Origin: a virus
Taxonomy: Duplodnaviria; Caudoviricetes
Virus record (IMG/VR): IMGVR_UViG_3300005323_000071
Span: 1-37,721 of that record
Direction: 5' to 3' (one strand)
Length of the DNA stretch: 37,721 nucleotides
A program made the translations under genes and the position numbers. This document shows positions 1-37,721 of the stretch, one piece after another. Position 1 is the stretch's first letter. Each line of letters starts with the position of its first letter. Below the pieces are notes generated by a model. It ran no database searches, was not told the DNA's origin, and was given only the letters and a program-made list of their open reading frames with translations.

Positions 1-59
1 AGGTACAAGGCTCGGAAGAATGGAGAGATCCCGCAGGTGCAATACCTGCCGATCAATCA
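1..59 (+). repeat. Left copy of 59-bp terminal direct repeat
   Basis: Matches 37663-37721 at 56/59 positions (differences at repeat positions 20, 40, 41). Confidence 0.95.
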
Positions 60-81
60 GGCTCTGGAGGTACTGCGATGA
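1..81 (+). CDS. 3' part of a 48-aa hypothetical protein spanning the circular junction
   Basis: Frame RYKARKNGEIPQVQYLPINQALEVLR* continues the ORF starting GTG 37597; its stop overlaps ATG 78 (ATGA). Confidence 0.7.
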   Translation, partial: RYKARKNGEIPQVQYLPINQALEVLR

Positions 82-500
82 TCGCAACGAAACAGATCAA
101 TCTCTTCGGGGCCGTCATCGAGGGGCACCCCGCACCTGTAGCTGATGGGAATGCTCAACAATTCCCCTCAGCAAAGAAACCGGTCAGAATCCGCTTCATG
201 AGAAGCAACTATGGCAACGAGCATCTGTATTTCTGGTGTCAGGGGTATCGCCCGTATGGAGGAAATCCCGAATATCCTGAGGATCGTAAGTATCGGTGCG
301 ATTCCGAAATGTGCGATGGATGTTTCAAGATCGTTGATGGGGTACCGTTTCAGGCACAATTCAGTTGCAGTCGTGATGATCACGGGTCTGAAAATCACGT
401 TTATCAATCGCTTTTCAACCAAAACCCCCTCGATCATGTGGATAAGTACGAGCGCAAACAGATCGCAGCCGGGCTAAAACTGCTTTGGAGAATCAGATGA
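78..500 (+). CDS. Hypothetical protein (140 aa)
   Basis: GGAGG RBS upstream; ATGA coupling at both ends. Confidence 0.75.
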   Translation: MIATKQINLFGAVIEGHPAPVADGNAQQFPSAKKPVRIRFMRSNYGNEHLYFWCQGYRPYGGNPEYPEDRKYRCDSEMCDGCFKIVDGVPFQAQFSCSRDDHGSENHVYQSLFNQNPLDHVDKYERKQIAAGLKLLWRIR

Positions 501-796
501 CCGGCACCTGTGCATCATGCGGCTTCCCGCTATCGGATGCCCCGCCAGCGCACCAGACAAGCAACCATCCCGATCATCTCGGCCGGTACTATCAGGTCTG
601 CGATCGCTGCTGGCACAACCCGGCGCTGTTCTTCCTGCCCCGGGAGATCGAGATCCACGGATCGGATCTTGCCGTTGCGGAATCGATGTGGAGGAAGTAT
701 CACAGAATACCCGAAGGGCAGGTTACGCTGTTCTCGGTGGTGCCGGAAGTGGTCCGGGCGAGGATTGTGGAAGAAGGAGGGAAATCATGTTCATGA
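497..796 (+). CDS. Zn-finger protein (CASC...CDRC)
   Basis: Start moved to ATG 497, which overlaps the previous stop; two CxxC pairs. Confidence 0.7.
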   Translation: MTGTCASCGFPLSDAPPAHQTSNHPDHLGRYYQVCDRCWHNPALFFLPREIEIHGSDLAVAESMWRKYHRIPEGQVTLFSVVPEVVRARIVEEGGKSCS

Positions 797-1065
797 AGGC
801 AAGATATCGACGCATGGGAACCAAACCAGACGGATGCCCCGTTATCGACATTCAGGGGGTGGTGCAGGGTACGACTATCGGGATATGTCCCGGATCCGCC
901 TACGCTCTCCGGGATGCCCTGAGTGCAGCACTGGAGGACTATGAGAACGACTGCGAAGGCACCGGTAAGAAAACATGGAAACACCGGGAATCCCCGAATC
1001 ACAGTTCGGGATCGACAACCGAATGCCCACGGTGCGGCGGGCGCGGTCATGTGGGGCCGATGTGA
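793..1065 (+). CDS. Hypothetical protein with C-terminal CPRCGG motif
   Basis: ATG 793 after GGAGG, coupled to neighbours. Confidence 0.65.
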   Translation: MKARYRRMGTKPDGCPVIDIQGVVQGTTIGICPGSAYALRDALSAALEDYENDCEGTGKKTWKHRESPNHSSGSTTECPRCGGRGHVGPM

Positions 1066-1349
1066 TGACTCCACACATCCCCAACCCCAACCGATTAGAG
1101 GAGCATGTCGCCAACCTCCTGATCTCGTGCAATCTCGCCGATCAGAAACACGCCAATCGTGGGCACTATCTCACGCACGTGTACGGGTATGAGCCGATCT
1201 TCAAGTGCGGGATCTGCCATGAGATGAAAAAACGCGGAGTGCTTGCCAGGACTCGGGAAAAGGACAACACAAAGAAAGTATCGCACTGGTCGTACTTCAT
1301 CTGCCATGAGTGCATGGAAAAGGCAAAGCAAGGGAGAGATTCACCGTGA
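1065..1349 (+). CDS. Zn-finger protein (CGIC...CHEC)
   Basis: TGATG overlap with the previous gene; two CxxC pairs. Confidence 0.7.
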   Translation: MTPHIPNPNRLEEHVANLLISCNLADQKHANRGHYLTHVYGYEPIFKCGICHEMKKRGVLARTREKDNTKKVSHWSYFICHECMEKAKQGRDSP

Positions 1350-1684
1350 GGATCAACCCGACGCACGAAAACACCTGTACCAATAGGATCGGCATGTATC
1401 GCGCCAACCAGTGCACGGACGGACCGCACGTATGCCCGTTTCTCTCTGAATGCGAAACTCATTATGATGAGGAGACCGGCGACTGGGACTATCAAAATCC
1501 GTTAGATCACACGGTTGTACCAACGATAAAAAAGAGCAAGTACGCAAAAAGCAGGAAAGGAGCCGGATCTCCCGGTCGTACTGAAAATAGACAACGGAGA
1601 TATCGTGTAGAAAAGGGATTGGAGAAACCCTTTGAGATCACGACATCGATCGATGAGGCATTGAAGGCGGCTGGATTACGATGA
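1346..1684 (+). CDS. Cys-rich, basic hypothetical protein
   Basis: GTGA overlap at start, ATGA overlap at end. Confidence 0.65.
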   Translation: MRINPTHENTCTNRIGMYRANQCTDGPHVCPFLSECETHYDEETGDWDYQNPLDHTVVPTIKKSKYAKSRKGAGSPGRTENRQRRYRVEKGLEKPFEITTSIDEALKAAGLR

Positions 1685-2328
1685 CCGGCAAATGTGCCTG
1701 CCCTCAATTATTGCGGGTAAAAACCAGAAGGCAGATTATCGCAGGGTACCGGAGAAAGCCAGCATGGAAGGCAATGCTGCGGGATCATGCGCATATCCCT
1801 GAAGCGGAATGCACCATCTGCCATCGGAAGCACGGGCAGGAGTACGAGAAAGATAACGGGTCAATTACGATTATCCGGCTCACCATCAATCATACGGATC
1901 GCCGGTGTTACATCAGCGAAGAGGCCCATAACACATGGGATCCGTCCAGGATGCGGGTTGAATGCACAACCTGTAACTGGATGTACGAAAAGGGTATGAT
2001 CCCCTGCCCAAAGTGTCTAAAGAAGGGCCGTGTCCATTACATCAGATGGGACGAGAGCGAGTGCTGGTCCTGTTGGGTAGAGGAGCACCCGGAAGAGTTC
2101 AGGAAAATAAAAGAGCGGAAAGAAAACGCAGAATCGACCCGCCAAACCCTCAATAAAGAACGGGCTGCAAAGCGCCGCAAAGAAAAGGTATCTCACCCGT
2201 GCACCCATCACCGGATCGGCGGATGGTGCGGTCTCTCGGCACTCCATTCACGATGTCAGTATGCAAAAACGAAGGCGTCCAGGGATTGCCCGGATTTCGT
2301 AGCTAAAAAGAGGATGGTGAAGAAATGA
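1681..2328 (+). CDS. Multi-Zn-finger, HNH-like (beta-beta-alpha-Me) protein; paralog of 37064..37600
   Basis: CTICH...TINH...CTTCN pattern plus extra CxxC motifs; collinear motifs with the 37064 ORF. Confidence 0.7.
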   Translation: MTGKCACPQLLRVKTRRQIIAGYRRKPAWKAMLRDHAHIPEAECTICHRKHGQEYEKDNGSITIIRLTINHTDRRCYISEEAHNTWDPSRMRVECTTCNWMYEKGMIPCPKCLKKGRVHYIRWDESECWSCWVEEHPEEFRKIKERKENAESTRQTLNKERAAKRRKEKVSHPCTHHRIGGWCGLSALHSRCQYAKTKASRDCPDFVAKKRMVKK

Positions 2329-2534
2329 AAATTTGGAGAGAGCAGATACTTATGGATATTGAAGGGGGCAGATCACTCGTGCTCAACACCATGTACGGGC
2401 ATTCGGGGTGGGTGAAACAATCCGCGATTCTTCATTATTTGTGGGATTCATTCGGTTACATGATGTCGCCAACGTATCCAAACATGGGTGCGATTCACAT
2501 GCACGGAGAATGGATTGATGAGGATTCGCCATGA
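2325..2534 (+). CDS. Hypothetical protein
   Basis: ATGA coupled at both ends. Confidence 0.6.
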   Translation: MKIWREQILMDIEGGRSLVLNTMYGHSGWVKQSAILHYLWDSFGYMMSPTYPNMGAIHMHGEWIDEDSP

Positions 2535-2644
2535 CCCCCATTGCATACGCAGGTACCGTGCTCGCTCTGCTGGTGATCATGTACACTGTGATCTGGTGGC
2601 GGGCCGGGCTGCTTGGGGAGATGTGGGAGGAGATCCGATCGTGA
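2531..2644 (+). CDS. Small single-pass membrane protein (37 aa)
   Basis: Read manually: MTPIAYAGTVLALLVIMYTVIWWRAGLLGEMWEEIRS; coupled overlaps at both ends. Confidence 0.55.
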   Translation: MTPIAYAGTVLALLVIMYTVIWWRAGLLGEMWEEIRS

Positions 2645-2760
2645 ATCCAGAAGAGCGCAAACTCTATGATCGGCTTGCAAAATTGCAAGGGACTCTGTTC
2701 AAAATAATCGGAAATATCGAGAGCGTGAAGATCGCTCTTGCAAGTGGGGCGAAGATATGA
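2641..2760 (+). CDS. Small helical hypothetical protein (39 aa)
   Basis: GTG 2641 after GGAGG; its stop overlaps the MTase start. Confidence 0.5.
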   Translation: MNPEERKLYDRLAKLQGTLFKIIGNIESVKIALASGAKI

Positions 2761-3356
2761 TCCCATTTCCTGAAAAGAAGTATCAGATAATCTATGCCGA
2801 TCCGTGCTGGCAATACGATGATAAATCTTTATCTCATGGGGGTGGGGCGGAATCACATTACTCGTGCTTATCAATAGAAGAAATGTGCGAAATTCCGGTG
2901 CAATCCATCGCAGAAAATAATTCAATCCTTCTGATTTGGGTTACGTTTCCAATGCTGGAAGAATCATTCAAACTAATCAAGGCATGGGGATTTGTTTTTA
3001 AGACTGTTGCGTTCACATGGGTTAAAACGAACGGGGATGGTACCATCTATATGGGTATGGGGAGATACACCCGTGCCAACGCGGAAATTTGTTTGCTTTG
3101 TAAACGCGGAACCGGTTTAAAACGGTTAGATGCCAGTATAAAACAGGTCGTCCTCTCTAAACGATTGAAGCATTCACAAAAACCAAAAATATTTAGAAAA
3201 TGCATATCCGATCTTTTTGGGTCGGAACGATCAAAGATCGAACTATTCTCAAGAGATAAAATAGAGGGGTGGGATTGTTGGGGCAATCAGATCCCAGACA
3301 GCGAGCAACGCCTTTTGAGAACGGATCCGGAACAGCAGGAACAAACAGTAAGGTAA
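2757..3356 (+). CDS. MT-A70 family N6-adenine methyltransferase
   Basis: YQIIYADPCW catalytic-type motif, LLIWVT.P, AWGF.FKTVAFTWVK, GMGRYTRANAEICL, HSQKP, KIELFSR...GWDCWGNQ: all typical MT-A70 blocks. Confidence 0.92.
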   Translation: MIPFPEKKYQIIYADPCWQYDDKSLSHGGGAESHYSCLSIEEMCEIPVQSIAENNSILLIWVTFPMLEESFKLIKAWGFVFKTVAFTWVKTNGDGTIYMGMGRYTRANAEICLLCKRGTGLKRLDASIKQVVLSKRLKHSQKPKIFRKCISDLFGSERSKIELFSRDKIEGWDCWGNQIPDSEQRLLRTDPEQQEQTVR

Positions 3357-3370
3357 GGTGAAAGGGAACG

Positions 3371-3535
3371 ATGAAATGCAAATGTGAAAACACTGATGTT
3401 GTCGCGTGCGTTCGTATCAAAATCAAAGGAGAACTCATGAACCGAAGGGGATTTGACGGATCGTCAGACAAACTGGTGGATATTGAGCCAGGAGATATCG
3501 TTCAGATCATCAGGAAACCCGGGAAGGAACAATGA
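3371..3535 (+). CDS. Small hypothetical protein (54 aa)
   Basis: Read manually: MKCKCENTDVVACVRIKIKGELMNRRGF...; stop overlaps ATG 3532. Confidence 0.55.
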   Translation: MKCKCENTDVVACVRIKIKGELMNRRGFDGSSDKLVDIEPGDIVQIIRKPGKEQ

Positions 3536-3780
3536 CAAAACCGCAAGTATACCGATTAATTTCCGATGAGGAAATCGAGCAAATCCAAAACGGGGATCTC
3601 GCAACGCTAAAGGCGGTTCAGCACCGGCCTGACGTGATGGATCTTTTTGAAGGGCGCCTTGAGGGATTGAAGGATCTCCTTGAAACTCCCGAAGATGGAA
3701 AAACGATGAGCAATGCCGAACTGCAATATGCCATTGATGAGATCCGGATTATCAGGGATTGCCTGGACGTGAATCTATGA
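3532..3780 (+). CDS. Acidic helical hypothetical protein
   Basis: ORF track; coupled at both ends. Confidence 0.7.
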   Translation: MTKPQVYRLISDEEIEQIQNGDLATLKAVQHRPDVMDLFEGRLEGLKDLLETPEDGKTMSNAELQYAIDEIRIIRDCLDVNL

Positions 3781-3965
3781 AACAAAAATGCAACGATGCC
3801 CCTACTAGCCCGTGTCATTGCGGGAACTGCGGAAATACCGAATGTGACTGGTACGAACAGCGGGAAGATATCAGCCGCGTAAATGATCGTGGCGTCGATC
3901 ATTTCTCAATGCGGCTTGCGACGGAAATGACCGGCTGCAGGTGCTTCAGGAAGGTGCACGAGTGA
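3777..3965 (+). CDS. Small Cys-rich protein
   Basis: CHCGNCGNTEC...CRC; coupled. Confidence 0.6.
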   Translation: MKQKCNDAPTSPCHCGNCGNTECDWYEQREDISRVNDRGVDHFSMRLATEMTGCRCFRKVHE

Positions 3966-4207
3966 CCGGCGAATCTCCCATTCCCGTGCCCGATTCGGCA
4001 ACAACGACGACAATAACTTACGATGAGTCCTATGAACTTATGCCGGTGCTGAAATCCGGCTATGTGATCATGGGATTTACCATGATCGGGTTATCATTTG
4101 GCGCTTTGTACGGTGCTGCGTGGGCGTTCACAATAATGGGCCTCGGATACTTATTCCTGTTCGCGGTCAGTAATCAGACGAATATAACTCGTGGGAATAA
4201 CCCATGA
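3962..4207 (+). CDS. Small membrane protein (about two hydrophobic segments)
   Basis: GTG 3962; long hydrophobic stretch YVIMGFTMIGLSFGALYGAAWAFTIMGLGYLFLFAV. Confidence 0.65.
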   Translation: MTGESPIPVPDSATTTTITYDESYELMPVLKSGYVIMGFTMIGLSFGALYGAAWAFTIMGLGYLFLFAVSNQTNITRGNNP

Positions 4208-4347
4208 CCGGCGAATCCCGCAAATGTGCGTGTGGTCGTACCTACACGCTCCCGCTGCCGTACGATGCAGCCAACCCGGAGATCCGGGATCTCTGCCCGG
4301 ATTGCCTGTCACGCGAACAATGGAAGAGGATAAGCATGAAGGAGTGA
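4204..4347 (+). CDS. Small Zn-finger protein (47 aa), similar to the Zn domain of 36151..36474
   Basis: Read manually: MTGESRKCACGRTYTLPLPYDAANPEIRDLCPDCLSRE...; compare CKNCGASFELLGDYDPENRAHDLCDDCL. Confidence 0.6.
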   Translation: MTGESRKCACGRTYTLPLPYDAANPEIRDLCPDCLSREQWKRISMKE

Positions 4348-4351
4348 GAAT

Positions 4352-4543
4352 ATGCCAACGAAAGATGAAGTGATAAAAGAGCATGGCAAAGAGATGTGGG
4401 ATCTGATGTGCAAAACCGGATGGCTTGATGGGATCACCTGCACGATGAACCCTGATGGCACTGTGAACATCCCCCAATCGGATATTGACCGGGCATTACG
4501 GGCAGCGAAAGGCGGGTATGTGGGTGATGAGGAGATGGATTGA
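4352..4543 (+). CDS. Hypothetical protein
   Basis: AAGGAG RBS; ORF track. Confidence 0.7.
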   Translation: MPTKDEVIKEHGKEMWDLMCKTGWLDGITCTMNPDGTVNIPQSDIDRALRAAKGGYVGDEEMD

Positions 4544-4744
4544 ATGGGGTGCTCAAAACCCAATTATATGGGCTGTCCGAGAGCAAGTATCACGGACCCC
4601 TATCAAATGTGCTTCGGATGCCGGTATCACACTTTTGAATGTGATGGAACCACGATGTATTATTGCACGCCAGTGGCTAAATGTATCAATGAGTTTACCA
4701 CCGATGAACTATTAGTGGAGATCAAAAGGAGGATGGGAACGTGA
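4544..4744 (+). CDS. Small Cys-rich protein
   Basis: Seven Cys in 66 aa; abuts neighbours. Confidence 0.65.
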   Translation: MGCSKPNYMGCPRASITDPYQMCFGCRYHTFECDGTTMYYCTPVAKCINEFTTDELLVEIKRRMGT

Positions 4745-5109
4745 AAAAGCAAATAACACTTACCCGCGGTGTAAAAATTATCAGATCGTGCGAAGGCTGC
4801 CCGATCTATCGATCCAGCGATAACGACGGATGGGAATCTCACGATTGCAATCTTGACGGATGGGGCACTCACACAGATGATTATCCGCCAGCAAAGATTC
4901 CCGACACGTGCCCGCTGGAAACTCTCAATCCGGAATACGACATTGATCCTGGTATTGATGCTGCATGGCGCTCCGTCTCCCACTCACTTACGTTTATCCT
5001 GATGATGATCGAAGCGGAAGAATATGAACCTATGAGGGAATGCGTATCGATGATTGCAGAGACAAGGTTACGGAAGGCGCTCTGGTGCCTGCTGTGGGAG
5101 GATAATTGA
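4741..5109 (+). CDS. Hypothetical protein with CEGCP...C...PDTCPL Cys motif
   Basis: Common small phage Cys motif; GGAGG RBS. Confidence 0.7.
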   Translation: MKKQITLTRGVKIIRSCEGCPIYRSSDNDGWESHDCNLDGWGTHTDDYPPAKIPDTCPLETLNPEYDIDPGIDAAWRSVSHSLTFILMMIEAEEYEPMRECVSMIAETRLRKALWCLLWEDN

Positions 5110-5354
5110 GTTTCCATCAACCCCGCGTATGGTTGATTTGCACCGTGTGCGGTAAGCGATTCTCCGAGATCGGGGCACAAGCGCGGAAACGGTTCTCCCG
5201 GAAGAACCAGGATCAGTGTTGCAGTACACCGTGCCGCACGTTGTATGTAAGGGGGCAATACACCGCGGAGAGCCGGGCGCTGGCACTTGAGCACAACACG
5301 GCGGCAAAGGCACGGATGGAAAAAGACCGCGAGACGAAAGAGAAACATATATAA
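5106..5354 (+). CDS. Treble-clef-like Zn-finger protein; paralog of 36673..36834
   Basis: CTVCGKRFS...QCCSTPC matches CPVCGKRFS...QCCSCSC. Confidence 0.65.
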   Translation: MSFHQPRVWLICTVCGKRFSEIGAQARKRFSRKNQDQCCSTPCRTLYVRGQYTAESRALALEHNTAAKARMEKDRETKEKHI

Positions 5355-5422
5355 ATGTTCTCTCTTAATTATCATTGTCAAGGTGTCCCGGCACCATCAC
5401 CGGGTAAGGAAGTTGTACAACT

Positions 5423-5797
5423 ATGATCGACATCCCAACAACTGTAATCGAAAGCCTTTGGGCGCTCGTTATCGCAGTCATCGCAGCGGCGATCGCATAT
5501 CTTGAAAAAGTGAAGAAGGATAACGCCATTGCCGCGTACGATGTGGCCAGCACTCAGTCCAGCGACCCGGTGATCGTAGCATCGCTCCCGGAGCGCACAT
5601 GGAAGATGAGCGACAGCACCAAGCGCTGGCTTACTTTCGATGCAACAGAGGCGAACAAGGCGACCATCCTTACTCAGATTGAGGTAGCCGAGAATGCGCA
5701 CAAGGTTGAATACCAGATCGTATTTGACGGCGGGTACTACGACATCGAATACGGGCTCCTGAAGGGCTCAGCCGGCAACCCGCACGATATCGGATAG
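5423..5797 (+). CDS. N-terminally anchored membrane protein (lysis/holin candidate)
   Basis: One hydrophobic helix LWALVIAVIAAAIAYL followed by EKVKK; AAGGA RBS. Function is a guess. Confidence 0.7.
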   Translation: MIDIPTTVIESLWALVIAVIAAAIAYLEKVKKDNAIAAYDVASTQSSDPVIVASLPERTWKMSDSTKRWLTFDATEANKATILTQIEVAENAHKVEYQIVFDGGYYDIEYGLLKGSAGNPHDIG

Positions 5798-5810
5798 ACA
5801 GATGAACAAC

Positions 5811-6140
5811 CGGGCCCGCGTCCATTCCGGAAGCATGACGCTCTCCCTCATCAGGAGCCGGGCCCATACCTCACATTACGGCGGATCCATCACTGTCGGG
5901 TGTGAGGACTGCATGAATCCCTAGGAAACAAATCAACTCCCGCCGGTATGCTACCGTGGAACCTCACAGCACGTTCCACCCGGCCTTCCCCTGTCATGGA
6001 TCAATGTATCGCTATAAGACCAAATACACCTGGATTCCACGCATGGCATTTGTCACCTTTGCCCTCTCTCATCTCACAGGATTGTGGCGTAAAAATGATC
6101 CGTTGTCGCGGATCGCTAAATTCAATATCTCCTGACAGGG
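5811..6140 (+). ncRNA. Candidate structured non-coding RNA
   Basis: No convincing ORF. Consecutive helices: 5812-18/5859-65, 5869-77/5899-5907, 5879-84/5893-98, 5942-46/5980-84, 5956-62/5973-79, 5989-96/6133-40, 6097-6102/6109-14. G-U pairs favour the + strand. Confidence 0.55.
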
Positions 6141-6151
6141 ACAGTATATTT

Positions 6152-6221
6152 GCAGCCTTCGTATAACGGTAGTACTTGCACAGCAATGTGATAGGATCCG
6201 GTTCAATTCCGGATGGCTGTT
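6152..6221 (+). tRNA. tRNA-like element / pseudo-tRNA with non-canonical anticodon arm
   Basis: Acceptor GCAGCCT/TGGCTGT, D arm GTAT-AACGGTA-GTAC, perfect T arm TCCGG-TTCAATT-CCGGA; the anticodon arm is CACA-GCAA-TGTG (tetraloop) and is 1-2 nt short. Confidence 0.75.
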
Positions 6222-6224
6222 TTC

Positions 6225-6404
6225 ATGAAAGCAATTTTCCCAAAAATAAAAGATGGCTTGGTAACGAGTATAAAATTAGCACCGTCAGGAGCGATCAAGT
6301 ATATCCACATCGAATGTTACGCGGATGAAGTAGATCTCAATGGATTGAACCTTGATAATGCAGCCGAGATCTCTTTGGCGCGGATCATAAAGTGGGAATC
6401 ATGA
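6225..6404 (+). CDS. Small hypothetical protein (59 aa)
   Basis: ATG 6225 lies 3 nt after the tRNA-like element; ATG 6213 falls inside that element, so it was not used. Confidence 0.6.
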   Translation: MKAIFPKIKDGLVTSIKLAPSGAIKYIHIECYADEVDLNGLNLDNAAEISLARIIKWES

Positions 6405-6496
6405 CCGCAAACTGCCAATCCTGCCGGTATGAAACAACCTGCCCGGGACTATTCAAGCAGAAACAACAGCAGAAGGCACCGAATCTACCGTCATAG
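6401..6496 (+). CDS. Possible 31-aa Cys microprotein
   Basis: MTANCQSCRYETTCPGLFKQKQQQKAPNLPS; ATGA coupled; its stop is the TAG of the first array unit. Confidence 0.4.
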   Translation: MTANCQSCRYETTCPGLFKQKQQQKAPNLPS

Positions 6497-7022
6497 ATGT
6501 AAAATCTATCAATAAAGAACCCCTATAATCAATCTAAAAGCAGATGATTGTAGATAATTAATCTACCTCAATGGAATATTTATAATGTCATCTACTGATA
6601 GATGATCATAGATCAACCATCTACCCCAAAATATTCTATATAACTCATATTTTAATATACGATAATAGATAAAATATCTACGCTCAAAGATTCTATATAT
6701 CAGATATTACAATAAATGGTTGTAGATAAAATATCTATAACAAAAGATTTCGTATATCTCATCTATCATATGGTAACGATAGATGCGGTACCTATCCAAA
6801 GAGATTTCCTATATTCAATATTTTTGTATACGGTCATAGATGAAATATCTACTTGGGAAGATTTAATATATCTGATATTGTAATAGATGGTCATAGATGC
6901 CCAACCTATCTCAAAAGATTCTGCATATTCGATCTATCGTATGATGATAATAGATGCAGTATCTACCGCCGGAAATTTGGTATAATTGGTCTGTAAAATG
7001 GTCGAATTAGATTTAAAATCTA
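6494..7022. repeat. Non-coding tandem array, 10 units, 57-bp period, anchored by the TAGAT-N5-ATCTA palindrome
   Basis: TAGAT starts at 6494, 6551, 6609, 6666, 6723, 6780, 6837, 6894, 6951, 7008 (spacings all 57 except one of 58), each followed 5 nt later by ATCTA or ACCTA. Confidence 0.95.
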
Positions 7023-7045
7023 CCTTAATAGACGTTAAAACGCCA

Positions 7046-7207
7046 ATGAAGGCAGGCCCAACCCTCAGCGATGCCAAGGGCGCGAAGCGGATCCGGAAAC
7101 TACAGGACTCGGTGCTGAACTTGCAGATGCAGGTACTAGAGAAACTGGATTGCATCGCAGTAATGGAGCACGAGATTAAGGTAATGCGGGAAAGCAAAGC
7201 GGAGTGA
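7046..7207 (+). CDS. Small coiled-coil protein
   Basis: MKAGPTLSD...; heptad-like IRKLQDSVLNLQMQVLEKL; start uncertain. Confidence 0.55.
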   Translation: MKAGPTLSDAKGAKRIRKLQDSVLNLQMQVLEKLDCIAVMEHEIKVMRESKAE

Positions 7208-7211
7208 GAGG

Positions 7212-7694
7212 ATGCCAAGAGTCTGCACTATCTGCGCACACAAGGATCGAAACAAGATCGATTCAGCCATCGCCGTTGATGGTGCGATATTACGCACAAT
7301 AGCGCACCAATACGACTTATCAGAAAGTGCATTAAAACGGCATGTAAAGAACAATCACGTTTCTGAACAGATAGCGAAGGCAGAGCACATCAATGAGGTC
7401 ATCCATGCTGATGGAGTGCTCACCGAAATGGGGAGGATCAAAAAGGAAACGTGGCTTATCCATAAAGAATGCAGAGAACGGAAACGAAAAGACAAAGAGG
7501 GCAAGGAGTCAAACGATCCGGACAATGAACTGGCATTAAAGGCACTCGCTCGGCTAGAGAAACAACTGGAGATCGAAAGCAAGGTTTTGGGGGTTGTCAA
7601 GGATCCCCCTCAAAATAGCCCCGTAACTGTGAACCTCAATATTGCCGAGGAGGTGAAGAAACTTGTCGGAATCCTGCCCGCTGTTAAAACCTGA
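7212..7694 (+). CDS. terS: Terminase small subunit (N-terminal CxxC-H plus HTH)
   Basis: MPRVCTICAH...LRTIAHQYDLSESALKRH HTH, helical core, position immediately before TerL. Confidence 0.75.
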   Translation: MPRVCTICAHKDRNKIDSAIAVDGAILRTIAHQYDLSESALKRHVKNNHVSEQIAKAEHINEVIHADGVLTEMGRIKKETWLIHKECRERKRKDKEGKESNDPDNELALKALARLEKQLEIESKVLGVVKDPPQNSPVTVNLNIAEEVKKLVGILPAVKT

Positions 7695-7704
7695 ACAGGA
7701 GCCG

Positions 7705-8979
7705 ATGGTTACCCGATACCTCCAGACTGTGAGGTTTAATAAGTATATCCCGCACGAACCCACAGAAAAGCAGGCGCTCTTTCTCCTGCATGATCATATT
7801 CCAGAGATCCTTTACGGCGGATCAGCGGGCGGGGGGAAATCCGATGCCCTCTTAATGGCAGCTCTTCAATATGTCCATGTTCCAGGGTATGCCGCTCTGT
7901 TATTGCGTCGTACTTTCCCGGATCTCTCTCTCCCTGAAGCCATCATGAGCCGGTCCTTTGAGTGGCTGCAAAACACCGATGCACACTGGCACGACAAGGA
8001 AAAGACCTGGAACTTCCCGAGCGGGGCAACTCTTACCTTTGGATATCTTGATGCACCACGGGATCACTATCGGTATCAAGGATCCGCGTTTCAATATATC
8101 GGCTTCGATGAATTGACCCAGTTTAAGGAGAACCAGTACCTTTACCTCCATTCGCGGTTGCGGAGGCTGTCGGGCTCTGATGTTCCGTTAAGGATGCGGG
8201 CAGCCAGTAACCCGGGTGATATCGGGCACGAGTGGGTAAAGGCTCGGTTCATCACATCAGCGCAGAACACCGAGAGGATGTTTATCCCGGCATCGCTGGA
8301 CGATAACCCGCACCTGGACCGGGAATCCTATATTCAATCGTTGATGAAACTAGATCCGATCACCCGGGAGCAGTTATTATCTGGTAACTGGGATGTCCGG
8401 CCCGAAGGCGGACTATTTAAACGGGAATGGTTGAAACTCACCGATGCAGTACCCCGAAACATGCCGCTATGCCGGTACTGGGATAAAGCGGCGACGGAAG
8501 GTGGGGGGGATTGGACCGCCGGGGCATTGGTTGGCATCGATCACGGCAGGGTCTATGTGCTGGATGTCAAACGCACCCAGAGCCGGCCGGCTGGAGTTGA
8601 GGCGCTGATCTATCAGACCGCTCAGCTGGACGGCCCTGAGGTGATGATACGCATGGAGCAGGAGCCCGGCAGCGCAGGAGTGGACGTGATCGACCATTAC
8701 GCCCGGCAGGTGCTGGTAGGCTATAACTTCAAGGGCATCAAGAGCACGGGCAGCAAAGTGAGCCGGGCAGCGGCATTAAGCACAGCAGCAGAGCAGGGCA
8801 ATCTATTCATTTTGCACGGGCAGTTTACAGGGGCACTTATGGACGAACTGGCATTATTTCCAACAGAAGGAGCACATGATGATCAGGTCGATGCAGTCAG
8901 CGGCGGGTATAACGCCCTGGCATTGCGGGCAAATGGAGGATTCCGGGCAGCCGGGAGAAAGATGGAGAGTAAGACATGA
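7705..8979 (+). CDS. terL: Terminase large subunit
   Basis: Walker A YGGSAGGGKS, Walker B IGFDELTQF, ASNPG coupling motif, RNase H-like YWD...D and HDDQVDA; start ATG 7705 after AGGAG. Confidence 0.96.
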   Translation: MVTRYLQTVRFNKYIPHEPTEKQALFLLHDHIPEILYGGSAGGGKSDALLMAALQYVHVPGYAALLLRRTFPDLSLPEAIMSRSFEWLQNTDAHWHDKEKTWNFPSGATLTFGYLDAPRDHYRYQGSAFQYIGFDELTQFKENQYLYLHSRLRRLSGSDVPLRMRAASNPGDIGHEWVKARFITSAQNTERMFIPASLDDNPHLDRESYIQSLMKLDPITREQLLSGNWDVRPEGGLFKREWLKLTDAVPRNMPLCRYWDKAATEGGGDWTAGALVGIDHGRVYVLDVKRTQSRPAGVEALIYQTAQLDGPEVMIRMEQEPGSAGVDVIDHYARQVLVGYNFKGIKSTGSKVSRAAALSTAAEQGNLFILHGQFTGALMDELALFPTEGAHDDQVDAVSGGYNALALRANGGFRAAGRKMESKT

Positions 8980-9209
8980 CTGACGATAGACGCGAAACAA
9001 TTGTGGCATGCTATGCCACAGATTGCCGCTATAACCAACCAAACGGCATTGAACCGACATGCAATCTGAAAATCATTGGTATAGGGCTCGGGGGAAAATG
9101 CAAGACATTTGAATATCCACCAAACACAAAACCGCAATGCATTACCCCGCTTGTTATCAAGCCCGGGGGAACGGAACCCGGCACAACGAGTATATTGAGG
9201 GTACCATGA
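8976..9209 (+). CDS. Small Cys-rich protein (DUF1540-like pattern)
   Basis: CYATDCRYN...C...I.IG..GKCKTFE. Confidence 0.6.
   Translation: MTDDRRETIVACYATDCRYNQPNGIEPTCNLKIIGIGLGGKCKTFEYPPNTKPQCITPLVIKPGGTEPGTTSILRVP
9163..9181 (+). repeat. 19-bp hairpin repeat CCGGG-GGAACGGAA-CCCGG, copy 1
   Basis: Identical to 37024-37042. Confidence 0.85.
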
Positions 9210-10654
9210 GAATTGACGTATTAGGTAAGCGGCTCCTCAGCATCAACGAAGGACCGACAGAGGATGTAAAGTCAGTGGCAAAAGCCCGGGACTGGAGGAT
9301 CGCGGGGCAGGGATCGATGTATATCCCGGATCTCACCCAGGATCCGAACCGGACCTTCAAGAAGATGCGGGATCTCCGGCACATCTACCTTCAGGGGGCG
9401 TACATCTCTGAGGGCGTGGACCTTTACCCACTGTACACTATCGGAGCGGGCTACACGCTGGAGATTGACGAGGACAAGAAGAGCAAACCGACGGTATCTG
9501 ATGATCCCAACGCGAATACCGAGAAAGTATTATCCCCTGCAGAGATTGCCAAAAAGGACGTCGAAGATTTCCTCACCGGCATCAACGTCTATGACATTAC
9601 ATGGCAGATGATGGTTGACGCTATCACGGTCCGGGATGGTCTCGCGGAGATCGTGCTCGGTCGGGGAGAGATGAGAGAGAAGCCCGTGAACGTCATCCCC
9701 CGGCCGGCTGAGTGTTTCGAGTTCGACACCGATAAGAGCGGCGCGATCCTGCGATACATCCAGCGGAACGCCAACAACGGTGACTCGCTCGGTGCTCCGG
9801 TACCTCTGGAGAAAAAGCAGGTCCTGCACTACCAGTTCATGAGCCGCCCTGATTCCCCGTATGGCATCTCCCTGATCGAGCGGGTGATCCACGATATCAA
9901 GCGCGATACCCGCGTGATTGAGGCCACGGCGAATGGCATCTGTCTGCACGGCACCCCAAAATGGCAGATCGCGCTGAATAAGAACCGCCCCGACGCTGCA
10001 AAGTCTTCAGATGCCGATTGGACTGCGTTCAAGAAAGAGTTTGAAAATATCAACGCTCTTGATAATTTCCCCACAGAGGGCGACATTGAGATGATCATGC
10101 ACGATACGGCAGGAGTGCCCAACGTGCAGCAATACTCAGATGTCTCGCTTACCCGCGTGGTTTCAGGCATGGGTATACCGGGTGAACTGCTCGGACTCCG
10201 GCAGGGCACCACGGACGCAACCGCCGTTACTCGCGTTGGTGCGTTTTTCAAGAAGATTAAGAGCTGCCAGCGTGACGTTGAACAGATGTGGAATATTGTG
10301 ATCGACATGCGCACCGGTGTTCCCGGGCTCGTGAAGATGAAACTTAACGATACGGACCCGCAAGACTTTGCAAAGATGGCAACGGCAATATCTCAACTCA
10401 GGACCGGCACCGATCCGGATGCGGTATGCCCGGCCGACTGGTGCAGGGAACAGCTCGGGATCCCAGAGGATGAACGAAGCGATGAGGAGAAACCGAAACG
10501 GCAGGAGAACCCATTCCAAGAACCCCAGAATCCCTTCCTTGAACGGTTGGATAGAGATTACCCGACAACCCCGCTGGAACGTCAGAAACTTGCATCAGAG
10601 AAGGAGATGGCAGCAGCGGCGCACGAACTGGCAGAGGCGGTAAGGAAGGGATAA
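9206..10654 (+). CDS. Portal protein
   Basis: Position after TerL, size ~480 aa, GDG/RDG-type motif (VRDGLAEIV), VLHY...SPYGISLIE motif, GMGIPGELLG; start ATG 9206 after GAGG. Confidence 0.9.
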   Translation: MRIDVLGKRLLSINEGPTEDVKSVAKARDWRIAGQGSMYIPDLTQDPNRTFKKMRDLRHIYLQGAYISEGVDLYPLYTIGAGYTLEIDEDKKSKPTVSDDPNANTEKVLSPAEIAKKDVEDFLTGINVYDITWQMMVDAITVRDGLAEIVLGRGEMREKPVNVIPRPAECFEFDTDKSGAILRYIQRNANNGDSLGAPVPLEKKQVLHYQFMSRPDSPYGISLIERVIHDIKRDTRVIEATANGICLHGTPKWQIALNKNRPDAAKSSDADWTAFKKEFENINALDNFPTEGDIEMIMHDTAGVPNVQQYSDVSLTRVVSGMGIPGELLGLRQGTTDATAVTRVGAFFKKIKSCQRDVEQMWNIVIDMRTGVPGLVKMKLNDTDPQDFAKMATAISQLRTGTDPDAVCPADWCREQLGIPEDERSDEEKPKRQENPFQEPQNPFLERLDRDYPTTPLERQKLASEKEMAAAAHELAEAVRKG

Positions 10655-10656
10655 GT

Positions 10657-10806
10657 ATGGTCGATGGATGCAGAACCAAACCGCCTCTTTGTGCAATCAA
10701 AGAGCCATGCCCACATCCTTTGGAATCCGGTCCTTGCATTATGTGTTACCATTTTGCCACAACGCCAACATGCGGATATCCGTATCCATCGGAACGAACG
10801 ACATGA
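10657..10806 (+). CDS. Cys/Pro-rich microprotein (49 aa)
   Basis: Read manually: MVDGCRTKPPLCAIKEPCPHPLESGPCIMCYHF...; fills the gap and overlaps ATG 10803. Confidence 0.45.
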   Translation: MVDGCRTKPPLCAIKEPCPHPLESGPCIMCYHFATTPTCGYPYPSERTT

Positions 10807-11642
10807 TCCCAGCCGTACTTTCCCGGGCTATCACCCGCTTCACCACTGCAACCATCGGGTACCAGAAGGTCAGGGACAAAGACCGCATCGCCCGCAACCA
10901 TGAGCAGCACCTTCGCGCATTCTTCGAGGAGCAGGGCCGGCTTACCCTCATGCACTTTACCCGGATGCGTGAGTACTTCCCGCCCGATATCCCGATCAAG
11001 GCGCTGGAAGCCGGTAACCCGATCAAAACCGAAGCACTGAAGAAACTGAATAAGATGTGGTCCGATATTGAGAAAGAGACCGATGAGGACTTACAAAACG
11101 TTATTCTAGGTGTTGAAAAGGACGGCATCTTATCTGGCGCTGATCAACTCAAAGGACAACTGAAGTACGATCCAAAGACCACGTTCAGCCTCGCCAATCC
11201 CCGGGCCGTGAAGTATTTCAAGGAAACGGGCGGATCGCTGAAATACATCAAAGATATCCAGGATACGACAAAGGGCAGCCTTCAGCGGCTCATGGTTACG
11301 GCTCTTGGTGAAGGATGGTCGTATAATCAAGCCGGGCAGGAGATCAGGAAACTATTCGACGGTCCGATCAGCAGGGACCGCGCCCGGCTCATTGCAGTAA
11401 ACGAGAGCGCCCGAGCGTATGAGACCGGGAATCACATCTTCGCACAGTCCATTCAAGAAGACGGCGTGAAGATGGAGAAGAGTTGGCAGAATAGCGGGGA
11501 TGGGAAGGTATCAGACGGATGTTTGGAGAACAGCGCAGCAGGGTGGATACCTATCGATGAGGATTTCCCATCGGGCGATCAGGAGCCCCCGCGCTTCCCC
11601 GGTTGCCGCTGTTGGGCAATATACCGTGAGGCACGAGCATGA
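10803..11642 (+). CDS. Minor head / head morphogenesis protein (Mu gpF / SPP1 gp7 family)
   Basis: RARLIAVNESARAY, KSW...GD, C-terminal FPSG...PPRFPGCRC. Confidence 0.88.
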   Translation: MIPAVLSRAITRFTTATIGYQKVRDKDRIARNHEQHLRAFFEEQGRLTLMHFTRMREYFPPDIPIKALEAGNPIKTEALKKLNKMWSDIEKETDEDLQNVILGVEKDGILSGADQLKGQLKYDPKTTFSLANPRAVKYFKETGGSLKYIKDIQDTTKGSLQRLMVTALGEGWSYNQAGQEIRKLFDGPISRDRARLIAVNESARAYETGNHIFAQSIQEDGVKMEKSWQNSGDGKVSDGCLENSAAGWIPIDEDFPSGDQEPPRFPGCRCWAIYREARA

Positions 11643-12397
11643 AATCACTACTTATCAAATTCAGGAATCGGATCCTTAAATGGATGGGAACATCAGGAGA
11701 TATCGACGGGTTGAACTGGATTCCCGAATGGGAAAAGGCGAGCACCGCAACGATCATGTTTCACTGGCTCATGAAAGAACCGCTCCGGAAGATGGTGCAG
11801 ATCATGCCCGATATCCCGCAGGCATGGATCGACAACCTCACCGGCAACCAGAAGATCCTCTATGATATCGCAAAGGAATGCTGGTACGATTGCGATCAAT
11901 CAAACGAACGGCGTGAAAAACTCTGGAAGATCTGGGTTTACGGCCTGATCTTCTGGCACCAGGACGAGGCAGCGGAACCATTCGACCGGCTCCTCTACGA
12001 GATCCTTCAGAACCGCGATCGATTCTTTATCCAGACTGGCCGGCTCGACCCGATGAACTGGTACATGGACCACAATCCGGGGATCTCACCAAGTCCGATG
12101 CCCTACGCGAAGCACCTTGAAACCGATGCTGGGAGAAGGCTGCACATCAGCCTAGACGATCCTGCGGTGCGGTTCGACACGCTCACCCGGGATGATGTGA
12201 TCGTATTGCTGGAACGTCCGGCCCGTGGCTTCGTGTGCCTGCGAGACGCTGAAGGGAAGCCGCTCTATACGGTGATCAACCGTTTTGAGTACACGAAACT
12301 CCCAACAGGCGGGTACCAGTACAATATCGCAGGAAAGACAGCTGCGCTCTACGAGGCAACGAACATGGCGAATGTGATTGAAAGCGGAGGCGATTAA
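11639..12397 (+). CDS. Hypothetical protein in head module (252 aa)
   Basis: Long coupled ORF; no recognised motif. Confidence 0.75.
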   Translation: MKSLLIKFRNRILKWMGTSGDIDGLNWIPEWEKASTATIMFHWLMKEPLRKMVQIMPDIPQAWIDNLTGNQKILYDIAKECWYDCDQSNERREKLWKIWVYGLIFWHQDEAAEPFDRLLYEILQNRDRFFIQTGRLDPMNWYMDHNPGISPSPMPYAKHLETDAGRRLHISLDDPAVRFDTLTRDDVIVLLERPARGFVCLRDAEGKPLYTVINRFEYTKLPTGGYQYNIAGKTAALYEATNMANVIESGGD

Positions 12398-12683
12398 AAT
12401 AGCACAGGGATACCCGGTAAAAGAAGAAGAGCAGCGGAAGATCTGGGAACTGCATAAACTCGGCTATTTCCCGGTGGTGATTGCCCGGCATCTGTCGGAT
12501 CGGTACGCTCACCTTAACGGGGGATATCGCAGCGCCGAGACCGTGAAAGACACGATCAAGATGATGGAGCAGCGCGAGGCAACGATGGGTGAGGCGGTGC
12601 CGGAAGAGTTGCCCGTGCTCTCTCAGGAATCTGAGAAAAAGAAAGTGCCAGATATGCGGAAGGGCAACGGGAAGAGAAAATAA
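12378..12683 (+). CDS. Putative HTH DNA-binding protein
   Basis: EEQRKIWELHKLGYFPVVIARHL...RSAETVKDTI resembles an HTH; start uncertain. Confidence 0.55.
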   Translation: MKAEAIKIAQGYPVKEEEQRKIWELHKLGYFPVVIARHLSDRYAHLNGGYRSAETVKDTIKMMEQREATMGEAVPEELPVLSQESEKKKVPDMRKGNGKRK

Positions 12684-12699
12684 TTACCTTCAATCATAC

Positions 12700-12705
12700 T
12701 TTTTT
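12700..12705 (+). terminator. Oligo-T archaeal-type terminator candidate
   Basis: T6 tract 17 nt after the stop at 12683. Confidence 0.4.
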
Positions 12706-12741
12706 GTGATTTCACCGAGATCGATATTACTGTCATTAATA

Positions 12742-12757
12742 AGAAACCCGTTTATAT
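12742..12757 (+). promoter_or_regulatory. Archaeal BRE/TATA promoter for the capsid operon
   Basis: AGAAACCCG-TTTATAT, with the TATA box 28 nt before ATG 12779 (leaderless-type geometry). Confidence 0.55.
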
Positions 12758-12778
12758 CCTTACCGTTCCTATTATAGT

Positions 12779-13993
12779 ATGCCAGAATTGGCAGCCGATT
12801 CTTCTATCCCTGATACAACCATCCACACCGGAGGAGCCCCGCAGGCCGCTTCCGGCACCGTTCAACATATCAGGGCGCTTGCAATGCCCTTCAGTAAAGG
12901 GTCAATGATTACCGAGCCAGACGGATCTCTTTTGATCAAAGACGTTCCCATGCTGGCAGAAGGAGTGTGGACCGACAGCGCAGTTGGCACACCGTTGAAT
13001 TACATCCCCCGCACCCTTGAAGCGGATGCGACAAACTGGCTGGATAACTCCGGCTGGAATCGTCATGTCGGGAAAGTTCCCCGGGCATCCACTGATAAGG
13101 TGGGGGAGGCAGTAAACCCGCATTTCGGGCGCTTCACTGGTAATGATGGACGAGAACATGCAGCCGTCATATCTGATGTACGGGTATGGCCCTGGACCCA
13201 GAACCAGCGCGATATGCAGGAAATGATCAGGCATAACCTGATCTCTTTTGTCTCGGTTGAACACACCGGCCCGGAACAGTATAACACTGAAACCCGGCAG
13301 ATGGAATCAGCCGGGCTTACTTTCACCGGGTTTGCATTCGTCAACAAAGGCGCGTGCAAACTTTGCCGGCTCAATGAGGAACCCATGTTAAAGAAAGACA
13401 ACTCTCTCGAAGGATTGCAGGTGATTCTCCAGAGCGCTCTTGACAAAAAATTCAAACCCGCCGCATCAGGGGATTACGTCTCAACCCCGTGGATTGTAAT
13501 GACATTCCCGGATCGCGTGATCTATTCCTACGATGGGAAGAAATTTGAGGCTCCGTATATGATCGAATCTGATTCGGTCACGCTCGGAACTCCCGTTGAG
13601 GTGGAAGAAGTATATGTTGAGAAAAAGGCGCTTGAACGGTTCCCAGGGGCCGATCCCAAAGAACTGATGGCAGCAATCCAGAAAAAGCAGGACAGAACTA
13701 TGGCAGACACCAAAGAACTTGAAGACAAGATCGCCGCGCTCACCAAAGAGCTCGAAGCGACCAGAACCGCACCGAAGGCCGCGCCCGTGATGGAGATCCC
13801 GAAGGAACTCTCTGAAGCGCTCGGCACGATCAAGGAACTCTCCAGCAAGATCGACGCACAGGCTGCGCAGATCAAGGCGCTGGAGCAGGACGGCACACCA
13901 AAAACCGACGGAACCCCCGGCAAGGAGCTCGAAGAGCCTATCAATGCACGGATCGCCATTGACCGAAAGGCCGGTACTATCAGGAGCGTGTGA
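12779..13993 (+). CDS. Prohead protease fused to C-terminal scaffold
   Basis: Position before decoration protein/MCP; VPMLAEGVW, H, FVSVE, AFVNKGAC protease-type blocks; C-terminal KEL-rich coiled coil. Confidence 0.8.
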   Translation: MPELAADSSIPDTTIHTGGAPQAASGTVQHIRALAMPFSKGSMITEPDGSLLIKDVPMLAEGVWTDSAVGTPLNYIPRTLEADATNWLDNSGWNRHVGKVPRASTDKVGEAVNPHFGRFTGNDGREHAAVISDVRVWPWTQNQRDMQEMIRHNLISFVSVEHTGPEQYNTETRQMESAGLTFTGFAFVNKGACKLCRLNEEPMLKKDNSLEGLQVILQSALDKKFKPAASGDYVSTPWIVMTFPDRVIYSYDGKKFEAPYMIESDSVTLGTPVEVEEVYVEKKALERFPGADPKELMAAIQKKQDRTMADTKELEDKIAALTKELEATRTAPKAAPVMEIPKELSEALGTIKELSSKIDAQAAQIKALEQDGTPKTDGTPGKELEEPINARIAIDRKAGTIRSV

Positions 13994-13995
13994 TC

Positions 13996-14463
13996 ATGGC
14001 AGATATCTCAGCATTCCCAACCATCACGCAGGTATGCGACCAGGGGCACGACAAAGCACGGGCATACAAGGCCGGTGCCGCAATCAAGGCCGGACAGGTT
14101 GTTGCCTTCGCTCTTACTGGCGTAACTGACACCGTGCACCCGGCAGTAAAGGGAGTTACCGGCACCGTTGCAGGTGTCGCACTCTATGATATCGCTTCCG
14201 GTGCGTGGGGCACAGTCCTCAAGAACGGCGCTATTGTCTATGTAGCCAACGCTGACGACACCACAGGCATCGATGCAGGCGCATTTGTCGAATGCAACGA
14301 TAATGCAGTGGGTGGAACCGTTTCCGCCGCATCGCAGGAAGTCACATCAGCCGGGGAACTTACCGGGACTGTTGTTGGAATTGCACAGGAGGACATCGCA
14401 GGCGGTGCAACCGGAAGGATCGAAATCAGTATCCAGTACGGACCGACCGGGAGCTCTTCGTGA
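13996..14463 (+). CDS. Capsid decoration/cement protein
   Basis: Ala/Gly/Val-rich beta protein (AGAAIKAGQVV, VAGVALYDIASG, VVGIAQEDIAGG) between scaffold and MCP. Confidence 0.75.
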   Translation: MADISAFPTITQVCDQGHDKARAYKAGAAIKAGQVVAFALTGVTDTVHPAVKGVTGTVAGVALYDIASGAWGTVLKNGAIVYVANADDTTGIDAGAFVECNDNAVGGTVSAASQEVTSAGELTGTVVGIAQEDIAGGATGRIEISIQYGPTGSSS

Positions 14464-14468
14464 TTACC

Positions 14469-15533
14469 ATGACTGAACAGATTTCAACCTACAAACCTAC
14501 CGGCACCGATACCGTCCCGATGCGGGAAGACAACGTGCATATCCGGGCACTCTCCGACGCCTTCGCTATGATGTTCGCCGGAACGAGTGAAGCCCGTGAA
14601 CTTGCAGAGCGCCGGATCCCCCGTCACCTCACCGTTGATGTTGACGGCAAGATCCACAACGCCCGGGAGCTGGTCCTCTCGGAAGGTATCGCAAACACCC
14701 CGCTCGTGCAGATCCAGTACCTCAACACTGTCATGGAGGGCGCCCAGTACGTCCGCTGTGCCCGGGGAATGCTTCGCACTGAGAGCATGAGCAAGGGGAA
14801 CACTCTCCGCCTGCCCTTTGCAGGTGCAGCGACCGGCATCGCCCCGGAAGTTCCCGAAGGTGCACCGTACCGGAACAGTAACGGCACGTACTCATACCGT
14901 GACTTCACCATCAAGAAGTACGGCGAGGTTGCCCCGATCACCGATGAGATGATCAGCGATTCTCTGTACAACACAATGGCGATGGAGGTCGCAATGCTCG
15001 GCCAGCACATCGAAAATGCCCTGAACTATGAGGCAATCGGAGTTATTGTTCAGAACGCGGGCCGGTCCTATGACACGCTCGGAACTGCTGCGAACCAGGG
15101 GATCAAGGCAATCGCAAAGGCAAAGCTCGAACTCGAAACCCGGGCACAGACCGGCGGCGGGTTCATGGCGGATTCGCTCATTGCAACCACAGACTTCAAC
15201 AGCGTGCTTGAGACCGAGATGCTGCTGACGAACTACTGGGGCGGGCAGTCCATCATAACCGGTGGGCAGCCTTCAGTCCTCGGCCTCTCGTACGGCAAGC
15301 ACAACGGCACGATCAACAGCGCCGCCTACGGAACCGCATGGAACTATCAGGATGATGGAGATACCGGTGCAATCGTGTTCAACCGAATGAGCGCGGGCGC
15401 GTACGTGATGCGCGAGGATGTCACCATTGAGGACTTCCGCGAACCGCTCCAGGATCTCACGACCAGCAAGGCACGGATCCGGTTCGGCGTGAACTACGGT
15501 ATCGCCAACGCAACCTGTCGGATCATCTACTAA
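14469..15533 (+). CDS. Major capsid protein (HK97 fold)
   Basis: APEVPEG, FTIKKYG...ITDEMISDS and C-terminal ARIRFGVNYGIANATCRI patterns; size ~355 aa. Confidence 0.92.
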   Translation: MTEQISTYKPTGTDTVPMREDNVHIRALSDAFAMMFAGTSEARELAERRIPRHLTVDVDGKIHNARELVLSEGIANTPLVQIQYLNTVMEGAQYVRCARGMLRTESMSKGNTLRLPFAGAATGIAPEVPEGAPYRNSNGTYSYRDFTIKKYGEVAPITDEMISDSLYNTMAMEVAMLGQHIENALNYEAIGVIVQNAGRSYDTLGTAANQGIKAIAKAKLELETRAQTGGGFMADSLIATTDFNSVLETEMLLTNYWGGQSIITGGQPSVLGLSYGKHNGTINSAAYGTAWNYQDDGDTGAIVFNRMSAGAYVMREDVTIEDFREPLQDLTTSKARIRFGVNYGIANATCRIIY

Positions 15534-15534
15534 T

Positions 15535-15549
15535 CCCTTTTTTGAGGGG
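15535..15549 (+). terminator. Terminator/attenuator after MCP
   Basis: CCCT-TTTTTG-AGGG hairpin containing a T tract immediately after the stop. Confidence 0.5.
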
Positions 15550-15554
15550 TTAGA

Positions 15555-15722
15555 ATGGTCCTGACATCTGAAAACACGGCGCTGATCACACACCGTAAAC
15601 TGGATGAACTCAACGACGATTACGACAGCAATGCGGTTGTGATCAAGGTTATGAGCCAACCGATTGATCCGGACACCGATCCGGTACTGTTATGCGAGCG
15701 AAAGATTGCACGGGAGAGCTGA
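15555..15722 (+). CDS. Small hypothetical protein (55 aa)
   Basis: Read manually: MVLTSENTALITHRKLDELNDDYDSN...; GAGGGG RBS. Confidence 0.55.
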   Translation: MVLTSENTALITHRKLDELNDDYDSNAVVIKVMSQPIDPDTDPVLLCERKIARES

Positions 15723-15723
15723 A

Positions 15724-16107
15724 ATGGTATCGTATTGTTCCACAACCGAACTGATCAATGTCACTGGAAGCACCCGCAGCGCCACGATCCTTCAGGGTAT
15801 TATAGATGAGGCAGATCGTCAGATCAATCTCTATCTCCGCTCAAATGGCATCACCGGGGCATCTGGTGACGATCTGAAATCGATTTCCCTCACACTCTCA
15901 AAATCCGGACTTCTTGAATTCGGGCTTCAGGTAGGGGATCTTCAGGCATCAAACGGCGATTTCTCTTCTTCTGTGAATGTTACTGAAGCGGTAAAGGCGC
16001 TCAGGACATCTGCATATACCGCTCTCGATCAGTACATCGAGGCAAGCACAATTTCAGATAGTGGGGCAAACTTCCGCTGCTCTCGTGTAAGGGCGAGGTG
16101 CCATTAA
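15724..16107 (+). CDS. Head-tail adaptor (gp6/gp15-like)
   Basis: MVSYCSTTEL...IDEADRQINLYL pattern; position after MCP. Confidence 0.75.
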   Translation: MVSYCSTTELINVTGSTRSATILQGIIDEADRQINLYLRSNGITGASGDDLKSISLTLSKSGLLEFGLQVGDLQASNGDFSSSVNVTEAVKALRTSAYTALDQYIEASTISDSGANFRCSRVRARCH

Positions 16108-16673
16108 TGTTCAGCGCCCCACACTCTGCAACATTGCGGGGAAAGCGCCAGAACTTCACTCTCGCTTACGATGCCGGTACTGCCGTATTCCACGCGGGCG
16201 CAACGCTCACGGGCGCAACCAGCCACGCAACCGCCGTAATCGTGAGCACTGGTAGTATAGCATCCGGCAGTTTACAGATACATTCCATCACCGGCACATT
16301 CCTGAACGATGAGGTTATATCTGATAACGGCACGGTGCCCGGGGCAGCGGTTGTTAACGGTGTTATCGCAGAGGCGTTCGACACCAACGAGCAACTAGTA
16401 TTCACCGATATCGACACCACGATCGCGTGTCGGTTCTACAGCCAGAAGGATGCCGTGCAGCAATCCGGGCAGACGCTCTACATTGTCACCACTCAGCGGG
16501 TAATGATACCGGCAACGTCCACTCCTGCGAACGGTGATCAGATCATCACCACGGCATCCGGATATGCGGCTACTGTTGACAATCCGTATAGGATCAGCAA
16601 CGTTGAACCAGCTCCAAGCATGGGCGGGAGCCCGCATCACTGGACCTGCGATCTTGCAAAGGCAGGTGTCTGA
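16107..16673 (+). CDS. Head closure protein with inserted beta domain
   Basis: H.ATL start, IACRF, GDQI, YRISNV, HHWTCDL end; ~75-aa Gly/Thr/Ala-rich insertion. Confidence 0.7.
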   Translation: MFSAPHSATLRGKRQNFTLAYDAGTAVFHAGATLTGATSHATAVIVSTGSIASGSLQIHSITGTFLNDEVISDNGTVPGAAVVNGVIAEAFDTNEQLVFTDIDTTIACRFYSQKDAVQQSGQTLYIVTTQRVMIPATSTPANGDQIITTASGYAATVDNPYRISNVEPAPSMGGSPHHWTCDLAKAGV

Positions 16674-16978
16674 TGGACAGCACAGGGAGGTATGAACTCA
16701 CACGCGATGATATTGAGAAAATCGCGCTCTCTATGCAGGGAGTTGCAGATCTGAAGAGCGATGTGGCCGAAATTAAACGACTACTCATCGATGACAAACG
16801 TAATTGCAGCGATTGCAAAAAGGAGATCTTTGTTGAGATCAACGACATCAAAACCAAGCATGCAGAGGAGCGGGGTGCATCCATCGCCCGGACGAACATC
16901 GGGGTACTGGCATCCTCATCAATGGGTGTAATTGCGATTGCTTTCTCGATCTGGAACTCTCTTAAGGGAGGTAGTTGA
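16673..16978 (+). CDS. Coiled-coil protein with C-terminal membrane segment (holin-like candidate)
   Basis: Heptad region then hydrophobic GVLASSSMGVIAIAFSIW. Confidence 0.65.
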   Translation: MDSTGRYELTRDDIEKIALSMQGVADLKSDVAEIKRLLIDDKRNCSDCKKEIFVEINDIKTKHAEERGASIARTNIGVLASSSMGVIAIAFSIWNSLKGGS

Positions 16979-17493
16979 TGGGTCTTGAGGGGCTGGATCA
17001 GGTAATCACCAACATTGCCAACAAGGTTGTTGAGGTTAAGCGCCGGGGCCAACCCGGGCTAAAACTCGCAGGGCAGGCGATGGCGAACGACATCAAAGCC
17101 ATTGCACCGTACAAGACCGGCACCTACCGGCGTTCAATCCACGTCGAAGAGTCGGACAACTTAGGAAAGCCCGTTGTCTATGTTGGTACTGATCTCCCCT
17201 ATGGCCGCCGCCTTGAGTACGGATTCAACAACATGACCGATTCGTTGGGCCGGACCTATCACCAGCTCCCGCAGCCGCATTTCAGACCGGTGATCGACAC
17301 CTTGATGGGGAAGTACATGGCGATCATTGCCGGGGAACTCAGCCAGTGGGAATCTGCTGCTGATATTGCCGGACGCATGGGTATGATCTGGTCTGCTGAA
17401 AGTGCATCGTCTATCTCGTCATCGACAAGTTCACGGGCGCGATTATCTGCCATTGGTGGAACGATGCGGGGCGATTTTGGGGGATATGAATGA
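16978..17493 (+). CDS. Neck/tail completion protein (HK97 gp10-like)
   Basis: GLEGLDQV, APYKTGTYRRSI, VGTDLPYGRRLEYG, PQPHFRP. Confidence 0.88.
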   Translation: MGLEGLDQVITNIANKVVEVKRRGQPGLKLAGQAMANDIKAIAPYKTGTYRRSIHVEESDNLGKPVVYVGTDLPYGRRLEYGFNNMTDSLGRTYHQLPQPHFRPVIDTLMGKYMAIIAGELSQWESAADIAGRMGMIWSAESASSISSSTSSRARLSAIGGTMRGDFGGYE

Positions 17494-17939
17494 AAGACGT
17501 GCTGCAAGGTGTGATCCGGAGAATCAAGGCGGATGCTGCCATCACCGCAAAGGTGAGCGCCCGCGTGTACCGCACCATCCCAATTACCCCTCAGCACCCG
17601 TTTATCGCGTGCGCCCGGATCGATGCCCCTCCATCCCCAGGTGAATCCAGTGAGACCGGATCGTGGGGAACTGCCCGCATCCAGTGCACAACGTTCACCA
17701 TTCCGACATCTCCGGGTGATGCCGATTCCTTTGAACTCAGTGAAATCATCGCAAACTGTCTTTCAACGCAACGTGACGGAGGGATCCAAAACGATTACCT
17801 TGATCCGGGATCCCCAAAGGATCTGATCTTCGTATCGGAAATTGAGGATTTGGGGCCTATCCCCGATAACAGCGATGCAGGAACCACCGGAGAATACCGG
17901 GATAATCGGGACTTCATCGTACACTATCAAGTGGAGTGA
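17490..17939 (+). CDS. Tail terminator (SPP1 gp17/DUF3168-like)
   Basis: IKADAAITAKVSARVY...PFI...RIQC pattern; precedes tail tube. Confidence 0.8.
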   Translation: MKDVLQGVIRRIKADAAITAKVSARVYRTIPITPQHPFIACARIDAPPSPGESSETGSWGTARIQCTTFTIPTSPGDADSFELSEIIANCLSTQRDGGIQNDYLDPGSPKDLIFVSEIEDLGPIPDNSDAGTTGEYRDNRDFIVHYQVE

Positions 17940-17947
17940 TTGAAACC

Positions 17948-18694
17948 ATGAGCATGAAAGCACAACTGGCAAAGGGCTTAAGGCTGCTTTGCAATGGAGC
18001 GGTGGCGTCTGAAAACACGGCGCTTACCGCACCAGCGGAGACCACCGCACCAGTAACAGCAACCGATCAGGAAGATGATATCGTCGTATCGATGCCCGGT
18101 GAAGCGAGCGTCGGGGATGTGACCTTATCTGTGAATTTCATCAACGACACGCAGCAACAGGCGTTCAAGACGATGAAACGGGATAAGACAACTGGCCTGT
18201 TCCAGATCGTTTGGCCGTCAACGTTCAAGCCGACCCCGTTCTTCACACAGGAGTTTACCGGGTGGATCAAATCGATTACCCCGGCCACCCCTATGAACGG
18301 TCTGGCAACGTGGGCCGTTGTTATTACGCCCGTTGATCTCCCGACCGAACCTTCAGGAGCATTCACCGCACTCACCACGCCGTTTATCTCGGTCGCTGAT
18401 GAAGACGGGCACGCGATCGCGCTTACGCCAACGGCGGCAGCAGACAAGTACACCTATACCGGTACTGCATTCACTACCAGCGTCTCGGTCCTTGTAACTC
18501 CGACGAGCACCGCAGCCGGCACGATCTACGTGAACGGGACTGTTGTTGCATCCGGTGCGGCATCCGGTGCAATTACCCTGGACGCGAACCGTGGCGACAT
18601 CACCACGATCTTTGTGGTGCTGGAAAAGGCGAACTGCAAGACCTGCGTTATCCGGATCAGGATTAAGATGGGTATCGCTGCATACGTGGCGTGA
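17948..18694 (+). CDS. Major tail tube protein with C-terminal cadherin-like beta sandwich
   Basis: MPGEASVGDVTLSVNF, FQIVWP, FTGWI tube motifs; LTP.....YTY...SVLVTPT...IYVNG..VASG.ASGAITL domain. Confidence 0.85.
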   Translation: MSMKAQLAKGLRLLCNGAVASENTALTAPAETTAPVTATDQEDDIVVSMPGEASVGDVTLSVNFINDTQQQAFKTMKRDKTTGLFQIVWPSTFKPTPFFTQEFTGWIKSITPATPMNGLATWAVVITPVDLPTEPSGAFTALTTPFISVADEDGHAIALTPTAAADKYTYTGTAFTTSVSVLVTPTSTAAGTIYVNGTVVASGAASGAITLDANRGDITTIFVVLEKANCKTCVIRIRIKMGIAAYVA

Positions 18695-19191
18695 GGTGTT
18701 CCGTGGTGCTTTCCAGCGTCCCGATCACTCTTGGAGAGGAGACCTACGATCTCCTTTTTACTGACCGCGATATGTACGATATCGAAGTGGCGTTCCAGCG
18801 CGACGGGATCCCTCCGTTCGTCGAACTAATGAAGGTGCCCCCGGGCCAATCACTGTCACGACTGAACGTCTTAACGACGGTCATGATGTACGGGCTCAAG
18901 GTCCCGGGGAAGTTCGGACCCAACGGAGAACCGATTCGGGCGATCCCATCGACGCGGGCCGGACAAGATCGGGTGATATCGATCATCCGTGCAGAACTGA
19001 AAGACAAACCGCTTGAATACGTCTCGGTCGTTCTGGTGTATCCGGTGGTTAAAGCACTCGCAGCCGGGGATTGGTATAACATCGCCCAGACGCTGAAACT
19101 CGCAGAGGAAAAGGCCCATGCTTCCGTGCCTGAGGGGGATAGCGCCCCAAAAAACTCGGAAGCCGATGGCTCGAATACATTGAGCCAGTAG
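18691..19191 (+). CDS. Tail assembly chaperone (gpG-like)
   Basis: ITLGEETYDLLFT; lies between tube and TMP; ends with a PKN slippery site. Confidence 0.8.
   Translation: MRCSVVLSSVPITLGEETYDLLFTDRDMYDIEVAFQRDGIPPFVELMKVPPGQSLSRLNVLTTVMMYGLKVPGKFGPNGEPIRAIPSTRAGQDRVISIIRAELKDKPLEYVSVVLVYPVVKALAAGDWYNIAQTLKLAEEKAHASVPEGDSAPKNSEADGSNTLSQ
19146..19155 (+). other. -1 programmed frameshift site (C CCA AAA AAC)
   Basis: Two overlapping in-frame X XXY YYZ heptamers; the -1 frame is open to 19544. Confidence 0.8.
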
Positions 19192-19544
19192 CGTACGGAC
19201 TATGTGCACTCTCCCCTATCGCATTGCAATTCATGACGCCCCGGGATGTTCTGGCGGTGGTTGCTGCGAAGCGGGAAGAACAACGCGAGGACCGGCGATA
19301 CTCAGATATGTTGCAAGCCCGACAGACGGCGAATATCGGAAATTTATTATACGGCACGAAGGACGATCCATTCCCGGTGAAGCCGGATCAGTGCACGGCG
19401 TTCAACTGGGATCAAGTCCCGGATCAACCGGTGGCGGAGTCGGACGATGACGATGAGATTGATCAGGAGTTACTGATGCAGCAAAGCCTGATAATGCGGG
19501 GAATGATCCGGCGCGGCAAAGGAGGGAATGATGGGAGTAACTGA
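19156..19544 (+). CDS. Frameshift extension of the tail chaperone (gpGT-like)
   Basis: The -1 frame reads ...RWLEYIEPVAYGLCALSPIALQFMTPRDV..., the typical T-segment pattern, and has no good independent start. Confidence 0.75.
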
Positions 19545-20829
19545 TCAAGTCGTTGGTAATCTCTGGGTGGTTCTGAATCTTGAAACCGGTGGGCTGGATT
19601 CAGGTGTCACAAAGGCACAGGCTACGCTCAAATCGTTCGGGGTTGAAGTTGACAAAGATACCCTGAGCATGATTAAGATGGGGGCACAGATGGCCGCAAC
19701 AGCCGGAGCTGCTGCCCTTGTCATTAATGAGATGAACAAAGCAGCGCAGGCAGCGGCCCGTTACGGGGATGAGTTGCACGATCTTTCCCTCACAACGCTC
19801 ATGTCTGAAAAGTCACTTCAGCGGCTCCAATATGCCACAAATGCGACCGGCGGAGATTTCAGATCGCTCGCTGGGTCGATCACATTTTTGGGTAAAAATC
19901 TTGAGAATGCAAAGGATCCAACCTCAACCCAAGCCGAAGCACTTAAACGGCTCGGAATAAACGCGGTTGGTGCTCATGGAAGCATCCAGGATATGGATAC
20001 GCTGCTCCCAAAAATCATTGATAAATTGCATAATATGAGGGATAGTACCGAGAGGGCTCACCTTATGATGCAGCTCTTCGGGAGGAATACCGGCGAGGTT
20101 GCAAAACTGGTAGAACTCGGATCGGCGGGTGTTGCAGCATACGGGGACGAGGCGGAACGGTTGGGGCTGCTCCTATCTCCGGAACAACTCGCACAGCAAC
20201 AGGCATTTAACGATTCGTGGGCACAGATGAACACGCAGATCAATATGTTGTATCTCCAACTCGGAACGAGCCTGATCCCAGTTATGCAACAGGTAACATC
20301 GGTTTTTGAGGAGTGGTTGCCGGCAATATCGGCAGCAGCAGCAGCAATCGGCGATTTGATCAATCTTGCAGTAGCGGCACAAGCATATATGAGCTTACTT
20401 AGAGTTGACACCTACACCGAAGCACTCACTACCGGATCGATTGAACCGATCACCAGTGCAGCGGAAGCAGGGGAGGCCGCGATGTCCCGTGTCGGATCGA
20501 GTAAGAGTTCCATCGCATCGTCTGTAAAATCCACGCTTTCTCCAAGCAAACAATTGTATTATTCCCGTCACCCAGACAAAGCATCAGCCGCCGGGATCCC
20601 GGGATATGCAGAGGGAGGTCTGATCACAAAACCAACGCTCGCCACATTCGCAGAGAACGAGCCAGAATATGCGATCCCAATGTCAAAGATGGGGAGCATT
20701 GGCAGAAAAACGATCATCATCAATCAGAACAACCAGATCAAAACAGGTCTCAATGCCTCTGAGACACGAGCGATTTTAAAGGCAAATGACCGTCACCTAG
20801 CCAACAAATTCAATATGATGGGGGCCTGA
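19528..20829 (+). CDS. Tape measure protein (short, 433 aa)
   Basis: VGNLWVVLNL start, Ala-rich helices, QLFGR, C-terminal IPGYAEGGLITKPTLA..AENEPEYAIP. Confidence 0.9.
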   Translation: MMGVTDQVVGNLWVVLNLETGGLDSGVTKAQATLKSFGVEVDKDTLSMIKMGAQMAATAGAAALVINEMNKAAQAAARYGDELHDLSLTTLMSEKSLQRLQYATNATGGDFRSLAGSITFLGKNLENAKDPTSTQAEALKRLGINAVGAHGSIQDMDTLLPKIIDKLHNMRDSTERAHLMMQLFGRNTGEVAKLVELGSAGVAAYGDEAERLGLLLSPEQLAQQQAFNDSWAQMNTQINMLYLQLGTSLIPVMQQVTSVFEEWLPAISAAAAAIGDLINLAVAAQAYMSLLRVDTYTEALTTGSIEPITSAAEAGEAAMSRVGSSKSSIASSVKSTLSPSKQLYYSRHPDKASAAGIPGYAEGGLITKPTLATFAENEPEYAIPMSKMGSIGRKTIIINQNNQIKTGLNASETRAILKANDRHLANKFNMMGA

Positions 20830-20831
20830 CC

Positions 20832-21713
20832 GTGGACGTAAAATTTACTTCAAGCCGGGGGATTGTCTGGGACGATTCGCTGTATGTCAGGGCACAGGCA
20901 TACCGGACCAAGAACACCACGTTTGGCAAAGCACCCTCACGCCCGCTTTCAGTGACAGCTGCCGGGGCGGATGGGGATAACTATTACGGGGGAACCATTG
21001 GCCCGCGTGAAGATATGCTCATTGAATACGTCCTGCGGGGTGCGACAAGATCCGATGTGGACGATTTTGTTGAAACGCTCAAGTCTGCATTCAATCCGTA
21101 TGATGGAGTTGGTACGCTCCTCGTGACGCTGGATAACGGCAATGTGCGGGCAATCCCCTGCACTATCACCGATGAACCGGAAGCCCTTACGGGTGAGGGG
21201 CGCGGAGTCACCCATCAGGTGGTGCAAATCCCTCTTAAGGCGTGGGAACCGTTCTGGCTTGATCCGGCGCTCAAAACATATTCGCTGGCATCGTTCACCG
21301 GAGGTATGACGCTCCCGATCATTTGCCCTATGGATTTTGGGACGACAAACCCGTCTATTACTGTCGTCAACAATGGCAACGTCCCGTCCCCGTGCGTGGT
21401 CACATTTACAGGAGCGATCACCAATCCTCGCGTCGATATCTACAACGCGAAATACCCCTCTGGCGCTTACCTTAAGATGCTTCTGGATCTCGGTGCTGGA
21501 GAATACGTCAGGATTGATACTGCTCAAGGGTATCACACGGTGCGGCACATCGCAGGGACCACGGACACCAACGCATACCAGTACTGGGATCCAGCGGGAG
21601 AGTTTTTCATGATCGCGCCGGGCAGCAACACGATATCGCTCACTCAATCGACAACGATCGGGGCAACCGCTGCATGTTCTGTCGAATTTTGGGAACGGCA
21701 CATAGGGGTGTAA
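20832..21713 (+). CDS. Distal tail protein (Dit)
   Basis: GADG..Y, FNPYDGVGTL, AWEPFW, NNGNVPSP, FFMIAPGSNTI. Confidence 0.88.
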   Translation: MDVKFTSSRGIVWDDSLYVRAQAYRTKNTTFGKAPSRPLSVTAAGADGDNYYGGTIGPREDMLIEYVLRGATRSDVDDFVETLKSAFNPYDGVGTLLVTLDNGNVRAIPCTITDEPEALTGEGRGVTHQVVQIPLKAWEPFWLDPALKTYSLASFTGGMTLPIICPMDFGTTNPSITVVNNGNVPSPCVVTFTGAITNPRVDIYNAKYPSGAYLKMLLDLGAGEYVRIDTAQGYHTVRHIAGTTDTNAYQYWDPAGEFFMIAPGSNTISLTQSTTIGATAACSVEFWERHIGV

Positions 21714-21714
21714 T

Positions 21715-22992
21715 ATGGAGTTTGACGGGCAGGCATTCGGGCAGGTGGCGTTTGATCGGTCAGAGGATACCGTAGCCGATCCTCTTTACCTCCCTTATTT
21801 CGTTCCGCCGCCGGTTGAATATTATCCACTTAGGGTCTTTGATTCCTCCCTTGAACCAGTATGTGAGGTCACTGATTACGTATCGGGTCAATGGATAAGG
21901 CGATGGAGAACTGCCGGGGAATTCTCCTTTGACATTCCGATGGATTCCTCCAGTATGGACAACATCGATGAAAACACATGGATATCGCTATTCCGGGGGG
22001 GTGTTGCCAGGATCGGGCGGGTTCAGCGGATGAGCATCGATATCTCAACCGGTGCCGATGAGGAGCCGCTGTGGACCATTGCCGGCAACGATGCAAAGGG
22101 ATTACTGATGGACAATCAGGTATTGGCCGGCATCTCAGCGGGAACCGGGTACGACACGGTAACGGCAACACCTGCGGAAACGGCCTGCCGTCACTACATT
22201 GATGTGAACTGCATCACCCCCCTGAATCCAGCGGGCACGAGCGATACAGCACGGAAGATCTCAATCCTTGAACTGGAAGCCGATGGAGCCCTTGGGGGGA
22301 ATGTCACCTATTCGGCACGGCTTGAAGCGAACGTTCACGACCTCATAGAGACGTTGCTGCTCGCATCCCCCAATTCTCTTGGGTATGAAATGTTGTTCAT
22401 CCGCGATCTGGACACTCCCGCGGATAGCAGGATCCGGCCACATTTCAAAGTCGGGGTTGACCGTTCTGCAACGATCGGATTCTCAAACGGATCGGGCAAC
22501 ATTTCAGATATGCAGTATTCGTACGACGATACGAGTTTTAGAAACGTTGCGTACGTTGGCGATAGTGGGGAGGATGCGGCCCGGACATTCACCAAAGTTT
22601 TTACAGGGACTGAGCCGGTATGGCCCAACCGAAGAGAAACGTACGTTGACGGCAACGATTGCACCGACGCAACCGAACTTATCCAAGCGGGTACCGTGGA
22701 GCTGGCAAATCTCTCAAGCGATGAAACCGCAGAGTTCGGCACCGTCAGAAACAATATGTTCGGGTATATGACCAAGAACGCTGCCGGAGCGTGGGATCTC
22801 GGCGATAAAGTCACGGTGATCTATTCCGGCGTGATCTCGGCAGTCGCCCCAATTATCGAAGTGCAGGAGAATTACGGTGTTGAGGGTATTGGGGAAAGTA
22901 TCGTCCCGGTCATCGGCGGGAAAAGCACAGGGGATACGGCAAAGATTATGCGGCAGATTGCAAAACGGGCAAGTATCAGGAGCAGAGTATGA
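21715..22992 (+). CDS. Baseplate hub / Tal-like protein
   Basis: W.RRW.TAGEFSF, NVAYVG, RRETYVD, WDLGDKVTV; follows Dit. Confidence 0.85.
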   Translation: MEFDGQAFGQVAFDRSEDTVADPLYLPYFVPPPVEYYPLRVFDSSLEPVCEVTDYVSGQWIRRWRTAGEFSFDIPMDSSSMDNIDENTWISLFRGGVARIGRVQRMSIDISTGADEEPLWTIAGNDAKGLLMDNQVLAGISAGTGYDTVTATPAETACRHYIDVNCITPLNPAGTSDTARKISILELEADGALGGNVTYSARLEANVHDLIETLLLASPNSLGYEMLFIRDLDTPADSRIRPHFKVGVDRSATIGFSNGSGNISDMQYSYDDTSFRNVAYVGDSGEDAARTFTKVFTGTEPVWPNRRETYVDGNDCTDATELIQAGTVELANLSSDETAEFGTVRNNMFGYMTKNAAGAWDLGDKVTVIYSGVISAVAPIIEVQENYGVEGIGESIVPVIGGKSTGDTAKIMRQIAKRASIRSRV

Positions 22993-24047
22993 CGGCAACA
23001 GACGAATTTTATTCGGGGACAGCAACCGATCCGAGGACGTATCACGGGTCCGATTGGGCACGATGGTTCAGATCGCAGTTCACAAGCGGAATAGTGTACG
23101 GCAACCCGATTGGAACATGCGCAGCATCTCAATACGGCACAGGAGATATGAAGGTGAACGTTGCGCCCGGCTCCGTTTGGGCGTATGGGTACAATGCCCT
23201 GATCGATGCCGTAGAGGTTGCCACAATTACGGCGAACACATCGGGGAATCCCCGCATTGATCGCGTGGTGGCCCGGAACACGATTGCATCTGGCATCACG
23301 ATCCATGTAATCCCCGGAACCCCGGCAGCGTCTCCAGTTGCCCCGGACCTCGTTACCGATGGTGTCACTTATTACGATGTGCCGCTTGCATGGATTGAGG
23401 TTGCAAATGGTGCCACAAAAATCTATACTGACGATATCCACGATGAGCGGATCTATTCAACCCTGAAAAATATTGATTTTGCTTCTATCCTGATCGACGG
23501 GAACTTGGATGCCGGCGGGAATAAGATCACTGAGTTAGGCGACGGGGTCGGGGTGCATGACCTTATCAATAAGGGGCAATGCGACGCGGGCGCAACCTTC
23601 GCAGATGTTCCGCAGGGATCGGTCGTTGTATTCGGCACGACAACAGTACCTGCGGGATTCCTGCTTTGCAACGGAGCATCATACCTACGGACGGATTACC
23701 CGGCACTGTTCTCAGCTATCGGTGTTCTGCACGGGTCTGCCGATTCAACACATTTTAACGTGCCAAATATGACTGGCAGGATCCCAGTGGGGCACGATCC
23801 GCTCGATGCTGATTTTGCAACAGTAGGTTTAACCGGGGGGGCTACAACCGTAACTGTAACGGAGGCAAATTTACCTCCGCACGTGCACACTGGGATAAAG
23901 ACGGCGACAAATCAGGTCACTAGAGGGGGAAGCAAAACTTCGATTACTGCCGGCCCAGTATCGGGCACGACCGGATCAACCGGCGGAGGGGGAGCTCACG
24001 CAAACATGGGGCCTGCAATAACGATGGCATATGGGATTAAGGTGTAA
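22989..24047 (+). CDS. Tail fibre/baseplate protein 1 (baseplate-attachment N-domain + tail collar domain)
   Basis: PRIDRVVAR; VPAGFLLCNGASY.R.DYPALF.AIG...FNVPN; PPHVH; HANMGP. Confidence 0.85.
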   Translation: MTATDEFYSGTATDPRTYHGSDWARWFRSQFTSGIVYGNPIGTCAASQYGTGDMKVNVAPGSVWAYGYNALIDAVEVATITANTSGNPRIDRVVARNTIASGITIHVIPGTPAASPVAPDLVTDGVTYYDVPLAWIEVANGATKIYTDDIHDERIYSTLKNIDFASILIDGNLDAGGNKITELGDGVGVHDLINKGQCDAGATFADVPQGSVVVFGTTTVPAGFLLCNGASYLRTDYPALFSAIGVLHGSADSTHFNVPNMTGRIPVGHDPLDADFATVGLTGGATTVTVTEANLPPHVHTGIKTATNQVTRGGSKTSITAGPVSGTTGSTGGGGAHANMGPAITMAYGIKV

Positions 24048-24049
24048 TC

Positions 24050-25129
24050 ATGGCGGGTGAAAGCGGATTTTTTGGGAATGCAACCGATATAAGATATTAC
24101 ACTCAAATTGCAATGCACCGGTTTGTGATGGACTATCGTCGCAATGGGTATGTGAGCGGAGTTGGATCGGAGCTGGCAGTTATCCAGCACAGCACCGGAG
24201 ATATGAGCGTCGATATCGGATCCGGGGAGTGCTGGATCCAGGGATGCCACCACGCTGATGGCGTCGCGATTAATCTGGAAATTGCTGCAGCTCACGCAAC
24301 ACTCGGACGCATCGATCGCGTAGTGATGCGAAATACCATCGTTGGGACACGAAAGATCGAGCCGGTGGTAATAACAGGCACTGCTGCAAGTTCTCCGGTC
24401 GCGCCTGATTATACACGAAATACGGAGGTTCACGATCTCCTCATTGCAGACATTACTGTTGGTGCCGGAGTTACGCAGATCCTCACGGCCAACATTACAG
24501 ATCAGAGGGCAAATACAACGTACTGCGGGGTTGCGGCCCCGCTGTATTCCCGGATGTCTGATATGTGCCCGGTTGATGCCCCTGACATGAACTCCTACAG
24601 GATCACCGGATCGGCGGATCCTACTTCAGGAACTGATGGGGTGACAGTTGCGCACCGGACGAGCGTTGCCTATAACGTCCCTACCGGAGTACCGATCTGG
24701 TACGCAGGTGCAGCAGTTCCCGATGGGTATCTGGAATGTAACGGTCAATCAGTACTTAGGGCCACATACCCCTATCTTTTTGCTGCGATTGGCGTGACAT
24801 TTGGATCTATCGATTCCTTGCATTTTACCCTACCCGATGGACGCGGCAGAACCATCATAGGGTATGATTCCACACAAACCGAATTTAACGCGATCGGTGA
24901 GACGGGCGGGGAGAAAACACACGCACTTGTAGAAGCCGAAATCCCAGAGCACCTTCACGACGGGGTTATTTCGGCAGCGTCTTTAGTTACATCCAGTATG
25001 CAGTACGAGCCGTATGTGGACTTACCTGTTGCAATTACCGACGCCTCAACCGGATCGGCCGGATCCGGAACTGGGCATAACAACCTCCAGCCGTTTTTGG
25101 TGCTTAAACTTATAGTGCGAGGTGCATAA
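24050..25129 (+). CDS. Tail fibre/baseplate protein 2 (paralog)
   Basis: GRIDRVVMR; VPDGYLECNGQ...YPYLFAAIG...FTLPD.RGR; PEHLH; HNNLQP. Confidence 0.85.
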   Translation: MAGESGFFGNATDIRYYTQIAMHRFVMDYRRNGYVSGVGSELAVIQHSTGDMSVDIGSGECWIQGCHHADGVAINLEIAAAHATLGRIDRVVMRNTIVGTRKIEPVVITGTAASSPVAPDYTRNTEVHDLLIADITVGAGVTQILTANITDQRANTTYCGVAAPLYSRMSDMCPVDAPDMNSYRITGSADPTSGTDGVTVAHRTSVAYNVPTGVPIWYAGAAVPDGYLECNGQSVLRATYPYLFAAIGVTFGSIDSLHFTLPDGRGRTIIGYDSTQTEFNAIGETGGEKTHALVEAEIPEHLHDGVISAASLVTSSMQYEPYVDLPVAITDASTGSAGSGTGHNNLQPFLVLKLIVRGA

Positions 25130-26163
25130 TGGCAATTACAAACGCAATATACGACGCAGTACCGTGCACGCAGGAGAATCTGGCCCGTATGTTTACGTCA
25201 TATCTTGGATCGGGGTACATCTCAGATTACGGAAGCGAACTCGAAATAGTGCCGGCCGATCCGGCAGGAATGAAAATTATCGTTTCTGACGGTAGAGCAC
25301 GTGTAAACGGGTATTGGTATATGGAAGACGATGAATATGAACTACCTATATCAGCAAATACCACCGGATCAACCCGATATGATCGCGTGATTTTGAGGCT
25401 TGAAGAAACAACGCCCGGGCAATTATCGCCGCGTATCCTCGAAGGTACTACCGGATCTGGTCTCCCGGCGCTCGCAGTTGACGGCACCGAGATATCTCTT
25501 GCATCGATCGCGGTCGCTCCGAGTGCATCAACTATAACCGCTGGAGTAATTACTGACGAACGCTCAGATTATGCACTGTGCGGAATTGCCGGAGTAAAAC
25601 CGTTTAAATTCTCGGAAACTGTCGTCAACGCAAATCTCCCCCTTGCGGGATTCAAGGCAGTAAATATTGGCACCCCTTCAGCAGCAGGAGATGCCACAAC
25701 CCTCACGTACTTCAATACGAAATTATCCGGGGGAAAATTCGGATCGGCTCCCACTATGATATTGCCTTGGATCGGTGCCGCGGCCCCTGCTGGCTGGCTG
25801 CTCTGTAACGGTCAATCATTATCAACATCTGCATACCCGGGTTTGTTCGCGCAAATGGGGTACGCGTTCGGAGGATCGGGGGGGTCGTTCAATCTCCCGA
25901 ATCCTGCTGGAAGAATGATGTTAGGCGCTACGTCATCGCTTGGGGTTACGTCCGGTGCAAATACCGTGACGCTTGATACGACAATGATCGCATCACACGC
26001 TCACCCAAAATGTGGTGCAGTTACAGTTCTCTCTCCAAGTTCAGGAGGAGGAACAGAAGCAATATCGGCGACTTCTGGAAACACCGCAAATACAGGCGGA
26101 GGAGGGGCGCATAACAACCTTCAGCCTTACATCACACTAACATGGATCGTATGGGGGTCCTGA
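25129..26163 (+). CDS. Tail fibre/baseplate protein 3 (paralog)
   Basis: TRYDRVILR; APAGWLLCNGQ...YPGLF..MG...FNLPN; SHAH; HNNLQP. Confidence 0.85.
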   Translation: MAITNAIYDAVPCTQENLARMFTSYLGSGYISDYGSELEIVPADPAGMKIIVSDGRARVNGYWYMEDDEYELPISANTTGSTRYDRVILRLEETTPGQLSPRILEGTTGSGLPALAVDGTEISLASIAVAPSASTITAGVITDERSDYALCGIAGVKPFKFSETVVNANLPLAGFKAVNIGTPSAAGDATTLTYFNTKLSGGKFGSAPTMILPWIGAAAPAGWLLCNGQSLSTSAYPGLFAQMGYAFGGSGGSFNLPNPAGRMMLGATSSLGVTSGANTVTLDTTMIASHAHPKCGAVTVLSPSSGGGTEAISATSGNTANTGGGGAHNNLQPYITLTWIVWGS

Positions 26164-26165
26164 TC

Positions 26166-27443
26166 ATGGTATTCGGATACACCTTATATTCACCAAATCC
26201 CGGGAGTCCGGCAGCGCACCTTGCAGCGCCAATCTCGGCTATTGATGTTACAATGACGTTGGATGACGCATCGGACCAGCTTTCAGCGCCAGGAGAATTT
26301 ACCATCGGAACCGGGGAGAACTCAGAGACGGTAATCTATACCTCGTTGGTTGGCAATGTTGTCTCTGGAATGTCCAGGGGGCAGGGAGGTACAACAGCGG
26401 CACCGTGGGGTCTTGGTACTGAGGTTAAGCGCGGATTTACGGCGTATGATATGTTCGCTATCCTGGAACGGCTCGTAAGCGTTGATTCTGATGGGGTGGC
26501 CGGGCCAGCGTCATCGGTTGACGGACATGCTGCGGTATTTGATGGGCCCGGGGGGCATATTATCAAGGACGGCGGAGCGTTGCCAGTTGTTGCGACATCG
26601 GTACCACTTGTTGACGGAACAGCGGCGATCGGCGCCTCCGGCAAGTGGGCCGATGGGGCACACGTTCACCCGACAAACGCCCTGCTTGCCACTAAGGTAG
26701 AGGTTGCCCTGAAGGCGCCGCTCGCTTCACCGGCTCTCATAGGCACACCCACTGCCCCAGAAGCGGCAGCGGGAACGGATACTGATCAGATCGCTACGTG
26801 CTCCTTTGTGCAAAACCTCATCTCATATATTGATTCCCTGACGTACAAAGGCGTGATTGACTGCTCCCCCAATCCCAATTACCCTGCCGCGGATGCCGGT
26901 GACGTGTATATCGTTTCCGCAGCCGGGAAGATCGGGGGAGCCAGCGGGAAGACAGTATCAATCGGGGATACCCTGTTGTGCAACCATGATGGTTCAGCGT
27001 CTGGGGATGAAGCGACCGTCGGGACGTACTGGAACGCGATCGCGTCAAACGTCTCGTTCGGGGTCTGGATGGCTTCAACCATCACCCCTACATGGTCAGA
27101 AGGTACGCCAGATCTCGCATCGCCCATTGTTGCCAGGCACGTCAGGAACGGCAACGTCGTAACCTTCGCAATGACATTCAACATCTCGGACGGGCACGAT
27201 GCGGTGCTGGATTCCATCTCTCTCCCGGTTGCCGCCACCCAGATCGCGGGGCATCAGGTGCCGCTCACGGCGTTCAAGATGTACACCGATGGCACTGGGG
27301 ATTCAACCTTATCGGATCCCCAAGCATACATTGATTACAATGAGGCAACGCCATTGATCAAGTTCCGTGCCGTTGGCGGAGGATATCCAGCGGATTGCTC
27401 AGCGGTCCTGAACATATCAGGAAGCTATGGAGATTTATCATGA
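26166..27443 (+). CDS. Tail fibre / receptor-binding protein
   Basis: RGQGGTTA..W N-domain; fibre repeat LKAPLASPALIGTPTAP......QIAT..FV; LTYKG..D segment; C-terminal beta head (RNGNVVT...SLPV...ISGSY). Confidence 0.82.
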   Translation: MVFGYTLYSPNPGSPAAHLAAPISAIDVTMTLDDASDQLSAPGEFTIGTGENSETVIYTSLVGNVVSGMSRGQGGTTAAPWGLGTEVKRGFTAYDMFAILERLVSVDSDGVAGPASSVDGHAAVFDGPGGHIIKDGGALPVVATSVPLVDGTAAIGASGKWADGAHVHPTNALLATKVEVALKAPLASPALIGTPTAPEAAAGTDTDQIATCSFVQNLISYIDSLTYKGVIDCSPNPNYPAADAGDVYIVSAAGKIGGASGKTVSIGDTLLCNHDGSASGDEATVGTYWNAIASNVSFGVWMASTITPTWSEGTPDLASPIVARHVRNGNVVTFAMTFNISDGHDAVLDSISLPVAATQIAGHQVPLTAFKMYTDGTGDSTLSDPQAYIDYNEATPLIKFRAVGGGYPADCSAVLNISGSYGDLS

Positions 27444-29053
27444 AACAGACTTACAAACTAATGATCGCGCTCCTCCTGCTCGGAGTGTGTATCGGGGCGG
27501 TTCAGGCGACGGAGTATTCGCGGATTATTCCGTTGATGACATCAAATACCGCCCCAACCGGTAATAGTTCCTATGTGAACAACATCACGGCGGCAGCGGA
27601 TGCTTATTTCTTATACGATGGATCAACGGCTACGGAACTGTTACTTTCTGCAATCTCCCCAACATTCCTGCCGATTATCACAGGCATCAATACCTCGTAT
27701 TATTCCATCGCTCACCGATACGCGATATATCCGTATCAGGCGGGAACCATATTTACCCCGCAGAGTTGGACGTTCGAGGGGTCTGTCGATAACATCAATT
27801 ATGACGTTCTCGACACTCATACCGACTATGGGGCGTGGGTTGGATCGCAGTACACGAATTTTACGATATCAAATACCGTCCCTTACAAATCATACCGGTT
27901 GGTAATTACCAAAATTGGTGTTGATAACCCGACATTTGACATCAAAGAAGTTGTGGTTTATGGCGAATACCTATCTCTCCCAGTGTCGTCATTTTCATCG
28001 ACAAATGTAACTCCGGTTACCAATTCAACAGGAAGTTCATGGGGCGGCGTTGGATCGGTGCAGATGCAGTTCAACGATACGTCAACCAACAGCCCGACAT
28101 CGTGGGCATGGGGAGTTAACGACGTTACCGGGAATAATACGTGGGTACCGTTAGGGACTACGAGAGACACCACTCCAACTTTCGGAGTTGGAAACTGGTC
28201 GATCAATCTTACGGCAACAAATGAGGTAGGTTCTGATATCAGCGATCAGATCACATTTGTAAACGTAAGCAGCTCACCCACACCAACAGTCTCATTTGCG
28301 GCAACCCCGACAACGGGAGTCAATCCCATGACCGTTGAGTTCAATGACACAACAACTTCGACAAGTGCGATCACATCCTATAATGTCTCGTTCGGTACGG
28401 GGGAGTGGTGGAACGAAACCACATTCCCTGGAACTAACATTACTCACGCCTACTCCACGTCAGGGAATTACACCGTCGATTGGTATGTCAGCAATGCAGA
28501 GGGCACCGGTACTGCGAGCACTACGATCACGGTATGGGGCGCTGTGCATTCTGCATTCTCGTTGTTCAATACAGACGGCACAGCCCCGCACACCACATAC
28601 CTCTACGACACCAGCACGAACCTGACACCCGGGCCGGTAACCTACCTCACTGATTTTGGAGAGGGGAATACCTCAACATTGGCAAATACGTACTTCACAT
28701 GGAACGCCACAGGAACCTATAACGTGACGCATACCGTGAGCAACGGGCTATCCTCCGAGACATCGTTTATGAATGTCACCGTGGGAACGCCAACGCCGCC
28801 GGTAGTTGCTCCGGTCGCATCGTTCTACGGCAGCCCTACCGCTGGCAACGTGCCGCTCACTGTGTCCTTCACGGACGTATCGAGCAACACCCCGACATCG
28901 TGGTTCTGGGAGTTCGGAGATGGGACCAACAGCACATTGCAGAACCCATCGCACCAATACAACCGTTCGGGATTCAAGACGGTGAACCTTACTGCGGCGA
29001 ACTCGGCAGGATCGAATATCACGGTGCGGCTGAAGTTTGTAAGAGTGAGTTAA
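27440..29053 (+). CDS. Secreted discoidin (F5/8C)-like + four PKD-like domain glycoprotein
   Basis: Signal peptide MKQTYKLMIALLLLGVCIGAVQA; PQSWTFEGS.D...YKSYRLVIT; PKD signature PVASF..SPT.G.VPLTVSFTD.S...PTSW.WEFGDG..ST.QNP.H.Y. Confidence 0.88.
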   Translation: MKQTYKLMIALLLLGVCIGAVQATEYSRIIPLMTSNTAPTGNSSYVNNITAAADAYFLYDGSTATELLLSAISPTFLPIITGINTSYYSIAHRYAIYPYQAGTIFTPQSWTFEGSVDNINYDVLDTHTDYGAWVGSQYTNFTISNTVPYKSYRLVITKIGVDNPTFDIKEVVVYGEYLSLPVSSFSSTNVTPVTNSTGSSWGGVGSVQMQFNDTSTNSPTSWAWGVNDVTGNNTWVPLGTTRDTTPTFGVGNWSINLTATNEVGSDISDQITFVNVSSSPTPTVSFAATPTTGVNPMTVEFNDTTTSTSAITSYNVSFGTGEWWNETTFPGTNITHAYSTSGNYTVDWYVSNAEGTGTASTTITVWGAVHSAFSLFNTDGTAPHTTYLYDTSTNLTPGPVTYLTDFGEGNTSTLANTYFTWNATGTYNVTHTVSNGLSSETSFMNVTVGTPTPPVVAPVASFYGSPTAGNVPLTVSFTDVSSNTPTSWFWEFGDGTNSTLQNPSHQYNRSGFKTVNLTAANSAGSNITVRLKFVRVS

Positions 29054-29069
29054 AAAAGTAATTTTTTTA
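29051..29069. terminator. Bidirectional terminator between convergent genes
   Basis: TAAAAAA-GTAA-TTTTTTTA gives a T tract on each strand. Confidence 0.65.
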
Positions 29070-29489
29070 TTCTGCCTGTGAAAAGTCCGGTGCCGGCATC
29101 TCGTTTTTCCCTTCGTGCACCATTGCCGCGTGTTGGACATATACCGGATACCGTGCATCAAACTCCTCAAATTTCGCGGTATAAACCATGCTGCCGTACA
29201 CATACCCGCCCGGTGCGTTCCACTCTCCATTAGGACCTGATGAGATCAGGCGTGCGTGGACAAACCGGTAATGCTGATTCCGGCAGAACCCATCGCGGCA
29301 CTCTCCTCCGATGCTTGAGACGATCACCACGCGATCCGATATCACGGAGTACTGGTTACCGGTGCCAGTATAGACGATATCCCCGGGGCTGTACTTGTGC
29401 TCTGCAACCGCTGCCGATCCCGTGCCCACTGCGAGCAATGCAACGATCAAGAAGACCGCTGCAACCAAAACCCTCATTCTGTTTTGCAT
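29067..29489 (-). CDS. Secreted/membrane-anchored hypothetical protein (only convincing minus-strand gene)
   Basis: Signal peptide MQNRMRVLVAAVFLIVALLAVGTGSAA; own upstream AT-rich promoter region. Confidence 0.75.
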   Translation of the reverse strand: MQNRMRVLVAAVFLIVALLAVGTGSAAVAEHKYSPGDIVYTGTGNQYSVISDRVVIVSSIGGECRDGFCRNQHYRFVHARLISSGPNGEWNAPGGYVYGSMVYTAKFEEFDARYPVYVQHAAMVHEGKNEMPAPDFSQAE

Positions 29490-29512
29490 GGTTACTTGAT
29501 TGGGCACGCCAC

Positions 29513-29560
29513 ATATATAATTGTTACTGTTAAAGCGCACTTTAAGTATACTTTATATAG
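29513..29560. promoter_or_regulatory. Divergent TATA promoters
   Basis: TTATATAT on the minus strand near 29513-29520; TTTAAGTA (29541) and TTTATATA (29552) on the plus strand, the latter 30 nt before ATG 29582. Confidence 0.6.
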
Positions 29561-29581
29561 TAATACAGCCTAAATATATGT

Positions 29582-29716
29582 ATGGCACAGAAGAAGTGTG
29601 ACTATCTCAAAGAGGATGCGAATCCGCCATGCACTGCCACAAAGGAACAATGCCCGAAGACCCGGTCAAAGTGCCGGCTCAGTATGCTCTGCTATAAGGT
29701 GCCGGTGAAATCATGA
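29582..29716 (+). CDS. Cys-rich microprotein (44 aa), paralog of 32200..32355
   Basis: Read manually: MAQKKCDYLKEDANPPCTATKEQCPKTRSKCRLSMLCYKVPVKS; coupled to ATG 29713. Confidence 0.65.
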   Translation: MAQKKCDYLKEDANPPCTATKEQCPKTRSKCRLSMLCYKVPVKS

Positions 29717-29910
29717 GCGATGCACAGATAGCCCCGGTCCAAGACAGCGAAGCGATGAACTCAGCGATCCTCGCATCGCACAACCCCCGCGAGGCCCTGA
29801 AGCGTATAGGGTATCTCGTGCAGGATGCCAAAGAGCATATCAGGAACGATGATACGAGCCAGGCGTTTGATTGCCTGAACCGGATCGGATGGTTGACGGG
29901 GGCGCTGTGA
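29713..29910 (+). CDS. Hypothetical protein
   Basis: GGTGA RBS, coupled. Confidence 0.65.
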   Translation: MSDAQIAPVQDSEAMNSAILASHNPREALKRIGYLVQDAKEHIRNDDTSQAFDCLNRIGWLTGAL

Positions 29911-30359
29911 TGGACGCACGAGCAGAGCAAAAAAGCCTTGCAGACTGCCCGCTGCCGCCAACCGTGATCATCAACCCGCTCACCCGCGTATGGGATAGTG
30001 ACAGGCAGATCGCACTATTGCAGGACCGGATCGCGGATCTCATGCAGAAGCGCACCGAGGCGTTGAACTACGCAATACAGGAACAGATCGCAGAGGATGA
30101 GAATTGTCGGCTGGATGTCAAAGCGGGCCGGATCGTCAGGGCGATCAATCCAGGGAAGTTCCGCGAGGCGTTCCCCGCAGAATATGAGATGATCAAGCAG
30201 ATCGAGATCCGGGATCTCAATGAGAAGATGCAGCACGCGGGGGAGAAGATCCCTCTCGGAGTGGCTGACAAGCTAATCAAGCCGGTGATCCTAAACGCTG
30301 CTCAGGGAGTGGTTGCAACAACGCAGGCGCCGGATACATACGAGGTTAAAAGGAAATGA
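29910..30359 (+). CDS. Coiled-coil protein of the recombination module
   Basis: Helical N-part and C-terminal ...TYEVK; loosely like Gam/Gp157-type proteins that precede phage recombinases (weak). Confidence 0.65.
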   Translation: MDARAEQKSLADCPLPPTVIINPLTRVWDSDRQIALLQDRIADLMQKRTEALNYAIQEQIAEDENCRLDVKAGRIVRAINPGKFREAFPAEYEMIKQIEIRDLNEKMQHAGEKIPLGVADKLIKPVILNAAQGVVATTQAPDTYEVKRK

Positions 30360-30577
30360 GTCTCATGGAAGAATGCGGGCCGGTGTGCTCTGATTACATC
30401 TGCCCCTTATGCGGTGCTGAATTTATGCTGGCGATCAAAGAGGGACCGAAGATCGATGATCCGACAACCGGATGCACTATCTCAAAAGTAGGCTGTCCGT
30501 TCTGCCACCACGAGATCGGCCACATTATGCCGTGGGGTAAAATCCCAACCGAAAGTGATGTAATGGGGGAACTATGA
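30356..30577 (+). CDS. Zn-ribbon protein (CPLCG...CPFC)
   Basis: Two CPxC motifs. Confidence 0.7.
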   Translation: MSLMEECGPVCSDYICPLCGAEFMLAIKEGPKIDDPTTGCTISKVGCPFCHHEIGHIMPWGKIPTESDVMGEL

Positions 30578-30795
30578 GCCGATCAGCAGACCACGCAGCA
30601 GAGGCATTGCAGGCAATACTTGCAGCGATCTCTACCAATGATCTGATCGGTGAACTGGTGAGCCGGGAGGGGGTTGCCGTGCACCGGGTGTTTTGCGGGG
30701 AGAGGTATCAGATCCAGAAGTGCAACAAATGCGGGACGCTCCCCCTTGAAAATCATACCGGCCCGGTCCGGATCATCACAGTGGACGGTGAATAA
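30574..30795 (+). CDS. Small hypothetical protein
   Basis: ISTNDLIGELVSREGV...GPVRIITV pattern with a CNKC insert. Confidence 0.65.
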   Translation: MSRSADHAAEALQAILAAISTNDLIGELVSREGVAVHRVFCGERYQIQKCNKCGTLPLENHTGPVRIITVDGE

Positions 30796-31718
30796 TGACG
30801 GAAGCGCCAACCAATCGCGGAGTATTGACGGACAAGGAAGGCACCGTGTTCAGGGGATGCCGGATCCTTGTCGATGGAGAGCAGGCAGACCGGGCATTCA
30901 CCGTGCTGGATTTCGTGCAGAAGTATCTCGACAACATCGAAAAGAAAAGCCGGGTGTGCTTCACCACGAAAGACGGGAAGATCTCAAAGATCTGGCCGGA
31001 GCCGGTGGTACCATCAGAAGCGCAGAAGGTGATCGATGCCGAGAACGCGGCGGGGGGTGCACGGAAAGCGGCAAACTCTGATTACCTCAAAAGCATTACC
31101 GGCACAAAGGGAAGCGTCACACCGGAATACCACGAGATCTCCCCCGAGCGGGAGCCGGAAGATGCACCGGTAATTACACCGGCGGTAATCGTGCCAACGA
31201 GTACTGTTGCACTCGCACCGAAGTATTCCAACGATGAAATGATCCTCCTCAGGAACGTTATCGCCAAAGACTGCACTGAGCCAGAGTTCAAGATGATGAT
31301 GTACATGGCGAAAACCTACGGACTGGACCCGCTCTTAAAACAGATCTGGGCGATTAAGCGCAACGAACGCGATCCGGCCCTGATCATGGTTGGGCGTGAC
31401 GGGATGCTGGCAATCGCGCATAGGTCAAAGCAGTTCGACGGGATGACCTCTGGCGTTAACTATGTGAAAGACAAAGAGGGGAGAGAGATCCCAGTTACCG
31501 CGTGGTGCGAGATCTGGCGGAAAGATATGGCTCACTCGTTCAAGACCGAAGTCCGTTTTGATGAGTATGTCCAGCCCATCCCGAAAAGCGGATATAAAGG
31601 ACTCTGGCAGACCAAACCCTCTGTAATGTTAATCAAAGTGGCAGAATCCGTTTGCCTGCGAAAAGCGTTCAGTGTGTCCGGAGTATACGACCCTGATGAA
31701 ATTATGGAGCGTGCATGA
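30795..31718 (+). CDS. bet: Bet/RecT-family single-strand annealing recombinase with N-terminal extension
   Basis: EF.MM...AKTYGLDPLLKQIWAIK, VGRDGMLAIAHRS.QFDG, AWCEIWRKD, V.FDEY, W..KPSVML.KVAES.CLRKAF..SGVYDPDEI. Confidence 0.92.
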   Translation: MTEAPTNRGVLTDKEGTVFRGCRILVDGEQADRAFTVLDFVQKYLDNIEKKSRVCFTTKDGKISKIWPEPVVPSEAQKVIDAENAAGGARKAANSDYLKSITGTKGSVTPEYHEISPEREPEDAPVITPAVIVPTSTVALAPKYSNDEMILLRNVIAKDCTEPEFKMMMYMAKTYGLDPLLKQIWAIKRNERDPALIMVGRDGMLAIAHRSKQFDGMTSGVNYVKDKEGREIPVTAWCEIWRKDMAHSFKTEVRFDEYVQPIPKSGYKGLWQTKPSVMLIKVAESVCLRKAFSVSGVYDPDEIMERA

Positions 31719-31864
31719 TGACCGTCTACCAGTGCTCCGTATGCGATCCCAATGATCCCTGCATCCTCCCGCGTGCCGGACAGCTTGCAGAATGCCCGGA
31801 CACATGCCCGTTGTCAAAGGATGGCAATATTCCTGTTTGGCGGGAACTCGTAATAGGTGAGTGA
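31715..31864 (+). CDS. Cys-rich microprotein (49 aa)
   Basis: Read manually: MMTVYQCSVCDPNDPCILP...CPDTCPL...; coupled at both ends. Confidence 0.55.
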   Translation: MMTVYQCSVCDPNDPCILPRAGQLAECPDTCPLSKDGNIPVWRELVIGE

Positions 31865-32085
31865 TGATGGCAGAGCATTTGCATTTGGGAAGGGTGAAGC
31901 CAGTTAAGATGTGGGCCATTGCTCGCATGAGCATTAGATCTCCGTGGATCTTGCCGGGCACAGTGAGGAAGACCCGCACAGAGGCGATAGACGCATTCAT
32001 TTTTGAGGGAATGTGGCAGGTTTGGGACGATGCTTACAAACGCGGTTTCAGAACCGTGAGAGTGACCGTGAATCAAGGGTGGTAA
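31864..32085 (+). CDS. Small hypothetical protein
   Basis: GGTGA RBS; TVRKTRTEAI...W....KRGFRTVRVTV. Confidence 0.6.
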   Translation: MMAEHLHLGRVKPVKMWAIARMSIRSPWILPGTVRKTRTEAIDAFIFEGMWQVWDDAYKRGFRTVRVTVNQGW

Positions 32086-32170
32086 GTGCGATGAACGATT
32101 GCGAACCGGAAACGGAGATCAACAATATCCTGTTTGATTATCTCTAAATCATAACTTATTTTAAGGTAGT

Positions 32171-32178
32171 TTTAAGTA
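32171..32178 (+). promoter_or_regulatory. TATA box (TTTAAGTA)
   Basis: AT-rich gap; 29 nt before ATG 32200; same TTTAAGTAT word as 29541. Confidence 0.55.
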
Positions 32179-32199
32179 TCTATAAGATAATATTACTGC

Positions 32200-32355
32200 A
32201 TGGCAAAAACTTGTAAATGCCCCGGTTTAAATTCAGACCGTGCCGGATCAAGGGTCTTTTGTGATTATGTATTCCAGGATCGTGAAACCTCACCGTGCCC
32301 AAAGCAGAGGCTAAAGTATAAAGTCAGTGCAACGTGCTGGAGGGTTCCGGTATGA
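32200..32355 (+). CDS. Cys-rich microprotein (51 aa), paralog of 29582..29716
   Basis: Read manually: MAKTCKCPGLNSDRAGSRVFCDYVFQDRETSPCPKQRLKYKVSATCWRVPV. Confidence 0.65.
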   Translation: MAKTCKCPGLNSDRAGSRVFCDYVFQDRETSPCPKQRLKYKVSATCWRVPV

Positions 32356-33230
32356 TCGGGGATCTCCGTATCATAGACTCACCAATCGGGCCGGTCGTGC
32401 CAGTCAACGATATCGCGGAAATGATGGGGTATACCAGACAGGGGTTATCGGGCCTCATCAGAAGCCATAAGGATACATTGTTACCTTCTACCCTATCCCT
32501 ATCACTCCATACAGCCGGGGGGAATCAGGAGACGCAATGTATCACGCGGGAGGGGTTGGACGATCTGTTCCTGTTTATGAAAACCCCAAAAGACCCGGCC
32601 AAACTTCCGGGATTCTTGGAAATGCGGAAAAGCATCCTCTCAAAATTTGAAGGGGGGAATCTGCAAATTACTGCGAACAACCATCCGGCCCTATCCGGCA
32701 TCCTCACAGAGTATGGCAGGCAGGCCCGGGTACTGGCTGACGAGTGGGGAGTTGATCTCCCCGTTGCTCAAAAGGTAGTGATGGCGACCGCCATTGATAA
32801 GTTCCCAGACCTTATGCCATACCGTGCCCTAGTTGGCCCGGCTGATATCCCAGATGACGCTCCGATGCTCCCCGCTCCTGCAAGCGGTCCGGCAGCCGAT
32901 CCTGATTACGAGCGGTACATCTCATTGCGGAAATTATCGCATTTCTGTGCATGTAGTGAACCGGACGCACGGAAGATCCTTGTCGATGAGGGGATAATCG
33001 GGTATCAGAACACTCACATGATGCTCACTAAATATGGTCATCGGTTCGCTAAGCTGTTCACGGTGACACCGGAAGCGCCGCACCGGATGTATGAGGAGAC
33101 CCGGATCCGGTATTCTCCCGATGCGGTGCAACTGGTCCGGGGAAAACTGGCATCGATCCAGATGGCGCTCGGTCAAAAGCGTGATCTTGCACCGGATCAG
33201 GTTATGCTGCCCCAGAAATCACAATATTAA
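32352..33230 (+). CDS. Antirepressor-like protein (BRO-N-like N-terminus, KilAC/ANT-like C-terminus)
   Basis: LRII...PVVPVNDIAEMMGY...TAGGNQET.CITREGL; C-terminal ISLRKLS......ARKILVDEGII. Confidence 0.72.
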   Translation: MIGDLRIIDSPIGPVVPVNDIAEMMGYTRQGLSGLIRSHKDTLLPSTLSLSLHTAGGNQETQCITREGLDDLFLFMKTPKDPAKLPGFLEMRKSILSKFEGGNLQITANNHPALSGILTEYGRQARVLADEWGVDLPVAQKVVMATAIDKFPDLMPYRALVGPADIPDDAPMLPAPASGPAADPDYERYISLRKLSHFCACSEPDARKILVDEGIIGYQNTHMMLTKYGHRFAKLFTVTPEAPHRMYEETRIRYSPDAVQLVRGKLASIQMALGQKRDLAPDQVMLPQKSQY

Positions 33231-33255
33231 TTCCCTCTTTTCAGACGGTAAAACA

Positions 33256-33293
33256 ACCATACGGAAGTATTAAATACTTATACACCGTATGGT
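33256..33293. promoter_or_regulatory. Promoter embedded in nested inverted repeats (operator candidate)
   Basis: ACCATACGG / CCGTATGGT flank AAGTATT-A-AATACTT, which contains TTAAATA. Confidence 0.65.
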
Positions 33294-33321
33294 ATTGTAT
33301 ACAAAGGATGTGAGGTAAAAA

Positions 33322-33522
33322 ATGCCACAGTATTTTAAAAAAGTGCCAAAGGAGATCAACGGTATCGCTGTCAAAAAAGAAAAGAATTGGACGATGGACA
33401 ACGGCGACAAAATGATTACCGTTCGACCGATTGATGAGGAAGATATGAACTTGTGGGAGTACCGTGTAAAAGATGGGTTGCTCCTGCATATGATTAATGG
33501 CGACGGAGACATCATCCATTAA
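33322..33522 (+). CDS. Small hypothetical protein
   Basis: GAGGT RBS; first gene after the promoter. Confidence 0.7.
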   Translation: MPQYFKKVPKEINGIAVKKEKNWTMDNGDKMITVRPIDEEDMNLWEYRVKDGLLLHMINGDGDIIH

Positions 33523-33536
33523 TTTTTGGTGACACC

Positions 33537-33749
33537 ATGAAAAACAAATCATATTCTGTTGTAGGTGACAAGAAGCAGGGGCACCGGATCGCGGTGTCTG
33601 AATCAATCCACCCAAAGGCAGGGGATCGATACGATTTCAACTTTATCAAAGAAGACATGGCGTGGTTCAAACTACCCCGCGGTACGCTCGTGTTCGTTCC
33701 AGCGCCACGTCCTACCAGCAAGCGCGAGAAAAAGGGCGTGAGCGGATGA
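33537..33749 (+). CDS. Small beta protein, possibly AbrB/SpoVT-like regulator
   Basis: GGTGA RBS; GHRIAVS....KAGD.Y.F pattern (weak). Confidence 0.6.
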   Translation: MKNKSYSVVGDKKQGHRIAVSESIHPKAGDRYDFNFIKEDMAWFKLPRGTLVFVPAPRPTSKREKKGVSG

Positions 33750-33958
33750 CCGAGAAAACAACAATCCCTGAAACGGAATGGAATGAAGTTCAAAATCTTG
33801 CAAGAAAAATAAATAATCGGATGTACGATCTTGGAAAAGACGTGCGCAATCTGAATAATCTCTTGCACGCGTTGCATGGTGAGGGGGTTCGTGATAGGGA
33901 ATACACGGAGAGTGGAAGGCCAGAAGTTTTCCAAGATGGTGTATGGGTGCGCAGATGA
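33746..33958 (+). CDS. Small coiled-coil protein
   Basis: ATG 33746, coupled. Confidence 0.6.
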   Translation: MTEKTTIPETEWNEVQNLARKINNRMYDLGKDVRNLNNLLHALHGEGVRDREYTESGRPEVFQDGVWVRR

Positions 33959-34095
33959 CCCCCTCCGATTGCATCGACTACTTCACGCTCGCAGATGGTA
34001 CGCGGGTGTGCACGCTCAGACCGCATGATAGCTTGCACGTATTCTGCGAGAACCTGGTGAAGAATGGGGTGTGCCCGAAAGATTGTAAGGAGTGA
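33955..34095 (+). CDS. Cys-rich microprotein (46 aa)
   Basis: Read manually: MTPSDCIDYFTLADGTRVCTLRPHDSLHVFCENLVKNGVCPKDCKE. Confidence 0.55.
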   Translation: MTPSDCIDYFTLADGTRVCTLRPHDSLHVFCENLVKNGVCPKDCKE

Positions 34096-34103
34096 GAAAG
34101 GAA

Positions 34104-34271
34104 ATGACGCTGCAAGTAATCCCGATCAAACTAATGGTTCAATGCCCCGAAAAGTCAGAGTTATCAGACGCAGATCTGGTTGAATCCCGGGAGTGTCACG
34201 AGTGCCAGTACAAGCGATGGATTTATGCAAATCAAGTCCATTGCGGGTATCCGGAGGTACAGAAGAAATGA
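34104..34271 (+). CDS. Cys-rich microprotein (55 aa)
   Basis: Read manually: MTLQVIPIKLMVQCP...ECHECQY...VHCGYP. Confidence 0.6.
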   Translation: MTLQVIPIKLMVQCPEKSELSDADLVESRECHECQYKRWIYANQVHCGYPEVQKK

Positions 34272-34498
34272 CCGACCCGAAGCCAAGCAACGGAAGCCTG
34301 ATCTGCACCTTCGCTGATTGCCCGGATAGGAAGGAGTGGATTTTGCATCTGACCAACTGTTCCGATGACAGGAAAAAGTTTTTCAAAGGAGAGGAAGATC
34401 AATCCGTCTGTAAAATCGCAAAGGAATACGGCCATTGCTCGTCTCGGTGCATGTATCTCATTGCGATGAACATGTGTCCACGGGAGTTCGTGCGATGA
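34268..34498 (+). CDS. Cys-rich protein
   Basis: ATG 34268, coupled; seven Cys. Confidence 0.6.
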   Translation: MTDPKPSNGSLICTFADCPDRKEWILHLTNCSDDRKKFFKGEEDQSVCKIAKEYGHCSSRCMYLIAMNMCPREFVR

Positions 34499-34752
34499 AG
34501 CGCCCACTCACGCAACCGGAGCCCGGAGATCCGAATTATCAGAAATCCTGCTATCAGCCGGGATCTTTACCGGTATCCGACCTCCCCATGCAGCCCTCGT
34601 TGGCGGAACAGTTGGGACTCCGCAACTGTCTGGAAACTCCAGATAGTTCGCTCGGCGCCCGGTTCCCACAGCTCCCGGCAGATGCCACGATGCACAACCG
34701 GCTGATGAGGGATGAAGAGATATTGAATTATATCAATGGTGATCCGGAATGA
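34495..34752 (+). CDS. Pro-rich hypothetical protein
   Basis: ATG 34495, coupled. Confidence 0.6.
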   Translation: MKRPLTQPEPGDPNYQKSCYQPGSLPVSDLPMQPSLAEQLGLRNCLETPDSSLGARFPQLPADATMHNRLMRDEEILNYINGDPE

Positions 34753-34967
34753 GCGAGTCAATCCCGCGCAAAATGACCAAGCCATACGTTACCATCAGGC
34801 CAAAAGAAGAATGGTATCAACTCCCGGAAATCTGCTTTTTGCCAGGCAATGGACCGCTATATCAGGTATGTCGCCGGCTGTGCATCCGGTACACTCTCCC
34901 TTACCCGGAAGCGCGGAAAAAACATTTTGAGATAGAAGCGGAGAAATACCCGGAAGTGCTGCGATGA
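34749..34967 (+). CDS. Hypothetical protein
   Basis: GGTGA RBS, coupled. Confidence 0.6.
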   Translation: MSESIPRKMTKPYVTIRPKEEWYQLPEICFLPGNGPLYQVCRRLCIRYTLPYPEARKKHFEIEAEKYPEVLR

Positions 34968-35125
34968 TGGACAAGAGATGTGGAAATTGCGCCCGTCGCC
35001 ACGCTCCCAAATGGTACTGCACCAGCGGCCCGCATATCTACGGTGAGGGTGGAGCGCATCACATTGGATGGATTGAGCGGGTATACGTTGCGGTGTTCGG
35101 GTGCCCGTGGTGGTGGCAGCGATGA
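34964..35125 (+). CDS. Cys/Trp-rich microprotein (53 aa)
   Basis: Read manually: MMDKRCGNCARRHAPKWYCTSG...FGCPWWWQR; coupled at both ends. Confidence 0.55.
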   Translation: MMDKRCGNCARRHAPKWYCTSGPHIYGEGGAHHIGWIERVYVAVFGCPWWWQR

Positions 35126-35346
35126 CCGGCAAATTCGATCCGGTCTTCACCTGCGTATGCTGCGGGCACCGGATCACAGGAGGATCAAGGCAGGAACTCA
35201 TAGAACGCGGGTGTGGTACGATCCAGGGCGGAGGGAGCGTGATCTGGCATTGCCCCACTCACTCAGCTGAGGATGTGCAAAAGATGATCCATGCCGCCCC
35301 CCTCTTTGAGCCTGCGAGCAAGTACTGGAAGTATGCCACTGATTGA
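35122..35346 (+). CDS. Small Zn-binding protein
   Basis: CVCCG...WHCPTH; last gene before the terminator. Confidence 0.6.
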   Translation: MTGKFDPVFTCVCCGHRITGGSRQELIERGCGTIQGGGSVIWHCPTHSAEDVQKMIHAAPLFEPASKYWKYATD

Positions 35347-35368
35347 TCCCATTTGGGATACTTTTTTT
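35346..35368 (+). terminator. Hairpin plus T7 terminator
   Basis: ATCCC-ATTT-GGGAT followed by AC-TTTTTTT. Confidence 0.65.
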
Positions 35369-35372
35369 CTCA

Positions 35373-35691
35373 ATCATTAGTACATCAATGTCCTATTATT
35401 TCCTAATTATTTCACGTCAGAGCATCAGACGGTAATTATCCATACATGTATGGATAGATAATATCCGTAAGAGGGATCTTTTCCCGTTCGCTAACGCTCC
35501 TATTAAAAAATGTTATAAAAAACGCTCATTGTCATTTTGTCTTTATTACTATATATAGTTTTATAATTTGATTTCAAGACCGCTAAAAATGAGGGAGATC
35601 ACAATTAATTATCCATACATGTATGGATAGATAAGGACGGGGGTTATGAGGTGAAAAATTATCAGATCATTAGTACATCAATGTCCTATTA
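35373..35691. repeat. A-B-B-A perfect direct repeats around an AT-rich core (origin/operator candidate)
   Basis: A = ATCATTAGTACATCAATGTCCTATTA (35373-35398, 35666-35691); B = TAATTATCCATACATGTATGGATAGATAA (35433-35461, 35606-35634), containing a perfect 20-bp palindrome. Confidence 0.9.
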
Positions 35692-35751
35692 GGTAACTAT
35701 AAATAGTCAAAATAACTATAATAAAAATATATGAAGCAGAAACGAGAACCA

Positions 35752-35877
35752 ATGCCGATACTCTGCGATAAATGCAGGTATGTGTGGAACACTCGATCAA
35801 CCATGTTCTTTGTGTCGTGTCCCAGGTGCGGATCGAAAGTTCGAGTGGTGAACAATGAAACCGGGTCCAAGGCCTAG
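35752..35877 (+). CDS. Zn-ribbon microprotein (41 aa; alternative start 35731)
   Basis: Read manually: MPILCDKCRYVWNTRSTMFFVSCPRCGSKVRVVNNETGSKA. Confidence 0.65.
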   Translation: MPILCDKCRYVWNTRSTMFFVSCPRCGSKVRVVNNETGSKA

Positions 35878-36154
35878 AGCAACGGCCCCGAAATCGACAC
35901 ACATAGCATTCACAGACGCGGAAAGAAACATCCTCAATAGAATGGGGAGCGGGGATGTAAAATCGAAAATACGGGCACTCCTCATGATGGAGGCGGAACG
36001 ACAGAAACCGAAATCAAAAGACGAATTGATCGATCGATGGAAAAATGCACGGGCTGAGGCAAAACAAAAAGCCGCCATCACATACGATCTCCGTGAAAAA
36101 ATGAAAGAATTTGGAATCACTGAAGAAGAGATATCACAAATGGACGAGGGATGA
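35855..36154 (+). CDS. Putative ribbon-helix-helix DNA-binding protein with coiled coil
   Basis: STHIAFTDAERNILNRM...VKSKIRALL: strand-helix-helix pattern. Confidence 0.65.
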   Translation: MKPGPRPRATAPKSTHIAFTDAERNILNRMGSGDVKSKIRALLMMEAERQKPKSKDELIDRWKNARAEAKQKAAITYDLREKMKEFGITEEEISQMDEG

Positions 36155-36474
36155 AAATTATGCCGAGAATTGACGAAAACGGGAATGCCGAGTTTCACCC
36201 AGCTGAGTTGCCGAGAGATTACGTGATGCCGTTAATGGACCCCGACAACTCCACGATCCGCATCAAGGTACCGCAAAAGAAAAGCACACGGTCCTGTAAG
36301 AATTGCGGTGCATCGTTTGAACTGCTTGGGGATTACGACCCTGAGAACCGAGCGCATGACCTATGCGATGATTGCCTTATTGATTTGCCGAAAGATCCGG
36401 ATCAGAAGTACTCCGCAAGCACCTATCAGATTGATATGGACGCTGGTACACCATTGACAGAAGGAGATGCCTAA
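36151..36474 (+). CDS. Zn-finger protein
   Basis: CKNCG...LCDDC. Confidence 0.7.
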   Translation: MKIMPRIDENGNAEFHPAELPRDYVMPLMDPDNSTIRIKVPQKKSTRSCKNCGASFELLGDYDPENRAHDLCDDCLIDLPKDPDQKYSASTYQIDMDAGTPLTEGDA

Positions 36475-36676
36475 AATGGGTGACCACAAATTACTGTTCT
36501 CGAAAGTTGAAAAGTGGGTACGTAAGCAACCGCTGGACCGGATCTTCATGGCCCGGGACGTATCCGTTGATCTTAACCTCACCGCGTCATCGGCTGGCAA
36601 CCTGCTCAAAGGCATGGAGAATGTCGAGAAGGTAGGAACCGGTTGGAAGAGAGTGGGGATTGGTGCGGCGGAATGA
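36467..36676 (+). CDS. Putative winged-helix DNA-binding protein
   Basis: FMARDVSVDLNLTASSAGNLLK...VEKVG.GW. Confidence 0.65.
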   Translation: MPKMGDHKLLFSKVEKWVRKQPLDRIFMARDVSVDLNLTASSAGNLLKGMENVEKVGTGWKRVGIGAAE

Positions 36677-36834
36677 GGAGATTGCGTGTTGAGTGCCCCG
36701 TATGCGGCAAACGATTCTCAGTGCTTCGGTCTGATTTTATAAAGAGTTTAAGACGAGGAATCCGCCAATGTTGTTCATGTTCATGCGGAAATATTTACAG
36801 GTTTCAGCGCAAAGTAGCGGAGGCTGAGGCTTAA
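36673..36834 (+). CDS. Treble-clef-like Zn-finger protein; paralog of 5106..5354
   Basis: ATG 36673, coupled; CPVCGKRFS...QCCSCSC. Confidence 0.65.
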   Translation: MRRLRVECPVCGKRFSVLRSDFIKSLRRGIRQCCSCSCGNIYRFQRKVAEAEA

Positions 36835-37070
36835 TGCCGTTCTTCACAGTCTCCTTTGTTGGACAGCACCCGGTCGCATCGGGAATAATCCGCATTGATG
36901 CAACCGATCGGAACGATGCCGCGTTCAAACTTGGAAAAATCATCCCGGTAATAAAAATCAGGGGAGTTTGGATGTCAAGCGAACAAGGCCGCCCGGGTGC
37001 ATTGCCTAAAATTATAGCGAAGGCCGGGGGAACGGAACCCGGAACACGTCAGGCGGTGTTGGTATGTTGA
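36834..37070 (+). CDS. Hypothetical protein
   Basis: TAATG coupling. Confidence 0.6.
   Translation: MPFFTVSFVGQHPVASGIIRIDATDRNDAAFKLGKIIPVIKIRGVWMSSEQGRPGALPKIIAKAGGTEPGTRQAVLVC
37024..37042 (+). repeat. 19-bp hairpin repeat CCGGG-GGAACGGAA-CCCGG, copy 2
   Basis: Identical to 9163-9181. Confidence 0.85.
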
Positions 37071-37600
37071 CCACCGTCCACTCGTGCACCTGCCCGCAGG
37101 AGATCGCCGCCACAAACCACAAAATCAGGAATCAGACCGAACGCTGGAACGATCCGGAATACCACGCCATCGAAGATAAACTCCTGAAGGACAACCCGAC
37201 CTGCCAGTATTGCGGGATCAACCCGTCAGAAGTCGCCCACCATGACGAGGACTGGATGTACAAGGACAAAGCGGCATACTACGATCCGGCCAACATGACG
37301 CCAGCCTGTCGGCCCTGCCATTACTGGTACCGGCGCGGGTTTGTGGTCTGCCCGGAATGCAAGAAAATCGGCGAGGTCCACTACATGCGCCGAGGGTCCG
37401 AGAGCTGCCACCGGCACCGTAAGTATACTACGAAATTCAGAAGGAATCGATCGCATTCGTGTGACTGGAACAACGGAAACCAGAAATGCGGGAACCCCTT
37501 AAGGCGCGATCGCGTATGCCTGTATTCTTCCCGGGATGCGGTGAACCGGTGCGATCCGGATCATTTCATGGCACGGAAACGGGCGGGGGTGCCAGCGTGA
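37064..37600 (+). CDS. HNH-like multi-Zn-finger protein; paralog of 1681..2328
   Basis: CQYCG...VAHH...NMTPACRPCH is a good HNH consensus. Confidence 0.75.
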   Translation: MLTTVHSCTCPQEIAATNHKIRNQTERWNDPEYHAIEDKLLKDNPTCQYCGINPSEVAHHDEDWMYKDKAAYYDPANMTPACRPCHYWYRRGFVVCPECKKIGEVHYMRRGSESCHRHRKYTTKFRRNRSHSCDWNNGNQKCGNPLRRDRVCLYSSRDAVNRCDPDHFMARKRAGVPA

Positions 37601-37721
37601 GCCATCAACCCGCAGGACGGCGCTCCTCTACCTCATCGGCATCCGCCGCTGAAGGCCAGAAGAGGTACAAGGCTCGGAAGAGTGGAGAGATCCCGCAGGT
37701 GACATACCTGCCGATCAATCA
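37597..37721 (+). CDS. 5' part of the junction-spanning 48-aa protein
   Basis: GTG overlaps the previous stop; MSHQPAGRRSSTSSASAAEGQKRYKARKSGEIPQVTYLPIN runs into the terminal repeat in the same frame as 1..81. Confidence 0.7.
   Translation, partial: MSHQPAGRRSSTSSASAAEGQKRYKARKSGEIPQVTYLPIN
37663..37721 (+). repeat. Right copy of 59-bp terminal direct repeat
   Basis: 56/59 identical to 1-59. Confidence 0.95.

Follow-up and report, generated by a model that had tools for sequence, protein, structure and literature searches.

A phased 57-bp repeat array in a siphovirus of a presumed methanogen: a possible duplex DNA platform for a sequence-specific binding protein

The locus described here raises the question of what a strictly phased, gene-free array of 57-bp repeats does in the genome of a tailed virus. 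The window, i.e. the whole stretch of 37,721 nt that was analysed, represents a near-complete siphovirus genome (CheckV, 93%), and the overlap of the contig ends (1-59 and 37663-37721) by 59 nt with three differences also places the genome close to completeness. Its gene set includes terL, a portal, an HK97-type capsid, tail genes, RecT and an MT-A70 methylase, and is transcribed almost wholly from the plus strand. At 22989-29053, a tandem set of three tail-collar paralogues precedes a tail fibre and a PKD-repeat adhesin, and no tyrosine integrase was detected in the virus or in four related records. The host is, on indirect grounds, likely to be a Methanomicrobia archaeon, i.e. a methane producer, since all seven capsid matches among phage records belong to haloarchaeal tailed viruses, six of the nine matches of the PKD protein among plasmids come from Methanosarcinales, and the named PKD homologues include those of Methanoregula and Methanosarcina, along with some bacteria. 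An AT-rich, gene-free gap at ~35350-35740, in which a 20-bp palindrome occurs twice (35437 and 35610) together with a repeated 25-mer, is the probable replication origin; G046 and G047 carry different repeats at the matching position.

The array lies near the likely small terminase gene terS (7212..7694, plus strand), which was assigned from its position before terL and from HTH-like and terminase-like Atlas neighbours, the family search having returned nothing above the cut-off. The large terminase gene terL (7663..8979, plus strand) matches Pfam Terminase_6N and Terminase_6C and PHROG 979. In the original prediction the array was placed just upstream of terS; the proximity holds, but a conserved 53-aa gene (7046..7207, plus strand), which forms the right flank of a variable slot, stands between the two. 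Nor is the left neighbour the 59-aa gene named there (6225..6404, plus strand, no family match), which is not array-specific, its 3' end being present also in the array-less relative L007. It is a small Cys-rich ORF of 31 aa (6401..6496, plus strand) that abuts the left end and runs into the array, its stop codon being the TAG of the first dyad. Further upstream, a tRNA-like cloverleaf was noticed at 6152-6222 (plus strand, fold z -2.7), which is missed by ARAGORN and is 96% identical in L271; the same region holds a tRNA-Gln in L271 and a tRNA-Ser in L273, and on these grounds the stretch before the array appears to be a small non-coding RNA cluster. The block at 5802-6157, without a clear gene and 77-85% conserved in L267, L268 and L269, is a candidate late promoter or structured RNA. 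Upstream of terL in L007, L011, L012 and L018, near-identical TerL proteins are paired with two unrelated types of TerS, often preceded by ParB-like and methylase genes, which indicates that exchange of TerS proceeds independently of TerL. In L011 (1061-3637) and L012 (121-3021), a Ser/Thr/Ala-rich protein of 858-966 aa with repeats of ~20 aa is encoded a few genes before terS; the periodic signals of both loci were considered as kin of the array and rejected as coding repeats.

The whole cassette (6482..7034) consists of nine full 57-bp units with partial ends, and has a GC content of 29% vs ~52% for the genome. Its edges are the points where homology to array-less relatives ends (~6482-6487 and ~7045-7055). 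Unit positions 1-15 are occupied by a dyad, TAGAT-N5-A(T/C)CTA, ten copies of which, perfect or nearly so, were located by pattern match within 6494..7022, starting at 6494, 6551, 6609, 6666, 6723, 6780, 6837, 6894, 6951 and 7008. They are the only ones in the window; shuffled windows contain a mean of 0.035 (maximum 1 in 200) and shuffled arrays a mean of 0.003 (maximum 1 in 5,000). The period is 57, with a single 1-nt insertion in unit 2 (near 6587), and the autocorrelation amounts to 0.54 at lag 57 and to at most 0.35 at lags other than its multiples, while the information per column peaks at a period of 9.5. The original prediction was thus exact as to the position of the dyads, the 57-bp phasing with one 1-bp indel and the ~9.5-bp spacing of the conserved blocks; the extent that it gave, 6494..7022, suits the dyads, but the element reaches from ~6482 to ~7034 and bears an extra inverted half-site at each end. 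The left one, ATCTA (6483..6487, minus strand), is opposite in orientation to its counterpart in the internal units, the right one reads TAGAC (7029..7033, plus strand), and the ends roughly mirror each other (ATCTA-N6-dyad ... dyad-N6-TAGAC).

The consensus of the unit is TAGATgaa.tATCTAcc.caAAGATT...TATAtt..ATcT.t.aatagATGaT.a., with a mean unit identity of 59%. As many as 15 of the 57 columns are invariant over the nine units, vs a mean of 4.6 (maximum 12) in 2,000 simulations of even divergence at matched identity, and the 21 columns classed as variable are near saturation, being 32% identical vs 27% expected from composition. The array is under patchy, position-specific constraint. Besides the dyad, a half-site model trained on the dyads finds four weaker TAGAT-like half-sites (W-A-K-A-T) per unit (6515..7002, mixed strands), at unit positions 22-26, 31-35 and 48-52 forward and 39-43 reverse; the sites that the model picks next after the dyad are 48 and 22 forward and 39 reverse, followed by 31 forward, which is tied with 30 reverse. 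The centres of the half-sites step by 9, 10, 10, 11, 9 and then 8 bp. On both strands, T1A and G3T account for most departures from TAGAT, and the same G-to-T change is tolerated on opposite strands (h3, h4 and h6 forward, h5 reverse). In total, ten dyads and ~38 weaker half-sites were counted, and elsewhere in the genome there is one near-site with at most one mismatch, at 20400, inside a gene. A strict parse into 7-bp heptads was rejected (spectral power 213 at 9.5 vs 33 at 7.1), and neither intrinsic curvature nor a histone-type AA/TT/TA periodicity of 10-10.5 bp was found in the array.

Comparison with relatives revealed the same slot with other contents. Not one of 17 related virus records, two of them at least 90% complete, carries even a single dyad, and the unit-profile score does not exceed 3.5 in the 32 stretches scanned, vs 22-43 for the real units in leave-one-out scoring. 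L007, the TerL of which is 94% identical, matches 6349-6481 at 97% and 7060-7193 at 90%, and between these flanks has 236 nt with a 54-aa ORF and no array. The Cys-rich ORF starts from the same ATG in both and is 45 aa long in L007 vs 31 aa here; the array truncates this upstream gene, which is longer in relatives. The array is likewise missing from all nine loci with the 53-aa gene. Seven of these have at least 350 nt upstream (six distinct, L268 being equal to L269 there) and carry assorted small ORFs in the slot; L274 and L275 are too short or rearranged for its content to be judged. In environmental runs the flanks are deeply covered, and Logan contigs join them across the slot with other letters (X1, X3, X4, X6, X9), array-less slots having been counted by such joining contigs and not by missing cover over the array (X3, X4, X6-X9). 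Judging from the ORFs of the relatives and the matching edges, the array is one allele of a hypervariable accessory slot, of which the repeats are the sole content. The identity of the flanks does not date the insertion, since flanks may be homogenised by recombination, while the near saturation of the variable columns suggests that the array probably evolved on another replicon.

The array recurs, in whole or in part, in other assemblies. A Logan contig from run X1 covers 6200-7133 with 0 differences; this excludes an assembly error, yet with X1 as a possible source sample it does not amount to an independent occurrence. In X5, a wastewater run from another study, a contig holds 158 nt of the array (6698-6855) with three differences, two of which were located, at 6729 in a variable column and at 6791 towards the consensus. 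Despite its RNA-Seq label, this run is flagged as probable DNA and was not taken as evidence of transcription. JGI metagenomes yielded two loci, the window's own contig (L145) and L146, which are 100% identical.

Collections of viral, metagenome, prokaryote-genome, phage and plasmid sequences yielded no homologue of the array beyond this virus, the host genomes, in which the natural sites of a titrated regulator should lie, being covered by one strict 19-letter pattern. Of the IMG/VR pattern searches, one gave six loci without a homologue and another gave none; with two further patterns the best unit score was 16.6, with no flanking units, among 120 of ~2,600 and 120 of ~320 matches listed, and a further pattern gave 70 loci, the 3-unit sums of which were all negative. 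The strict 19-letter pattern hit 67 loci in GTDB genomes, each an isolated single match, and the matches that blastn produced against phages and plasmids covered at most 7% of the query. Across four Methanosarcinales plasmids and Blf4, one lone dyad was counted in total (control 8), none of them having more than one; Blf4 itself, an isolated Methanomicrobiales siphovirus, has no dyad, and no such array is mentioned in the accessible text of its description (PMC8540584). A tandem repeat of near-identical, AT-rich 57-bp units was observed at the contig end of L425 (19% GC) and is unrelated by profile. In the literature searched, mostly open papers and with the supplementary TIGR and VIPR catalogues outside the scope, no description of the motif or of the array was met with. 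As far as these searches reach, the array is undescribed.

The symmetric half-sites on both strands, the same tolerated changes, the near-helical spacing and the rigid unit length argue for read-out of the array as duplex DNA, and it is probable that the reader is a protein that nucleates on the dyad and spreads to the weaker half-sites, whether the array serves as a decoy, persists as a relic or acts as an operator. As to its role, we tentatively favour a double-stranded DNA loading platform which would titrate a protein that binds DNA sequence-specifically and belongs to the host or to a rival mobile element. A binder from outside the virus is suggested by the cassette without a gene, by the lack of another good site in the genome and by the slot itself, which houses accessory genes in relatives; no partner gene of a known family was found in the cassette (Pfam and PHROG, 62 ORFs). 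According to the proposed mechanism, a dimeric or oligomeric protein would nucleate on each perfect TAGAT-N5-ATCTA dyad, and binding would extend cooperatively over the flanking half-sites ~10 bp apart. Six half-sites would span ~54 bp, those at 50-81 lying within 17 degrees of one helical face, while the outer two would drift by 50-70 degrees before the 8-bp step resets the phase; this reset is proposed as the reason why unit length is held tighter than sequence. The array would have evolved elsewhere and entered via module exchange between the conserved flanks, and each replicated genome would then add ~58 half-sites, pulling the protein off its normal targets.

Several observations count against titration. 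No second, diverged array was found, so that the constraint on spacing is read from one array; the half-site spacings within dyads vary (N5, N6, N3, N4) and would be unreadable by one rigid dimer; 57 bp correspond to 5.4 helical turns, which puts successive units on different faces; and a minus-strand G-U bias gives a weak hint of RNA. Moreover, the decoy step is wholly a deduction and the binder hypothetical, and the same picture would be expected from a passenger relic or an operator. The more far-reaching proposal, that of a stand-alone decoy cassette which is swapped like a gene by archaeal viruses and disarms a host regulator or defence protein by replication alone, seems rather doubtful, and less likely is its alternative version, repeat RNAs of a new class whose units have six conserved blocks each. 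If true, a purely cis-acting, swappable DNA sponge in a methanogen virus would represent a new kind of accessory module; to our knowledge, nearly all counter-measures of viruses take the form of proteins or RNAs. Naming the binder would give a DNA-binding protein together with its motif in a poorly studied group, and even if it is only a captured relic, the array documents a 57-bp nucleoprotein architecture, hitherto undescribed, of some methanogen replicon.

Such a passenger relic would be an array of iteron, centromere or origin type that was taken up from the host, a plasmid or another virus, and that is idle here, having acquired its form through protein binding at its source. This explanation is unlikely, though the anatomy would be identical to that of a titrating platform, the units diverged long ago and the occurrence of the array in this group of viruses is sporadic. 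The TP228 parH centromere likewise consists of degenerate short boxes and variable spacers (PMC3130281). What weakens this explanation is that the cassette edges are the array edges, with no other captured DNA, that a near-identical piece persists in the sample of another study (X5), and that no donor was found among four Methanosarcinales plasmids, Blf4 and the plasmids and phages searched by blastn. The original prediction had offered an iteron- or centromere-like polymerisation site as one of its three alternatives. A protein-binding or polymerisation platform indeed fits best, but a partition or replication partner was not found, ParA (PF13614) being detected in none of five records (the virus and four relatives; controls 14/14), and the probable origin lies at ~35350-35740.

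Just as unlikely is a template for 57-nt repeat RNAs, most likely of the minus strand, which would act as a protein sponge, a pseudo-antitoxin or a discontinuous guide. The original prediction noted that most departures from the perfect stem become G-U pairs on the minus strand; this applies to six of the eight non-Watson-Crick stem positions, vs one of eight on the plus strand, but G-T in unit 5 and T-C in unit 10 break the pairing. The bias reaches about p 0.06 with units that are not independent, and since these share ancestry it is a weak hint. The whole array folds better than its dinucleotide shuffles (z -3.3 minus, -2.6 plus), as would be expected of any palindrome-rich sequence, yet the gain is gone against column shuffles that preserve the motifs (z 0.09 plus, -0.20 minus). 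No excess of covarying pairs was seen (5 vs 5.9; 15 vs 12.8), and the RNAalifold consensus is a single hairpin of 5-6 bp per unit. The alternation of fixed and variable blocks recalls VIPR and TIGR, but CCA/UG boxes, 8-12-nt spacers and GGY/NN units are missing, no Nop or RAMP gene was matched among the 62 ORFs (Pfam, PHROG), and no Rfam family reached the cut-off within the array. A gapped search with the 26 variable letters, run VIPR-style (skips of 0-5 or full-length) over both strands of 1.7 Mb of related viral DNA, stayed at chance level, with a best match of 17-20/26 and shuffles reaching up to 22. These results tell against the repeat RNA or guide proposed in the original prediction: the fold equals that of column shuffles, covariation is not in excess, related viruses offer no gapped target, and Nop and RAMP genes were not found. 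No sequencing run on record as RNA was listed as containing the array, a result without bearing on its expression.

A lineage-specific operator or enhancer of the downstream terminase-structural operon, bound by a protein of the virus itself, appears improbable. The array does precede terS by 178 nt, transcription of the genome is almost wholly from the plus strand, and for some small ORFs (e.g. 35855) tblastn gives no counterpart in four related genomes. Yet the only other site with at most one mismatch falls within a gene (20400), the three columns before TATA are variable with no conserved TTTAWATA-type box, and relatives have the same run of genes without the array. More improbable still is a pac platform wrapped by a TerS ring. 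In its favour, terS is close by, several HTH motifs are displayed by TerS rings (PMC4737164), and a circular or permuted genome would be consistent with the 59-nt overlap between the contig ends. Against it stands the lack of the array in homologous viruses, which the original prediction itself had named as a refuting condition: dyads occur in 0/17 records, and the array is missing in relatives with 94-95% identical TerL (L007, L018) as well as in those with 62-67% identical TerS (L013 and L016, upstream stretches of 427 and 1,898 nt). Furthermore, the 53-aa gene separates it from terS, AA/TT periodicity at 10-10.5 bp is lacking, and accessory ORFs are not what one would expect to replace an indispensable cis site. 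This explanation is kept among the rivals since the nearest homologues of TerS share only 62-70% identity with it. That the array is a neutral satellite or the decayed remains of a 19-codon coding repeat is largely refuted and scarcely credible, for although 57 nt make 19 codons, one stretch of 55 aa is open (6716-6883) and pN/pS is 0.59-1.0 across frames, each of the six frames contains 6-20 stops, at least as many as in column shuffles, identity is even across codon positions (0.57-0.62) with third positions often invariant and not relaxed, in line with the non-coding nature originally asserted, and the patchy conservation rejects even neutral drift.

How, then, does an array which would be read as duplex DNA by a spreading protein compare with known systems? 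As originally stated, it does not resemble CRISPR, having neither near-identical repeats of 23-50 nt nor unique spacers of 26-50 nt. Type III antitoxins and pseudo-ToxI repeats are pseudoknot-forming RNAs with conserved pairing; here, no Rfam match and no excess of covarying column pairs were found, with folding tools that do not model pseudoknots. TIGR arrays, as described in PMC12045711, have CCA (box C) and UG (box D) elements, two spacers of 8-12 nt and a Nop-domain Tas gene, and share with the array the viral tandem arrangement, the fixed unit length, the alternation of conserved and variable blocks and the 5-15 units (PMC12045711; 10.64898/2026.09.09.750476). Unlike them, the array lacks CCA/UG boxes, no Nop-domain gene was found, its variable blocks measure 3-7 nt, and there are six conserved blocks per unit. 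VIPR vrRNA (10.64898/2026.04.26.720920) is made of GGY/NN pentamer repeats accompanied by a RAMP-like Vipr gene, and also alternates short conserved motifs with short variable ones in viruses. The array, in contrast, is not GGY/NN, steps by 9.5 nt vs 5 nt, and is palindromic and two-stranded, and neither a RAMP gene among the 62 ORFs nor a gapped target in the related viral DNA was found. The intergenic repeats of halovirus HF2 (58 and 29 bp), dispersed promoters that are conserved genus-wide according to PMC8707807, are similar in unit length, have AT-rich motifs and likewise belong to an archaeal tailed virus. They differ in that the array is tandem, lineage-specific and without a conserved TATA box.

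Further parallels are offered by DNA sites. The pac regions of SPP1/P22-type phages lie in or abut terS; AT-rich repeats near terS are a shared feature, but the array is not conserved in close relatives, does not abut terS and shows no 10.5-bp A-tract phasing. The boxes of Lrp/AsnC-family proteins (Ss-LrpB, Ptr2) are 15-bp dyads of 5-5-5 design. The array resembles them in its 15-bp dyad with a mostly A/T-rich 5-bp centre and in a second, weaker dyad-like site (22-26 and 32-36) 21 bp on, but has a different half-site and ten copies vs 2-3, and no Lrp gene was found in the virus. Among plasmids, the omega heptads of pSM19035 are a centromere-type array. Plasmid centromere and iteron arrays such as parH/ParG (PMC3130281) have degenerate boxes, variable spacers and mixed orientations, and spacing matters more in them than spacer sequence; the array agrees on all these points, and cooperative coating is the mode of binding that is likewise suggested for it. 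Degenerate boxes at conserved spacing, which are characteristic of centromeres, are present. A type I centromere would be accompanied by adjacent genes for a ParA ATPase and a centromere-binding protein, whereas no partition family occurs among the 62 ORFs, and an iteron origin by a Rep gene or an AT-rich unwinding element at the origin of the replicon; no Rep match lies nearby, the probable origin being instead at ~35350-35740. The array would thus seem most like centromere/iteron arrays such as parH, without belonging to them for want of the partner genes, and it is set apart from them by a 57-bp higher-order unit, a nucleating dyad, a length of ~550 bp and a place in an accessory slot of a virus.
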